NCBI GenBank assembly: GCA_963803805.1
Contig: CAWDOD010000006.1
Coordinates: forward strand, 128,001 to 192,000
DNA: 64,000 bases
Origin: an uncultured cyanobacterium
Lineage (GTDB): Bacteria; Cyanobacteriota; Cyanobacteriia; Cyanobacteriales; CAWCAG01
Direction of reading: 5' to 3'
Numbering within the stretch: position 1 is the stretch's first letter; every line of letters begins with the position of its first letter. Shown in pieces: positions 1-64,000 of the stretch. The notes beneath the pieces are model-generated. The model was not told the DNA's origin and did no database searches. It saw only the letters and a program-made list of their open reading frames with translations. A program made the position numbers and the translations under genes.

Positions 1-355
1 GCGATTCAGAAACAGGTTGATAGATACCAGAAAAACTATTTGATAGTTGCTGATAAAAATTAGTAAGCTGGTTAAAAATTTGGCGGGCTTCCTGAAGCTT
101 TTTTGCCGCTAGAGTATAATCTCGATTATCGATGGCTACAATAGATTCTGCCATCAACCTCTCTCCTCCTTGCAAGCTGAGTAAGCTATCAGACTCAGTT
201 AAGGGGCGGACATTGCCAGGATCACTCAAGTCCTCTCTAGGAGATTCTAGGGTATCTTGAGCTAACCCTGAAGGTATTCCCCCTAAGCTAAAGGAGAAGG
301 GGATAGAACAAAGGCCAATTAAGCACAAGCGTCGAAAGTTTAAGGGAATCAACAT
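1..355 (-). CDS. Cyanobacterial hypothetical exported protein, partial (3' end runs off the window); not in the ORF track
   Basis: Manual translation from ATG at 355: MLIPLNFRRLCLIGLCSIPFSFSLGGIPSGLAQDTLESPREDLSDPGNVRPLTESDSLLSLQGGERLMAESIVAIDNRDYTLAAKKLQEARQIFNQLTNFYQQLSNSFSGIYQPVSES. Frame is open to the window edge; N-terminus looks like a signal peptide. Confidence 0.75.
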   Translation of the reverse strand, partial: MLIPLNFRRLCLIGLCSIPFSFSLGGIPSGLAQDTLESPREDLSDPGNVRPLTESDSLLSLQGGERLMAESIVAIDNRDYTLAAKKLQEARQIFNQLTNFYQQLSNSFSGIYQPVSES

Positions 356-546
356 TGAGTATTTTTTAGAAGTTAATGGCTAAGTAATACAATTTATTTA
401 GACTTCAGGTATCTTACAACGATTAGTTATCTAATGATATTTGTGGTAACAGCATAAATTTACAATTTTAGGGACGAGGCTAGAATTAAAAATGTATTTT
501 TAATTTTTATATTTTTAATTCTAGTAAACACAGGAGAGTAAAAATA

Positions 547-2619
547 ATGGCCAATAATCCTGATCTGGGTGTTCCTGAAAAAAGTGTAGGGTTGATTTTA
601 CAACGAGGGGGTGAAGAACTAAATCTTTTTAAGGCTGAAGATCGTTTCACCGTTGCCCTCAACTCTGAGGTTAATTTAACCGAGGAGATACCTGCTGTTG
701 CTCAATATACCCTTCCCCTTAATTCTATTGATGAAATCAGAGTAGAACCTGGGGCTATAGAAGAGGCTATGGAAACAGTTAGGGATCTAGAAACCGTTGC
801 CTATGCTAGTCATGTTTACCAGCTAGAAGATAACCCTGAAGCCCTGATTTACCTTACAGACGAATTAACTGTCCAATTTGGTTCCAACTTATCTCCTCAA
901 GAAAGAGAAGCTATTACTTCTACCTATGGTTTGGCATTTGTGAAGGAAATAGAGGAACTTGATAATACTTTCGTTTATCGAGTTACAGCAGAAGCGACAG
1001 AAAATCCGGTTAAAATTGCTAATCGCTTGCTGGGAAATCCTCAAGTTTTAACCGCAGAAGCGAATATTCTCATTCAACAAGATTCTTACTATCGCCCTCA
1101 AGATACCTATTATGGGCAGCAGTGGTATCTTAACCACAATGGTGGCTCTTTTTTGGCGACAAATTCCCACATTGATGCTGAAAAAGCTTGGGAAATTACT
1201 AAAGGAGAACGTTCTGTTGTAGTGGCGATTACCGATGATGCCATAGATATTAACCATCCTGATTTTCAGGGGTTAGGGAAAATAGTTGCCCCGAAAGATT
1301 TTAAGGATCAAGATTTGATTCCTCTTCCTGAATCTTCCCAAGAAAGCCATGGTACTGCCTGTGCTGGGGTAGCTGTAGCGGAGGAGACAGGGGATGGAGT
1401 AGTGGGTGTGGCCCCTGGTTGTGCTTTGATGCCTCTACGTACTACAGGTTTTCTGGATGATAATTCCATTGAAAAACTTTTTAGTTGGGCGGTGGATAAT
1501 GGGGCTAGCGTTATTTCCTGTAGTTGGGGGGCAGCCGCAGTACGTTTTCCCCTTTCCCTGCGTCAAAAAGCAGCTATTAACCGTGCTGCTGTGAGGGGAA
1601 GGGATGGCAAAGGTTGTGTAGTGGTTTTTGCTGCTGGTAATGCTAATCGCCCGGTTAATGGCACTATTTACGAACGTAACTGGCAAGAAAATCTTTTAAA
1701 TGGTCCCACAGAATGGTTAAGCGGTTTTGCCGCCCATCCTGATGTGATTAGTGTTTCCGCCTGTACAAGTTTAGGGCAGAAGTCTGCCTATAGTAACTGG
1801 GGAACTAATATTGCCGTTTGCGCCCCCAGTAATAACGCACCACCGGGAATGTGGTTTCAAAAGACAGGTTATATTAGTACTGGCCCCAGGGTTACTTCTT
1901 CTTTACCAGGGCTAGGAATTTTTACCACGGATTTATTAGGGCAATTAGGTTATCATGGCAGCAACTTCACCCATACTTTTGGTGGTACATCTAGTGCTTG
2001 TCCGGTAGTGGCTGGGGTTGCGGCTTTAGTTCTTTCTGTTAATCCTAATCTTACCGCTCAGCAAGTTAGGCAAATTCTGCAACAAAGCGCTGATAAAATA
2101 GTTGATACAAACCCCGATCCTCAATTGGGTTTGCGCATGGGAACCTATGATAATAATGGTTTTTGCCAATGGTTTGGTTATGGTAAGGTGAACGCTTTCA
2201 AAGCAGTAAAAGCCGCTCAAGTTACTTTGAAAACTCAATCTGCCTCTCGTACTCTACAAAAAAGTAATGATTCCCCCATCGCAATTCCTGATAATAGTTG
2301 GCAAGGCATCAATAGTAATTTACGCATTGGTGAGGCAGGAATAGTTAAAGATATTCAAGTGACAGTAAATATAACTCATCAATTTTTAGGGGATTTAGAA
2401 ATTAATTTAGTTTCTCCTACTGGGCAAAGCGTGTTGCTCCAAAGTCGAACTTTAGGTGCGAAGACTAAGTTACAAAAAAACTATAACCTAGAAACTGCTC
2501 CTATCCTTAAAGAAATGCTTGAACAACCAGCTAAAGGCACTTGGCAGTTAAAAGTTATTGATTCTGTGGTAGAGGATAAAGGGAGTTTGGATAGTTGGGA
2601 GTTGAGGTTAAAGGTTTGA
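547..2619 (+). CDS. Subtilisin-like S8 serine peptidase with C-terminal proprotein-convertase P-domain
   Basis: Catalytic motifs TDDAID, HGTACAG, GTSSACP; oxyanion FAAGN; P-domain-like tail (GDLEINLVSPTG...GTWQLKVID); AGGAG RBS upstream. Confidence 0.92.
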   Translation: MANNPDLGVPEKSVGLILQRGGEELNLFKAEDRFTVALNSEVNLTEEIPAVAQYTLPLNSIDEIRVEPGAIEEAMETVRDLETVAYASHVYQLEDNPEALIYLTDELTVQFGSNLSPQEREAITSTYGLAFVKEIEELDNTFVYRVTAEATENPVKIANRLLGNPQVLTAEANILIQQDSYYRPQDTYYGQQWYLNHNGGSFLATNSHIDAEKAWEITKGERSVVVAITDDAIDINHPDFQGLGKIVAPKDFKDQDLIPLPESSQESHGTACAGVAVAEETGDGVVGVAPGCALMPLRTTGFLDDNSIEKLFSWAVDNGASVISCSWGAAAVRFPLSLRQKAAINRAAVRGRDGKGCVVVFAAGNANRPVNGTIYERNWQENLLNGPTEWLSGFAAHPDVISVSACTSLGQKSAYSNWGTNIAVCAPSNNAPPGMWFQKTGYISTGPRVTSSLPGLGIFTTDLLGQLGYHGSNFTHTFGGTSSACPVVAGVAALVLSVNPNLTAQQVRQILQQSADKIVDTNPDPQLGLRMGTYDNNGFCQWFGYGKVNAFKAVKAAQVTLKTQSASRTLQKSNDSPIAIPDNSWQGINSNLRIGEAGIVKDIQVTVNITHQFLGDLEINLVSPTGQSVLLQSRTLGAKTKLQKNYNLETAPILKEMLEQPAKGTWQLKVIDSVVEDKGSLDSWELRLKV

Positions 2620-2760
2620 TTTGTTTACTATTCTGGGGAAGTTTGATATCATTTATCTAACTTTATTGTTTATTTTTATTGCCTAATTTTACTAATTTGG
2701 ATACCATTTTATCCTCTCTTTACTATTATTCAATACTTCTGATTTCCTATTTCCTATTAC

Positions 2761-4551
2761 TTACAAACCATAAATCCAAATAATTAGTAAAGGCGTAACA
2801 ATAGTCAGCAATGAATTAAGGCCAACTCCAAAACGGGTAAAGTCCAGAAATTTATAATTTCCTGGTCCGTAAACCATAGTATTTGTTTGATAACCGATGG
2901 GTGTCATAAAGCTAGTTGAGGCAGCAAAAGTGACTGCAAACATGAAAGCAAAGGGATTAAGTTCTAAGGTTTTAGCTACTTCAACGGCAATAGGAAGCAT
3001 TAACACTACCGAAGCATTATTAGAGAGAATTTCTGTTAATAAAGAAGTAGTTAAATAGAAAAAAGTTAAAATCCAATAGCCAGATAAATTCCCTCCTAAA
3101 ATAACCAAATTATCAGCCAACCAAGCTGTTGCCCCAGAATTATCCATAGCAATTCCTAAAGGAATTAACCCAGCTAAAAGGAAAATAACATCCCAACGTA
3201 CAGCGCTATAAATTTCTCCTGGTTTAAGACAGCCTGTAATAATCATTAAAACTACTCCAGCCAAAGCACTAACTAAAATTGGCATTAAATTAGTGGCAGC
3301 TAAACTGATGACGGCGATGATGATAAAAATAGCAATAGGTGCTTTATCAGTACGTAAAGTTTCTAAATCTCCTTGTTCAATTACTAGTAATTCTTTGGTG
3401 GTTTGCAAACCTAAAAAGCTTTGTCTTGGGGCTTGAATCAGTAATAAGTCACCAAAACGTAAAGGTACTCTTCCTAGTCTTTTACGAACAAATTCTTGTC
3501 CTCTGCGGATGGCGATAACTGTAGCATTATAACGTTGCCGAAAACGTAAATCTTTGAGGGTAGAACCGATTAAATGGGAGTTGGATAGAATTAAAACCTC
3601 CCCAACTTTTTCCTCGCCAGAAGTGAGTTCTACTTCTAAAGAACCTTGACCAAATTCTACATCCGGCAGTATATCAATTCCTCTTTCATCTTTAATACTT
3701 AATAAGTCTTCCCGACTTCCCCTAACTATTAAAATATCTCCACCAGAAAGAACTTTATCACCTAGAGGTTGAGGGAAACGGTTATCATCGTGGATAATTT
3801 CTAAGATGTCTAAATCAAACTTACGCTGAATTTGACTTTGGCTTAAAGTTTGACCAATTAAACTAGAACGGGGTAAAATGACTACCTCACTAACATAATC
3901 TTTCAAGCCATATTCTTGCCCTACTAAATCACTATTCGCTTTCTTACGATCTGGCAAAAATCTTGGGGCGGCTAAAGCAAGATAAGCTAAACCAACACAG
4001 AAAGTGAGGATGCCTAAAGGGGTAAATTGAAAAATACTAAATTCTCCATATCCTAACTGTTTTGATAAACCACTAGCGAGGATATTAGTAGAAGTACCAA
4101 TGACAGTAATCATGCCTCCTAAGATAGAAATATAGGAAAGAGGAATCAAAAGTTTAGAAACAGAAATTCCTTGCTTTTTTCCCCATTCTTCAACAATGGG
4201 TAAAAACACAGCCACCACAGCCGTATTATTGATTAAAGCAGAAATGGGACCAACAATAGCACCCATTACAAAAATTTGTTGAGTGGGGTTTTCTCCTCCA
4301 AATTTTGTCAGCCAATCTCGAATCACCTGAACTACCCCTGTACGAGTAACTCCGGCACTAAGAATAAACATTGCCATTACTGTAATGGTGGCAGCATTAC
4401 CAAAACCAGAAATACCTTCTTCTGGTTCGACTAACCCTAGTAACATCAAAATGACTGTTACTAAAATAGCGGTAATATCTACAGGTAGCCACTCAGTGAT
4501 AAACAGTACTAAAGCTAGAACTAAGACGCTGAGGGTAAGAAGAATTGTCAT
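2761..4551 (-). CDS. SLC13/DASS family anion permease with TrkA-C domains
   Basis: INNTAVV and SNNASVV motifs, IGTSTNI, TPIGYQTNTMV; soluble central TrkA-C-like repeats between transmembrane blocks. Confidence 0.9.
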   Translation of the reverse strand: MTILLTLSVLVLALVLFITEWLPVDITAILVTVILMLLGLVEPEEGISGFGNAATITVMAMFILSAGVTRTGVVQVIRDWLTKFGGENPTQQIFVMGAIVGPISALINNTAVVAVFLPIVEEWGKKQGISVSKLLIPLSYISILGGMITVIGTSTNILASGLSKQLGYGEFSIFQFTPLGILTFCVGLAYLALAAPRFLPDRKKANSDLVGQEYGLKDYVSEVVILPRSSLIGQTLSQSQIQRKFDLDILEIIHDDNRFPQPLGDKVLSGGDILIVRGSREDLLSIKDERGIDILPDVEFGQGSLEVELTSGEEKVGEVLILSNSHLIGSTLKDLRFRQRYNATVIAIRRGQEFVRKRLGRVPLRFGDLLLIQAPRQSFLGLQTTKELLVIEQGDLETLRTDKAPIAIFIIIAVISLAATNLMPILVSALAGVVLMIITGCLKPGEIYSAVRWDVIFLLAGLIPLGIAMDNSGATAWLADNLVILGGNLSGYWILTFFYLTTSLLTEILSNNASVVLMLPIAVEVAKTLELNPFAFMFAVTFAASTSFMTPIGYQTNTMVYGPGNYKFLDFTRFGVGLNSLLTIVTPLLIIWIYGL

Positions 4552-4769
4552 GCTAAGGGGAAAAAGAATATAGTGTTTCGTTGAGGTTTTTAATTAACTT
4601 GTTTGAACTTGAGAAAGTATATATCTTTCAATCCAAAATAGCGACTATATTTAGTTAGTCAATAGTTCCCATTTCCCTCCCTAACTCCTGAAGTGATAGA
4701 TTTGTGCTATAAATGCAGCTTTTTGTCTTAAGAGTCAACTAAATTAAAGCTGTAAGGGAGTAAGATTTT

Positions 4770-5729
4770 ATGTCTGAAGAACGTCAAGAACAAACATCCT
4801 CAACCGTTAAGGCAGCTAATCAATCTTTTCTGAAAGCCCAAACTATCAAAACTCTGCGGGGAACGATTAATGTTCTAGAAGGAGTAGTAGATAAGCTAGA
4901 AGCTGAACCTGAAACACGAATTGCTACTACGATTAGTAGCGAAGAAGTTGGGGAAATTACAGAAGAGTTTAACCAAGAAGTTACTACTTTCCCGACACCA
5001 GAACCGATAGAAGAAGTTCCGACACAATTAGTTGAAGCGGAAACAACAGAAGTTAAACAAGAAACTCCCCCTGGTAAAACCAGATTTTTCGATAAAATTT
5101 TGCCCAATTTCCCGACAGTAGAAACTTGGTGGGATGATAATTTGGATAAAATCCGTTCTTTGTTACCGACATCAGTAAGCGAGAAGCTTTCTGATTGGGG
5201 TTTGACAGGAATTTTAGTGACAATTGTGGTGATTATGTTGTGGACTGGGGTGGCTTTATTGCCTCAAAGAGATGTTCAAATAGCCCAGGAACAAGAAACC
5301 TTACCTCCTTTGATAGAAGCACCTCAAGAATTAAGCGCCCCCCAAGAACCCCAACCTATACAAGAACTTCCTCCCCCTCCTCCTCCAGAACCAAAATTAA
5401 CCCCAGAACAGGGCTTGATTGCAGCAATTCAAAAACAAACAGCAGAAATTACTAATCAATATGCAGAAGGTTTGGTTAACTCCATTGAAGCAGATTTTGT
5501 TGGTAGTAATTTAACAGTTAAAGTCAGTGATGATTGGTATGAATTAACTCCTTCTCGCCAATCTAAGCTAGCTAATAAAATGTTAGCTAAGGCTCAAAAA
5601 TTAGATTTTCGTAAGTTGAAAATCACTAATATAGAAGGAAAACTTTTAGCCCGTAGTCCGGTTGTTGGTTCGGAGATGATTGTTTTGCAAGATAGTTCAA
5701 CAATTGATAATTCCCAATTACCAAACTGA
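4770..5729 (+). CDS. Cyanobacterial single-pass membrane protein, Pro/Glu-rich
   Basis: 319-aa ORF with one TM segment (LTGILVTIVVIMLWTGVALL), poly-Pro linker and C-terminal LLARSPVVG motif. Confidence 0.75.
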   Translation: MSEERQEQTSSTVKAANQSFLKAQTIKTLRGTINVLEGVVDKLEAEPETRIATTISSEEVGEITEEFNQEVTTFPTPEPIEEVPTQLVEAETTEVKQETPPGKTRFFDKILPNFPTVETWWDDNLDKIRSLLPTSVSEKLSDWGLTGILVTIVVIMLWTGVALLPQRDVQIAQEQETLPPLIEAPQELSAPQEPQPIQELPPPPPPEPKLTPEQGLIAAIQKQTAEITNQYAEGLVNSIEADFVGSNLTVKVSDDWYELTPSRQSKLANKMLAKAQKLDFRKLKITNIEGKLLARSPVVGSEMIVLQDSSTIDNSQLPN

Positions 5730-5895
5730 GTCAATAGAGGAAAAAATATGGATTCGAGTAGTCTGCAATAAGGCGATCGCAGTCTAATTTATACCAATTA
5801 AATAGAGAAATAATTACTTTTAGCTATTTATGACAATACAGATAGTGGTTTAGCATAGGTTTTAAGCAAGGGGCATTCTTGTTAAAATATAGTAA

Positions 5896-6666
5896 TTAAC
5901 CCAAAGGATTTAACCAACGAGAAATTTCTTGATTAAGACGTTTGACATCTCGCAATGCCCCTTGTTTTACCCACTGCCCAATGGCATCAAAAGGAGTAAA
6001 ATCTGTTCCTGTTTGCCAGTTAATTTCTTGTCCTAAAGGGGTTAAATGATTGCCGGGAAGAGTTTGGGCAGCAACTAAGTTAGGAAAACGCTCTTGTAAT
6101 ACAGGAGTTAAACTTACAGTTTGGTCTATATTATCTTGGGTAAACTTAATTAATAAGTTGCGCCGGACACGATAATTTTTAGCAATAATAGCCGTGGTTT
6201 CTTCAGGAGATGGGGTAAATTCAACGTTAAAAGTTTGAGGTATAGCAAACTGATCCAGGAAAGGAATTGCCCGGCGCACAGGATAATTGTTGTAGGAGAT
6301 GAGGATATTTCCTGCTCTTTTTACGGTGTATAAACTGCCGATTAATAGGTGGAGTTTACAACCCATACTATGACCAATACCATAAATAGGTAAGTAGCCT
6401 TTGGTGAGAATAGCTTGATTTTCTAAGCGTTCAATAATTGTCTCAAATCGATTAAGTACACTTCTGGCGATCGCACCATGATCTAACGACGTATTCAAAA
6501 AAGGAGTGGCGATCGCAACGTAACCCTGTTTTCCTAACTGTTCTAATAACCAGCGATAAGTTACATGAGGGGCGCTAGCCACAAAAGCACCTCCTAAAAA
6601 ATGTACAATACCAATCGGCTGACGAGGAATTAATACCCAGCCACCATAAATTTCTTGCCAGTCCAT
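5896..6666 (-). CDS. DUF1350 family alpha/beta-hydrolase-like protein
   Basis: HFLGGAFV, GHSMGCKLHLLI nucleophile elbow, GNHLTP. Confidence 0.85.
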   Translation of the reverse strand: MDWQEIYGGWVLIPRQPIGIVHFLGGAFVASAPHVTYRWLLEQLGKQGYVAIATPFLNTSLDHGAIARSVLNRFETIIERLENQAILTKGYLPIYGIGHSMGCKLHLLIGSLYTVKRAGNILISYNNYPVRRAIPFLDQFAIPQTFNVEFTPSPEETTAIIAKNYRVRRNLLIKFTQDNIDQTVSLTPVLQERFPNLVAAQTLPGNHLTPLGQEINWQTGTDFTPFDAIGQWVKQGALRDVKRLNQEISRWLNPLG

Positions 6667-6741
6667 AGTTTAAGTAATAAGTAATAAGTGAGGGGAGAAA
6701 GAAGAAAGGGTAAGGGGTAAAATCATTTTTCCGATTAGCAA

Positions 6742-7533
6742 TTAACCAACTACACCACTTCCTGTACCTTGGAACATTAAATAAGACAATAAAAAATTGG
6801 TAATAAAGATTGCTAGTAAAGCTGTTACCACCGCAGTTGTAGTAGATTGTCCTACTCCTTTAGCACCTCCAGTAGTTGTCAATCCCCAGCTACAGCCAAT
6901 TATGGCGATTAGCCCACCAAAAATGATGCCTTTAATAGCAGCACTAAATAAATCCCAAACTCCGAGAAAGCTATTAGCTGAGTCCAAAAAAACTTTAGGA
7001 GCAATATCATACAAATTAGTAGCAATCATCAGCCCCCCAGCCATACCAATAATTAAAGAAAGAATAGTCAACAAAGGTAACATCAAGCAACAAGCAACAA
7101 CCCTTGGTATCACCAAATAGTCAATAGGGTCAGTTTTCAGCATTAACAAAGCATCAATTTGCTCTGTTACTCGCATTGTACCTATTTCCGCCGCAAAAGC
7201 AGAACCTACTCTTCCTGCTAAGACAACCGCAGTTAGTACCGGAGCCAATTCCCGTGATAAAGCCAAAGAAAGAACCCCCCCCACAGCAGTTCCTGCCCCA
7301 AGATAAATAAATTCCCTAGCTACTTGAATTGTAAATACCATACCGACAAAACCAGCAGTAATTAGAGCAATACTTAAAGATTCTGGCCCCACTGCTGCCA
7401 TTTGTTCCATAGTGTTGCGGCGGTGAATTTTACTTTTGAGCAAATGAACTATAACTTGTCCTGCCAAAAGGGCTGCTGCTAATAAGCGATCTAACCAAAT
7501 TCCTATACCCGTTTGTCGTTTGTCAACCGCCAA
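6742..7533 (-). CDS. mlaE: MlaE/Ycf63 lipid ABC transporter permease
   Basis: RELAPVLTAVVLAGRVGSAFAAEIGTMRVTEQIDAL and GGAKGVGQSTTTAVV. Confidence 0.92.
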   Translation of the reverse strand: MAVDKRQTGIGIWLDRLLAAALLAGQVIVHLLKSKIHRRNTMEQMAAVGPESLSIALITAGFVGMVFTIQVAREFIYLGAGTAVGGVLSLALSRELAPVLTAVVLAGRVGSAFAAEIGTMRVTEQIDALLMLKTDPIDYLVIPRVVACCLMLPLLTILSLIIGMAGGLMIATNLYDIAPKVFLDSANSFLGVWDLFSAAIKGIIFGGLIAIIGCSWGLTTTGGAKGVGQSTTTAVVTALLAIFITNFLLSYLMFQGTGSGVVG

Positions 7534-7639
7534 CTTTTCTACTCCTTTGGTTTTACACTTTGTAGCTTAATTTATAAGCCATTAGCCATTAGCCAAAGCA
7601 CAAAAATCAGAGTGTTAGCTATTGACTACCAATTAAATT

Positions 7640-10543
7640 TTATTTATCATCAGTAGCTTCTACCCGGAAGCGTTCTACCCCAGATAATAAGTCTCTAGCA
7701 ATGGTAACTAAATTTTGCAGAGCAGAAGAAACTCGTTGGGATTCTTGAGAAGTTTCTTGGGCGGTTAGTTCCACAGATTGCATAACCTGAGCAACAGCTT
7801 TAGATGTTTCCGTTTGTTCTACGGTATCTGCGGCGATAGAGCGTACTAAAGCATCAATACGGTTGGATACTTGGACAATATCTTCTAGGGAGCGCTTAGC
7901 TTGCTCTGCACGCTTTGTACCATCAATAACTTGTTGTGTACCTTCTTCCATTGCTGTCATCACAGAGCTAGTTTCTCCTTGGATTTGCAGCACAATTTGT
8001 TCAATTTCTTTTAAGGCTTTAGCGGATTTATCAGCTAACTGCCGTACTTCATCAGCAACAATAGCAAAACCTTTACCCGCTTCTCCAGCCCTAGCTGCTT
8101 CAATGGAAGCATTAAGAGCAAGTAAGTTTGTTCTAGCGGCAATTTGAGCAATTACTTGGACAATTTGACCAATTTTCTGGGATGACTCTCCTAAACGTTT
8201 AACCTTACGGGTAGTTTCGGCTACAGTTTCCCTAATTTGTAAAATACCAGCAACAGTATGTTCTACCGCTTCCCCACCTTTAAGAGCCGTAGAAGAGGCA
8301 GAACGAGCCACATCCTCAGCTTCACGGGCATTTTCTGCTACCCGTTGAATTGAGTCAGTCATCATTTGTACTGAATTTAGGGTGACAGCTAACTCTTCTG
8401 CTTGGCGCAAAGCATCACTAGATAAACCACGGGCAAAAGATTCACTATCGGTAGAATTTTTATTAACTTGCCTTGCGGCTTGTTTAACCTGTTGGACAAT
8501 TTCTCTCAGGTTTTGGATCGTTAAGTTAAAAGCATCAGCTACAGCTCCTAATACATCTGCTGTAACTTCTGCTTGAACAGTTAAATCTCCCCTAGCTGCC
8601 CCTTCTACATCATCTAGCAAGCGAATAACTTGCCTTTGTAAATCTTCCTTTTGTTGCTCTTGTTCATCTGCTTTACGCTGGGCTTCGCTGGTAGTGGTTA
8701 AAATCACCCTAGCCATTTGGTTAAAACCTGCGGCTAAGCGCCCAAACTCATCTTCAGTGTAAACTGTCGCTTTGGCATTAAGATTACCTTGGCACACCGA
8801 ATCAAATTGCCCTTGTAGATTATTGGTAGCTCTTTTAACTTGCTTAGCGGTTTTTTGACCTAAAAACCAAGTTGTACCAAAACTAGCCGCCCCAGCAATA
8901 AGAGTAGTTATAAACCCAGCTCCTCTTAGGTAGGGAATTACTGCTGCTTTACTCTCTTCAGGAGCAAGATTAGAAGCCCCAAAACTAACCGTAGCTACAG
9001 CAATCATGGAAACGCCCCCAGCAATTAAAGCTTGAAGCAAATTCTTCTTTTCTAGAGGAGCATTTTCATAAAACCCAAGTACTCCTTGTTCTCCTTGAAC
9101 ACTAGGTTCCACCTCAAGCTCTGTAGGGCTAGTAAAATTAGTAGCTACACTAGCTGGACTATCAGTAATACCAAAGCCTTCACCACTAGCAATATTTTCT
9201 TTGCTAGTAGGGATTTTAGAAGAAGCTAGATTCGGTTGGCTATCAAAACCAAAACTTGAATCAGCTAAATCACTACTACTACCAATACTACTGCTATCAA
9301 CTTCTGGCATATCAAAAGGAACACTACCAAGATCATCGTTGAAGACATCAAATTCTTCTAGAAAACCTCCACCTTCACTCTGCTCGTCAGCAATATTTCC
9401 CGAAACGAAGCCATTTTCTTGCTCTACGGAGAAAGAGTCATCGCCAAAAGCACTATCAAAGTCTTGGAAACTATCAAAGTCCTCTTGGGAACTAGCACCA
9501 TTTTCTTGTGAATTATTGTAAGAGTCCTCTAAAAATTGCTCTGCTTGGTTCAATTCTTGGTCATCGAAATAACCTAAATTTTCTCCTTCTTGATCCAAGG
9601 TATCTTGTAACTCTCCAGAGGACATGAGGAGGGTTTCTTGAAAATCTTGAGGTTGAGAGCTTTGAGAAGGAGTTTGTTCGGCGGCAATATCTTCAAAGGT
9701 TTCTTCTGTTTGGGCATCAAATTCTTGAGGAAAATCTTCTAAGCCAGAGTTTTGCTCAAAACTACCGTTAGGAGGGATAACGAAGGTTGCACCTAGATTA
9801 TCTTCAGGAAGTTCATCAAAAATGCTATCTTCTGCCTCTAGAGGGCTATTATTAAGACTTTCATCAAGGGAGAAAGCATTGTCAAAAGGCGTTTCCTCTC
9901 CATCTTGTGACCAATTTTCATCTACTAATTCTTCAGAAGCAAAAGGGTTACTTGTGTCTTCTAAGTTTTCATAGTCGTCCCTAGAGTTACTGAAGTTATT
10001 AGCTTCAGTATTTCCAAAAGGGCTAGAAGACTGTTGTGATTCTGAGGGTAAATCCCCTAAAGAACCTGCGCTCAAGCTATCATCATCGAAATTAAAGTTA
10101 CCAAGATCGAAGTCCCCTTCAGCACTGAGTTGTTCATCTCCTTCTGCTTGTAGATATTGATAGTCTTCTAGAGAGTACTCATTTTCCATCTCAGAAGTGT
10201 CAGTGTCTGAGGGGGCAGCCGTATCTACGACCATACCGTTATTATCAAGAAAGTCCTCTTCTTCTTGGGCTTGAATACTGCCTATAGACTCTAAGCCATT
10301 ACTGGCGTATTCTATGTATTCTTGTTCTTCACTGAGCTGGAGAACTAATTCATACTGTTCTTTCGCCACATCATACTGTTGTAAAGCATAGTAAGTATGA
10401 CCTCTCAGTAAAGCGGCGCTCGCTTCTTCTGGAAAATCTGCTGCTACACGGTCAATCATTGCTGCAGCTTCTTCATATTTGCCTAGAGCGTACGCTTTTG
10501 CGGCTTGCCCGTATTCGTTTTCGTAGTCCGTACTTGAGCGCAT
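7640..10543 (-). CDS. pilJ: Methyl-accepting chemotaxis protein PilJ/HmpD type (N-terminal TPR, acidic linker, 2 TM, HAMP, MA domain)
   Basis: [38 protein letters not shown]-like [13 protein letters not shown]; fourth gene of the taxis operon. Confidence 0.9.
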
Positions 10544-10721
10544 TTACCTTATCCTCATCCGCTGAGCCTTTATCTGTGTACCAGTCGTCAGTTGTTATTC
10601 ATTCCGTCTATTCTAGGGCTTTTGCCACTGACTTCAATAATTACTGGCTACAGACAAATCCTAGAAGCACATGAAATTAAGTTTATTTTAAATATCAAGA
10701 TGCTGATAAATATGCTATGTT

Positions 10722-11255
10722 TCACGCTGCCCATCTTGCAGAGCGTAGGATCGCTATCTGGTTGAGTAGCCCTAAAGTCTGTTGGGAATTTTCATTTAAA
10801 ACCCATTCTCTAGGAATGAAGGGAACCATACTATCCGGGACATTTGTTGGCATCTGGGTTTGCTCAATATCTAGCCAATCCATACAGTTAATTTCGTCGA
10901 TGGCTAATCCGAGAATACTTTCTTGGTCTTCAATGGCAATAACCATTATTTCTGGTCGCTCAGTGTTAAGGGTGGTTGTATCCCCTAAAAATTGACCGAG
11001 ATCAGCAACCCAAATTACCTGTCCCCTTAAATTTATCGTTCCCAGTAATAGAGGAGAAGTATTCGGAATGGGAGTAACCCAATCAAGAGGTTGGGCAATT
11101 ACTTCTTTGATCCCCATAGCAGGTAAGGCAAACTCTTGACCCGAAGCAATATAAAATCTTAGGTGCAGTTCTCCTTCAGGAGTTTCTAGTTCCTGAATAT
11201 CTTGGGTAATATCCTGTTGCCCGCTATCAGTTAAAAAGTCTGGATTGCCAACCAT
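10722..11255 (-). CDS. pilI: CheW-like protein PilI/HmpC
   Basis: TPIPNTSPLLLGTINLRGQVIWVADL; operon context. Confidence 0.88.
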   Translation of the reverse strand: MVGNPDFLTDSGQQDITQDIQELETPEGELHLRFYIASGQEFALPAMGIKEVIAQPLDWVTPIPNTSPLLLGTINLRGQVIWVADLGQFLGDTTTLNTERPEIMVIAIEDQESILGLAIDEINCMDWLDIEQTQMPTNVPDSMVPFIPREWVLNENSQQTLGLLNQIAILRSARWAA

Positions 11256-11276
11256 ATTTCCTTTCCTTTGTTGTTT

Positions 11277-11642
11277 TTATCCTCGGAGCAGTTGTTTAAC
11301 TGTACCAATCAACTCTGTTGGCTGAAAAGGTTTGGCTATATAAGCATCAGCTCCTTGCTTCATGCCCCAATAGCGATCAAATTCTTCACCTTTGGAAGAA
11401 CACATTACCACTGGTACATCCTGGGTTTTCGGGTCGGCTTTGAGTCGTCGGCAGACTTCATAACCGTTCATCCGAGGCATGACAATATCCAAAACTACCA
11501 GGTCAGGACTAATTTGTTGAATCTGCTCTAAGGCTTCCACGCCATCACTGGCCACAGTGACATTTAAACCACTGCCTTTCAGGAGGTCTGAGATCATTTG
11601 TCGCTGGGCAAGGCTGTCTTCTACAACCAAAACTTTACTCAT
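11277..11642 (-). CDS. pilH: CheY-like response regulator PilH/HmpB
   Basis: Single receiver domain (VEDS, LDIVMP, AKPF); operon context. Confidence 0.88.
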   Translation of the reverse strand: MSKVLVVEDSLAQRQMISDLLKGSGLNVTVASDGVEALEQIQQISPDLVVLDIVMPRMNGYEVCRRLKADPKTQDVPVVMCSSKGEEFDRYWGMKQGADAYIAKPFQPTELIGTVKQLLRG

Positions 11643-11816
11643 AACTCCCTACCCGATTTGTCGGTTAGCGTTGGTGTAAATGGAACCCACATTTTATTAC
11701 TCGCACTTAATTTTATGATGATTTTTGTAATATGTATGTCTTTGTTTAGAAGCCACCTAAATCAAATTCTGGTGTCTCCTTATAATATTATTATCTCTTG
11801 CTATTTAACTGTTTTT

Positions 11817-13034
11817 TTAGGGTTTTGCTGAGTCTTTTATCGTGCCAAAACCGATATATTTCTCCAATAAAGTTAGTAACTCACTTTTACCGAAAGGTTT
11901 AGTTAAGTAATCCGTTGACCCTACCATCCGCGCTCTAACTCGGTCAATAAAACCTTCTTTTCCTGTCAGCATAATAATTGGTGTTTGTCTGAAAGCAGTG
12001 GATTTACGCAACATTGCACAAATTTCGTAACCATCTAATTCTGGCATGGCAATATCGCACAAAATCAAGTTGGGTTTGACTTGAAAAGCGATACTAAGAG
12101 CTTGAATAGGATTATTAGTGATAGTTGATTGTAAACTTTGAGCTTTTAGAATCTGCTCAATAGTTTTGCCTACAGTTAGATCATCGTCAATACAAAGAAT
12201 ATGAGGAGCTTTACAAGAGTCGTCCTTATTAGTATTTGCTGGAGTAGTATCTGAAGTATCCAAACTATTTAGCTGTACCCAGCCCTTTTTGACATAGGGA
12301 TAAATTGCTTTAGCAATAGTAAGGATATCTCTGTTAAGGTAGCGAGAAATCTTGCGTAAGGTGGTTTTCCCATCGGCCAAGTGACCCAAATTTTGGTAAG
12401 TTGCTTGGGGTAGAGCTTCTTTTAAGGAGGGCTTGGCTGTAATGATTGGACATTGATCCGGGGATTGGATATGGGGATGAAACTGTTTCCACTGCTGTAC
12501 TTGTTTTATAACCGTCTTGATTAAAGGAGCAGTTTCTAGAGTTGTCAGTTGAGGTGCTAAGGCAGGACCAGTTTCAAAGACAAAAGAACCTTGATGAAGA
12601 CTTAAAAGATCAAAAAGGGTTTCTTGGGCGATGTGGCGAATAATACTACGGCCCTGGGCAGGGGAGAGAACGTGATTTTCTAAAAGTAACCAAAGACAAG
12701 CGTACTCTGGAGCGTTGTTTGAAGCTATAGATTGGCTATATTCTTGCAAAGGGAGACTCTTTTCAACCTTGTAACGATGCAAATAATCTCGCAAGCGTAA
12801 CAAACCGCCACTACTACTATCAGCCCCATAGGTGATTTGTCCATTTAAGAAAAAAACAAACCAAAAGGGGCGGGCTAATTTGAATTTACTTACCAGTAAA
12901 GGCTCAGCGCCATCAGTGGTTTGAGGACAAGGAGAAGAGTTGTAAGTTTCTACAAATAACTCCCCTGTCCGCTGACCTAGTTCGATCAGTTGCAGTATGC
13001 TACGAATATCAATTTCACTTAAAGTTCCCTGCAT
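11817..13034 (-). CDS. pilG: PatA-family response regulator PilG/HmpA (PATAN + receiver)
   Basis: N-terminus MQGTLSEIDIRSILQLIELGQRTGEL; C-terminal receiver domain (CDIAMP, TKPF). Confidence 0.85.
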   Translation of the reverse strand: MQGTLSEIDIRSILQLIELGQRTGELFVETYNSSPCPQTTDGAEPLLVSKFKLARPFWFVFFLNGQITYGADSSSGGLLRLRDYLHRYKVEKSLPLQEYSQSIASNNAPEYACLWLLLENHVLSPAQGRSIIRHIAQETLFDLLSLHQGSFVFETGPALAPQLTTLETAPLIKTVIKQVQQWKQFHPHIQSPDQCPIITAKPSLKEALPQATYQNLGHLADGKTTLRKISRYLNRDILTIAKAIYPYVKKGWVQLNSLDTSDTTPANTNKDDSCKAPHILCIDDDLTVGKTIEQILKAQSLQSTITNNPIQALSIAFQVKPNLILCDIAMPELDGYEICAMLRKSTAFRQTPIIMLTGKEGFIDRVRARMVGSTDYLTKPFGKSELLTLLEKYIGFGTIKDSAKP

Positions 13035-13401
13035 ATAGGAAAAGTCTGCTCCTTGAAGAGTGAAAAAGTGCTAAATTTACAGTGCAATTTATATATCAAA
13101 ATAAATGAAGCAATTTTGAAGTTAAGTCTTGGATCTTAGCCAATTACTTACCAGAAAAGTCAAATACTAACACCAATTTTGCCTACCATATGTTATTTAG
13201 TTTAGTTTAAGGTCTTGTCCGAGAACAGCAAGGAAAGTCTAGAATGACATCTAAAATCAAGTAACTTTTTGTAAAACTTGACTATTTATAGCTAGTGTCA
13301 TAACTAAAATTCCGTAGTTGAATTAGACTAAATAAATTATCAAAGGACAGTTTTCCTTTCAAGTAATTTAACGCACAACAAGTATCGAGAGGAACATCAG
13401 C

Positions 13402-15174
13402 GTGCTGTATCTTGCAGAAGTTAAAAAGCAAAAAGGCGGGTTCATGGGAGGAGCCAAGACTGAACTCAAGCTCTTAGCTTGTCAGCGCAAGGATATTTGG
13501 AGCGCTGTAGCCGGTGAAGAACTGGTTCCTGCCGAAGAAGCCGGTAACTTTAATGAAGGGGCTTTAATTGTCCTTGAACTAGGAAACAATAAGCAAATTC
13601 AAGGTAATATTGAACCAGCCGGACCAAGGATTATTTCCTTGATGCAACAGTTTGGTCGTCTTCTTGAAAAATCTTCAGACCAAGAAAAAGAAATTGAGGA
13701 GTGGCGAGAATCTTTACAAGCTCAAATGGAAGCGATCCAACAAAAGGAAGAGGAAATGTATACTCAGTTGGATCAAATTGATGAGGCTAAAGAGGATTTA
13801 GAGCGTTTAGAAGCGCAAAAAGAAGAAGTTGAAAAAGCTAGGCAAGAATCTGAACAGTACAAGGAAGAAGCAGACAAACTAAGAGAAGAATTTGAGCGCA
13901 AAAGCCAAGAGCTTGAAGGTGCTTGGGAACATCTACGGGGAGAACAGCGCAAGCTAGAAGATTTGCAAAATGAAGTTCAGCCTGCTGGAGTTGGTTTAGA
14001 GGAAGAACAAGCAGGGAGAATGAAAGAGTTGGTAGAATATCTTTCGTCTACGGTGATTCCCATAGAATCTTTGCAGGAAGATTTAAACCAAGTCCTCGAA
14101 GTTGCTAACGAGCAACAAACTAATTTCGGCAATCACTGGCAAAGCTTAGAACAGCAAAGAGGAGAGGTTCAGCAAAAGCAAGAGGAAATAGACCAAAAGC
14201 AAGAAGAAATTCGTAACAAGCAACAGGAGTTTCAGGAACTACTGGTGAAATTAGAGGATAAAAAGCAGGCTTTCCTAGCTCAGCAAAAGATATTGGAGAG
14301 AAAGGAAGAATCGCTGACGAGGCTTAAAAATCAACTCCAGAGCCAAGAAGAACTTTATACTCAACTTTCCAAACTGGCCCAGGGGGAAGTTGTAGAATCT
14401 GAGGAGCAAGGGATAAATATTGAAGAATTGGAAAATAAGCCTATTGAAGAGCTACAAGCAATAGTCGATGAGCTACAGCAAGATTTTGATCGCCGGGAAA
14501 GAGGGGTTCAAGATCAAGAAGAAGAGCTAAAATTACAGCGTCAAGACGTAGAACAATTACAAGACAAACTTGAAGCAGCTAATGCTCTTGATAAGACAGC
14601 TATAGAAGAAGAACTAGCTGATGCTCAAGAAGCAAAAAAAATGCTAGACGAGAGCTTTGTGGGAACATTACGCAATCTTAAGGAGCGAGAATCTGTTTTA
14701 AATAAACATATTAAGGTTTTGCGTCGTCGCCAAGGAATTATGGATAATGAGGCAGGAGAGCAAAATATCGATTTGCAACCTGTTTTAAGTAAGCTTGAAA
14801 AGCAAAAACAGGAGCAGCAACAAGAACTACAGGCTCTTGAAGAAGAAATGCAGCTTGTTGAGACTGGGACACAACAACTAGAAGAAGAAGTTAAGCAACT
14901 AACAGAAGATAAGCAAGCACAACAAGCAAGCTTGCAAGAATTAGAATCTGTTTTTGGGCAAGAGCAAATAGCTTTAGCTCAGCTTGGGGGTAAACTTAGC
15001 CTTTATGAAGAAGCTTTACAACCTTTTCAAGATAACCTTGATCGTACCAAAGAAAAATTAGAAAGTATTTCTGAGTTAGTTACCCAATTCCAACAAACGG
15101 GAGAATATCAACTCCAGGCTGTTGGCGATTTACGTCAAATTATTGAAGATTTGGGTGGAACGAACCAACAATGA
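13402..15174 (+). CDS. hmpF: Coiled-coil pilus motility/taxis protein HmpF
   Basis: N-terminus MLYLAEVKKQKGGFMGGAKTELKLLACQR, long E/Q-rich coiled coil, divergent from the pil/hmp operon. Confidence 0.82.
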   Translation: MLYLAEVKKQKGGFMGGAKTELKLLACQRKDIWSAVAGEELVPAEEAGNFNEGALIVLELGNNKQIQGNIEPAGPRIISLMQQFGRLLEKSSDQEKEIEEWRESLQAQMEAIQQKEEEMYTQLDQIDEAKEDLERLEAQKEEVEKARQESEQYKEEADKLREEFERKSQELEGAWEHLRGEQRKLEDLQNEVQPAGVGLEEEQAGRMKELVEYLSSTVIPIESLQEDLNQVLEVANEQQTNFGNHWQSLEQQRGEVQQKQEEIDQKQEEIRNKQQEFQELLVKLEDKKQAFLAQQKILERKEESLTRLKNQLQSQEELYTQLSKLAQGEVVESEEQGINIEELENKPIEELQAIVDELQQDFDRRERGVQDQEEELKLQRQDVEQLQDKLEAANALDKTAIEEELADAQEAKKMLDESFVGTLRNLKERESVLNKHIKVLRRRQGIMDNEAGEQNIDLQPVLSKLEKQKQEQQQELQALEEEMQLVETGTQQLEEEVKQLTEDKQAQQASLQELESVFGQEQIALAQLGGKLSLYEEALQPFQDNLDRTKEKLESISELVTQFQQTGEYQLQAVGDLRQIIEDLGGTNQQ

Positions 15175-15208
15175 ATCAATGTTTAATAATAAATAAATGG
15201 TATAAACT

Positions 15209-15598
15209 GTGACAACTGCTGAATTTTCTGCTGCCAAAAAACAAACTATCAAACTCAAACCTAGCTACGTCTTGCCTTTAGTGCTGACATTGGGTTCAAT
15301 TCCTTTACTACTAGTCCAACCTTGGGTCGCAGGAGCAATTTCGCTGTTTGGACTTTTTCTGCTTTTTCAAACAGTTACCATTAACTTACAGTTTACCGCC
15401 ACCGCATTAGAAGTATATCGCTCAGAAAAGCTAATTCGCTCTTTTCCTTACTCAGAGTGGCAAAATTGGCGTATTTTCTGGACTAGAGTCCCGATTTTGT
15501 TTTATTTCAAAGAAGTTAATAGTATTCATTTTTTGCCGATTATCTTTGATCCTAAAACTCTCAAAGCTTGCCTTGAAAAACACTGTCCCAGAAACTAG
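15209..15598 (+). CDS. DUF3119 family protein
   Basis: WQNWRIFW...ILFYFKEVNSIHFLPIIFD; recalled synteny with DUF3086 and plsY. Confidence 0.82.
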   Translation: MTTAEFSAAKKQTIKLKPSYVLPLVLTLGSIPLLLVQPWVAGAISLFGLFLLFQTVTINLQFTATALEVYRSEKLIRSFPYSEWQNWRIFWTRVPILFYFKEVNSIHFLPIIFDPKTLKACLEKHCPRN

Positions 15599-15617
15599 TC
15601 TAACTATTTTTAACTAA

Positions 15618-16772
15618 ATGAATTCAGACGAATCTCAAGTCCCAGAAACCGGAAAAGATGTTCCTCAAACCTCTGATAAGTTAGAGGCTCTTTTGATAGA
15701 ACCGAAACCAGAAGAGCAAGGGCAAGAAGGAAAGATAGAGCAAAGTGATCCTCAGCAAGATTCTCAAGTTACTGAAGCGGTTAATTCAGAAGTAGATGTA
15801 GATGATCTCAGCCAAGCAGTAATAGAATTACAACAACAAAAACAGTCCTTAGAGCAAGAAATTATTAGCCTCCAAGAGCAGAAGAATCAGTTAATCGCAG
15901 AGCAAACAGCAGCAGTAAAAGCTGATTTAGGGCAGATTGTTAAAGATGGTTTAAAGGAATTGCAAAAGCGACAACAAGCACTACAAGTTAATGTAGAACA
16001 GCTAGAACGTCGCCGCGATCGCATCAGAGAAGAAATGCGTACGACTTTTGCTGGTGTTTCTCAAGATTTAGCTGTTAGGGTACAGGGTTTTAAAGATTAT
16101 CTAGTGGGCAGTTTACAAGATTTGACCGTAGCAGCAGAACAATTAGAACTGTCAGGGTATGATGAGTGGGAAACGGCTCCGCAGCCTGAAATCACAAGAG
16201 CTAAAGAATCTCAAATAGAGCCTCAGTTTGCTGAACAAACTTTCCAGGATCGAGTAAGACAGATTCGTGAGATTCTTGATCAATACCGTACTGTCCCCGA
16301 TTATTATGGCCCTCCTTGGCAACTCCGCCGCACTTTTGAACCCATTCATGCTGAAAGGGTTCGGGGTTGGTTTTTTACCCAAGGAGGTAGAGGGGCAATC
16401 AAATCTATGGGCAGTCGGTTACAGAATATTTTAATTGCTTCAGCGATAATGTCTGTATTGAAAAAACTATACGGTAATCGCTCCCGTACTTTGGTTTTAG
16501 CTAATACTCCAGAAAGGTTAGGAGAATGGCGACGCAGCTTACAAGACTGCTTAGGCATTTCCCGAAGCGATTTTGGTCCGGAGAGGGGAGTTACTCTTTT
16601 TGAGTCTCCTGATGCCCTTGTAATGAAGGCTGAGCGACTTTTGGATGATAAATTTTTGCCCTTGATTATTATTGATGAAACAGAAGAGCAAATCGATTTA
16701 TCTTTACTTCAGTTTCCTCTTTGGCTAGCTTTTGCCCCAGAACCTCAGCAAAATTCAAGTTATATGTATTAA
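15618..16772 (+). CDS. DUF3086 family protein
   Basis: Coiled coil followed by PDYYGPPWQLRRTFEP and LLQFPLWLAFAP. Confidence 0.82.
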   Translation: MNSDESQVPETGKDVPQTSDKLEALLIEPKPEEQGQEGKIEQSDPQQDSQVTEAVNSEVDVDDLSQAVIELQQQKQSLEQEIISLQEQKNQLIAEQTAAVKADLGQIVKDGLKELQKRQQALQVNVEQLERRRDRIREEMRTTFAGVSQDLAVRVQGFKDYLVGSLQDLTVAAEQLELSGYDEWETAPQPEITRAKESQIEPQFAEQTFQDRVRQIREILDQYRTVPDYYGPPWQLRRTFEPIHAERVRGWFFTQGGRGAIKSMGSRLQNILIASAIMSVLKKLYGNRSRTLVLANTPERLGEWRRSLQDCLGISRSDFGPERGVTLFESPDALVMKAERLLDDKFLPLIIIDETEEQIDLSLLQFPLWLAFAPEPQQNSSYMY

Positions 16773-16851
16773 TAATGCTAATGGCTAATTGCTAATGGCT
16801 AATTGCTTTAAACTTTTGGTAATTTACCATTAGACTTGACCTGGAAAACAG

Positions 16852-17511
16852 GTGTGTGATATGCCCGACAGTTTATCTTTATTAATAAGTTTAATATTCG
16901 TCATCTTTGCTTACTTGTTAGGTTCTCTTCCCAATGGCTATTTGTTGGGACGCTATTTAGAAGGAATTGATATTCGTGAACATGGTTCCGGTTCTACTGG
17001 GGCCACTAATGTTTTTAGAACTTTAGGTAAAAAGGCTGGTATAGCTGTATTAATAGCTGATTTGCTCAAAGGAGTTGTTGCGGTGGGGGCAGTGAAAGGA
17101 TTTTTTGCTTTTACTGCTCAATCCTTTCTTCCTTTAAACTGGGAACCCTGGTTAGTTACCTTGGCAGCGATCGCAGTAGTTGTTGGCCATAGTAAATCTA
17201 TTTGGCTCAATTTTACTGGAGGAAAATCTGTGGCTACTAGTTTAGGGGTTTTGTTAGTGATGAGTCCTATTGTTGCCTTGGGAACTGTAGCTGCCTTTGC
17301 TTTAGTGTTTGGGGTTTGGCGTATTGTTTCTCTTGGTTCTATTTGTGGGGCGATCGCGGTTAATCTATTGATGGTGGCTTTACATCAACCTCCACCTTAC
17401 ATTGTTTTTGCTGCCATCACCGGAGTTTACGTTATTTGGCGACATCAAAGTAATATCCAACGTCTGTTTGCGGGTACAGAACCAAAGTTAGGAGAAAAGT
17501 TAAGTCAGTAA
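16852..17511 (+). CDS. plsY: Glycerol-3-phosphate acyltransferase PlsY
   Basis: GSGSTGATNVFR, GHSKSIW...GGKSVATSLG, RHQSNIQRL. Confidence 0.93.
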   Translation: MCDMPDSLSLLISLIFVIFAYLLGSLPNGYLLGRYLEGIDIREHGSGSTGATNVFRTLGKKAGIAVLIADLLKGVVAVGAVKGFFAFTAQSFLPLNWEPWLVTLAAIAVVVGHSKSIWLNFTGGKSVATSLGVLLVMSPIVALGTVAAFALVFGVWRIVSLGSICGAIAVNLLMVALHQPPPYIVFAAITGVYVIWRHQSNIQRLFAGTEPKLGEKLSQ

Positions 17512-17587
17512 CTTTTGATAAACCTAGATTTCCCAATTGGTATCAGTTACTATTGGTTTGTGTATTTGTGTGGTTGAAGGCACAGGC

Positions 17588-17619
17588 GCGATTCTCCTAG
17601 GGAGACGCTTCGCGAACGC
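17588..17619. repeat. HIP1 site interrupted by a 24-nt hairpin insert (small dispersed repeat-like)
   Basis: GCGAT[TCTCCTAGGGAGACGCTTCGCGAA]CGC; removing 17593-17616 restores GCGATCGC. Confidence 0.6.
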
Positions 17620-17684
17620 GATTCCAGTGCCTTTTTTCTTGAGCAATTTTCGAGAAATAGAAGAATTGCCAATCTCTCTCATCA

Positions 17685-17731
17685 ATAATTAATAATCTAT
17701 AGTTATTGTTATAGTATTGATGTTAGTCTAT
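17685..17731. promoter_or_regulatory. Putative NdhR/CbbR-type autoregulatory boxes
   Basis: ATAA-N8-CTAT (17685-17700) and ATTG-N8-CTAT (17716-17731) upstream of the LysR gene resemble ATAG-N8-CTAT; the region is AT-rich, so chance matches are possible. Confidence 0.4.
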
Positions 17732-17827
17732 GCTGTCAGTAGTCTATCAACAAGTAGTGAGGTGATTTTTAAACCAATAACTGCTGCAAAGCTAGCACAT
17801 TTATAGCTTAGAGAGGAAGAACAATCT

Positions 17828-18757
17828 TTGATTCAGTCTACACTACATCAACTCGAAGTTTTTGAAGCTGTTGCTCGGCACGGTAGTTTTACCAGGGCAG
17901 CAGAGGAGTTATTAATAACTCAACCCACTGTCTCCAGTCAAGTTAAGCAACTCTCTAAAGCTATTGGTCTACCATTATACGAACAAATCGGTAAACAACT
18001 TTATCTTACTGAAGCAGGGAAAGAATTATTATCTACCTGTCAGCAAGTTTTTAATAAGCTAGAAAACTTTGAGATGAAAGTTGCTGATTTAAAGGGAACG
18101 AAACAGGGGCGTTTGAACTTAACGGTAGTTACCACCGCTAAATACTTTGTGCCACGCATTCTTGGTTCCTTTTGTCGAGAACATCCAGGCATTGATGTCT
18201 CCCTTCAGGTGATTAATCACCAGCAAATTCAAGAGCGAATGACTCATAATAAAGACGATCTCTATATTATGAGTCAACCTCCTCAAGAAGTGGATCTTTA
18301 TGCCCAGCCCTTCTTAGCTAATCCTTTGGTAGTTTTGGCTCCGGCAGATCATCCTTTAGCTAAAGAAAAGACTATTCCCCTCAAATCTCTCAACAACGAG
18401 TCTTTTATTATGAGGGAACCTGGTTCGGGTACTCGCCAAGCAGTGCAACAAGTATTTACCAAACATAAAATCATGGTTAGGGTTCGTTTGGAATTAGGGA
18501 GCAATGAAGCGATTAAACAAGCAGTGGTGGGTGGTTTAGGGATTTCTGTCCTCTCGCAACATAGCCTTGCTACAGAAATTTCTACTGGAGAATTAGCAAT
18601 TTTAGATGTGGAACATTTTCCTCTGCAACATCGTTGGTATGTTACCTATTTAGCTGGTAAAAAGCTTTCTGTGGTGGCAGAAACCTTTTTAGAGTATTTA
18701 TTGCAAGAAAGCAAAAAGTTTTCTTTAGAAAAAACTCCAGAACTGTTACAAGCGTAA
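17828..18757 (+). CDS. ndhR: LysR/CbbR-family regulator NdhR (CcmR)-like
   Basis: TLHQLEVFEAVARHGSFTRAAEELLITQPTVSSQVKQL HTH; VADLKGTKQGRL; MREPGSGTR; LGSNEAIKQ. Confidence 0.75.
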   Translation: MIQSTLHQLEVFEAVARHGSFTRAAEELLITQPTVSSQVKQLSKAIGLPLYEQIGKQLYLTEAGKELLSTCQQVFNKLENFEMKVADLKGTKQGRLNLTVVTTAKYFVPRILGSFCREHPGIDVSLQVINHQQIQERMTHNKDDLYIMSQPPQEVDLYAQPFLANPLVVLAPADHPLAKEKTIPLKSLNNESFIMREPGSGTRQAVQQVFTKHKIMVRVRLELGSNEAIKQAVVGGLGISVLSQHSLATEISTGELAILDVEHFPLQHRWYVTYLAGKKLSVVAETFLEYLLQESKKFSLEKTPELLQA

Positions 18758-19005
18758 TATTAAGATCTCACCTTTACAAAGCTGCTAATATTGTGGTTTG
18801 AGGGGTCGCTTAGCGTTGCCGTAAGGCTATAGGGAATAGTCCCTCTTCCAATGTCAATCTTGCTTTTAGAACTTTCCCTATTCAATCCTCACCCCTTTTA
18901 TTCTCTTATCCGTAGCAAACATTTGCCTATTTCATATAAACATCATTTTTGTAGGGGGTGAGGAATTAAATTATCATGGAAGTACTGTAGTAAGCCTCAT
19001 AATTT

Positions 19006-20856
19006 ATGGTTAGTCAACTAACGAAGTCTCAATCAGAGAATAGTCAATCCGTAGGAGATCCTCAAAAGCTAGAGCGCATTCGTCACACTTGCGCCCACGT
19101 TCTTGCTATGGCTGTACAAAATCTCTTTCCAGAAACTAAAGTTACTATAGGCCCTACTACAGCTACAGGTTTTTACTACGATTTTGATCGCCAGGAACCT
19201 TTCACTCCTGAAGATTTACAGCGTATTTCTGCTCGGATGCGTAAGCTTATTAAAGCTAACTTGCCAGTTATTCGGCAAGAAGTTAGTCGCGAAGAGATGA
19301 AAGCAGAAATTGATAAATTAGCAGAACCCTACAAGCAAGAAATTCTTGATGGTATTCCTTCAGGAGATGTGATTACTCGTTATTTTATCGGTGATCCTGA
19401 TGCTGATGAGAAAACGAAGAAATACTATAAAAAGCTGAAGTTACCTCCAGAAGGTTATTGGTGGGATCTTTGTGCTGGGCCTCATTTAACCTTGACTGGA
19501 GAGGTTGATCCTAATGCTTTTGTCCTAGAAAGTGTTGCGGGTGCTTATTGGCGCGGTGATGAGAAAAAAGCGCAATTACAACGAATTTATGGCACTGCTT
19601 GGGAAACCCCGGAACAGTTACAGGCATATTTAAAACAGAAAGAAGAAGCTTTACGGCGAGATCATCGTAAGTTAGGACAACAGCTTAAACTATTTAGCAT
19701 TCAAGAAGATGCTGGTGGTGGTTTGGTTTTTTGGCATCCTCGTGGGGCAACTATACGTCGTCTGATCGAAGATTATTGGCGCAATGCTCATGTGAAAGGT
19801 GGTTATGATTTACTTTATACTCCCCATATCGCCAACTTAAATCTGTGGAAAACTTCAGGACACGTTGATTTTTATCGAGAGAGTATGTTTGACTCGATGG
19901 AAATTGAGGAACAGGCTTATCAAATTAAGCCGATGAATTGTCCTTTCCATATTCTCACCTATAAAAATGAGCTACATTCCTATCGGGAATTGCCCCTAAG
20001 ATGGGCAGAATTAGGGACGGTTTACCGTTATGAACGTTCTGGCACTCTCCACGGTTTGATGCGAGTACGGGGCTTTACCCAAGATGATGCTCATATTTTC
20101 TGCTTGCCAGAACAAATGTCTGTAGAGATTCTGGGAGTGTTGAATTTGATGGAGAAGATGCTTTCGGATTTTGGCTTTGATAAGTACGAAGTTAATCTTT
20201 CTACCCGCCCAGAAAAATATGTTGGGGAAGATGAAGTTTGGGATCTGGCTACCGAGGCTTTGAAAGATGCCCTTAATACCAAAGGTTGGGAATATTTGAT
20301 TGATGAAGGTGGTGGGGCTTTCTACGGGCCAAAAATTGATATCAAAATCGAGGATGCTATTGGCAGGATGTGGCAATGTTCCACTATCCAAGTAGATTTT
20401 AACTTGCCGGAACGCTTTCAAATGGAATATGTGGCTGCTGATGGTACAAGGAAGCAACCAATTATGATTCACCGGGCTATTTTTGGTTCTTTAGAGCGCT
20501 TTTTTGGTATTTTAATTGAAAACTATACGGGGGATTTCCCTTTGTGGTTAGCACCTGTGCAGTTACGTTTGTTACCTGTAAGTGATGTACATAGAGATTA
20601 TGCCAAGTCTGTAGCCGGGAAGTTATCACAAGCTGGTTATCGGGTTGAAGTGGATGCTAGTGGAGAACGTTTGGGTAAGCAGATTCGCAATGGTGAGTTG
20701 GAGAAAATCCCCTTGGTGGCCATTGTTGGCGATCGCGAGGTAGAAAACAATAGTCTCAGTATTCGCACTAGGCAAGCTGGGGATATTGGTTCTTTGACTT
20801 TAGAAGAGTTAAAAGAGCGTATGGAAGAGGTGATCGCTAACAAAGAGCAAATTTAA
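19006..20856 (+). CDS. thrS: Threonine-tRNA ligase
   Basis: RIRHTCAH, DLCAGPH, KPMNCPFH, RVRGFTQDDAH, GAFYGPKID, IHRAIFGSLERF. Confidence 0.97.
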   Translation: MVSQLTKSQSENSQSVGDPQKLERIRHTCAHVLAMAVQNLFPETKVTIGPTTATGFYYDFDRQEPFTPEDLQRISARMRKLIKANLPVIRQEVSREEMKAEIDKLAEPYKQEILDGIPSGDVITRYFIGDPDADEKTKKYYKKLKLPPEGYWWDLCAGPHLTLTGEVDPNAFVLESVAGAYWRGDEKKAQLQRIYGTAWETPEQLQAYLKQKEEALRRDHRKLGQQLKLFSIQEDAGGGLVFWHPRGATIRRLIEDYWRNAHVKGGYDLLYTPHIANLNLWKTSGHVDFYRESMFDSMEIEEQAYQIKPMNCPFHILTYKNELHSYRELPLRWAELGTVYRYERSGTLHGLMRVRGFTQDDAHIFCLPEQMSVEILGVLNLMEKMLSDFGFDKYEVNLSTRPEKYVGEDEVWDLATEALKDALNTKGWEYLIDEGGGAFYGPKIDIKIEDAIGRMWQCSTIQVDFNLPERFQMEYVAADGTRKQPIMIHRAIFGSLERFFGILIENYTGDFPLWLAPVQLRLLPVSDVHRDYAKSVAGKLSQAGYRVEVDASGERLGKQIRNGELEKIPLVAIVGDREVENNSLSIRTRQAGDIGSLTLEELKERMEEVIANKEQI

Positions 20857-20857
20857 C

Positions 20858-20893
20858 TTTTAAGAATCCCTTGTTCAAGGGATTCTTAAAAAA
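20858..20893 (+). terminator. Near-perfect palindrome after thrS, probable bidirectional terminator
   Basis: TTTTAAGAATCCCTTG-TT-CAAGGGATTCTTAAAA directly after the stop codon. Confidence 0.7.
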
Positions 20894-20918
20894 TATCAGG
20901 GTTATTTTAAAAATTTAT

Positions 20919-20992
20919 TGATAATAATGTTCAACAAACCATGAATATGGCTTACACTAACAAAAAGCTTATTGCTAATAATTGTTATTAAT
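20919..20992. promoter_or_regulatory. Putative Fur/Zur-family boxes upstream of the feoA-like gene
   Basis: TGATAATAATGTTCA (20919-20933) resembles TGATAATnATTATCA; a second AT-rich dyad ATTGCTAATAATTGTTATTAAT lies at 20971-20992. Confidence 0.5.
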
Positions 20993-20997
20993 TTTTT

Positions 20998-21333
20998 TTG
21001 CAGATGTTTTCTAATTTAGCCTTAAGAAAGACTAGTGAAAGCCAGCTCCTCCTGGGGAGAAAACCTTTGACATTGCCAAATCAGATCATGGAAAAAATAT
21101 CAACACACCTGCGAGATATGGAAGTAGGTTCTGTGGTTACGATAGTTGGTTATGACCAAGCCTACGGAGGTTATAAAGGGAAACTAACTTCAATCGGCTT
21201 AACTCCGAATACAGAGTTGATTTTACTCCATCTTGGCTTTCCTGATGCTCCTATTGAGGTTAAGGTTGGTAATTCTCGTTTAAGCCTTTCGCAACAAGAG
21301 GCGGATGCGCTTTTGGTTGAAGAAGCAGAATAA
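20998..21333 (+). CDS. feoA: FeoA-domain (SH3-like) protein; start may be ATG 21088 or 21004
   Basis: LRDMEVGSVVTIVG...KLTSIGLTPNTEL...PIEVKVGNSRLSLSQQEADALLVE. Confidence 0.8.
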   Translation: MQMFSNLALRKTSESQLLLGRKPLTLPNQIMEKISTHLRDMEVGSVVTIVGYDQAYGGYKGKLTSIGLTPNTELILLHLGFPDAPIEVKVGNSRLSLSQQEADALLVEEAE

Positions 21334-21477
21334 AACCTTCAAACCTTGTTCTCTTAAGTAAACTCCACGGTTAAGCTGTTCGGTTTCCCGATCACTGCAC
21401 CACCTCCTTTTCTAGTCTTTCTTAAGATAGATTAAGAAGTATCTAGAGATACCAAAATTCGTTAAAGTTTTATCTAG

Positions 21478-22473
21478 GTGGAGCTAATTAGGATTTCATA
21501 TATGCGTAAAAAAATACTCTCTAAAATTAAACCTCTCGTTAAATCTCTCTTCATCTTTGGTTTAGTCGCCATGCTAGCCTTCGGTAATGCTAGCGAAGCC
21601 TTAGCAGCCAGAAGTGGAGGGAGAATTGGCGGTGGTTCTTTCCGTAGCGCACCTCGCAGCCGTACCTATTCTGCTCCCAGAGGGGGAGGCTACGGTGGTC
21701 CCAGAGGTGGCTATGGCTATGGTTATGGGGGAGGATTTGGTTTTCCTTTCTTACTACCATTCTTCGGCTTTGGAGGCTTTGGTAGCCTGTTCTCTATCCT
21801 CATCTTTATTGCGATCGCTAACTTCTTAGTTAAAGCTCTTCGTGGTGGATTTAGCGGTGGCGATGGCGATGGTATTGGCTCTACACTAGGTAGCAGCAAA
21901 ATTTCTGTGGGTAAAGTACAAGTAGGCTTACTAGCTAACGCCCGCGGTTTACAACAGGAACTAGATAAACTAGCCCAAACAGCCGATACTGGTTCGGCCG
22001 CAGGACGTGCTTTAGTTGTTCAAGAAGCAACTCTTTCTTTGTTACGCCATCCGGAATATTGGGTTTATGGTTCCACCCAATCTCAACAAGCTGGTTTAGA
22101 TGCCGCCGAAGCCAAATTTAACCAACTAGCCTTAGCAGAAAGAAGTAAGTTTACAGAAGAAACTATCTCTAATGTTAATGCTCAACTACGCTCAAGCAGT
22201 ACTTCTAACCAAGAAGGAGGCAAGTTGGTTAAGCATGAAGGACAAGACTCTGGGGAATACATTATCGTTACTATTATTGTTGGTGCAGAAGGCAAACTTG
22301 AGCTACCCAAAATTAATAGCAGCGACGATCTACAACAGGCTTTGCGTCAAATCGGAGGTTTAGGTGGCGATCGCCTCTTAGCAGTGGAAGTTCTCTGGAC
22401 TCCCCAAGCTAAAGGAGATACCCTTTCTACCGATGACATCTTAGCTGAGTATCCCGACTTAAAGTTGGTTTAG
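21478..22473 (+). CDS. DUF1517 (FLAP1-like) membrane protein; likely start ATG 21502
   Basis: AARSGGRIGGGSFR, Gly-rich stretch, LLRHPEYW, ERSKFTEET, EVLWTPQ. Confidence 0.88.
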   Translation: MELIRISYMRKKILSKIKPLVKSLFIFGLVAMLAFGNASEALAARSGGRIGGGSFRSAPRSRTYSAPRGGGYGGPRGGYGYGYGGGFGFPFLLPFFGFGGFGSLFSILIFIAIANFLVKALRGGFSGGDGDGIGSTLGSSKISVGKVQVGLLANARGLQQELDKLAQTADTGSAAGRALVVQEATLSLLRHPEYWVYGSTQSQQAGLDAAEAKFNQLALAERSKFTEETISNVNAQLRSSSTSNQEGGKLVKHEGQDSGEYIIVTIIVGAEGKLELPKINSSDDLQQALRQIGGLGGDRLLAVEVLWTPQAKGDTLSTDDILAEYPDLKLV

Positions 22474-22496
22474 GTGAAACAAACATAACTAATTTT

Positions 22497-22537
22497 AGCG
22501 ATCACATTTTTATTGAGAGGTGTGATCGCTTCTTCTT
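22497..22537 (+). terminator. Hairpin after the DUF1517 gene
   Basis: AGCGATCACA...TGTGATCGCT inverted repeat followed by TCTTCTT. Confidence 0.45.
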
Positions 22538-22640
22538 ATCCAATAGAGAACAGGGAACAGTGTATCCTTTACCTATCACCTATTACCAGAAGTATTGAAT
22601 GATAGTAAAAAAAGGAATAGTTTTTTACTGATTACTTATC

Positions 22641-23561
22641 ATGAAAAAAATCCCCCCAAGAGGTCACCTCTTAACAGAACAGAATAATCCTCAAAGCCAC
22701 AATCTAGACCAACTTACTTCTTTAGAAATAGTAGACCTTTTTAATCAAGAAGATCAACAGACTATCGAAGCGATCGCTCAAAGTCGGACTCAGTTGGCAG
22801 AAACTATAGACATCACCGCAAAGGCTTTAAGAAAAGGAGGGAGGCTATTTTACGTTGGGGCTGGTACTAGTGGGCGTTTAGGGGTCTTAGACGCAGCAGA
22901 ATGCCCCCCCACCTTTTGTACTCCCCCAGAAATGGTACAAGGGATTATTGCTGGAGGTGCGGCTGCTTTGGTACGTAGTTCCGAAGCCCTTGAAGATAAA
23001 CCGCAGGATGGGGCAGAAGCGATCGCTCGTTGTCAGGTAAATGAATTAGATGTTGTTATTGGTATAACGGCTGGGGGAACAACTCCTTATGTTCATGGTG
23101 CTTTGCAAGCAGCCAAAGAAAGGGGGGCCGCAAGTATTTTTATTGCTTGTGTTCCGGCAAATCAAGTTTCTAGTGATGCCAATATCGATATTCGCCTTTT
23201 AGTTGGTCCAGAAATTTTAGCAGGTTCAACGCGACTAAAAGCAGGAACCGTCACCAAAATGGCTCTAAACATCATCTCTACGGGGGTAATGGTTAAGTTA
23301 GGGAAAGTTTACGGCAATCGCATGGTAGATGTATCTGTAACTAATAGTAAACTCCTCGACCGTTCCCTACGCATTATCCAAGACTTAACAGACTTAACCA
23401 CTGAAGAAGCCTATAACTTACTAGAAGATAGCGAAAAACAAGTTAAATTAGCTTTGCTTAGGCATTGGACTAGGTTAAAAAAGGAAGAAGGGAAGATTTT
23501 ACTAGAACAAAATCAAGGTAATCTGAGAGCAGCATTAAACTCTTCAACCTCAAAATCCTAA
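22641..23561 (+). CDS. murQ: N-acetylmuramic acid 6-phosphate etherase
   Basis: GAGTSGRLGVLDAAECPPTF and GPEILAGSTRLKAGT. Confidence 0.96.
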   Translation: MKKIPPRGHLLTEQNNPQSHNLDQLTSLEIVDLFNQEDQQTIEAIAQSRTQLAETIDITAKALRKGGRLFYVGAGTSGRLGVLDAAECPPTFCTPPEMVQGIIAGGAAALVRSSEALEDKPQDGAEAIARCQVNELDVVIGITAGGTTPYVHGALQAAKERGAASIFIACVPANQVSSDANIDIRLLVGPEILAGSTRLKAGTVTKMALNIISTGVMVKLGKVYGNRMVDVSVTNSKLLDRSLRIIQDLTDLTTEEAYNLLEDSEKQVKLALLRHWTRLKKEEGKILLEQNQGNLRAALNSSTSKS

Positions 23562-23586
23562 AAAAACGGCACTAAAATCACCAACC

Positions 23587-25110
23587 ATGTTTACTGCATC
23601 TGATACCACAGCAACGTTTCTCATTGTCCTCTTTGCCTTGGGTATTTTGGCTTGGGGATATAATAGGGCTAGACCTTATGGCAAATTAGGGGTAATTGCC
23701 TGGTTACAGTCAGTGATACTCATGGCTCCTTGGCTAATTTTTTTCAGCTTATTTGCGGCGGGGATTTATCTCAACATTGTTGCTATTCTGCTTCTACTAT
23801 TTATATCTGTAGGAATTTATATCTATTTAGGCAGAAAGTTAAGGGCAGAAGGTCAAGAAGCGATGTTGCGAGAACGAGCTTCTCGGAGATTAAAAGAACA
23901 AGAAGAAGTCACCTCAACCCCACAACCTACTGATACCTTCTCGGCTGCAAAAGAGTCCACAGAAGGGGAGTTCACTCCAGAAATCATTCCCATCCCGGAA
24001 GAGGATCTCAACATTATTAGAGGCATTTTCGGCATTGATACTTTCTTCGCTACAGAAACAATTCCTTACCAAGAAGGGGCTATTTTCAAAGGAAATTTAC
24101 GAGGAGAACCAGAAGAAGCCCATTCTCGCTTATCTACTAACTTAAAAAACTTGCTGGGAGATAAATATCGCCTCTTTTTAGTAGAAAGTCCTGAAGGTAA
24201 ACCAACAATTATTGTTCTGCCTAGCAGCAATGATCCTCAACCCAGTACCACAGCCCAAAAATTTCTCGCTTTAGCGCTTTTTATTGTTACCATCGCCACT
24301 ACTTTAGAAGCCGCAGGCTTACTATTGAGTTTCGACTTATTTAGCAATATAAGCCGCCTGGGAGAAGCCTTACCCTTAAGCCTGGGGATTTTAGGATTAC
24401 TTGCAGCCCATGAAATTGGTCATCTCGTTGCGGCTAGACGTTACAACGTGCGGCTTAGTTTCCCTTTTTTGATTCCTAGCTGGCAAATTGGTTCTTTTGG
24501 GGCAATTACTCGTTTTGAATCTTTACTGGCCAATCGTACAGTTCTTTTTGACATTGCCTTAGCTGGACCAGCCACTGGGGGGATAGTTTCTTTACTAATG
24601 TTAGTCACTGGTTTAATTCTTTCCCATCCCGGCAGTCTTTTCCAGCTACCTAGCCAATTTTTTCAACAATCGGTATTGGTAGGAACTTTAGCCAAAGCTA
24701 TTTTAGGTTCAGCATTACAAGAACCTTTAGTTGATATTCATCCCTTAACTATAATTGGTTGGCTAGGCTTGGTGATTACAGCCTTGAATTTAATACCTGC
24801 TGGACAGTTAGACGGGGGCAGGATTGTTCAAGCAATTTATGGTCGCAAAATAGCAAGGCGTACCACCATCGCCGCTTTAGTTATTTTGGGCATAGTCGCT
24901 TTAGTTAATCCTGTGAATCCTATTCCTCTGTATTGGGCAATTTTAATTCTGTTTTTACAACGAGATTTAGAACGTCCTAGTCTCAATGAATTAACTGAAC
25001 CAGACGACGCTAGGGCAGCATTAGGCTTACTAGCTTTGTTTTTGATGTTAACTGCTTTGATTCCTTTAACTCCTAGTTTGGCAGGAGGTTTGGGAATTGG
25101 TGGATTTTGA
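23587..25110 (+). CDS. Site-2 protease (M50, EGY-like) membrane metalloprotease
   Basis: HEIGH zinc motif, NLIPAGQLDGG, GNLRG, multiple TM segments. Confidence 0.92.
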   Translation: MFTASDTTATFLIVLFALGILAWGYNRARPYGKLGVIAWLQSVILMAPWLIFFSLFAAGIYLNIVAILLLLFISVGIYIYLGRKLRAEGQEAMLRERASRRLKEQEEVTSTPQPTDTFSAAKESTEGEFTPEIIPIPEEDLNIIRGIFGIDTFFATETIPYQEGAIFKGNLRGEPEEAHSRLSTNLKNLLGDKYRLFLVESPEGKPTIIVLPSSNDPQPSTTAQKFLALALFIVTIATTLEAAGLLLSFDLFSNISRLGEALPLSLGILGLLAAHEIGHLVAARRYNVRLSFPFLIPSWQIGSFGAITRFESLLANRTVLFDIALAGPATGGIVSLLMLVTGLILSHPGSLFQLPSQFFQQSVLVGTLAKAILGSALQEPLVDIHPLTIIGWLGLVITALNLIPAGQLDGGRIVQAIYGRKIARRTTIAALVILGIVALVNPVNPIPLYWAILILFLQRDLERPSLNELTEPDDARAALGLLALFLMLTALIPLTPSLAGGLGIGGF

Positions 25111-25318
25111 TTTTAAGTTTACAAAGCCTTTTTAACTATTAATACCTCTATCTTGAGTTATGATTTTTAACGAAAGTGCGATTACCTAAATGACTCATAG
25201 ATCATTTCAAGTTCGCTCTTGTCGCTCACAACTTGATTTAAAGTAGTACGGAGCGTAGAAAGTTATAGACTACTCAAGCTGGAATGATTCAATTGCTAAG
25301 CATTTCTTTAACTCAGAA

Positions 25319-27250
25319 ATGCCTGATTCTACTGTTCATTTATACGTGACAGAAGAACTAATTAACGACCTTGGTAAAGAACAAGAAGTTGACTGTCAAA
25401 ATTTTATTAAGACTATTAAAAGGTCTGTCGGGGAAAGAGGAATCTGCCAAAAAGCTTTAGATAGTTGGGATGATTGGAAATACAGACAATCAAGACGAGG
25501 ATATCCTCCCTATATCGGCTATTTATCACTATTTGTACTTGCAGCAGGAATTGAGGGAGAAGAGTTTGCAGAGAATGCCTATTATCCTCGTTTGAGAGAA
25601 CTTTTAGGAGAAGAAGCCAAGACAGGGCAGTATCCTCATTTTGATGAAATGCGTCAACTATGGGAAGATTTGGAAAGGTGGTCAAGGGAAGATAAAAACG
25701 GCAAGTGGGGAATTTTCAATTGCTTAACAGTTGGCAAAAATCATCATATAGGTTTACCATTAGCGCAAACATTACTTTCTGAAAAAGAACGCAAATGCCT
25801 ACCTAATTTTTTTGCGGAAGCAGGCTTAGATTCAGATAGTTCTGTTTCAGAACAAGCAATAACGTTTTTACTATTAAAACACGGTAAAAGTTTTCTTCGC
25901 CAGTGTAATCAAAGGCTTTTAGAAAATAATAAACATGAAGATTTACGCCAAGCTTTAATAGAAAGGGTAGTTGAAGAGTTAGAAGTTTGGGATGGTACTT
26001 TCCAAGAAACTGAAGCAGAAGAAAGGAAATATTCAGGAACATTAAGGCTATGTTTTCAACTGGATACAGTAGCACAAAAAGTTAGCATGAACCTCCGTTG
26101 CTACACTAAATCTGAATTTCCTGAAGAGGGGTTACAGTTAAAAATAGATGACCAACCTCAAAAATTTGACTGTGAAGAATATGACAGTGAATGGTCTTCA
26201 GTAATTCAAAATATTAATACTACTGACCTAAATTGGGAACAAGATTTAAGAATGCAATCAAGGGATGGTAAATGGCAATTTAGGCTAAAACCATCACCAA
26301 TTCGTTTTTTTGTTAGTGGAGAAGCACAGGGATTACCCGGGTTAATTGAAATCTCTCAAATTCCTCAGAATCAGTCTTTTTATATTACCGCTAAAGCTGA
26401 AGAAACTGAATTAATAGAAGAGTGGGGAAAATCTCAATGTCAAGGTTACGAAGAACTCTTTGATTTTCAAGGTTTACCAAAAAGTTGGCATTTATTTAAG
26501 GTTAATTTAGCTCAAAGTGATGAGTTATTGAGTAAGACTCATCCATCTTTATCGTGGACAAAAAAGGTTAGGCTCAACTTTGTGGGAGGTTTACGTTTAG
26601 GAAAAGGTAATAAATTCTTTGATTTTGCCCCTCCTCAACTTAGATTAGAAGGTAATACTAATTCCCGACAAATTTTAGTTGATAGTCAATCTTTACATAA
26701 AAAGAAGTTTGGATTGTATCAACTTCCAGGGGAATTACCGAAAAATACTAAAATTAACATAGGAGTTTGTCAGGATAATGAGATTATCAAAACTAAATCG
26801 TTAACTTTACTAGAAAGTTACATCTTGCCTCATAATTATGATTTGAAACTAGATTGCTTGGGTAACGAAGCTGACAAAGCTGAATATGTGAATGGGGCTA
26901 TTGTAAAAAAAATAAATATTCCTCCGTTTAATTTTAATACCTTACTTCCTGTACAAGGAAAACAAAGAATTACTTTACTTGGTTCTGAAGTAGGACAAAT
27001 TGCTAATGCAACGGAAGAGATTGATTGGTCGCCTGTCTGGGCTGTTGCTATATCCCGCAAAGGTCAAGCTATATTTTGTGGTGATAAGATCAAAAATTCT
27101 CAACCCATAACTCATACTTGCACAAATAAAAAACAAAGAAAACAATGGAAAGATATTTTATGGACTAAACGCAAAAGAATTACACCTCCTCACAATCGTA
27201 AACAAAGAGAACTTTGGTATCAATATCAACAGGAAGCTAAGGGTGTTTAA
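25319..27250 (+). CDS. Hypothetical protein, first gene of a Druantia-like locus (DruC-like by size and position); frame is open upstream to 25259
   Basis: 643-aa ORF (PPYIGYLSLFVLAA, AYYPRLRELLG, LWEDLERWS); its stop overlaps the next start. Confidence 0.55.
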   Translation: MPDSTVHLYVTEELINDLGKEQEVDCQNFIKTIKRSVGERGICQKALDSWDDWKYRQSRRGYPPYIGYLSLFVLAAGIEGEEFAENAYYPRLRELLGEEAKTGQYPHFDEMRQLWEDLERWSREDKNGKWGIFNCLTVGKNHHIGLPLAQTLLSEKERKCLPNFFAEAGLDSDSSVSEQAITFLLLKHGKSFLRQCNQRLLENNKHEDLRQALIERVVEELEVWDGTFQETEAEERKYSGTLRLCFQLDTVAQKVSMNLRCYTKSEFPEEGLQLKIDDQPQKFDCEEYDSEWSSVIQNINTTDLNWEQDLRMQSRDGKWQFRLKPSPIRFFVSGEAQGLPGLIEISQIPQNQSFYITAKAEETELIEEWGKSQCQGYEELFDFQGLPKSWHLFKVNLAQSDELLSKTHPSLSWTKKVRLNFVGGLRLGKGNKFFDFAPPQLRLEGNTNSRQILVDSQSLHKKKFGLYQLPGELPKNTKINIGVCQDNEIIKTKSLTLLESYILPHNYDLKLDCLGNEADKAEYVNGAIVKKINIPPFNFNTLLPVQGKQRITLLGSEVGQIANATEEIDWSPVWAVAISRKGQAIFCGDKIKNSQPITHTCTNKKQRKQWKDILWTKRKRITPPHNRKQRELWYQYQQEAKGV

Positions 27251-28235
27251 TCATAGCGATATTTTACTTTACGCAGTATCTACCAAGCAGGCAATGTCTT
27301 GGTCTTCTTTTAAAAAAGCATTCAGCGAACTATCAAAACAAAATATAGATAGTAGTCGTTTAGAGTCGGAAGAAGTAGGAAAATCTAGAAATCAAACTAG
27401 ACGTTACTTAAGTGCCTTGGCACACTGCGAATTTATCTTTAATAATGATGGTAAGGGTCAAGTTTATGGTTGTTCTCCAACTTTAGCGAGAATACCTTCT
27501 TTGGGCTTTCCTCAAGCTATTTTAACAGGAGTGCGATCGCAACAAACTCTAAAACAGTTACAACAGATTTGCAAATCTAAAAATATTCATCTAGAACAAA
27601 CAAAACAGCCAGGTAAATTGCCATTAATTCCTACTCGTATAGCCGTACAAGCAGAAGATATCAGCGAATTGCAACAACTAGCTGATTCTCTCAGATTTAC
27701 TTTTTTAGAAAATCCTCCTGCTTGGTCAATTAGTTACTTTTCTGCCTCTCTACAAGATTATCAACAAAGTTTAACTTGGTTACAACCAACAGAACTTGAT
27801 CAGGAAAAACAGATATTTAATCTTAAAAACCTTAAATTTCAAAGTAATTCAGCAAATAGTCGTATTTCTCTAAGACAATATACTCATCCCAAAAAGAACA
27901 CTAAAGTTTACTATTTATGGCAAGGGCAAAAAAATGTAGAAGTAGACTTGGCATGGGGGAGATATATTTTTCTTAAGGAAACTAATAAAAATCTTCTTAC
28001 CTACGATGCTAAAAAATTCCTGCTTGCAGTTCCAGTAGCAGCAAAACTTCCCAAACTTTTTGATCGGGCATTAACTCTGTGTTCAGGCTATATTCCTAGA
28101 TTCGTTGAAAAAATACCCAAAATTGACAAAAATATTTACGGCTTTGATTTATATCAATCTGTACCACCGCAAATTGCTCAAATGATTGCCCAAAAACTAG
28201 GTCAAACTCTCAACTCAAAATCTCTAACCATCTAA
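27243..28235 (+). CDS. Hypothetical protein, second gene of the Druantia-like locus (DruD-like by size and position)
   Basis: 330 aa; GTG start overlaps the previous gene by 8 nt; LSALAHCEF, LTGVRS, LFDRALTLCSGYIP. Confidence 0.55.
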   Translation: MFNHSDILLYAVSTKQAMSWSSFKKAFSELSKQNIDSSRLESEEVGKSRNQTRRYLSALAHCEFIFNNDGKGQVYGCSPTLARIPSLGFPQAILTGVRSQQTLKQLQQICKSKNIHLEQTKQPGKLPLIPTRIAVQAEDISELQQLADSLRFTFLENPPAWSISYFSASLQDYQQSLTWLQPTELDQEKQIFNLKNLKFQSNSANSRISLRQYTHPKKNTKVYYLWQGQKNVEVDLAWGRYIFLKETNKNLLTYDAKKFLLAVPVAAKLPKLFDRALTLCSGYIPRFVEKIPKIDKNIYGFDLYQSVPPQIAQMIAQKLGQTLNSKSLTI

Positions 28236-28244
28236 AACTAAATT

Positions 28245-31200
28245 ATGTATGACCCCATCGGCGCATTTGAAACTATCCGCGATAATTTTTTGCTGTACAT
28301 CAAAACAGCTTTTGGTACGAGGTTTCCTGAGATAGAAGAGGAAAGGGAAAAGCTGCTACGGGAACCAGGAGAGTTGAATAAACCGGGAGTATTTCATCAG
28401 GAACCTTGGATAGAACCATTGCCACAATACGAAACTTCGGGGAAGAAAATTCAGCAGTTAACTATTAAAAATACTCCAAAGTTGGATGAGGAAACTTTAA
28501 AAGAGTTTCAAGAATTAGCAGCTTGTGGCTTGATGGGAAACTATCAATTATATACGCACCAATTAGAAATGTTGCGTAAAAGTTTATCTGGGCAAGATGT
28601 GGTTGTAACTGCGGGTACTGGTTCGGGTAAAACGGAATCTTTCCTCTTACCTTTGTTTGCCTATCTAACTAAAGAATCTCAAAATTGGCAGCCTCCAAGG
28701 GAAGAAGATCCCCATCTTAATGATTGGTGGAGTAATCAAGATTGGCAAGATAAATGCAATCCAAAAGTGAACACAAGGCATTCATTTAAGCGTTCTTATC
28801 GAGTATCTCAAAGAGGACATGAAACTAGAGATGCTGCTGTTAGGGCGATAATTTTGTATCCCATGAATGCTTTAGTAGAAGATCAACTTACGCGACTACG
28901 CAAGGCTTTAGATTCTCCTCAAGCTAGGGAATGGTTAAGAAAAAATAGAACAGGAAACCGTATTTATTTTGGTCGATATAACGGCGTGACTCCTGTACCA
29001 GGACATGAAAACAAAGAAACTGGTAAATCAAATAAAAAAAAGAAACCAGATAAAAAAAAGATAGACAACCTTTTAAAAGCGATGCAGCAGATGGAAGAGT
29101 CTGCAAATGCTGCTGAACAATATGGAGAAGAAAAAGGTGATAAGGAAGTTAGGTTTTTCTTCCCTCGCTTGGATGGCTCAGAAATGCGCTGCCGTTGGGA
29201 TATGCAAGATGCACCCCCCGATATTCTCATTACTAACTACAGTATGTTGAGTATCATGCTGATGCGAGATGTAGATAAAGAAATATTCGCCAAGACAAAA
29301 GCATGGTTAGAAAAGCCTGAGAGTATTTTCCATCTTATTGTTGATGAACTACACCTTTATCGAGGTACTCAAGGTACAGAAGTTGCCTATTTACTAAGAC
29401 TTTTTCTGCAACGTTTAGGTCTTTATCCTGGTCATCCCAAATTAAGGGTATTAGCTTCTAGTGCTTCTCTTGAACCTGATGATGAGCAAAGTTTAAAGTT
29501 TTTATCAGAGTTTTTTGGTACTAACTGGAAGCCGGAACAAATTATACCAGGCAAACAGAAAGAGATCCCCGCTATTCAAGAACAAGATGTCTTAGATAGT
29601 CAAATTTTTATTGATTTAGTTGAGGAAAAAGAACGAAGTAGTAATTTAGAAGAGTTAAAAGCATCGCCTCAATATAAAAAGTGTGCAGAGTTTGTTGAAT
29701 CTCACCAAGATAACGTGATTGCAAGAATGTTGAATGCTTGCCGCGATAAAGAGAAGAATCAAACTCGCGCTGTATCTTTTACTCAATTTGCTAAAGGCAT
29801 ATTCACTCAAGAATTGGAAACTGAGAAAATCAAAAAAGCAGCAAGAGGACTATTAATTACCAGAGGTATATCAGCAAGTAATCTTTTACCCTCTTTTCGA
29901 TTACATTTATTCTTCCGCAACATTGAAGGCTTGTGGGCTTGTCCCCAGCCCTGTGAAGAAAGTGAAGTAAATCAAAAAGCCCCTGTAAGTGAACTTTTTG
30001 TTAAAAATCCTCCCATACGTCATGATAACAATCGTGTCTTAGAACTGTTATTGTGCGAACAATGTGGCACAGTTTTTTTTGGCGGCAGTCGTCTTGAGTT
30101 AGAAAACAACCAAGGTTGGGAACTATTACCTGTAGAACCAAATATTGAAGTCATACCAGATAGGCAAGTTGGTAGATTTTTAGAACAAAGAACTTATCAA
30201 GAATACGCTATTTTTTGGCCCTACAGAAATATTCATACAGAAGCTAAAAAAGAATGGAAACAACCCAATAGTCAAGTAAAAGTAAGTTGGAAAAAAGCTT
30301 ACTTAGATGTAAATAGTAGTGAAGTAAAATTAGGTAATCCAGAAGATAGGCAAAACAATACAATTAAAGGTTATATATTTAATGCCAAGAAAGAAGCAAA
30401 CATAAGCGCACAGCCTTCAATTTGTCCTTGTTGTGCTGTAAATTATGGAAAACGTACATATTTAAAATCTTCTATTCGGGGTTTTCGTACAGGTTTTTCT
30501 AAGGTTAGCCAGTTATTTTCTAAAGAACTTTTTTATCAGTTACCTGAAGGTGAAGAAAGCCGTAAATTAGTAGTATTTTCTGATAGTAGGGAAAATGCAG
30601 CTTCTTTATCTAACGGCATGGAAAGAAGTCACTATAGTGATTTGATTCGTGAAGCAATATTTTATGAACTAGAACAGTTAGCTATAGGGCAGCCAAGTCT
30701 ATTAGAAGATATTAAACAGTATGGCGAACCTAAAACTGCCGAAGCATTTGAATTTGCGAAACTTTATCCTGATATCCCTAAAAAAATTGAAAAGAATTTA
30801 AAGCGTATATCTCGACCTTTACCAGAAGGTTTAGACCCTGAAGAATTAGAAGATTTACGTGAACTAAAAAACCGATCGCAAAATTTTATCAGAAATATAG
30901 AAAAAATAGGCGAAACTCATACAGTTCCCCTTAAAGTCATGCTGGAAGGAAATAAGGAAGTCCCTGGACAGCTAATTCAAAGATTAGTAAATTTAGGCGT
31001 TAATCCTGCTGGTTATGACCTTTACTCCCAAGAATATAAATATGAAGGCAGAACTTATAACTGGACTCATTTCTTTGACTTTGATTCTAATTCTTTGCAA
31101 TGGAAAGATTTATCTAGTCAAGAATTAGATATTCGCGACAGAAAAATACTAGAAAAGCTTAAATCTGAAGTATGTTCAATCTTTTTTAGTCGCTTGTTTT

Positions 31201-33989
31201 ATAGCATAGAATCGTCAGGATTAGGTTATCCTTGCTTACAACCAGAAGAGACAGAAAAGCTTGCTGAAAGTCTAAAAATAAACACTACTATTTTTGCTGA
31301 TATAGCTAATAGTTGCTTGAGAATCATTGGAGATTCCTATCGCTACCCTAACGAATATAAAGTTGATGACTGGAGTAATTGGGAAGATGCCAATCCCAGA
31401 CTAAAAAACTATGTTACTAAGTGCGCCCATCATAACCAACTTGATGAAACACAATTAAAACAAGCTTTGTGGTCAGCCATTTGTGACCAGGGAAAACACT
31501 ATTGGCTAAAAATTAGTCCCCTACATTTATATTTCAAAGTAGCAACCAAAGATAACCCTGTTTGGCAATGTACCTCCTGTAGTCGCCCTCATCTCCATCA
31601 CTCAGGAGGGATTTGTACCAATTGTAATGAAGTTTTGCCTAGGGAACCTAACAAGACTTGTACTGATTTGTATAGTCGTAATTACTACTCTACAGAAGCA
31701 GTAAATAAACGTCAGCCGATTAGATTTCATTGTGAAGAACTAACTGGACAAACAGATAATCAAGGGGAAAGACAAAGACACTTTCGCAACATTGTTATTA
31801 ATACAGGTAAAGAAGACCGTCCATTTATTCCTAAAGTAGACACAATTGACCTCCTTAGTGTTACTACAACTATGGAAGTTGGGGTTGATATTGGTAACTT
31901 GATGGCTGTGGTTTTAGCTAATATGCCACCTATGCGTTTTAATTATCAACAACGTGCCGGACGTGCCGGTCGTCGCGGTCAAGCTTTTGCAATTAATTTA
32001 ACCCTTTGTCGTGGTAATAGTCACGATGATTTCTATTATCAACATCCAGAAAAAATTACTGGAGATCCTCCCCCCGTTCCTTTTCTTTCTATGTCTCAAA
32101 AAGAAATTCTCCAAAGGATGTTAGCTAAAGAGTGTTTGCGAAGGGCTTTTTTAGCTGCGGGAGTTGAATGGTGGGAAGTTGATAAGCCACCGGATAGTCA
32201 TGGAGAATTTGGCTTAGTAACTAGTAAGAAAAAACCAAAAGGTTGGCAAGAAAATGAAGACCGTCGTAATCAAGTCAAAGAGTGGTTAGAAAATGAATCT
32301 GACGTTCAAGAAATAGTCAAAGCATTGCTTATTGGTGTTAAAGATGTAGATGGTGAGGGACTAAAATCATACGCCCGTCGCTGCCTATTTTGTGCTATCG
32401 AAAAATGTGTTGATAACTTAGAATTAACTGGAAAAGGATTAGCAGAACGTCTAGCAGAAGGAGGCGTATTACCGATGTATGGAATGCCTTCTAGAGTCAG
32501 GAATTTGTATCATCATAAACCTCAAGGAGGTATTCAGCCTGGGGAAATTGACCGAGATTTAGACTTAGCAATAACCGAATTTGCCCCCGGTTCAGAGAAA
32601 ACTAAAGATAAAAGAATTTATCAGTCAATTGGTTTTACTGCACCCTTGTTATTAGACAAAAAAAGTCTTGTAGCTGCTGATCAACCTCTATCAGAACGTA
32701 AGTGGATGTTTCGATGTAGTTGTTGTCAGCATACCGATATTAAAGATACAGAATTTGATTATGAAGAATGTCCTACTTGCCATGCTAAAGCTGAAACTGA
32801 AAAACAACCAGGATTTAGAGTTTTTCAATGGGCTGTTCCTTTAGGTTTTCGTACTACCTTAAAACCTGGAAGTGATGCTAAAACTGAATACAGTATCTTA
32901 AATGCTGGTGCTGGTAGTGTTGCAGAATCAAAACCACAAAAATTTGAATCGATAGAACATACTAATAGCCAAATTGCTTTTGCTTCCGGCGGTAGAGTTT
33001 TCCGAATTAATGATAACCAAGGTCGTTTGTTTAAAGGAAGTATAGGGAAAACGACAGGAAATAAATCATTAAAATTGAACCAACAGTGGATTGATGAAAG
33101 ATTTCAAGAACGTAGTAGCAATTACGATAGTAAAGGGGTAAAATTTGAACCAAAGAGTGAAAATGAAGCTATAGCTATTGTGGCCCCTAAAACTACCGGG
33201 GTACTAAGAATACAACCAGTTAATGTGCCACCAGGTTTATGTTTAGATCCCCTAAAATTTGGTTCCGGAGTCAAAGCAGCTTTCTATTCTGCTGCCTTTA
33301 TTATTCGTTCTGTAGTAGCTGAAAAATTAGATATTTCCCCAGAAGAATTAGATATTAGTAATCTGCGTCAAGTGGAAGTAAATGGTCATAAAGTTGGGGA
33401 AATTATTATTAGCGATCGCTTAGCTAATGGTTCAGGTTTTACCGACTGGTTATCTCAAAACTGGCAACAAATTCTTCAAGAAATTGTTAAACCTAATTCC
33501 ACTCAATTAATTAGCAGTTTCGCAAGTTCGTTGATTTCTGAAAAACATCGCCACGATTGTGACTCTTCTTGTTACGATTGTTTAAGACAATACCGCAATA
33601 TTAACTATCATGGTTTGCTAGATTGGCGCTTAGGAATCTCTTTACTGAAGATTCTCGCTAGTGAATCTGAAAAATGTGGCTTAGAAGGAGACTTTTCCGG
33701 GCCAGAACTTAAAAACTGGTTAAAGCAAGCCCAAGAACTTAGAAATACCTTCTGCACTTGTTTTAGTTCTTGTAGTCCCCAAACTTTTGCTAGTTTACCA
33801 GGTTTTGAAATAGGGAACAAACAGGTGATAATTGTTCATCCCCTCTGGAATCTCAAACCAGAAAATAGGCAGGGAATCTTAGCAGAGGCAGTCTCTATTA
33901 CATCAAACAGGGAAATAGAGCCTCAATTTTTAGATAGTTTTAATCTTTTGCATCGCCCTAGTTGGTGTTATCAAAAAGCTTTAAATTAA
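28245..33989 (+). CDS. Large DEAD/DEAH-box helicase with Zn knuckles and C-terminal DUF1998/MrfA-like Cys motif (DruE-like)
   Basis: LYTHQ, AGTGSGKTESF, YPMNALVEDQ, DELH, SAS, TTTMEVGVDIG, QQRAGRAGRR; several CxxC pairs; C-terminal CDSSCYDCL. Confidence 0.88.
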   Translation: MYDPIGAFETIRDNFLLYIKTAFGTRFPEIEEEREKLLREPGELNKPGVFHQEPWIEPLPQYETSGKKIQQLTIKNTPKLDEETLKEFQELAACGLMGNYQLYTHQLEMLRKSLSGQDVVVTAGTGSGKTESFLLPLFAYLTKESQNWQPPREEDPHLNDWWSNQDWQDKCNPKVNTRHSFKRSYRVSQRGHETRDAAVRAIILYPMNALVEDQLTRLRKALDSPQAREWLRKNRTGNRIYFGRYNGVTPVPGHENKETGKSNKKKKPDKKKIDNLLKAMQQMEESANAAEQYGEEKGDKEVRFFFPRLDGSEMRCRWDMQDAPPDILITNYSMLSIMLMRDVDKEIFAKTKAWLEKPESIFHLIVDELHLYRGTQGTEVAYLLRLFLQRLGLYPGHPKLRVLASSASLEPDDEQSLKFLSEFFGTNWKPEQIIPGKQKEIPAIQEQDVLDSQIFIDLVEEKERSSNLEELKASPQYKKCAEFVESHQDNVIARMLNACRDKEKNQTRAVSFTQFAKGIFTQELETEKIKKAARGLLITRGISASNLLPSFRLHLFFRNIEGLWACPQPCEESEVNQKAPVSELFVKNPPIRHDNNRVLELLLCEQCGTVFFGGSRLELENNQGWELLPVEPNIEVIPDRQVGRFLEQRTYQEYAIFWPYRNIHTEAKKEWKQPNSQVKVSWKKAYLDVNSSEVKLGNPEDRQNNTIKGYIFNAKKEANISAQPSICPCCAVNYGKRTYLKSSIRGFRTGFSKVSQLFSKELFYQLPEGEESRKLVVFSDSRENAASLSNGMERSHYSDLIREAIFYELEQLAIGQPSLLEDIKQYGEPKTAEAFEFAKLYPDIPKKIEKNLKRISRPLPEGLDPEELEDLRELKNRSQNFIRNIEKIGETHTVPLKVMLEGNKEVPGQLIQRLVNLGVNPAGYDLYSQEYKYEGRTYNWTHFFDFDSNSLQWKDLSSQELDIRDRKILEKLKSEVCSIFFSRLFYSIESSGLGYPCLQPEETEKLAESLKINTTIFADIANSCLRIIGDSYRYPNEYKVDDWSNWEDANPRLKNYVTKCAHHNQLDETQLKQALWSAICDQGKHYWLKISPLHLYFKVATKDNPVWQCTSCSRPHLHHSGGICTNCNEVLPREPNKTCTDLYSRNYYSTEAVNKRQPIRFHCEELTGQTDNQGERQRHFRNIVINTGKEDRPFIPKVDTIDLLSVTTTMEVGVDIGNLMAVVLANMPPMRFNYQQRAGRAGRRGQAFAINLTLCRGNSHDDFYYQHPEKITGDPPPVPFLSMSQKEILQRMLAKECLRRAFLAAGVEWWEVDKPPDSHGEFGLVTSKKKPKGWQENEDRRNQVKEWLENESDVQEIVKALLIGVKDVDGEGLKSYARRCLFCAIEKCVDNLELTGKGLAERLAEGGVLPMYGMPSRVRNLYHHKPQGGIQPGEIDRDLDLAITEFAPGSEKTKDKRIYQSIGFTAPLLLDKKSLVAADQPLSERKWMFRCSCCQHTDIKDTEFDYEECPTCHAKAETEKQPGFRVFQWAVPLGFRTTLKPGSDAKTEYSILNAGAGSVAESKPQKFESIEHTNSQIAFASGGRVFRINDNQGRLFKGSIGKTTGNKSLKLNQQWIDERFQERSSNYDSKGVKFEPKSENEAIAIVAPKTTGVLRIQPVNVPPGLCLDPLKFGSGVKAAFYSAAFIIRSVVAEKLDISPEELDISNLRQVEVNGHKVGEIIISDRLANGSGFTDWLSQNWQQILQEIVKPNSTQLISSFASSLISEKHRHDCDSSCYDCLRQYRNINYHGLLDWRLGISLLKILASESEKCGLEGDFSGPELKNWLKQAQELRNTFCTCFSSCSPQTFASLPGFEIGNKQVIIVHPLWNLKPENRQGILAEAVSITSNREIEPQFLDSFNLLHRPSWCYQKALN

Positions 33990-34031
33990 TGAGAGTAATT
34001 TAGTATTAGTGGCCGAATGTAGCTCAATATG

Positions 34032-34040
34032 TGTTATCCT
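34032..34040 (+). promoter_or_regulatory. Extended -10 promoter of the SRP RNA gene
   Basis: TG-T-TATCCT ending 7 nt before the predicted 5' end of the RNA. Confidence 0.5.
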
Positions 34041-34047
34041 GATGTTT

Positions 34048-34141
34048 GATCCGGACCTACGCAATCGCAACGCTCAAATCTTGTCAGAACCGGAAGGTAG
34101 CAGCAATACGAGATGCTTGTAATAGGCGTAGAATCCGGGTC
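34048..34141 (+). ncRNA. ffs: Signal recognition particle RNA (4.5S)
   Basis: Domain IV motif GTCAGAACCGGAAGGTAGCAGC; terminal stem GATCCGGA-CCTACGC pairs with GCGTAG-AA-TCCGGGTC. Confidence 0.93.
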
Positions 34142-34147
34142 TTTTGC

Positions 34148-35578
34148 TTAGGTTAGAGATTTCAGTATTGCTTGCAACTTAATTTGTACCTCAGCAAACT
34201 CTTTGCGAGGCTGAGAACCCGCTACAATACCTGCTCCTGCATAAAGTCGAGCGCTATTTTTCCGAATTAAAGCAGAACGAATACCGACAATAAATTCGCC
34301 GTTACCTTGATAATCTACCCACCCTAAAGGGGCAGCATACAAAGAACGGTCAAAGTTTTCGTAGCGGCAAATTTCTTCACAAGCTACAGGAGTAGGAACT
34401 CCTGCTACCGCAGGAGTTGGATGAAGTTGAGCCACAATATCCAAAAGATTTATATTCTCTGGAACTTCTGCTGTAATCTTTGTCCAGAGGTGTTGAATAT
34501 TGGAAAGACGCAAGACTCGCAGAGGATATTGAAAGGGCTTTAAACCCGATTCTAAGAGGCGTTGAGTAATGAAATTACTGACTGCCCGATGCTCCCGCCG
34601 TTCTTTCTGAGAATGGAATAGTTGGCTAGCTAGGCGCATATCCTCACAAAAGCTTTTTCCCCTTGGTGCAGATCCAGCCAAAGCATCAGTAACTAGTTGG
34701 TTATTTTGGATACTAATTAAGCGTTCTGGACTTGCACCCACAAAGTTATCTCCTTGTCCATTACTAAGAGAAAATATGTAACAGTCAGGATGTCTTTTGC
34801 GTAGATTATATAAAGAATTAATCAGCTTAAAAGGCTCCGGTGAAGTAACATCCAAAGCATGGGCAAGAACAATTTTACTAAACTTGTTAGCCTTGATTGA
34901 TTTTAAAGCTGAAGCAACGGCTGAAGTAAATTGATGGGAACTATCTGATTTAGAGTCTTTGTTAAACTGTTTATGGTCTTTACTCCTAAAATTAAGTTTG
35001 AGAGGAGCAGAAGAATTAATTGTTTTGATTTGTTGTTTTAGTTGCTTTATGGTGAATGCTATATCTGTATGGGGAGAAATAGCCAAATTAGCCACCAAAA
35101 CACAACGACCTTTTTTTTGTGCTATTTGTAACTTCGGTAAAAATATTGTTGCCGAAGGAAAAGGAGAATGATTACTTGATTTTTTGGCAACAAAGGTAAA
35201 GCTACAGAAAAAATGAGGTCCAGAAAAGGGCAAATGAAGATCACCAACTTTGACAATTTGTTTCTGACAATCCTGAATAAATTGTTGAGATTGCTCAAAG
35301 CGAGTCAAAGGAGCTTCAGTCTCTATAGTAAGAGATTGGGCTGTTCCATAACCAGCGATCGCTTCTTGTTTTCGAGGGTTTTCCCAATAGAAATGAATTT
35401 GATTAGGCTGGGCTATTTTTTGACATATAGCCAAAGGGTCTATATGGTTAATTTCTTGGGACAAGCTAACAATTTGCAAACAACCTTTGCTTCGAGATTT
35501 CTCTTGGCAAGTTAAAAGAAACTGATGTAGTTCTCGCTCGTCTTGCAGAATTCGATCGCGGTAAGGAATGGCTAGCAT
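34148..35578 (-). CDS. menF: Isochorismate synthase
   Basis: FVGASPERL, ALAGSAPRG, KERREH, LHPTPAVAG, YAGAGIVAGS; divergent from menA. Confidence 0.92.
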   Translation of the reverse strand: MLAIPYRDRILQDERELHQFLLTCQEKSRSKGCLQIVSLSQEINHIDPLAICQKIAQPNQIHFYWENPRKQEAIAGYGTAQSLTIETEAPLTRFEQSQQFIQDCQKQIVKVGDLHLPFSGPHFFCSFTFVAKKSSNHSPFPSATIFLPKLQIAQKKGRCVLVANLAISPHTDIAFTIKQLKQQIKTINSSAPLKLNFRSKDHKQFNKDSKSDSSHQFTSAVASALKSIKANKFSKIVLAHALDVTSPEPFKLINSLYNLRKRHPDCYIFSLSNGQGDNFVGASPERLISIQNNQLVTDALAGSAPRGKSFCEDMRLASQLFHSQKERREHRAVSNFITQRLLESGLKPFQYPLRVLRLSNIQHLWTKITAEVPENINLLDIVAQLHPTPAVAGVPTPVACEEICRYENFDRSLYAAPLGWVDYQGNGEFIVGIRSALIRKNSARLYAGAGIVAGSQPRKEFAEVQIKLQAILKSLT

Positions 35579-36047
35579 GGAGGTAGGTGTCTAAAAAAAA
35601 CATTTTTTTCACCTCTATTGAACATTAAATGTTATGTCCTTAGAGGGGGGGTTGCTGTCCTTATCACTACCAGGCTTCCACAGACATCGGCTAGGGGTTT
35701 GGGTTGGCCTATTTCCGAGTCAAGACGCTTGGAGTTATCAGATGGCTAGTATCGGATACTATATCCAATACATTTAGTAAATACTCCGGACAATTTTTAA
35801 TCTGGATGTGGGAAAATTTCGATCTCTGGTGACTACTTTAGTTTGTATCCCTGATTTTTCGACCAGCTCAATGACCTATTATCGAAAATCCTTCCAGACT
35901 ATGATTAGTCCTAGAGCAATTACTACTTTGGTTATTGTCCCTTATCTGTTGTTAAATTAACAGTTGGACAATTTTAAAACCGACTAACTGACTTGTAATA
36001 GGTCAAATCAAGATATCAGTTTCAAGTAATTAAATCAATTTCGTCTA

Positions 36048-36962
36048 ATGACTACAACACGATTGGAGAAAAAATCGGATAACCAACTTTGGTTAGCTGC
36101 TATTAAGCTACCGATGTATAGCGTAGCAGTTGTACCAATTACTGTGGGGACTGCTGTTGCTTTTGCCGAAAATAAAATTATTCATGGAGAGATATTTATA
36201 ACGTTTTTACTCTCAGCAATTTTAATTATTGCTTGGCTAAATATCAGTAATGATGTTTTCGATGCTGAGACAGGAATAGATAAAAATAAAGCTGAATCTC
36301 TAGTTAATTTGACCGGTAATAAAACATTACTATTTTGGTTAAGTAATTTATTTTTGGGCTGCGGTATACTAGGTATTCTCGCCATTACCTATTTACAACA
36401 AGATTGGACAGTACTTAAACTTATTTTGCTTTGCTGCATCTTAGGTTATACCTATCAAGGGCCACCCTTTCGCCTTGGCTATCAGGGGTTAGGGGAATTA
36501 ATTTGTTTTGTTGCTTTTGGCCCTTTAGCTGTTGAAGCTGCTTACTATTCTCAAACTCAAAATTTCTCTTTAACGACTATATTTACTTCTGTAATTGTTG
36601 GTATTACGACATCAATAATACTCTTTTGTTCCCATTTTCATCAGGTTGAAGATGACTTAGCAGCAGGTAAGTTATCACCTCTGGTTCGCTTGGGTACAAA
36701 AAAGGGTTCTCAAATACTAATTGGAGCAGTAGTTAGTATTTATATGTTGGTTTGTTTATTTGTAGCTGTAGGTTATTTGAGTGGGTGGGCTTTGATAATT
36801 TTGCTAAGCTTTCCCCTTGCCTACGAATTAGTCGATCACGTATGTCAGTATCATAGTCAACCTAAAAAAGTTAAAAGCTGTAAATATATAGCTGTAAAAT
36901 TACACTTTTTTAGTGGCATTTTGTTAACTCTAGGTTTACTTTTATCTACTGTTAATCTGTAA
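36048..36962 (+). CDS. menA: DHNA phytyltransferase (UbiA family)
   Basis: NISNDVFDAETGIDKNK, YQGPPFRLGYQGLGE, SHFHQVEDDLAAGK. Confidence 0.93.
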   Translation: MTTTRLEKKSDNQLWLAAIKLPMYSVAVVPITVGTAVAFAENKIIHGEIFITFLLSAILIIAWLNISNDVFDAETGIDKNKAESLVNLTGNKTLLFWLSNLFLGCGILGILAITYLQQDWTVLKLILLCCILGYTYQGPPFRLGYQGLGELICFVAFGPLAVEAAYYSQTQNFSLTTIFTSVIVGITTSIILFCSHFHQVEDDLAAGKLSPLVRLGTKKGSQILIGAVVSIYMLVCLFVAVGYLSGWALIILLSFPLAYELVDHVCQYHSQPKKVKSCKYIAVKLHFFSGILLTLGLLLSTVNL

Positions 36963-37020
36963 CAACTTTTTAAAGTCTTGTAGTCCTTTGTTTTTGGTTT
37001 TTAGTTTTAGGTAAGGAGAA

Positions 37021-37948
37021 ATGATCAATAACAAAGGACAAGTTGCTTATTTTATGTTAAGTATCGAAAATATTAATAAAACCTACGCTCAAAGATTAGT
37101 TCTCAATAATTTGTGTTTAAGCATAAAAGCAGGGCAAGTTTATGGTTTAATAGGGCCTAATGGGGCTGGCAAAACTACGACTATTAATCTTCTTGGTAAT
37201 TTAATTAAACCTGATAGTGGTGCTATTTACATTAACAATCAGTCTGTTTCTGAAGTAACTAAGAACTTAATCGGTATTGCTCCTCAAGAAAATTTACTCT
37301 ATAAAAGTCTTAGTTGTGAGGAAAATCTCAATTTTTATGCCCAGATTTATGGGCTGCGGGGAAAGCAGCGTCACCATCAAGTGAGGGCGAGTCTTGAAGC
37401 TGTTAACCTCTTGTCGAGACGTGAAAGTCCTGTAGAAAGTTTGAGTGGGGGGATGCAGCGACGGCTTAATATTGCGGTTGCTTTAGTACATGAACCTCAA
37501 CTAGTGATTCTCGATGAACCTACTACTGGCTTGGATATTGAATCCCGTTATGAAATTTGGGGGCTAATTCGTTTCCTTCAAAGCCAAGGTAGGACTATTA
37601 TGTTAACAACTCACCTTTTAGATGAAGCTGAACGTTTATGTCAGTGTATTGGCATTCTTAACCGAGGAAGTATTGCTGCTGAAGGTAGTTTAGGGGAGTT
37701 ACGTCAGCTTGTTGCAGCACAAGAAATAGTTACTATTAAAACATCTCAAGAAGAAAAGGCGATCGCCAGGGGCAAGGAGTTAGGTTTTAGTCAGCGACGT
37801 TACAACGGTGATTCTTGCTTTTTGGTTGCCTCAGCCTCTGGAATTATCAGAAATCATCCATCAATTTGGCGGTATTCCTTTAGACTCTATTGTTCGCCAA
37901 CCAGTTGGTTTGGAACATATTTATTTGGAAGTTACTCAAAGAACATAA
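37021..37948 (+). pseudogene. ABC transporter ATP-binding protein with an apparent +1 frameshift near 37813 (real lesion or sequencing error); likely start ATG 37054
   Basis: GPNGAGKTT, LSGGMQRR, ILDEPT. After YNGD the +1 frame reads LAFWLPQPLELSEIIHQFGGIPLDSIVRQPVGLEHIYLEVTQRT*. Confidence 0.7.
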
Positions 37949-37965
37949 TCTACCTGATTTCAACA

Positions 37966-38565
37966 CTAAACTTTGTTAGCAACAGGTTCACATAGAGCAT
38001 CTCTAATGGCTTCTAAACTGCTAGAATCTCTTACCATCATAGCATGGCTAAAAACTGTGAGTTTAACTTCTTTGCCAACTCCTAGCTTTGAACTTTCTGG
38101 AGGGACAATAATAAAGTCATAGGGAGTCCATAAAGAGGTGAAGTTGAGCTGTTTTAAAATTTCCACATCTCTATTTAAGTCTTGTAAAAAAGCACTTTCT
38201 GGCTGCATTTGTATACAGCCAGGAATAGGTAGTGAGTATGCCAAATAAGTGCCGTTATGGGGAGCAGAAATCGTTATAAAACGCTCTACTTTTTTAATTC
38301 CTCCTAACTTTTGTACATAGTAACGAGTTACTAGTCCTCCCATACTTAACCCTATTAAATCAATAGGTTGAGAGTCCCGAAAAGCTCTTTCAATATAGTC
38401 TGCAACTTGTAGCGCTAATTTATCTAAACCTACGGTAGCATTACCTGGTGATAAATCAATACGGTGAACTTCCCAGCCAAGAGAAGTTAAATAAGCATAC
38501 ATTTTATTGAATATGCTTTTTTTTCTAAAAAAGCCATGGATTAGTAAAACAGGATTTTTCATCAA
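37966..38565 (-). CDS. Small lipase/esterase (alpha/beta hydrolase)
   Basis: PVLLIHG, GLSMGG, ISAPHNGT, D and H triad residues. Confidence 0.88.
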   Translation of the reverse strand: MMKNPVLLIHGFFRKKSIFNKMYAYLTSLGWEVHRIDLSPGNATVGLDKLALQVADYIERAFRDSQPIDLIGLSMGGLVTRYYVQKLGGIKKVERFITISAPHNGTYLAYSLPIPGCIQMQPESAFLQDLNRDVEILKQLNFTSLWTPYDFIIVPPESSKLGVGKEVKLTVFSHAMMVRDSSSLEAIRDALCEPVANKV

Positions 38566-38806
38566 AATTCAGAAATTTATAGGGTTTGCATTAACATTTT
38601 TACAATTTGTTCCGGTTTTTTGCAGATCAGCCTAGAGTATCTTATTTACAACTTCGGTGAAGTTGAATCTTCAAGTATCAATTAACGAGCGCCATTATTG
38701 TGTTAAAAACGGGGTGAGGGGAACTAAGCTAAATTGAATAATTTAATCTGTCCCTATATTTTTCTACTAGAAAGTAGCTTTAAAATTTATTTTCAAATCA
38801 TCACTA

Positions 38807-40570
38807 ATGAATATGGATTTTCGTAATACAAACACCCTTTGGGCTTCTATTCTTGTCGAAACTCTTAAATGCTTAGGATTAACCACTGCAATTATTTGTC
38901 CCGGTTCTCGTTCTACTCCTTTAACTATAGCTTTTGCTCAACATGAACACATAGAAGCAATCCCTATTTTAGATGAACGTTCTGCTGCTTTTTTTGCTTT
39001 GGGTATAGCAAAGAAATCTGGTTTTCCTGTTGCTTTAGTTTGTACTTCTGGTACAGCAGGGGCAAACTTTTATCCGGCAGTTATTGAAGCAAGGGAAAGT
39101 AGAGTACCTCTATTAGTTCTGAGCGCAGATCGCCCCCCAGAATTAAGAGATTGTCATTCTGGACAAACTATTAACCAGATTAAATTATATGGCGATTATC
39201 CTAATTGGCAAACGGAGTTAGCTTTGCCTGTCCCAGAAACAGAAATGTTACGCTACTTACGACAAACAATGGTGCAAGCTGTTAGGCGATCGCTATTTCC
39301 GGTGAGTGGACCTGTTCATCTTAATATACCCTTCCGTGACCCTCTAGCCCCTATTGAAGAGAGGATTAGAACATTTTATAAGACATCCCTTCATTTTAAT
39401 CCAGAAGAATTTTTCGCAGCTATTACCCCTTATAATCCTAACTTTATACCGCAAACTTCCCAGCCTGTTTTTCTTATTCCTGAATCTAATCAAGGCATAA
39501 TTATTGCCGGGGTTGCTCAACCTCTTGAAGCAAAAGAATATTGTCAAGCAATTGCTTATTTAGCTCAATATTTAGGATTCCCTGTATTAGCAGAGGGGCT
39601 TTCTCCCTTGAGAAATTATGCAGATATTAATCCTTATTTAATCTCTACTTACGATCTTATTTTACGTAATCAAAAAATTGCTACTAAGTTAACCCCAGAA
39701 TTTGTGATTCAGTTCGGACAAATTCCTACTAGTAAGGTACTAAGAAGTTGGTTGTCTAATACCAAAGCTAAGCATTTTATTATTGACCCTAGTGGTGAAA
39801 ACCTTGACCCTCTTCATGGTAGAACTATTCACCTTAACTTACATCCTGAACAATTAATTGATCCTTATTTAAAAGAATACTTCAAAAGTGATATCCCAAC
39901 TAAGGTTCCTACCCCTTACTTACAGCTTTGGTTAAAATCAGAAGAGAAAATCAGGGAAGAAATAAATCAAAAAATGTCAGCAACCGAGAGACTTTTTGAA
40001 GGGAAAACTGCTTGGTTGCTTGCGAAAACTTTACCAGCACAAACACCAGTTTTTATTGCTAATAGTATGCCGGTAAGAGATGTAGAATATTTTTGGTTAC
40101 CTAATAATCGTCATTTACAACCTTTCTTTAATCGAGGAGCTAACGGTATTGATGGTACTTTATCCACAGCATTAGGCGTTGCTCACCACAATAAAAGTAG
40201 CATCCTGCTAACAGGTGATCTTGCTCTTTTACATGATACAAATGGTTTTTTACAGCGTCATAAATTTTTGGGTCATTTGACCATTATTTTGATTAATAAT
40301 AATGGTGGTGGCATTTTCCATATGCTGCCTATCGCTGATTACGAACCACCCTTCGAGGCATTTTTTGCTACTCCTCAAAACATTGACTTCTCACAATTAT
40401 GCAAAACCTATAATATAGAGCATCAAATTATCAATTCTTGGTCAGAGCTTAAGTCTTTATTAAATCCTTTACCTAAAACAGGCATAAGGGTTTTAGAATT
40501 ACCAACGAGCAGACACAAGGATTCTTATTGGCGGAAAGAGTACTTGAATAGTTTTGCGGATAATCACTGA
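38807..40570 (+). CDS. menD: SEPHCHC synthase
   Basis: [51 protein letters not shown]. Confidence 0.96.
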
Positions 40571-40614
40571 AGAAATACAACAGTTTTTATTACCCATACA
40601 ATAGTGGAAAACTC

Positions 40615-41610
40615 ATGAAGGTTGCTGTTTTTAGTGCGAAATCCTATGATCGCAATTTTTTAGAAGCTGCTAACGGTGAGGGAAAGCACGAGTTGTTTTT
40701 TCTTGCTCCTCACTTAACTTTAGAAACTAGTCTTTTAGGGAAAAACTGTGAGGGGGTTTGTGTTTTTGTTAATGATCAGTTGAATAAGGATGTTTTAGAG
40801 GAGATTGCTAAAGGAGGAACAAAATTAATTGCCCTACGTTGCGCGGGCTATAATAATGTTGACTTAAGAGCAGCAAAAGAATTAGGTTTAAAAATAGTCA
40901 GAGTTCCTGCTTATTCTCCCTATGCTGTAGCAGAACATACTATCGGTTTAATTCTTACCCTCAATCGTAAAATTCACCGTGCTTATTTTCGGGTTAGGGA
41001 AGATAATTTTTCTTTAGAAGGATTATTGGGATTTGACCTTCATGGGGCTACGGTTGGTATAGTTGGTACAGGAAAAATTGGCGCAATTGTTGCGAAAATA
41101 CTTCAGGGATTTGGTTGTAATTTACTAGTTTATGATCTTCATAAAAATCCGGATTGCGAAGCTTTAGGAGCTAAGTATGTGGAATTATCAGAATTGTTTA
41201 CTAATTCTGATATTGTTACTCTTCATTGCCCTCTAGTTCCTCAAACCCATCATCTTATTAATACAGAATCCCTAGCTAAGATGAAGAAAGGAGTGATGTT
41301 AATTAATACTAGTCGGGGAGGATTAATTGATACTAAGGCAGTAATTAATGCTCTTAAATCTGGCAAAGTTGGTTATCTTGGTTTGGATGTTTATGAACAA
41401 GAAGCTAATTTCTTCTTTGAAGATTTTTCTAGCCAAATTATTCAAGACGATATTTTCCAACGTTTGCTAACTTTCCCTAATGTTTTAATTACCGGACATC
41501 AAGCCTTTTTTACGAAGAATGCTTTGCAAAATATTGCTGAGACAACTATTAATAATATTACTCAAGTTGAGTTAGGTAAAGACTGCGCTAATGAGGTGAC
41601 GATGAACTAG
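40615..41610 (+). CDS. ldhA: D-lactate / 2-hydroxyacid dehydrogenase
   Basis: [50 protein letters not shown]. Confidence 0.9.
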
Positions 41611-41692
41611 AGTATTTCAATAAATAAAATCTCCTCTAAAGTCTAAGGTTTTAGCAACTAGCAACTAGCAATTAGCTAATTTAGACCAGATA

Positions 41693-41764
41693 AGCTGGTG
41701 ACAAGATTTGAACTTGCGACCGGCTGATTACAAATCAGCTGCTCTACCACTGAGCTACACCAGC
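41693..41764 (-). tRNA. trnT: tRNA-Thr (anticodon TGT), CCA not encoded
   Basis: Reverse complement GCTGGTGTAGCTCAGTGGTAGAGCAGCTGATTTGTAATCAGCCGGTCGCAAGTTCAAATCTTGTCACCAGCT folds as a cloverleaf; anticodon loop TT-TGT-AA. Confidence 0.96.
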
Positions 41765-41824
41765 ATTAAACTTCATATAGGATAACATTAATTGAAGAAT
41801 GAATAATAAGTAATATCTAATTAT

Positions 41825-42478
41825 TCAACTAGATGACGATTCTAAGGCAAAACGTACCAATTCAGCGCGGTTACTAGTTTCTGTCTTCCTCAGCAGGCTA
41901 CTAACGTACTTTTCGATGGTACGATGACTTAAGTGCAATTGTTGGCCAATTTCGATGTTAGAAAGTCCTGTAGCTAATAAATTAAGGACTTGTTGCTCTC
42001 GTTCGGTGAGATGGAAAGATTCTGGTAGGGGAGGAGGAGATTTTGGTGATTGTGAGGTTTTAGTTAAAGATTTTTGAGAAGAAAAACGTAACTCCGACTG
42101 GACAACTTGCGATCGCTCTAGCAAGTTACGAATAACCGCTCCCAACTCTTCCATTTCAAAAGGCTTAGGTAAATAAACATCACAGCCAACTTGATAACCA
42201 AGAATACGCTCTTCTGTGGTGTTACGTTCTGTGAGAAAAACTACAGGCATTAAGCGGAATTGTGGGCGCTGACGCACCTGCTTAACTAATTCATAACCAT
42301 TTTTTCGGGGCATTCTAATGTCAGCTACCATCAAATGGGGATGATAGGTTTCTAGCCGCTCAAGGGCCTCTTGTCCATCACAAGCTGCGACAACCGAGTA
42401 GCCTGATAGTTCCAGGTAATCACTAACAGCTAACCGAACACCAGGATTGTCATCAGCAACTAATATTAACAGAGGCAT
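41825..42478 (-). CDS. NarL/LuxR-family response regulator
   Basis: Receiver domain (ADDN, ADIRMP, PKPF) plus LTEREQQVLNLLATGLSNIEIGQQLHLSHRTIEKYVSSLLRK HTH. Confidence 0.92.
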   Translation of the reverse strand: MPLLILVADDNPGVRLAVSDYLELSGYSVVAACDGQEALERLETYHPHLMVADIRMPRKNGYELVKQVRQRPQFRLMPVVFLTERNTTEERILGYQVGCDVYLPKPFEMEELGAVIRNLLERSQVVQSELRFSSQKSLTKTSQSPKSPPPLPESFHLTEREQQVLNLLATGLSNIEIGQQLHLSHRTIEKYVSSLLRKTETSNRAELVRFALESSSS

Positions 42479-42658
42479 ATTTTTTTTTGCTACTCTACAG
42501 AATTACTATACAATTAATTTTCTGTAAAGCATAGTTAATATTACTTATAGTATTTCTTGTGGTTATGAGGTACAAACTTTTTGCTTTGAGGGAGTGGGAT
42601 AAGAGTACGATTCCAGTACAGCAAAGATGAAATTAAAATAGAGCCAACCGATAGATAA

Positions 42659-43111
42659 TTAAACTTCTTTAACTGAACCAAGGAACTTTTGCGGAGGATT
42701 ATCAGGCTCACTACACTTTTCTAACGAAGCGATCGCAGTACCTTGTGCATGATGTTCTTTCTGTCTTTTAACATAGTTAACCGCCACATCTAATTGTTTA
42801 CTACCTAAAGAAAAAACCCCATATCCGCTTTGCCACTTAAATACTTGTTCTGAAACAAGTTCCTTGTTGAGGTAATGTGTACTGCTACCTTTAATCTTTT
42901 TAACAAACTCAGAAATAGGCATTTGAGGAGGAATCGAAGCCACAAGGTGAAGATGATCTTCTGTACCACCGAGGGCGTGAATGAGACAATTAAGGGCATC
43001 GGCCTTACCAATAATGTAGCGGTGGAGTATGACTTCTTTTTGAGGAATAATTAGAGGAAGTCGGTTCTTCGTCGTCCAAACAAAATGGTAATACAAACGC
43101 CAGAGGGCCAC
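42659..43111 (-). CDS. tnpA: Y1 HUH tyrosine transposase (IS200/IS605 TnpA fold), probably REP-associated (RAYT/TnpA-REP-like)
   Basis: YHFVWTTKNR, HUH motif DHLH, KGSS, WQSGYGVFS, catalytic YVKRQKEHH; GTG start with GGAG RBS; no tnpB nearby. Confidence 0.9.
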   Translation of the reverse strand: MALWRLYYHFVWTTKNRLPLIIPQKEVILHRYIIGKADALNCLIHALGGTEDHLHLVASIPPQMPISEFVKKIKGSSTHYLNKELVSEQVFKWQSGYGVFSLGSKQLDVAVNYVKRQKEHHAQGTAIASLEKCSEPDNPPQKFLGSVKEV

Positions 43112-43141
43112 AATATCTTTGCTCCGAATTGCGAATCAATA

Positions 43142-44433
43142 ATAATGGTATCAACCCTATACCGCTAAGGATTAAAATCCATAGCTAATAGCTTAAGTCA
43201 TCTTGAAGATGACTCCCAAAACTTCGGTGGAAAACAGGATAACAAAACCTTGATTTAATTTCTCCCCCTAGTCATGTTCAGATGACTTTGGCTATTAGCC
43301 ACCGAATTAATTCGGTGAGCGGGTAACATTAATTTAATCGCGCCAATTAACGATAATGGTATCAACCCTATACCGCTAAGGATTAAAATCCATAGCTAAT
43401 AGCTTAAGTCATCTTCAAGATGACTCCCAAAACTTTGGTGGGAAAACAGGATAACAAAACCTTGATTTAATTTCTCCCCCTAGTCATGTTCAGATGACTT
43501 TGGCTATTAGCCACCGAATTAATTCGGTGAGCGGGTAACATTAATTTAATCGCGCCAATTAACGATAATGGTATCAACCCTATACTGCTAAGGATTAAAA
43601 TCCATAGCTAATAGCTTAAGTCATCTTCAAGATGACTCCCAAAACTCTGGTGGGAAACAGGATAACAAAACCTTGATTTAATTTCTCCCCCTAGTAGTCT
43701 TCAGATGACTTTGGCTATTAGCCACCGAATTAATTCGGTGAGCGGGTAACATTAGTTTAATCGCGCCAATTAACGATAATGGTATCAACCCTATACTGCT
43801 AAGGATTAAAATCCATAGCTAATAGCTTAAGTCATCTTGAAGATGACTCCCAAAACTCTGGTGGGAAAACAGGATAACAAAACCTTGATTTAATTTCTCC
43901 CCCTAGTCATGTTCAGATGACTTTGGCTATTAGCCACCGAATTAATTCGGTGAGCGGGTAACATTAGTTTAATCGCGCCAATTAACGATAATGGTATCAA
44001 CCCCATACTGCTAAGGATTAAAATCCATAGCTAATAGCTTAAGTCATCTTGAAGATGACTCCCAAAACTCTGGTGGGAAACAGGATAACAAAACCTTGAT
44101 TTAATTTCTCCCCCTAGTCATGTTCAGATGACTTTGGCTATTAGCCACTGAATTAATTCGGTGAGCGGGTAACATTAATTTAATCGCGCCAATTAACGAT
44201 AATGGTATCAACCCTATACTGCTAAGGATTAAAATCCATAGCTAATAGCTTAAGTCATCTTGAAGATGACTCCCAAAACTTTGGTGGGAAACAGGATAAC
44301 AAAACCTTGATTTAATTTCTCCCCCTAGTCATGTTCAGATGACTTTGGCTATTAGCCACCGAATTAATTCGGTGAGCGGGTAACATTAGTTTAATCGCGC
44401 CAATTAACGATAATGGTATCAACCCTATACTGC
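43142..44433. repeat. Tandem array of six 211-212 bp units plus a 24-bp partial unit; each unit contains an inverted pair of REP-like double-hairpin elements
   Basis: ATAATGGTATCAACCC recurs at 43142, 43353, 43565, 43776, 43988, 44199 and 44410. Internal palindromes: GGATTAAAATCC, AGTCATCTT(G/C)AAGATGACT, AGTCATGTTCAGATGACT, CACCGAATTAATTCGGTG. Confidence 0.97.
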
Positions 44434-44463
44434 AAATCAACAATAACCAGCATCCCTAAAGAT

Positions 44464-44493
44464 AAAAAAAGGTGGCCAACTGGCCGCCTTTTT
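44464..44493 (-). terminator. Rho-independent terminator of the porin gene
   Basis: AAAAAAAGGTGGCCA-AC-TGGCCGCCTTTTT, about 25 nt past the porin stop; T-runs on both strands. Confidence 0.85.
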
Positions 44494-44517
44494 ATTTAAA
44501 ACCTCGATTCTGAGTGA

Positions 44518-46194
44518 TTAGAATGTGAAGGTTGTACGCAAAACACCAACATAAACAGTGTCGTTAGCGTCATTGTGTTCAGGGTTGAAGATAACTATCA
44601 CTCCAGGAGTGATGAGAACGTTATTGCTAACTCTGTATTTGTACAATGCTTCTAAGAGATAAGAAGTATCAGGATCTTCACGGCCTGCAATATCATTGCT
44701 AGTTACTTTAGGAGGCATACCAAACGCAAGACCTAAAACGTTACCTTCACCACCTAAATCTTTGAAACCAACACGGGCTGTCCAATTCCAAATATCAGCA
44801 CTATTGCCATTAACTTCGTCTTCTGCATCTACGTAACCAACCCAACCACCAACACTAATAGTGTCGGTGAGGGCGAAGTCACCTTGAATACCAAAGCGGT
44901 TAGCAGATGTTGGTTGATCAACGCCTCCAATTCTAAAGGGATCGTTAGCGTTGCTGCTACCTACACTACCACCAAGACTAACATCGTCACCGTCAGGGGC
45001 GCCATCGCCTGAATAGTAACCACGACCGTAGGTAGCAGATAAAGCTAACTTATCTTCAAGAAGACTCAAGTTAAGCTGAGCTAAAGCAGTATAACTTCCG
45101 TCGAACAAAACACCTTCTTTATCAGCAGGGTTATTCGCACTAGGAACACCATAAGCTAGTTGCAAATTAGCGTTATCGCTAAACTCAAAGGTTAGCCCAG
45201 CACCTGCATCCACAGGAAAGCGGTGTACCGCAGGATTACGACGATTAAAACGAGATAAAGCACCAGTACCGCTGCTGGCAAATAGAGGGTTAGTTTCCTC
45301 AAGTAGGTCATTTTCACTAATTACTGGAGCAATTATAAAGCTAACTCTATCACCCAAAGGAGCTTGGTAGTACAATCTGTTAAGATTAACATTATTTCCT
45401 TGGTCTGCTTCATAACCCAAACGGGCCATGTCTGTACCTGTTCGGTTGTCCATTGGGAAGGTATTACCAGCTTGTAGACGAGTCCTTAAGCGATCTCTGC
45501 CAGTAAAGCTAGTGTCTAATGTTAAGCGGACGCGATCGCTTAAGGTAATATTGTCGTCAACGTCTACAGTACCATTACCACCAGTAACAGCTTTTTTATC
45601 ACCAAAAGCACTATCTAAACTGAAGATAACCTCACCTTTCAACTTAGTGGTAGTGGAGAATTGATGATCTTCAACAAAAGCAACACGCCCTTCTAAGTCA
45701 TCTACCCTTGCACCCAAGGTAGCTAACTCTGCTTCAAACTCTTGAACCAAACGACGTAGAGTAACTAAGTCTTCACCATCTACACTGCCGATGTTTTCTT
45801 CTACCCACTCCATACAACGGCTCACCGCTGCTGCAAACTCATAGCGAGTGATGTTGCGTTGACCTTTGAAAGTTCCGTCAGGATAACCCACAATACAGCC
45901 ATACTTGTCAACCATCTTTTGTACAGCACTAAACCAGAAAGGATCGATATCTGATAGCTGGTTAACGCTAGTAACCTGATCTAATGATGTTTCGTCGCCA
46001 TTATAGTCGTTGATTTGTTGCAACATCTCTTCTGTAGAGAGAGATGCGTCGGCAACTTCAACAGAAGCATTTGCTTCGCTAACAACTGCTTCGGTAGCAG
46101 GAGTTTCAGCAGCGAAGGAACTATTAGTGACAAACAAAGAAGCACCTAGTACAGCAGGAGCAACTTTACAAACTTGCCAGAGCAATTTTGACAT
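44518..46194 (-). CDS. Cyanobacterial outer-membrane porin (SLH + OprB-like; SomA/iron-uptake porin family)
   Basis: Signal peptide, SLH-like GCIVGYPDGTFKGQRNITRYEFAA, coiled coil, FSTTTKLKGEVIF, C-terminal LRTTFTF. Confidence 0.93.
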   Translation of the reverse strand: MSKLLWQVCKVAPAVLGASLFVTNSSFAAETPATEAVVSEANASVEVADASLSTEEMLQQINDYNGDETSLDQVTSVNQLSDIDPFWFSAVQKMVDKYGCIVGYPDGTFKGQRNITRYEFAAAVSRCMEWVEENIGSVDGEDLVTLRRLVQEFEAELATLGARVDDLEGRVAFVEDHQFSTTTKLKGEVIFSLDSAFGDKKAVTGGNGTVDVDDNITLSDRVRLTLDTSFTGRDRLRTRLQAGNTFPMDNRTGTDMARLGYEADQGNNVNLNRLYYQAPLGDRVSFIIAPVISENDLLEETNPLFASSGTGALSRFNRRNPAVHRFPVDAGAGLTFEFSDNANLQLAYGVPSANNPADKEGVLFDGSYTALAQLNLSLLEDKLALSATYGRGYYSGDGAPDGDDVSLGGSVGSSNANDPFRIGGVDQPTSANRFGIQGDFALTDTISVGGWVGYVDAEDEVNGNSADIWNWTARVGFKDLGGEGNVLGLAFGMPPKVTSNDIAGREDPDTSYLLEALYKYRVSNNVLITPGVIVIFNPEHNDANDTVYVGVLRTTFTF

Positions 46195-46758
46195 AATTTC
46201 TTAGCCTCAACACCTAAAAATACAAGGAATTTTTTTAATGATCTAGCGATGTACTATCATAACCACATCTTACTTGAGATAGAGTAAACAACAGGTTAAG
46301 GAATTAGTTATCTTCACTCTATCTCTTCGCTGTTTGAAAAATATTTATATGTAAGCTGGTATCTTGACTTTGATAAGAATTTATGCAGTCAAAATACAGA
46401 ATTGTAGTGAATTTCACTGCATTTTTAACCTATGCTCTCAGGGTAGAATATAATCCTTAAGCTAGGGTTAAAATGAACATTTCGCAGGTAGCTCAAGACT
46501 GAAAAGTTTACTCGTGTTTTTATTGTTACGTTCCCAAGGCTACTCAAAGTGCGATCGCAATTAATTTATCTCTGTGGTTTACTAAATTATTGGCAGAACG
46601 TCCTAATTTTTCTAGGAGGTTGTTACGATTGGTAATAGCTGGTTGGAAGTCAGGTTGAATTTCTATGGCTTTGTTAAAAGAAGCGATCGCCCCCGACAGT
46701 ACGAAAACAGTTTATTTACATAATGCCCAATACTTCCTGACTTTTGAATTAAAACTTT

Positions 46759-47919
46759 TCAAAAAGAAGAGCCTTCTAATCTTTCTAGGATAACGTTGCG
46801 ATTATTAATAGCGGATTGGAAGTCTGGTTTAATCTCCAAAGCTTTGTCATAGGATAATAGCGCTTCTTGGTAGTTCTCTAATTCGTAGAGAATATTGCCG
46901 CGATTGTACCAAATTCTACTATCATTAGGTTTAATTTCTAGAGCTTTTTCATAGGATAATAGGGCTTCTTGGTAATTCTCTAATTCGTAGAGAATATTGC
47001 CGCGATTATGCCAAGTTTCACTATTATCAGGTTTGATTTCTAAAGCTTTGTTATAGGATAGTAGGGCTTCTTCGTATTGTTCTAATTTACTTAGGGAAAC
47101 ACCACGATTATGCCAAGTTTCACTATTATCAGGTTTGATTTCTAAAGCTTTGTTATAGGATAATAGTGCTTCTTCATATTGTTCCAAGTTACTTAGGGCA
47201 GCACCACGGTTATACCAAGTTCTACTATCATCAGGTTTAATTTCCAAAGCTTTGTTATAGGATAGTATAGCTTCTTCATGTTGTTCTAATTTACTTAGGG
47301 CAACACCACGGTTATACCAAGTTCTACTATCATCAGGTTTAATTTCCAAAGCTTTGTTATAGGATAGTATAGCTTCTTCATGTTGTTCTAATTTACTTAG
47401 GGCAACACCACGGTTATGCCAAATTCTACTATCATCAGGTTTAATTTCTAAAGCCTTATCATAGGAAGCTATCCCCTCTTCATGTTTTCCTACATCTCCT
47501 AAAGCATTGCCGCGATTATACCAAGCTTTATAGTGGTTAGGATTAATTTCCAAAGCTTTGTCGTAGGAGTCTATTTCCTCTTGATGCTGCCCTAAATCTC
47601 CTAGTACAACACCACGATTATTCCAAGCAGCATCGTAGTCGGGTTTAATTTCTAAAGCTTTGTCGTAGGATAACAACGCTCCTTGATATTGTTTCAACTT
47701 TTTTAAAGCGTTGCCACGATTATACCAAGCTACATGATTATCAGGTTCAATTTCCAAGGATTGATCATAAGCCGCTATGGCCTCTTGATAGCTTTTCTCT
47801 CCGTGTAATTGATAAGCTTCAGAAAAAAGCTTGTTTGCTCTGGATTTGCCCGTGAAACCACAAGCAGATAGAGAGAGAATGAGAATAACAGGAAGAGTTA
47901 ATTTGTAGCTAAGTTTCAT
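46759..47919 (-). CDS. TPR-repeat lipoprotein
   Basis: Lipobox-like LSLSAC; about ten 34-aa repeats (WYNRG...YDKALEIKPD); near-identical 102-bp DNA repeats at 47202, 47304 and 47406. Confidence 0.9.
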   Translation of the reverse strand: MKLSYKLTLPVILILSLSACGFTGKSRANKLFSEAYQLHGEKSYQEAIAAYDQSLEIEPDNHVAWYNRGNALKKLKQYQGALLSYDKALEIKPDYDAAWNNRGVVLGDLGQHQEEIDSYDKALEINPNHYKAWYNRGNALGDVGKHEEGIASYDKALEIKPDDSRIWHNRGVALSKLEQHEEAILSYNKALEIKPDDSRTWYNRGVALSKLEQHEEAILSYNKALEIKPDDSRTWYNRGAALSNLEQYEEALLSYNKALEIKPDNSETWHNRGVSLSKLEQYEEALLSYNKALEIKPDNSETWHNRGNILYELENYQEALLSYEKALEIKPNDSRIWYNRGNILYELENYQEALLSYDKALEIKPDFQSAINNRNVILERLEGSSF

Positions 47920-48109
47920 AGATTGAGTGATGCAGAATCAAGATGACAATTAAAGTTGAGCTGTATTTTAGTTAGGCTCAAGAAAAGTTTCTTTGTTTCT
48001 CAAAGATAAATATTCTTAGCAACATAAACATAAAATAAGTAGTAATTATTGCGATCGCTCGTATTATTACTAATGCTTGCGATCGCAATTAATTTGTTTT
48101 TATCGTCTA

Positions 48110-49210
48110 CTAACTATTAAGAGAACTTCCTATTTTTTCGAGGAGATTGTTGCGGTTGTTGATTGCTGTTTGATTGTTGGGGTTAAGTTCAATAGCTTTT
48201 TGATAAGATTCTAGAGCTTCATCATAGCGCTCAAGAGATTCAAGGGCAAAACCGCGGTTGTTCCAAGCTTTACTATAGTCAGGTTTAATCTCCAAGGCTT
48301 TTTCATAAGAGACTAATGCTTCTGAGTGTTTTCCTAAGAATGTTAGAGCCGTACCACGATTAAACCAAGCTGAACTATTATTAGGGTTAATCTCCAAACC
48401 TTTGTTATAAGATGCTAATGCTTCAGCATATTTTCCTAAGTTCCTTAGAGCAACGCCACGATTAAACCAAGCTGAACTGTTGTTAGGCTCAATCTCTAAA
48501 GCTTTATCATAGGATGTTACTGCTTCTGTGTAATTTTCTATGTTTACTAGAGCATCGCCACGATTAAACCAAGCTTCACTGTCATTAGGTTCAATCTCTA
48601 AGACTTTATCGTAAGATGCTATTGCTTCGGTGTAGTTTCCTAGATTAGATAAAGCCAGTCCGCGACCATACCAAGCTGAACTCTTTTTAGGTTCAATTTC
48701 TAAAGCTTTGTCGTAAGATGCTATAGCTTCGGTATAGTTTCCTGACTCTATTAAAGCACCACCACGATTATTCCAAGCTGAACTATCGTTAGGTTTAATC
48801 TCCAAAGCTTTGTCATAGGATGCTACTGCTTCTGTGTAATTTTTTATGCTCACTAGAGCATTGCCTCGGTTATACCAAGCTGAACTCTTGTTAGGCTCAA
48901 TTTCTAAAGCTCTGTCGAAGGAAGCAATCGCCTCTTCGTACTTTTCTAGTTTCACGAGGGCAGCACCCCGATTTGTCCAAGCCTTGTGGTAGTCAGGCTC
49001 AATCTCTAAAGCTTTGTCGTAAGATTCGATTGCTTTTCCATAACGCCCTTGACTGAAGAATTGATTACCTTCGGAGTAAAAATCTTCTGCTGTGGTTGCT
49101 TCAGCAACTTCTATTGCTGGGGCTGCTAACACAGGTGGTTCAATCAAATTACCAGTAGATAAAGATAAAGCAACAATGCCAGGAAGAGTTAGTAAGTAAC
49201 GAAGTTTCAT
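48110..49210 (-). CDS. Exported TPR-repeat protein, paralog of the neighbouring gene
   Basis: Signal-peptide-like N-terminus; about nine TPRs (AWFNRG...YDKALEIEPN). Confidence 0.9.
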   Translation of the reverse strand: MKLRYLLTLPGIVALSLSTGNLIEPPVLAAPAIEVAEATTAEDFYSEGNQFFSQGRYGKAIESYDKALEIEPDYHKAWTNRGAALVKLEKYEEAIASFDRALEIEPNKSSAWYNRGNALVSIKNYTEAVASYDKALEIKPNDSSAWNNRGGALIESGNYTEAIASYDKALEIEPKKSSAWYGRGLALSNLGNYTEAIASYDKVLEIEPNDSEAWFNRGDALVNIENYTEAVTSYDKALEIEPNNSSAWFNRGVALRNLGKYAEALASYNKGLEINPNNSSAWFNRGTALTFLGKHSEALVSYEKALEIKPDYSKAWNNRGFALESLERYDEALESYQKAIELNPNNQTAINNRNNLLEKIGSSLNS

Positions 49211-49551
49211 AATTTGGTTAGCTCAAGATAAATATTACAATTGAGGTTCAGTCGCATTTTCATGACTGCCTTCTAAGAGTATTTATCTGTTTCCCATGCA
49301 GAAATACGCAAACTACCAATCTTCTGTGTTAACGAAATATAGCGAAGAATTAAGAATCTTTGCCTTTCAAAACTATTTAATTGCTTAACTATCTCCTCAA
49401 AAGCCCAGAAACCAAGCTATTGCACCAATCTAAACTAAACCCTGCTCTCATAAGCCAGAAAATAGTGTTTACCTTAGATCTGAGACAATGCTCTAGAGCA
49501 AATTAATTCAACTACTATAAGTATTCACAACGGAACTGGAGGTACGATTAT

Positions 49552-51078
49552 ATGAAACTGGCTTATTGGATGTATGCAGGCCCCGCCCACATTGGCACTC
49601 TACGTATTGCTAGTTCTTTTAAAAACGTCCATGCCATCATGCACGCTCCTTTGGGGGATGATTATTTTAATGTAATGCGCTCAATGTTAGAGCGGGAAAG
49701 GAACTTTACCCCAGTTACAGCTAGTATTGTGGATCGCAATGTTTTGGCTAGAGGTTCCCAAGAAAAGGTTGTTGATAATATTACTCGCAAAGATCAAGAA
49801 GAAAGTCCTGATTTAATTGTTCTTACCCCTACCTGCACTTCCAGTATTCTCCAAGAAGACTTACAAAACTTCGTAGATCGCGCCCAAATTGAGTCTAAAG
49901 GGGATGTTTTACTCGCAGATGTAAATCATTATCGGGTTAATGAATTACAAGCGGCGGATCGGACTTTAGACCAAATTGTTCAATACTATATTGCTAAGGC
50001 TCGGAAAAAAGGCGACTTGGTGACGGAGAAGACAGCCAAGCCCTCGGTGAATATTATTGGTATGTCTACCCTGGGCTTCCATAACCAACATGATTGCACA
50101 GAGTTGAAGCGCTTAATGGCAGATTTGGGAATTGAAGTTAATGCAGTGATTCCTGAAGGTGCTTCGGTAAACGAACTTAAAAGCTTGCCCCGCGCTTGGT
50201 TTAACCTTCTTCCCTATCGAGAATTGGGCCACATGACTGCTCAATATTTAGAAAAAGAATTTGGGATGCCCTATGTTGATATTACTCCTATGGGGGTGGT
50301 GGAAACAGCCCGTTGTTTGCGTAAGATTCAAGAAGTTATTAATGCCCAAGGGGCAGAAGTTGATTACGAAGAGTATATTGATAACCAAACTCTTCATGTT
50401 TCCCAAGCTGCTTGGTTCTCACGTTCCATTGATTGTCAAAATCTAACGGGGAAAAAAGCGGTGGTTTTTGGGGATAATACCCATGCTGCGGCGATGACCA
50501 AGATTTTGGCTAGGGAAATGGGTATTCATGTGGTTTGTGCCGGAACCTATTGCAAGTATGATCAAGAGTGGTTCAAAGAACAAGTTAGTGAATATTGCGA
50601 CGAAATCCTCATCAGTAATGATAACGGCGAAATTGGTGATATGATTGCCCGTCACGAACCATCGGCGATTTTTGGAACCCAAATGGAACGTCATGTAGGT
50701 AAGCGTTTAAATATTCCTTGTGGGGTCATTGCTTCTCCTATTCACATCCAAGATTTCCCCATTGGTTACAAACCTTTCTTAGGTTACGAAGGAACCAACC
50801 AAATGGCTGATTTGGTTTACAATTCCTTTACCCTGGGTATGGAAGACCACTTATTAGAAATCTTTGGAGGACATGATACCAAAGAAGCCATTCATAAAGG
50901 AATTTCTGCTGACTCTGACCTCAACTGGACAAAAGATGGTAAGGCCGAGTTAAATAAGATTCCAGGCTTTGTTCGGGGTAAGGTGAAGCGTAATACAGAA
51001 AAATTTGCCCGCGATCGCGGTATTACCGATATCAATGTTGAAGTTCTCTATGCTGCTAAAGAATCTGTAGGGGCTTAG
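49552..51078 (+). CDS. chlB: Light-independent protochlorophyllide reductase subunit B
   Basis: [48 protein letters not shown]. Confidence 0.98.
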
Positions 51079-51221
51079 ATTCTGGTCTGTTAATTGAAAA
51101 TTGACGGGGAAAGGGGAAAGGGAAAATCCTTTTCCTTTTCTCCTCACATGGTAAATTGCATCTCCAAACGGTATGATTTTGTTAGATATGTTTGTGTAGA
51201 ACAATACCGGATAACATCTTT

Positions 51222-51974
51222 ATGCTTTCCCTCGAAATACCACAAACCTCTTCTCAGGCAAAATTAGCTAAGACTAGCAAAATTTTGGTAGTAGAAGACG
51301 AGAATTTAATTCGGCAAATGGTTGTATTAGCTTTACAGGAGGAAGGCTACGAGGTTACAACAGCCACCGATGGACGCGAAGCTTTAGGATTTTTTCAAGA
51401 AGAAGAGTCGAATTCCCAGGACTTTCCTTTTGATCTAATTGTTTTAGATTTAATGTTGCCGCAAATTAATGGTTTGGATATTTGCCGCTTACTACGTTAT
51501 CAAGGCAATATCGTACCAATTTTGATTTTAAGCGCTAAAGCTAGCGAAACTGATCGCGTTTTAGGCTTGGAAGTTGGAGCAGATGATTATCTGACTAAAC
51601 CCTTTAGTATGAAGGAATTAGTGGCTCGTTGTCGTGCTTTATTACGGCGACAACGTTATAGTTCCCAAGAACAGCATTCAACTCTCAAATTTAAAGAAGT
51701 TACTTTGATTCCCCAAGAATGTCGAGTAACCGTCCGAGATGAAGAAGTGAATCTTTCTCCTAAAGAATTTAAACTGCTGGAACTATTCATTGGCTATCCT
51801 CGACGAGTTTGGTCAAGGGAACAGCTAATTGAGCAAGTTTGGGGCATAGATTTTTTAGGGGATACCAAAACAGTTGATGTTCATATTCGCTGGTTGCGAG
51901 AAAAACTGGAATTAGATCCTAGTAAGCCAGAATATATTATTACCGTGCGGGGTTTTGGCTATCGCTTTGGCTAA
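51222..51974 (+). CDS. sphR: PhoB/SphR OmpR-family response regulator (start refined to ATG 51222)
   Basis: Receiver plus winged helix (KTVDVHIRWLREKLE, TVRGFGYRFG); first gene of a response regulator-kinase-phoU cluster. Confidence 0.85.
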   Translation: MLSLEIPQTSSQAKLAKTSKILVVEDENLIRQMVVLALQEEGYEVTTATDGREALGFFQEEESNSQDFPFDLIVLDLMLPQINGLDICRLLRYQGNIVPILILSAKASETDRVLGLEVGADDYLTKPFSMKELVARCRALLRRQRYSSQEQHSTLKFKEVTLIPQECRVTVRDEEVNLSPKEFKLLELFIGYPRRVWSREQLIEQVWGIDFLGDTKTVDVHIRWLREKLELDPSKPEYIITVRGFGYRFG

Positions 51975-52088
51975 TTAGCTAACAGCTAGATCATTGATTA
52001 CTCGTCATTAGTTCTTGATTTAAGTTAGGGAGAACAACTATTTTCGGTTGTACCCTCTAAGATCGATCACAAAGAACCAAGGACACCG

Positions 52089-53441
52089 ATGATTAAGATA
52101 GTAGCCGCTTTCATCTTGGGTTTAAGCCTAGGAATAGGCTTTGGGCTATGGCGACAGCGAAAGTTAAACTCTAGGCTCAGACAAGTTCTAACTTCTTTAT
52201 CTGATAACAAAACTGATACAGTTGCTTTACCGATGGTTTATCAGGTGCGGCAAGAAATTAGTCGCTCTTATCAGCAACGCCTAGAACTAAAAGCAGAAAT
52301 TCAAGAGTGGCAGCATCTACTTAACTCTGCCCCTGTAGGCTATCTACAGGTAGATGAAGAAAATCGTTTATTGTGGTGCAATCTACAGGCACAAAAACTA
52401 CTCAAAATAGATCGTTGGCAACCAGGACAGTTACGTTTAATTCTAGAGTTGGTACGTTCCTATGAATTGGATCGTTTAATTGAACAAACCCGGATTTCCC
52501 AAAAATCCCACACTAGGGAATGGGTATTTCATACTACTAATTATCAAAAACAAAACCCTTTACAAACTTCTCTTTCGGTAAGGGGTTTTAGCTTGCCCTT
52601 GCCTCAAAAACAAGTTGGCATTTTTATTGAAAATAGACAGCATCTAGCAGAATTAGAACGTTCGCGCGATCGCAGCTTTTCTGATTTAGCCCACGAACTA
52701 CGTACTCCCTTAACTTCGGTTAGTTTAGTGGCAGAAGCATTACAAACGCGCCTCCAAGGTATAGAACTTTCTTGGGTAGAACAAATGCTAACTGAAAGTA
52801 ATCGCTTGATGCAATTGGTACAAGATTATTTAGAAGTTAGCAATTTAGCAGAAAATCCTTACCAAAAGTTAGTAAAAAGTCCCCTAGTTTTAAAAGACTT
52901 AGTATTTTACGCTTGGCAAATTTTAGAACCTATTGCCCAAAAAAAGCAAATTAAAATTGCTTATTCTGAAGTCAAAAGTATTTCTTTAGAAGCAGATAAA
53001 TCTCGTTTAACTCAGATTTTCATCAATCTTTTAGATAATGGCATTAAAAATAGTCCTGCTGGTGAAGTTATTCGAGTTGAGGTAAAAACAATTACTCCAA
53101 CTTCCCCTGAACCCTTACCAATTTTAGAAAAAGATACATTAGAGACAGATGTTTTCGTCCAAATCAATATAATTGATGCAGGTAGTGGCTTTTCTGAATC
53201 CGATTTACCCTATGTATTTGAAAGGCTCTACCGAGGAGATATCTCTCGCAAACGCCAAGATTCTGACTACCAAAATTTAGCAGCGTTACCCATAAGCAGT
53301 GGTAGTGGTTTAGGGCTTTCCATTGTTCAAGAAATAGTCAAAGCCCATAACGGTTCAATTCAAGCCAAAAATCATCCTCAAACAGGTGGTGGTTGGCTGC
53401 AAATTCAGTTACCTTTGATGGGTAATTTTAATTCAGGGTAG
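52089..53441 (+). CDS. sphS: PhoR/SphS sensor histidine kinase
   Basis: N-terminal TM, PAS-like region (ELVRSYELD), AHELRTPLT, NLLDNG, GSGLGL; lies between sphR and phoU. Confidence 0.85.
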   Translation: MIKIVAAFILGLSLGIGFGLWRQRKLNSRLRQVLTSLSDNKTDTVALPMVYQVRQEISRSYQQRLELKAEIQEWQHLLNSAPVGYLQVDEENRLLWCNLQAQKLLKIDRWQPGQLRLILELVRSYELDRLIEQTRISQKSHTREWVFHTTNYQKQNPLQTSLSVRGFSLPLPQKQVGIFIENRQHLAELERSRDRSFSDLAHELRTPLTSVSLVAEALQTRLQGIELSWVEQMLTESNRLMQLVQDYLEVSNLAENPYQKLVKSPLVLKDLVFYAWQILEPIAQKKQIKIAYSEVKSISLEADKSRLTQIFINLLDNGIKNSPAGEVIRVEVKTITPTSPEPLPILEKDTLETDVFVQINIIDAGSGFSESDLPYVFERLYRGDISRKRQDSDYQNLAALPISSGSGLGLSIVQEIVKAHNGSIQAKNHPQTGGGWLQIQLPLMGNFNSG

Positions 53442-53552
53442 AGACGAAATGTATACAAAAACACTAATCAACCATTATTTTTTATCCACAAACAAGAAAT
53501 TCCCTTAGACTTAATATCAATTTAATTAATTGTTTTTTAAAATTATTCCTTT

Positions 53553-54245
53553 TTGCCAGTGAACTTGTCTTTGCAAACTAACAATTCTCAATCCTTATAT
53601 CATTCCTCCAACATGGAGTTTGAGCGTGCCTTAAGACGCTTAGAACAAGAAGTCTTACGCATGGGAGCATTAGTTGAGCAATCTTTTCGCTTAAGCCACC
53701 AAGCCCTTTTTGAACGCAATCTTGAAGTGATTGAAGCAATAAACTCCCTTGATAACCAAATAGATGCTTACTATCGTCAAATTGAACGAGAATGTGCCGC
53801 TTTGATGACACTCCAATCTCCCGTTGCCCAAGATTTAAGAATATTAAGTGCTTTTATGCAATTAGTACGGGATTTAGAACGTATTGGAGATTATGCCGAA
53901 GATTTAGCAGAAATGGCCATTAAGCTCTTACCTTATTCTCCCCATGACTGCCTTTCGGAAATTGAAACTATGTCCCGCCATGCCCAAGCCATGTTAGCCG
54001 TTAGTTTAGTTGCTTTAACGGATTTAGAGCCTAATGCCGGACAAATAGTTAAAAAGCTTGATGATACTGTAGACGAAGCCTATGATAATCTTTATAACAC
54101 TTTAGCTTCGCAACGAGATATTAAAGGAGTAGTAGAACCAATTTTGATTCTTGGTTTAGTTATTCGCCATCTAGAAAGAATGGCAGATCATGCTACTAAC
54201 ATCGCTCAAAGGGTTTCTTATATTGTTACAGGACATCGATCTTAG
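53553..54245 (+). CDS. phoU: Phosphate signalling protein PhoU/SphU
   Basis: QSPVAQDLR, DLERIGDYA, HLERMADHATNIA. Confidence 0.93.
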   Translation: MPVNLSLQTNNSQSLYHSSNMEFERALRRLEQEVLRMGALVEQSFRLSHQALFERNLEVIEAINSLDNQIDAYYRQIERECAALMTLQSPVAQDLRILSAFMQLVRDLERIGDYAEDLAEMAIKLLPYSPHDCLSEIETMSRHAQAMLAVSLVALTDLEPNAGQIVKKLDDTVDEAYDNLYNTLASQRDIKGVVEPILILGLVIRHLERMADHATNIAQRVSYIVTGHRS

Positions 54246-54246
54246 G

Positions 54247-54287
54247 TAATGGCTAATAGCTAGTGGCTAGTGGCTAGTTGCTAATAG
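54247..54287. repeat. STRR-like heptamer tandem repeat; similar runs at 7577-7595, 16777-16807, 41652-41679 and 57438-57461
   Basis: TAATGGC TAATAGC TAGTGGC TAGTGGC TAGTTGC TAATAG. Confidence 0.75.
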
Positions 54288-54319
54288 TTTTCACTCACTC
54301 ACCCCATCTCCCTAGCTCC

Positions 54320-55741
54320 CTAAAAAGAGCGCAGGAAGTTAAACAGCTTCGGCAAAATTCTTTGCAGCCTTTCGTTTTTGGCATATTTGTATTTAGTTAA
54401 CTTTAATGCTGCTTTAGCATTTACTTCTGTTAAAGTTGGGTAAATGTGAATGCCTTTTAATGCCGAAACTTTTAACTTATTAGCCATTGCTAAAACAACT
54501 TCATGGATTAATTCTCCTGCGGAAGCACCAACAATATGTGCGCCGAGAATTTCTCCGTTACCTTTAGTAATAATCTTACAAAACCCTGCTGTAGCTCCTT
54601 CTGCTTGGGCGCGATCTACATCAGCAAACTCTTGTTTGTTAATATAAATATCATCTCCGTAACGCTTCCTAGCTTGTTCTTCGCTTAAACCCACGCGGGC
54701 AAGTTCAGGATCTGTGAAAGTTGCCCAAGGAATAACTTGGTAGTTAGCTTTGCTGAAAGGAAAAAACAGGGCATTGGTAGCAGCAACCCCCCCTTCATAA
54801 CCTGCTACATGGGTAAACTGATAACCACCAATAACATCCCCACAGCCATAGATACGGCTGTTGGATGTTTGGAGTTTCTCATTGACTTTAATACCTTTTT
54901 GGTCATACTTAACCCCTGCTGCTTCTAGGTTAAGGGTTTCAACATTGGGGGCGCGTCCTGCGGCTACTAAAATTTCTTCAACCAAGATTTTCTCATCTCC
55001 AGCAATAATACACTTTTTCCCGTCAACAACTGCAACTTTTTGCGCCCGACTTGCTTTGAGGATGCGAATACCTTCTGATTCAAATTGTTTTTCTACTACT
55101 TGTGCCGCTTCTGGATCTTCTTTATGTAAAATATGTTCTCGGCTAGCGATAATGGTAACTTCTGAACCCAAGCGATGGAAAGATTGTCCCAATTCACAAC
55201 CGATTGGCCCCGCACCAATAATAGCTAAGGATTTAGGACATTCTTTGAGGGAAAAAACCTGTTCATTAGTTAAGTAACCAGCCTCTTCTAAACCTGGTAT
55301 GGGAGGAGCAGAGGGGCGAGAACCTGTGGCAATAACGAAGGCGCGGGCTTTGAGCTGGCAATCCCCCACAACGAAGGTTTTATGATCTGTGAATTGACCA
55401 GAACCAAAAATCACTTCTACTCCCAAACTGCGAAATCTTTCTGGGGAATCATTAGGTTCAATAGCTGCAATTACCTTTTGTACATGGCTATTGGCTTGGG
55501 CAAAGTCAATTTTCACAGACTCAGTATGAATACCAAAACGGGAGGCGTGTTTAGCTTCGTAGGCGCTACGGGCAGCATGAATTAAAGATTTGCTAGGAAC
55601 ACAACCATACCAGAGACAATCCCCTCCTAAACGGTCTTTTTCTACTAAGGCAACCTTTGCTTTTAGTTGCGCCGCAACACTCGCTACAACTAACCCTCCG
55701 GAACCTCCACCAATGACAACAACATCATATTCAACTGCCAC
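54320..55741 (-). CDS. Class-I pyridine nucleotide-disulfide oxidoreductase (lipoamide dehydrogenase/mercuric reductase-like)
   Basis: GGGSGG, GGDCLWYGCVPSK, GAGPIGCE, HIYPTLTE; no C-terminal Cys-Cys pair. Confidence 0.88.
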   Translation of the reverse strand: MAVEYDVVVIGGGSGGLVVASVAAQLKAKVALVEKDRLGGDCLWYGCVPSKSLIHAARSAYEAKHASRFGIHTESVKIDFAQANSHVQKVIAAIEPNDSPERFRSLGVEVIFGSGQFTDHKTFVVGDCQLKARAFVIATGSRPSAPPIPGLEEAGYLTNEQVFSLKECPKSLAIIGAGPIGCELGQSFHRLGSEVTIIASREHILHKEDPEAAQVVEKQFESEGIRILKASRAQKVAVVDGKKCIIAGDEKILVEEILVAAGRAPNVETLNLEAAGVKYDQKGIKVNEKLQTSNSRIYGCGDVIGGYQFTHVAGYEGGVAATNALFFPFSKANYQVIPWATFTDPELARVGLSEEQARKRYGDDIYINKQEFADVDRAQAEGATAGFCKIITKGNGEILGAHIVGASAGELIHEVVLAMANKLKVSALKGIHIYPTLTEVNAKAALKLTKYKYAKNERLQRILPKLFNFLRSF

Positions 55742-56096
55742 ACTTACACCTTCTCTTGCTTCAATAGAACTGGATTAGTAAATTTATTTTTCCCTTTCTT
55801 ATGGTTAGTTTACTGCCAAGGAGTTTTGAGGGGATTAGTTTAAACTGAGAGTTAAATAATTTTTCCCTTGCAAATAGTCAGATTTAGTGACTACTCCAGA
55901 AGTTAGAAAAGCATTTCTTATTTCTATTTCTTTATGGGTAAGCTAAATAATTTGCAAGTCTTACTTGGGAACCAAGCTTTACTAGCTTAATTTAACTTAG
56001 TATGAAAAGGAAGTTTAAGTATGACAATAAATATATTTACGCAGGTACAAAGCTTAAATATTTGTTGTTTACTCTATGAGAGGAGCTATTAAGTCA

Positions 56097-56792
56097 GTGT
56101 TTTTTCACAAAAAAGAATTAATTAACAAAGCAATAAATGTTAAAGAAGCAGATCCACGTTTTGCTCAGCTTCTATTAGAACAATTTGGTGGTGCAACCGG
56201 GGAACTTTCTGCCGCTTTACAATATTGGGTACAGTCTTTTCATGTTGAAGATGCTGGCATCAAAGATATGTTACAAGACATTGCTGTAGAAGAGTTTAGT
56301 CACTTAGAAATGATTGGCAAACTAATTGAAATTCATACAAAAAATGTTGACCAAACAGATGCTTATAAAAGTACTTTATTTGCTGTACGTGGTCAAGGGC
56401 CTCATTTCTTAGATTCTCAAGGTAGCGCTTGGACAGCTACTTATCTCAACGAAGGTGGTGATGTGGTTAGGGATTTACGGGCAAATGTTGCGGCTGAAGC
56501 TGGGGCGCGACAAACCTATGAATCTTTAATTAAATTAGCACCAGATGAAGGAACAAAAGATGCCTTAGTGCATTTATTAACTCGTGAAATTTCTCATACT
56601 AAAATGTTTATGGAAGCATTAAATTCTCTTGGGAAATTGACCGATCCTTTCTTTGGTAATGTTCAGCCTGATGAAACAGTTGATCTTTATTACAACTTAT
56701 CTACTAATGGTGATGGTAAAGATGAACGTGGTCCTTGGAATTCTGATAAAAATTTCAAGTATGTAGCTGATCCTATGAAAGAAAAGTCCTAA
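56097..56792 (+). CDS. katB: Manganese catalase, KatB-like (start refined to GTG 56097 after AGGAG)
   Basis: EQFGGATGELSAALQY, EEFSHLEM, NVAAEAGARQTY, REISH. Confidence 0.9.
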   Translation: MFFHKKELINKAINVKEADPRFAQLLLEQFGGATGELSAALQYWVQSFHVEDAGIKDMLQDIAVEEFSHLEMIGKLIEIHTKNVDQTDAYKSTLFAVRGQGPHFLDSQGSAWTATYLNEGGDVVRDLRANVAAEAGARQTYESLIKLAPDEGTKDALVHLLTREISHTKMFMEALNSLGKLTDPFFGNVQPDETVDLYYNLSTNGDGKDERGPWNSDKNFKYVADPMKEKS

Positions 56793-56817
56793 AATATTTA
56801 GCTGATAAATCTTAACT

Positions 56818-56845
56818 AAAGGCGGGTTTTAGACCCGCTTTTTTT
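56818..56845 (+). terminator. Rho-independent terminator of the Mn catalase gene
   Basis: AAAGGCGGGT-TTTAG-ACCCGCTTTTTTT. Confidence 0.85.
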
Positions 56846-56995
56846 AATTAAAAATTAAAGGAATAAGCTAAGACGCATTCAAACTAGGATTTCTAAGATT
56901 AATTAAATAACCGCCAACTTTTTTACAAGAGTGACTATTGACTATTGGCTATTTTCTCCCCTCACAAACGAATTTAAAAGCATAACAGCTTGTTA

Positions 56996-57178
56996 TTAGT
57001 TTGCTTTCTCTTTGGCAGCACAGGGGTTCTCCTTACCAGAACAAGGATTAGCCTTTTCTGTGGTTGCGTCTTCACTGCTATTTTTGGTTTTTGCCCCACA
57101 GGGATTAGCACAAGCAGTTACCATACCAACGCTTAAAATAGAAGCAGCGGCAAGGGTTGCAAAATACTTTATTTTCAT
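56996..57178 (-). CDS. Small Cys-rich lipoprotein with three NPC repeats
   Basis: Signal peptide and lipobox-like VTAC, then ANPCGAK / ANPCSGK / ENPCAAK. Confidence 0.75.
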   Translation of the reverse strand: MKIKYFATLAAASILSVGMVTACANPCGAKTKNSSEDATTEKANPCSGKENPCAAKEKAN

Positions 57179-57232
57179 AACAATTTTTCTCTTCAGACCT
57201 GTTACAATTTGTCTTTAATTAAAGCTGCCAAG

Positions 57233-57280
57233 CTGAATTTTCCCTGAGAACTAACTGGGGAAGTGCTGAGAATTACTAAA
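57233..57280 (-). promoter_or_regulatory. 11-bp-phased direct repeats (OmpR-family-type operator) upstream of the NPC lipoprotein
   Basis: CTGAA 57233, CTGAG 57244, CTGGG 57255, CTGAG 57266; weaker CTAAA at 57276. Confidence 0.55.
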
Positions 57281-57610
57281 GATTTTTTTTGAACAATCAT
57301 TACAAAAATATTAATTATTTTCTCAGCTAAAATTTAGAAAGTAATTAGCTAAAAATAATCTTTTTTTTCTATTTTTCGTTAAATTAAAAAGAATTATAGT
57401 CATTTTTGTAGAAGTCATGTGTCGTTAAGAACTTTTTTTGCTAATTGCTAATTGCTAATTGTTAGGCAGCTATAGTCATGATTTATTACATTAGTGCTTA
57501 AGCTGATGTGCATTTAAACTGTGTATGACTCAACTAGGAAATAAGCCCTAAAACTCTCCCCCCATCTCCCTATCCCCCTATCTCCCCATCAAACCTAATA
57601 AGTAAATTAA

Positions 57611-58276
57611 ATGACTGACAGCTTAAGCTATATTGCTGATTTTAACCATAAATGGAAAATGAATAACAACCATCAAAGTTGGCTGGTAAACAATGAAGGA
57701 AATCACTTAACTTATGGAACTCTGGGGGTTAATCAAGAAACAAATAAACCCTACCGTCTTTATCGCTTTTTAACAGATTTGGAAAATATTATTGCAGAAA
57801 TTCCAGAAGATAGTCAAAGACTAAAAGCAATTACACCTTTAGTTCGCCGCTTACTAAGTACTTCTTATTGGTTACAAGGGGAATATTTAGAACCCGATCC
57901 AGAGCAAGGTTGGTCTGTATTAATGCTTTATGATGAACCTAATTTTCCCTTGACAATTCAAACAGTAGTTTGGTTGCCAGGCAAAGTTTCTCCTATTCAT
58001 AATCATGGCACTTGGGGGTTAGTAGCTTTGATTAATGGTAAGGAAAAAAATACTTTTTGGCGGCGCGATAGGAAAGCCGAGTTTCCTGATAAATTGTCTC
58101 AAGTTGGAGAGCAAGTTTTAGAACCGGGCGATATTATTAGTTTTTTACCAGGGGCAATTCATAGTGTAGAAGCTTTAGGGGAAGAGCCGACAGTTACTTT
58201 CAATATCTATGGCGAAACAGATTATGAAAATCGCTTTGAATTTGATATGAAAACCAATTTAGCAACTAAGTTTTAA
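57611..58276 (+). CDS. Cysteine-dioxygenase-like cupin; start may be ATG 57659
   Basis: SPIHNHGTWGLV and PGAIHSVE 3-His cupin motifs; TFNIYG. Confidence 0.8.
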   Translation: MTDSLSYIADFNHKWKMNNNHQSWLVNNEGNHLTYGTLGVNQETNKPYRLYRFLTDLENIIAEIPEDSQRLKAITPLVRRLLSTSYWLQGEYLEPDPEQGWSVLMLYDEPNFPLTIQTVVWLPGKVSPIHNHGTWGLVALINGKEKNTFWRRDRKAEFPDKLSQVGEQVLEPGDIISFLPGAIHSVEALGEEPTVTFNIYGETDYENRFEFDMKTNLATKF

Positions 58277-58298
58277 TTAGCAGCAACTAAGCAATAAA

Positions 58299-59732
58299 AT
58301 GACATTTTTTAGCGCTCTGCGCTCAATTATAAATCAAGTTAAATATCAAGTTGATCCTCATTCTTTGAGATTACGTTTAACAGTAGGAATTGCTGCTTTT
58401 TCTTCTCTGGGCATAGGAGGAATTGCTCTGTGGACTAGCTGGAAAATGCAAGATATTTTAATTACTACCCATAAGAAAAATTTAATTTATATTGCTGAAC
58501 GCTTTCCAGAAGATGTTGAAGCTTATAGCGAAATGTTTACGATGGAAACTGCTGTGGGGAAAGCTATTAAGAATATTGGTAGCCAAAGTGTATTAATTTG
58601 GGTTGAACGGGATGGTAAAATTATTGCTAGGTCAGAGGCTCTCCAAACAGCTACTAAAAAAGATGCTTTAGTAAAAAGATCGCCAATTGCTGCTATTCCT
58701 AAAATTTATGAAGTTCAAGGAAGTTATTGGGTAATTTGTAGTACTCCTTTGCAAGTTGAAAATGCTACAGTAGGAGAATTTTATCTAGCCCAAGATATTA
58801 CTAAAGACCAAATTATGTTTTGGCATATGATTTCTAATTTGTGTCTTGCTAGTTTCCTGGCCCTTTGTATTATCACCTTAGCAATGGCCTTTTATATTCA
58901 GCGCTCCCTTCAACCCTTAAAAAGAATGAGTCAGTTAACAGAAACAGTTTCTGCTGACCATTTAGGAGAAGTACAATTACATCTAGAAAATGCTCCTAGT
59001 GAAGTTAGGGAATTAGCTCAAACTTTTGAACAAATGTTAGTGAGGCTTGATCGAGCTTGGGAGCAACAAAGACAATTTGTCAGCAACGTCTCCCATGAAT
59101 TGCGTACCCCTTTAACCATCGTTTCTGGCTATTTACAAAGTACTTTACGTCGCGGAGATAATCTTAGGGAGCCTCAAAGAGAAGCTTTAGAAATCGCTTC
59201 TTCTGAAGCAAATCGCACCATCCAACTTTTGCAAGATTTATTGGATTTAGCTAGGGCTGATAGTGGTTATTTATCTTTTCATTTACAACCGTTGATACTA
59301 AATAATTTAGTAGCAGAAATCGTCGGCATGGCAAAACAATATAGCAATCGAGAAATTGAGATTAAGTCTCTCAGTAAAAATATTGAAGTAAAAGCAGACC
59401 GAGATCGGCTCAAACAAGTACTACTTAACCTTATTGATAATGCTGTTAAGTACTCCGATGACTGCCAACCTGTAACAGTAGTATTAGAACAACTTCAAGA
59501 ACAAGCTACTATCCAGATTTGCGATCATGGCCCAGGTATATCTCTACAGCATCAAGTCCGTATTTTTGAGCGATTTTACCGTATTGATGAAGCTCGTGGT
59601 CGCTCTACTGGGGGTACAGGTTTAGGTCTATCCATCGTTAAAACTTTAGTTGAGGGGATGGGAGGTTTTGTTTCTGTGCGCTCAAATCCTGGGCAAGGAA
59701 GCACCTTTACAGTAACTTTACTTTTAGTTTGA
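58299..59732 (+). CDS. Membrane sensor histidine kinase (2 TM, HAMP, HisKA, HATPase)
   Basis: VSHELRTPLT, NLIDNAVKYS, DHGPGI, GGTGLGL. Confidence 0.93.
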   Translation: MTFFSALRSIINQVKYQVDPHSLRLRLTVGIAAFSSLGIGGIALWTSWKMQDILITTHKKNLIYIAERFPEDVEAYSEMFTMETAVGKAIKNIGSQSVLIWVERDGKIIARSEALQTATKKDALVKRSPIAAIPKIYEVQGSYWVICSTPLQVENATVGEFYLAQDITKDQIMFWHMISNLCLASFLALCIITLAMAFYIQRSLQPLKRMSQLTETVSADHLGEVQLHLENAPSEVRELAQTFEQMLVRLDRAWEQQRQFVSNVSHELRTPLTIVSGYLQSTLRRGDNLREPQREALEIASSEANRTIQLLQDLLDLARADSGYLSFHLQPLILNNLVAEIVGMAKQYSNREIEIKSLSKNIEVKADRDRLKQVLLNLIDNAVKYSDDCQPVTVVLEQLQEQATIQICDHGPGISLQHQVRIFERFYRIDEARGRSTGGTGLGLSIVKTLVEGMGGFVSVRSNPGQGSTFTVTLLLV

Positions 59733-60211
59733 TTCTCTGATTTGCTTCTAAAGTTATTATTGAATACATAAGTATATTTAGCGATAGTCTAATATAAATT
59801 AAATTAAACTGATTATCGAGTTTTCATAGCCAGAATTGGTTTATTGGAAACAGTTTCAAGGTTTAATACTTGATTTTTGTCTTCCTAATTCTGGGAGATT
59901 ATGTCGTTAAACTTACATTTATTCATAAAATAAAGGTACACATACCGATAGTAATGTTATGGTGTATTTTGTATTCACTTAGTTCATACTAAAATCTAGT
60001 TTAGTTACAAAAAAATAAAATTAGGGAGGGTCTAGCTTTTCTTTAATTTGCCCAGGGTGTAGAGAATCGAGTTTTAGGTAGCCTTCAAACTATTTGATAA
60101 TTGGCTAATTAATAAATTTTTGAGTTTTGAACTCTACAGCTTTGAGGTTTATGTTAATGAGTTTTATCTTAAACCAACTCTTAAGCGACCTGCAAAATTG
60201 ACTACGCTACG

Positions 60212-62224
60212 GTGAGAAAAAATTTAACAATTAAAGAAACTTCACCTCAAGCTCAACGTTTTGCTGATAATGGTACTCAAATTAAGCCAGGAGAGAATTT
60301 ATCTTTAGCTATTCCTGAACTATTTGGTTTAGAAGGAATATTTGAAGATATTTTACTAGGTAAACGTGACTGTTTCGAGTTAAAGAGTATTGCTCGGCAT
60401 CAAGATACTGCTCCCAGTTTATATTTTGATTTATCTATAGTAACAGGAGTTGAAGACTGGGATTCAGAGCAGCAAATCCTCATTTTTTTTGTGGAGACTA
60501 CAGAAAAGATTGCTATGCAACAAGCTTTGTTACAAAGAACTAATGAAGCTTACTTACTTTTAAGTCAATTAACTTCAGCTAAGGATTATATTGATAAAGT
60601 AGTTGATCATATTGCAGATTCTCTATTAATTACAGATTCTCAAGGATATATAAAAAAAATTAATCGAGCGGCTCAAATCATGTTTGGCTACAGCCAAGAA
60701 GAATTGCAAGAAAAACATCTTACTTATCTTTTTAAAGCCCAGACTATAGAAGAACAAATTAAACAAGGCACAGTAACAGAACAAACATTTCTAGAGGCTA
60801 GTTGTCGAAATAAGCAAGGTAAAAATTTTAATATAGCTTTTTCTTGCGCTTCTTTTCTAAGCGAAACAGAAGAAGAAGCCTTTGTCTATATCGGACGAGA
60901 TATTACTGCTAACAAAAATAGAGAAAAGGCGATTTATCAACTTAACACAGAACTATCTCAAGAAGTTGAAACTAACACAGCAAAAATGCGAAAAGCCATG
61001 ACCAAATTAGAAATTGAAGTAGCTGAACGCCAGCGTACAGAAGCTCGTCTAAGTAGTTTGCTTAACTCTCTTCAAGATGTAGTTTGGTCTATGTCTGCTC
61101 CTGATTTCCAGCTTCTTTATCTTAACCCTGCTGCGAAGAAACTTTATGGTTATTCGGTGGAGAACTTTTACTGTAATCCTCAGTTATGGTTAGATGTAAT
61201 TCATCCTGAAGATTGCCAGAAATTAACTGATTTTTTCCCAACTATTTTGTCCCAAGGTGATGGAGAAATAGAGTATCGTATTGTACATTCCACAGGAAAA
61301 GTTTGTTGGCTTCGTAATCGAGGTTGGTTAATTGTTGATAAGTTAAATCAGGGAATGCGTATTGATGGAATTATCACCAATATAACTGAGCGTAAACATT
61401 CAGATGCTTTAAATAGAGCTAAGTTAGTTCAAAGTGAAAAAATGTCTAGCTTAGGGATGATGGTAGCGGGATTCGCTCACGAAATTAATAATCCTTTAAG
61501 TTTCGTTTATAGTAATCTTGATTATGTTAAAAGCTATACGAAAGACCTTTTAGAATTAATTGAAACTTATCAACAATTAAACCCACAAAAAAACACGATT
61601 ATTACTCAAAAAGAAGCTGAACTAGAGTTTGATTTTATCAAAGAAGATTTACCAAAAATTTTCCAATCTATGGACTCAGGGGCTAGCCGTATTCGCAATT
61701 TAGTATTAAACCTACGGAACTTTTCCCGCTTAGGTGAATCAGCAATGAAGCCTGTAGATATTCATGAAGGTATTGATAGTACTTTGACCTTATTACAACC
61801 ACACTTAAGGGCTAAAGGAAGTCGTCCCTCAATTGAAATCATTAAAAATTATAGTGATTTACCCCATATTCTTTGCTATCCTAGCAACCTTAATCAAGTA
61901 TTTATTAACATTATCACTAATGCTATTGAAGCCTTTGAATTAGTTAAGTTAGAAAACTTTAATCCTAAAATCAAGATTTCTACTAACTTTAGTCAATCTC
62001 ACTCTGTTTGCATTAAAATTGCTGATAATGGCCCTGGGATGACCAAAGAGGTTTTAGAAAAAATATTTGATCCTTTCTTTACTACCAAACCAATAGGCTC
62101 TGGCACAGGGCTAGGTTTATTAATTAGCTACTCAATTATTGTAGAATCCCATAAAGGTTGTATTTACTGTAATTCGGCTCCTGGAGAAGGTTCAGAATTT
62201 GTAATTAAATTACCTTTAAAATAA
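60212..62224 (+). CDS. Cytoplasmic PAS-PAS histidine kinase; true start probably 60151 or 60157 across a +1 frameshift
   Basis: Two PAS/PAC regions, [36 protein letters not shown]. Confidence 0.88.
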
Positions 62225-62275
62225 ATTATTGGAGGGATTATCAATGGTATAACTTCTGTCAAAGTTAAAAGCAAG

Positions 62276-62959
62276 ATGAAAATACTTTTAGTTGATGATG
62301 AAGCGGAATTAACTAAACCATTAACCCAGGTACTGTCCCAAGAAGGTTATAAAATAGATGTAGCTGATAACGGTGAGGTGGGAATTGGTTTAGCTCAAGT
62401 AAATGATTATGATCTACTCATCTTAGACTGGATGTTACCCCAATATTCTGGATTAGAAGTTTGTCAAAAACTACGCTCTCAAGGAAACACTACACCTGTT
62501 CTTTTTCTCACAGCCAAAGATACTATAGATGATCGGGTAATAGGTTTGGATGCTGGAGCTGATGATTACTTAGTTAAACCTTTTGAACTACGAGAACTAT
62601 TAGCTAGAGTTCGGGCATTGCTGAGACGTTCTCCTGGCTTAGATTCCTCTTCAACAATGCCCCGTCTCCAAGTCGCTGATTTAGAATTAGAACGAGAGAA
62701 TCAATTAGCTTATCGACAAGGAAGGGTGATCGAACTTTCAGAAAAAGAAGTTAAGTTACTTGAATATTTTATGGCTCATCCTGGGCAGTTGCTGACTCAT
62801 AAACATATTTACCATTACCTTTGGTCAAAACAAGAACAACCGAGCAGTAATGTTCTCGCAGCCTTGGTACGTCTTTTGCGCCGTAAAGTCGAAGCCAAAG
62901 GAGAAAAACCTTTAATTCATACTGTATATGGCAAAGGCTATCGTTTTGGAGATAGTTAA
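62276..62959 (+). CDS. OmpR-family response regulator, ManR-like by recall
   Basis: LDWMLP, FLTAKDTIDDRVIGLDAGADDY, SSNVLAALVRLLRRK, TVYGKGYRF. Confidence 0.85.
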   Translation: MKILLVDDEAELTKPLTQVLSQEGYKIDVADNGEVGIGLAQVNDYDLLILDWMLPQYSGLEVCQKLRSQGNTTPVLFLTAKDTIDDRVIGLDAGADDYLVKPFELRELLARVRALLRRSPGLDSSSTMPRLQVADLELERENQLAYRQGRVIELSEKEVKLLEYFMAHPGQLLTHKHIYHYLWSKQEQPSSNVLAALVRLLRRKVEAKGEKPLIHTVYGKGYRFGDS

Positions 62960-62962
62960 TCT

Positions 62963-63076
62963 CTAGTTGCGAACTTTGTGATCCTTATTAAGTTTAGATT
63001 GTTTGTCACTGAACAAAGTTTCCAGGGTTACAGCAAAGTAAGTTACATAACCCATCAAAAATAAAAGTCCTAGCAT
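62963..63076 (-). CDS. Putative 37-aa small membrane protein, not in the ORF track
   Basis: MLGLLFLMGYVTYFAVTLETLFSDKQSKLNKDHKVRN*; GGAGGT RBS 7 nt upstream of the ATG. Confidence 0.55.
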   Translation of the reverse strand: MLGLLFLMGYVTYFAVTLETLFSDKQSKLNKDHKVRN

Positions 63077-63251
63077 AAGTCTTACCTCCGCTTTTGATTT
63101 CTAGTTTCATTTGTGGATACACCCGAATAGTTTTCTTTTCCGGATATTTTTCTTAGCAAAGGTGCTATTGATTTAATTTGCATCCAAATCCTATCTTAAG
63201 GCCCTAATGAAGATTTTGGTTTTTATAACCAGGAAATTAAATGATTTTTCC

Positions 63252-64000
63252 CTATTGATCACGATTAAGGGGTAACAGCACCCGAAAAACTGTTCCCTTG
63301 TCTAATTCAGTCTCTACTTTAATTTCTCCTCCTTGTAACTCTAAGGCATTCTGCACAATAGCTAGCCCTAAGCCAGTGCCTTGAATATTTCCCACATTAC
63401 TGCCACGATAAAAAGAATCAAATAACTTATCTAGTTCTTTTTGAGGAATGCCTATACCCCGATCTTTAATTGTAAAAATTGCTTGTTCCTTTTGTACAGA
63501 AAGACGTAAATCAATGGTTTCTCCTTCCGGGGAGTATTTGAGAGCATTAGAAAGTAAGTTGGTAAGAACTTGCCCCAATAAATTCTCATCTACAACTGCC
63601 CGGAGCTGTTCTTGAGGAGAAGTAAAATGAATAGTTTGATTACTAGTAATACGAACCTTAAGCTGTTCTAGAGTCTCTCGGCAAAAATCAACTAAATCCA
63701 AAGGAACAGGATTAAACTCTAACTTACCTGCTTCAGCTTGACCTACTAACAACATATCATTAAGTAAGGTAATCATTTGGGAAATAGAGGCTTGGATACG
63801 TTGGAAATTTTTGCGTTTTTTAGGCTCTAAATGATCCCCTTCGTATAACTCCAATAATTCAGTGCAGGAACGGATAATAGTTAAGGGAGTACGAAATTCA
63901 TGGGAAACTGTGGAAATGACTTTCGATTTCAATTCATTAACTTCTTCAGACTTTGCCAATGCTTCCTTAACTTTAGCTTCAGCTTTTTTCTGACCATCTA
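63252..64000 (-). CDS. Histidine kinase, C-terminal part (5' end lies beyond the window)
   Basis: VSHEFRTPLT, NLLSNALKYS, DRGIGI, GTGLGL; frame is open to the window edge (..DGQKKAEAKVKEALAKSEE). Confidence 0.9.
   Translation of the reverse strand, partial: DGQKKAEAKVKEALAKSEEVNELKSKVISTVSHEFRTPLTIIRSCTELLELYEGDHLEPKKRKNFQRIQASISQMITLLNDMLLVGQAEAGKLEFNPVPLDLVDFCRETLEQLKVRITSNQTIHFTSPQEQLRAVVDENLLGQVLTNLLSNALKYSPEGETIDLRLSVQKEQAIFTIKDRGIGIPQKELDKLFDSFYRGSNVGNIQGTGLGLAIVQNALELQGGEIKVETELDKGTVFRVLLPLNRDQ

Follow-up and report, generated by a model that had tools for sequence, protein, structure and literature searches.

A class-1 Y1 transposase gene beside a tandem array of two-hairpin repeats in an uncultured cyanobacterium: a probable REPtron-like partnership

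Background

The standard example of a domesticated transposase that lives with a resident repeat population is the pairing of RAYT proteins with REP repeats, and it was defined on class-2 proteobacterial enzymes. In the REPtron of E. coli and the REPIN-RAYT systems of Pseudomonas, as these reports describe them, a single-copy Y1 gene lies by extragenic hairpin repeats which are mostly inverted doublets, dispersed over the chromosome and sometimes gathered in tandem clusters (PMC3333891, PMC3116915, PMC3337134); the locus presented here resembles them in each of these points. In the TIRtrons the Y1 gene (TIRYT) is bracketed by long inverted repeats, some of them doubly palindromic, and the TIR families are described as moderately abundant and arranged as dimers or clusters (Di Nocera 2013, PMC3733652). 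All 26 described TIRYTs belong to class-2 subclasses and none to subclass 1.2, according to the survey of Quentin 2018 (PMC6006769). That survey characterises TnpA-Y1 subclass 1.2 by the motifs Y---Q--HH, DH[IV]H and WQ, a length of ~148 aa and a short conserved C-terminal tail, reports it at low copy number and in Cyanobacteria, places it nearer to the transposases of IS200 than to those of TnpA-REP type, describes it as generally devoid of the typical IS200 terminal structures, and enters 'no' for it in the REP column of its Table 1 (PMC6006769).

The window analysed here is a stretch of 64,000 nucleotides from an uncultured cyanobacterium, in which a Y1/HUH gene adjoins a tandem array of structured repeats. 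The best reading of this locus is a REPtron/TIRtron-like system on a class-1 enzyme, which would cleave and mobilise the repeats. Gene and repeats are likely to operate like the proteobacterial pairs of REP repeat and transposase, and the partnership is thereby extended to a class-1 lineage listed as repeat-free in Table 1 of the reference survey (Quentin 2018, PMC6006769).

The Y1/HUH gene and its class

The gene occupies positions 42659..43111 of the complementary strand, starts with GTG and encodes a predicted Y1/HUH ssDNA nuclease/transposase of 150 aa whose catalytic residues are intact. Judged by its sequence, the protein is a member of TnpA-Y1 subclass 1.2 (class 1), in a group called here clade A, and not a class-2 RAYT. 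The motif DHLH falls at residues 52-55 and YVKRQKEHH at residues 113-121, and both the open reading frame and the match to the Pfam model Y1_Tnp (PF01797; 91.7 bits, E 4.9e-26) agree with the first-pass annotation of the window, which had described a 150-aa HUH/Y1 protein with DHLH and a YVKRQ/EHH tail. In an alignment of 15 sequences H53, H55, Y113, Q117, H120 and H121 are invariant. The protein shares with subclass 1.2 the Y---Q--HH signature, the WQ motif (as KWQ), the low copy number, the ~148-aa size and the short tail; its HUH motif reads DHLH where the subclass consensus has I or V, and its homologues carry DHIH or DHVH.

The closest solved structures are the TnpA proteins of IS608 and ISDra2 (PDB 2a6m, 2xm3; E ~1e-16), and the E. 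coli TnpA-REP structures gave no match at E<=1. The NCBIfam IS200/IS605 model NF033573 is passed (81.1 bits, cut-off 55), whereas the class-2 RAYT model NF047646 is not reached (20.9 bits, cut-off 80) and the class-2 motif Y---NP is absent. The earlier description of the locus as REPtron-like therefore stands as a way of working but not as membership of RAYT/TnpA-REP, the enzyme being of class 1 and not, like those of the REPtrons and the TIRYTs, of class 2. With IS608, ISDra2 and the other IS200/IS605 elements the locus has in common hairpin-recognising ssDNA transposase relatives and gene-less derivatives of the PATE/MITE kind. Unlike them, it has an additional HH at the tail of its tyrosine helix, and neither multiple identical copies nor tnpB. 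No tnpB-like ORF adjoins the gene, and the 3' side shows weak A+T-rich inverted repeats only and no strong hairpin, both as first noted.

In the tree the window's protein falls in a clade that unites all 41 rows with the signature (support 100/99) and is separate from the outgroups, which consist of just four IS200-type and two class-2 rows. The gene is matched once in its own genome, and of the 15 relatives that have the gene 13 have it as a single copy; in the two-copy genomes the copies are 82% and 72% identical. Grouping with multi-copy IS200 transposases, which the first-pass annotation had held up as the contrary outcome, is thus not found. In annotation, clade-A genes should not be named ordinary IS200 transposases. 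No homologue was found at E<=1e-20 among 72,556 plasmids.

The tandem array

The array begins 30 nt upstream of the start codon and covers 43142..44433 on the forward strand (Tandem Repeats Finder and unit alignment; period 211, 6.1 copies, 97% matches). It consists of six units of, in order, 211, 212, 211, 212, 211 and 211 nt (43142-43352, 43353-43564, 43565-43775, 43776-43987, 43988-44198 and 44199-44409), followed by a 24-nt partial seventh (44410..44433), and these lengths reproduce the six 211-212 bp units over 1.29 kb that had been counted at first. Every unit combines a ~45-nt linker with two ~55-nt arms that form an inverted doublet, each arm having two hairpins. In unit 1 the left arm, of type A (43162..43214, forward strand), is made up of an outer CCGC, hairpin 1, a central GCTAATAGC and hairpin 2, and the right arm, of type B, is inverted (43270..43318, complementary strand). 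The type A arm recurs at 43373-43425, 43586-43637, 43797-43848, 44009-44060 and 44220-44271, and the type B arm at 43482-43530, 43693-43741, 43905-43953, 44116-44164 and 44327-44375. By eye, the leader between start codon and array (43112..43141) looks like the terminal part of the linker between doublets, which suggests that the repeated structure extends in degenerate form to the start codon.

Folded as ssDNA, one unit reaches -37.4 kcal/mol against -16.5 +/- 3.4 in 200 shuffles (z = -6.1), and on the 3' side of the gene no repeat-family arm was found at E<=1 (locus L011); the units are thus structured, two-hairpin, head-to-tail and on one side only, as had been claimed. The array stops ~30 nt short of a hairpin, rich in G+C and accompanied by T-runs, that lies downstream of the porin gene. 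This hairpin, recognised by eye, agrees with the earlier statement that the array ends before the porin terminator, but the terminator scan did not list it.

The units are 97-99% alike and differ at few positions in a consistent pattern. The linker and spacer do not occur outside the array, either in this genome or in any of the fetched loci, which fits local duplication. The number of six is the count of the assembly. In run X1 the gene and both flanks are covered by short-read contigs, which break inside the array without bridging it. An assembly artefact that multiplied fewer copies would explain this break, but we give it almost no credence against the depth of a 203-nt array contig in the same run (22.5, compared with ~7 in the flanks), the consistent pattern of the few unit differences and the similar arrays that adjoin homologues in other assemblies.

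That every unit is a gene for a small structured RNA, or that the array serves tnpA as a regulatory leader, is very improbable. The unit also folds strongly as RNA (z = -5.2), and a promoter-like site, TTAACG-16-TATACT, which would start transcription at the left arm, is present on the forward strand in four of the six units. Such sites are nevertheless not above chance (7, compared with 6.6 +/- 2.5 in shuffles), a search of 42400-44600 against Rfam (E<=1) returned nothing beyond a chance plant miRNA model (E 0.49), and elsewhere the same arms are found as single copies and in either orientation. Nothing supported a CRISPR-like or sRNA array, an idea that was likewise considered and dropped.

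The arm family in the genome

Genome-wide, nhmmer finds 31 arms and the covariance model 32; the array accounts for 12 of them. Outside it 19 arms are dispersed over 12 loci, 7 of which are inverted A+B doublets; all 12 loci are extragenic. Across 21 arms 88% of the cells in the hairpins pair, compared with 79% in shuffles (0 of 500 reached 88%), and pairing falls to 27-45% when the partners are slid by 1-3 columns. Both sides change in seven of the nine pairs of hairpin 1, which is base-pair covariation, and hairpin 2 keeps an AGTC/GACT foot while its upper stem is swapped between genomes. These arms differ from REP sequences in their ~55-nt, two-hairpin unit, in their number, which is tens and not hundreds, and in the absence of a conserved GTAG tag: by eye, GTAG follows hairpin 2 on the complementary strand in 5 of the 21 aligned arms, and there is no conserved GT[AG]G foot.

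The array doublet has 67-73% identity to the dispersed copies over the length of the doublet and is close to none of them, and per column the arms average 75% identity; recent spread therefore shows no sign here. Filled and empty sites were sought against the congener G001, whose genome identity of ~85% left the element ends unreadable, with four sites queried and two inspected. At one of these G000 has a 284-nt composite element with a doublet, which G001 lacks. At the second the doublet is absent from G001 and the surrounding 45 nt are not alignable. Two doublets are nested in another inverted-repeat element, by which they might be moved independently. The ~160-bp doublets may belong to an already catalogued cyanobacterial MITE family such as Nezha, which is said to measure 130-170 bp. 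The literature searched yielded no report that connects subclass 1.2 with repeats.

Association of gene and arms across genomes

Arms were sought with R1, a covariance model of the arm, within ~160 bp of homologue genes, and were found at 23 of 24 intact close homologue loci in other genomes. They are present at 14/14 homologue loci of 52-63% identity drawn from 61 relatives, on both sides of the gene in nine of them, and at 9/9 loci of at least 55% identity in a separate named collection. The latter include a locus from Ardenticatenaceae (Chloroflexota) with an arm match of 50.9 bits. The one locus that R1 missed (53% identity) shows by eye divergent arms, which make up a tandem array (174 bp x 2.8) next to the gene, so that the palindromes whose absence beside orthologs the first-pass annotation had named as contrary evidence are found at 23 loci by the model and at the 24th by eye. 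Even a decayed gene copy, in G015, has arms on both sides. This conserved two-hairpin repeat beside a cyanobacterial and Chloroflexota clade stands in contrast to the 'no' that subclass 1.2 receives for REP in Table 1 of Quentin 2018 (PMC6006769). Among 14 control Y1 loci (nine of the sister clade B, three of IS200 type, and two from the window's own genome, namely its true class-2 RAYT of 186 bits and its second Y1 gene) none carries arms. The idea that the arms are cognates of that RAYT was dropped, as there are no arms near it.

In the 61 genomes, by counts that ignore shared ancestry, 12 have the gene and at least 20 arms, 5 arms only, 3 the gene only and 41 neither. The genomes G021, G024 and G029, which are well assembled, hold 32, 82 and 76 arms and no clade-A gene even by profile search, and arms can thus persist, or arise, without that gene. 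Such arm-rich, gene-less genomes argue against a strict dependence of the arms on the clade-A gene. They also speak for another transposase, or a host function in RNA or DNA structure, as the agent that keeps or spreads the arms, the Y1 gene merely attracting or tolerating them, and so do the two doublets inside the larger inverted-repeat element in G000, absent at the G001 site. Set against the presence of arms at nearly all intact homologue loci and at no other Y1 locus, in two phyla, this explanation is decidedly improbable; with ~30-110 arms per 5-8 Mb, an arm would fall within 160 bp of a given gene by chance in something on the order of 1% of cases.

The orientation of the arms beside the gene varies across loci. 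Compact arm-gene-arm elements of ~600 bp exist (L020, L023, L025), and in L020 the gaps between arm and gene are 24 nt on the start side and 10 nt on the stop side. From these compact TIR-gene-TIR forms the doublets look like gene-less derivatives. The bracketing of the gene in homologues such as L020 recalls the TIRtrons, whereas the window's copy is one-sided, with arms on the 5' side only. The similar arrays beside orthologs for which a search had been proposed were found, as tandem arrays of arm units adjoin the gene at a minimum of six other loci (L018, L019, L023, L074, L076, L081); in G033 such arrays also occur away from the gene.

Mobility and inheritance

Unlike a RAYT locus, the present one is not conserved within the genus. 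In the congener G001 both gene and array are missing from the syntenic site, and a gene of 59% identity is found elsewhere in the G001 genome; the window's protein clusters with sequences of Nostocaceae type and not with that of G001. The two genomes share a 44-nt island (42627..42670, 89% identity) that takes in the stop codon of the gene and the three codons before it; the left breakpoint of the gene-and-array indel falls at 42670/42671, and homology with G001 resumes at 44417, within the partial seventh unit, which marks the right breakpoint region. In addition, G006 and G016, from different families, have a gene segment that is 93.6% identical. Absence at the G001 site and the non-congener grouping are easier to reconcile with a gene that moves or is exchanged than with strict domestication.

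These observations, together with the ~600 bp elements and the NCBIfam IS200/IS605 match, could be explained by an unusual IS200-family insertion sequence in decay. The arm-tnpA-arm form would be autonomous and the doublets its deletion derivatives of MITE/PATE type, the element would survive by movement between genomes and not by domestication, and its 3' end would be lost here. We regard this as unlikely. The gene is single in most genomes that bear it, the copies in the two-copy genomes are diverged, no plasmid copies are seen, and the ratio of arms to genes ranges from 20 to >100 : 1. Moreover, the arms that flank the homologues are inverted and of variable orientation, unlike the same-strand LE/RE hairpins of IS200/IS605, and G008 and G044, both of family f7, have in common the locus and flanks of 90% identity, a mark of vertical descent.

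Proposed mechanism

It is fairly probable that, as a whole, the locus is to be read as a subclass-1.2 enzyme that cuts the arm hairpins as ssDNA and copies or moves the doublets, with the array as a local duplication. By analogy with IS608/ISDra2 TnpA and E. coli TnpA-REP, the protein would act as a dimer that recognises the arm hairpins on ssDNA, cleave through Tyr113 with a 5'-phosphotyrosine intermediate and rejoin the strands without target duplication. The doublets may be copied or moved by the enzyme in this way, and the array most likely arose when one doublet, together with its ~45-nt local linker, was duplicated in tandem on the spot. The system looks old and quiet in this genome and the array alone young, because there are few dispersed arms and these have diverged, the 3' arm of the gene is lost and only the array is 97-99% alike.

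The arm, conserved from cyanobacteria to Chloroflexota, offers a defined ssDNA substrate for biochemistry, and the locus bears on the origin of the tandem repeat clusters beside such genes. More speculatively, and with the odds against it, subclass 1.2 might be a third independent REP-associated lineage, derived from the IS200 branch of the family and spread over at least seven phyla, in which the enzyme makes the gene-adjacent arrays in cis, through HUH transfer of strands from one arm to the next at the replication fork. Were this true, it would be the simplest system for watching the birth of clusters of REP/BIME type. At 39 of 57 more distant signature-bearing loci, inverted repeats bracket the gene.

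The module and its array

The locus described here is a real, well-delimited REPtron/TIRtron-like module on a class-1 Y1 enzyme, whose mechanism we infer by homology only. In the window (G000:C6:128001-192000) its gene, which begins with GTG and encodes 150 aa (42659-43111, reverse strand; Pfam Y1_Tnp, E 4.9e-26), lies between genes for a response regulator (41825-42478) and an OprB/SLH porin (44518-46194), both also on the reverse strand. No tnpB-like ORF adjoining it was found in the ORF survey of the window. A tandem array (43142-44433; period 211, 6.1 copies, 97% matches) starts 30 nt upstream of the start codon, and the units as assembled measure 211, 212, 211, 212, 211 and 211 bp, with a 24-nt partial unit. 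The ORF, Pfam and tandem-repeat calls confirm as written the first-pass annotation, which had noted a 150-aa Y1 gene without tnpB and a six-unit array of 211-212 bp repeats 30 bp upstream. The 102-bp periodicity within TPR-repeat protein genes of the window (46759-47919 and 48263-49025) is that of ordinary coding repeats.

As single-stranded DNA one unit folds far better than its shuffles (-37.4 kcal/mol vs -16.5 +/- 3.4). Unit positions 21-184 are an inverted doublet of two-hairpin arms of about 55 nt, and the rest of the unit is linker. From its outer end an arm runs through CCGC(C), hairpin 1 (9 bp closing an A+T loop), a GCTAATAGC-like motif at its centre and hairpin 2, which has an AGTC...GACT foot; the two arms of the doublet represent two subtypes, A and B, and differ in hairpin 1. 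The linker (about 45 nt) has no occurrence outside the array in a sequence search of the genome, and by eye the 30 nt between array and start codon look like its end. The array units are 97-99% alike whereas the nearest dispersed doublets are 67-73% identical to the array doublet, and the array is therefore much younger than the arm family. Since the linker is local and unique, the simplest origin would be that unequal recombination or slippage duplicated a doublet in tandem together with its linker.

Promoter-like sequences (TTAACG-16-TATACT, forward strand) lie at 43559-43586, 43770-43797, 44193-44220 and 44404-44431, in the linker of units with the T variant, where their position suits a transcription start at the left arm; the promoter scan counted no more such sites in the array region than expected by chance. 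Short 14-nt tandem repeats elsewhere in the window, at 16776-16807 (TGCTAATGGCTAAT) and 54250-54287 (TGGCTAATAGCTAG), are similar both to the GCTAATAGC motif at the centre of the arms and to the heptamer repeats of filamentous cyanobacteria.

The arm family in the genome

The first-pass annotation had suggested counting dispersed copies. Iterated nhmmer found 31 arms in the 5.3-Mb genome (32 by the covariance model), 12 of them in the array and 19 at 12 other loci, seven of which hold A+B doublets. The 12 loci lie clear of open frames of 100 aa or more, but for a 22-nt overlap at one locus. The arms are a genome-wide family under structural constraint: in an alignment of 21 arms 88% of cells are paired, vs 79% in shuffles (0/500 reach the observed value), both sides change in 7/9 hairpin 1 pairs, and pairing falls to 27-45% when partners are slid by 1-3 columns. 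Across genomes the foot of hairpin 2 is constant and its upper stem is swapped for other complementary sequences. Doublet identities and the arm alignment gave no sign of recent spread of arms in this genome, which counts against a REPtron-like reading.

Two doublets are nested in a larger element with terminal inverted repeats of about 19 nt (TACACGACTTGGAAGGTTG type), at L009:1339-1622 (G000:C2:1205149-1205432 of the source genome) and G000:C3:309630-309910. The 284-nt composite element is absent from the same site in the congener G001, and this also counts against our main reading.

Association of gene and arms in other genomes

The covariance model R1, built from the 21 arms of the source genome, was run with filters off on fetched loci. 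Among 61 relatives all 14 homologue loci (52-63% identity) carried arms (E <= 3e-5), on both sides in nine and on one side in five, and the distance from the gene to its nearest arm ranged from 8 to 113 nt. In a separate named collection (Coleofasciculaceae, Microcystaceae, Nostoc linckia, Dolichospermum, Phormidesmidales, an Ardenticatenaceae MAG and others) arms occurred within about 160 nt at 9/9 loci of at least 55% identity. In both sets the similar palindromes that the first-pass annotation expected beside orthologs are present. The one locus that R1 missed, at 53% identity, shows by eye divergent two-hairpin arms arranged in an array (174 bp x 2.8) that adjoins the gene, and a decayed gene copy in one relative (G015) has arms on both sides. 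R1 detected no arms at control loci, namely 5 + 2 and two further loci of the sister cyanobacterial lineage (clade B) and three of IS200 type; nor are there arms near the source genome's own class-2 RAYT (L166, G000:C10:342714-343166; NF047646 186 bits, YIHYNP motif) or its second, divergent Y1 gene (L167, G000:C7:202790-203221; 51.5 bits, YIVNNP).

Among the matches listed for the 61 genomes, with kinship ignored, the gene accompanies at least 20 arms in 12 and 6-9 arms in three, arms occur without the gene in five, and neither is found in 41. Against the main reading, G021, G024 and G029 have 32, 82 and 76 arms and no gene of the window protein's lineage (clade A), even by profile search, and arm orientation beside the gene differs among loci.

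Arm-unit arrays, which had been proposed as a feature to look for beside orthologs, adjoin the gene at L018, L019 (231 x 2.7), L023 (125 x 3.5), L074 (203 x 1.9), L076 (140 x 1.9) and L081 (174 x 2.8). At L017 there are two doublets 183 nt apart, and in G033 an array (209 x 2.8) is distant from the gene. Because arrays recur next to the gene, there is room for a cis-acting amplification made by the enzyme.

Resident gene or insertion sequence

Some observations speak for mobility or exchange of the gene. Arms and gene can form a compact unit of about 600 bp with an arm at either end (L020). In G001, with 84-87% identity in the flanking genes, the site lacks gene and array; what is left there is part of one arm and, next to the porin flank, a sequence equal to the final 17 nt of the array. 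The gene that G001 does have is at another place, shows 59% identity and falls on another tree branch. The gene is single in the source genome and in 13/15 gene-bearing genomes, the copies in the two genomes with two are only 82% and 72% identical, no homologue at E<=1e-20 was found in 72,556 plasmids, and there are 20 to more than 100 arms per gene, all of which count against an ordinary selfish IS.

The stop and last three codons of the window gene fall in 42627-42670, a sequence common to G001, and therefore a rearrangement seems to have removed the 3' end that the gene once had, along with its 3' arm. Loci L013 (G006) and L014 (G016), from different families, share 93.6% DNA identity over the Y1 segment and 97.5% over a 478-bp flank, which may reflect recent exchange or a common mobile region. 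G001 has two copies of the porin's terminator-like hairpin (GGCGGCCA..TGGCCGCC type) in a stretch of 450 bp (L154:1130-1180 and 1545-1590, on G001:C9), one of them after an unrelated upstream gene.

Class of the enzyme

The window protein passes the NCBIfam IS200/IS605 model (81.1 bits, cut-off 55) and fails NF047646, the model for REP-associated tyrosine transposases (20.9 bits, cut-off 80). Among solved structures it is nearest to the IS608 and ISDra2 transposases (E ~1e-16), and E. coli TnpA-REP gave no match at E<=1. The catalytic residues are intact, and the motifs YVKRQKEHH (tyrosine), DHLH and WQ, together with the length, fit the description of TnpA-Y1 subclass 1.2 in Quentin et al. 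2018 (PMC6006769). Table 1 of that paper has "no" under REP for this subclass; its automatic REP search demanded a GT[AG]G foot.

A phylogeny among Y1 subclasses, also proposed earlier, comprised 47 rows (41 with the Y---Q--HH signature, four IS200-type, two class-2). The 41 signature rows, the window protein included, form one clade at 100/99, separate from the other six. An 18-row clade at 97/91 unites cyanobacterial clade A, which holds the window protein, with Ardenticatenaceae/Anaerolineae sequences; clade B proteins are about 40% identical and have the same signature. The REPtron-like reading of the first-pass annotation is supported with one refinement: the module is real and repeats accompany the gene, and the enzyme is class 1 and fails NF047646. 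No description of such a class-1 variant was found in the literature searched.

Inverted repeats in the wider subclass

Of 80 family loci returned, 71 have the signature; these come from Cyanobacteriota, Chloroflexota, Planctomycetota, Verrucomicrobiota, Acidobacteriota, Bacteroidota and others, and the loci L086-L152 cover Planctomycetota, Verrucomicrobiota, Acidobacteriota, Bacteroidota, Chlamydiota and Thermodesulfobacteriota. The loci resemble the TIRtrons of Di Nocera 2013 (PMC3733652) in having a Y1 gene bracketed by inverted repeats. They differ in the enzyme, TIRtron enzymes all being class 2 according to Quentin et al. 2018 and the window enzyme class 1. A locus counted as bracketed when its 400-nt upstream and 400-nt downstream flanks shared an inverted repeat scoring 30 bits or more; mismatched pairs served as control. 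Because 39/57 distant loci with enough flank were bracketed, vs 2/57 mismatched pairs, bracketing seems general for subclass 1.2. The repeats at the 39 bracketed loci are 15-86 nt long, and roughly 40-130 nt separate them from the ends of the gene.
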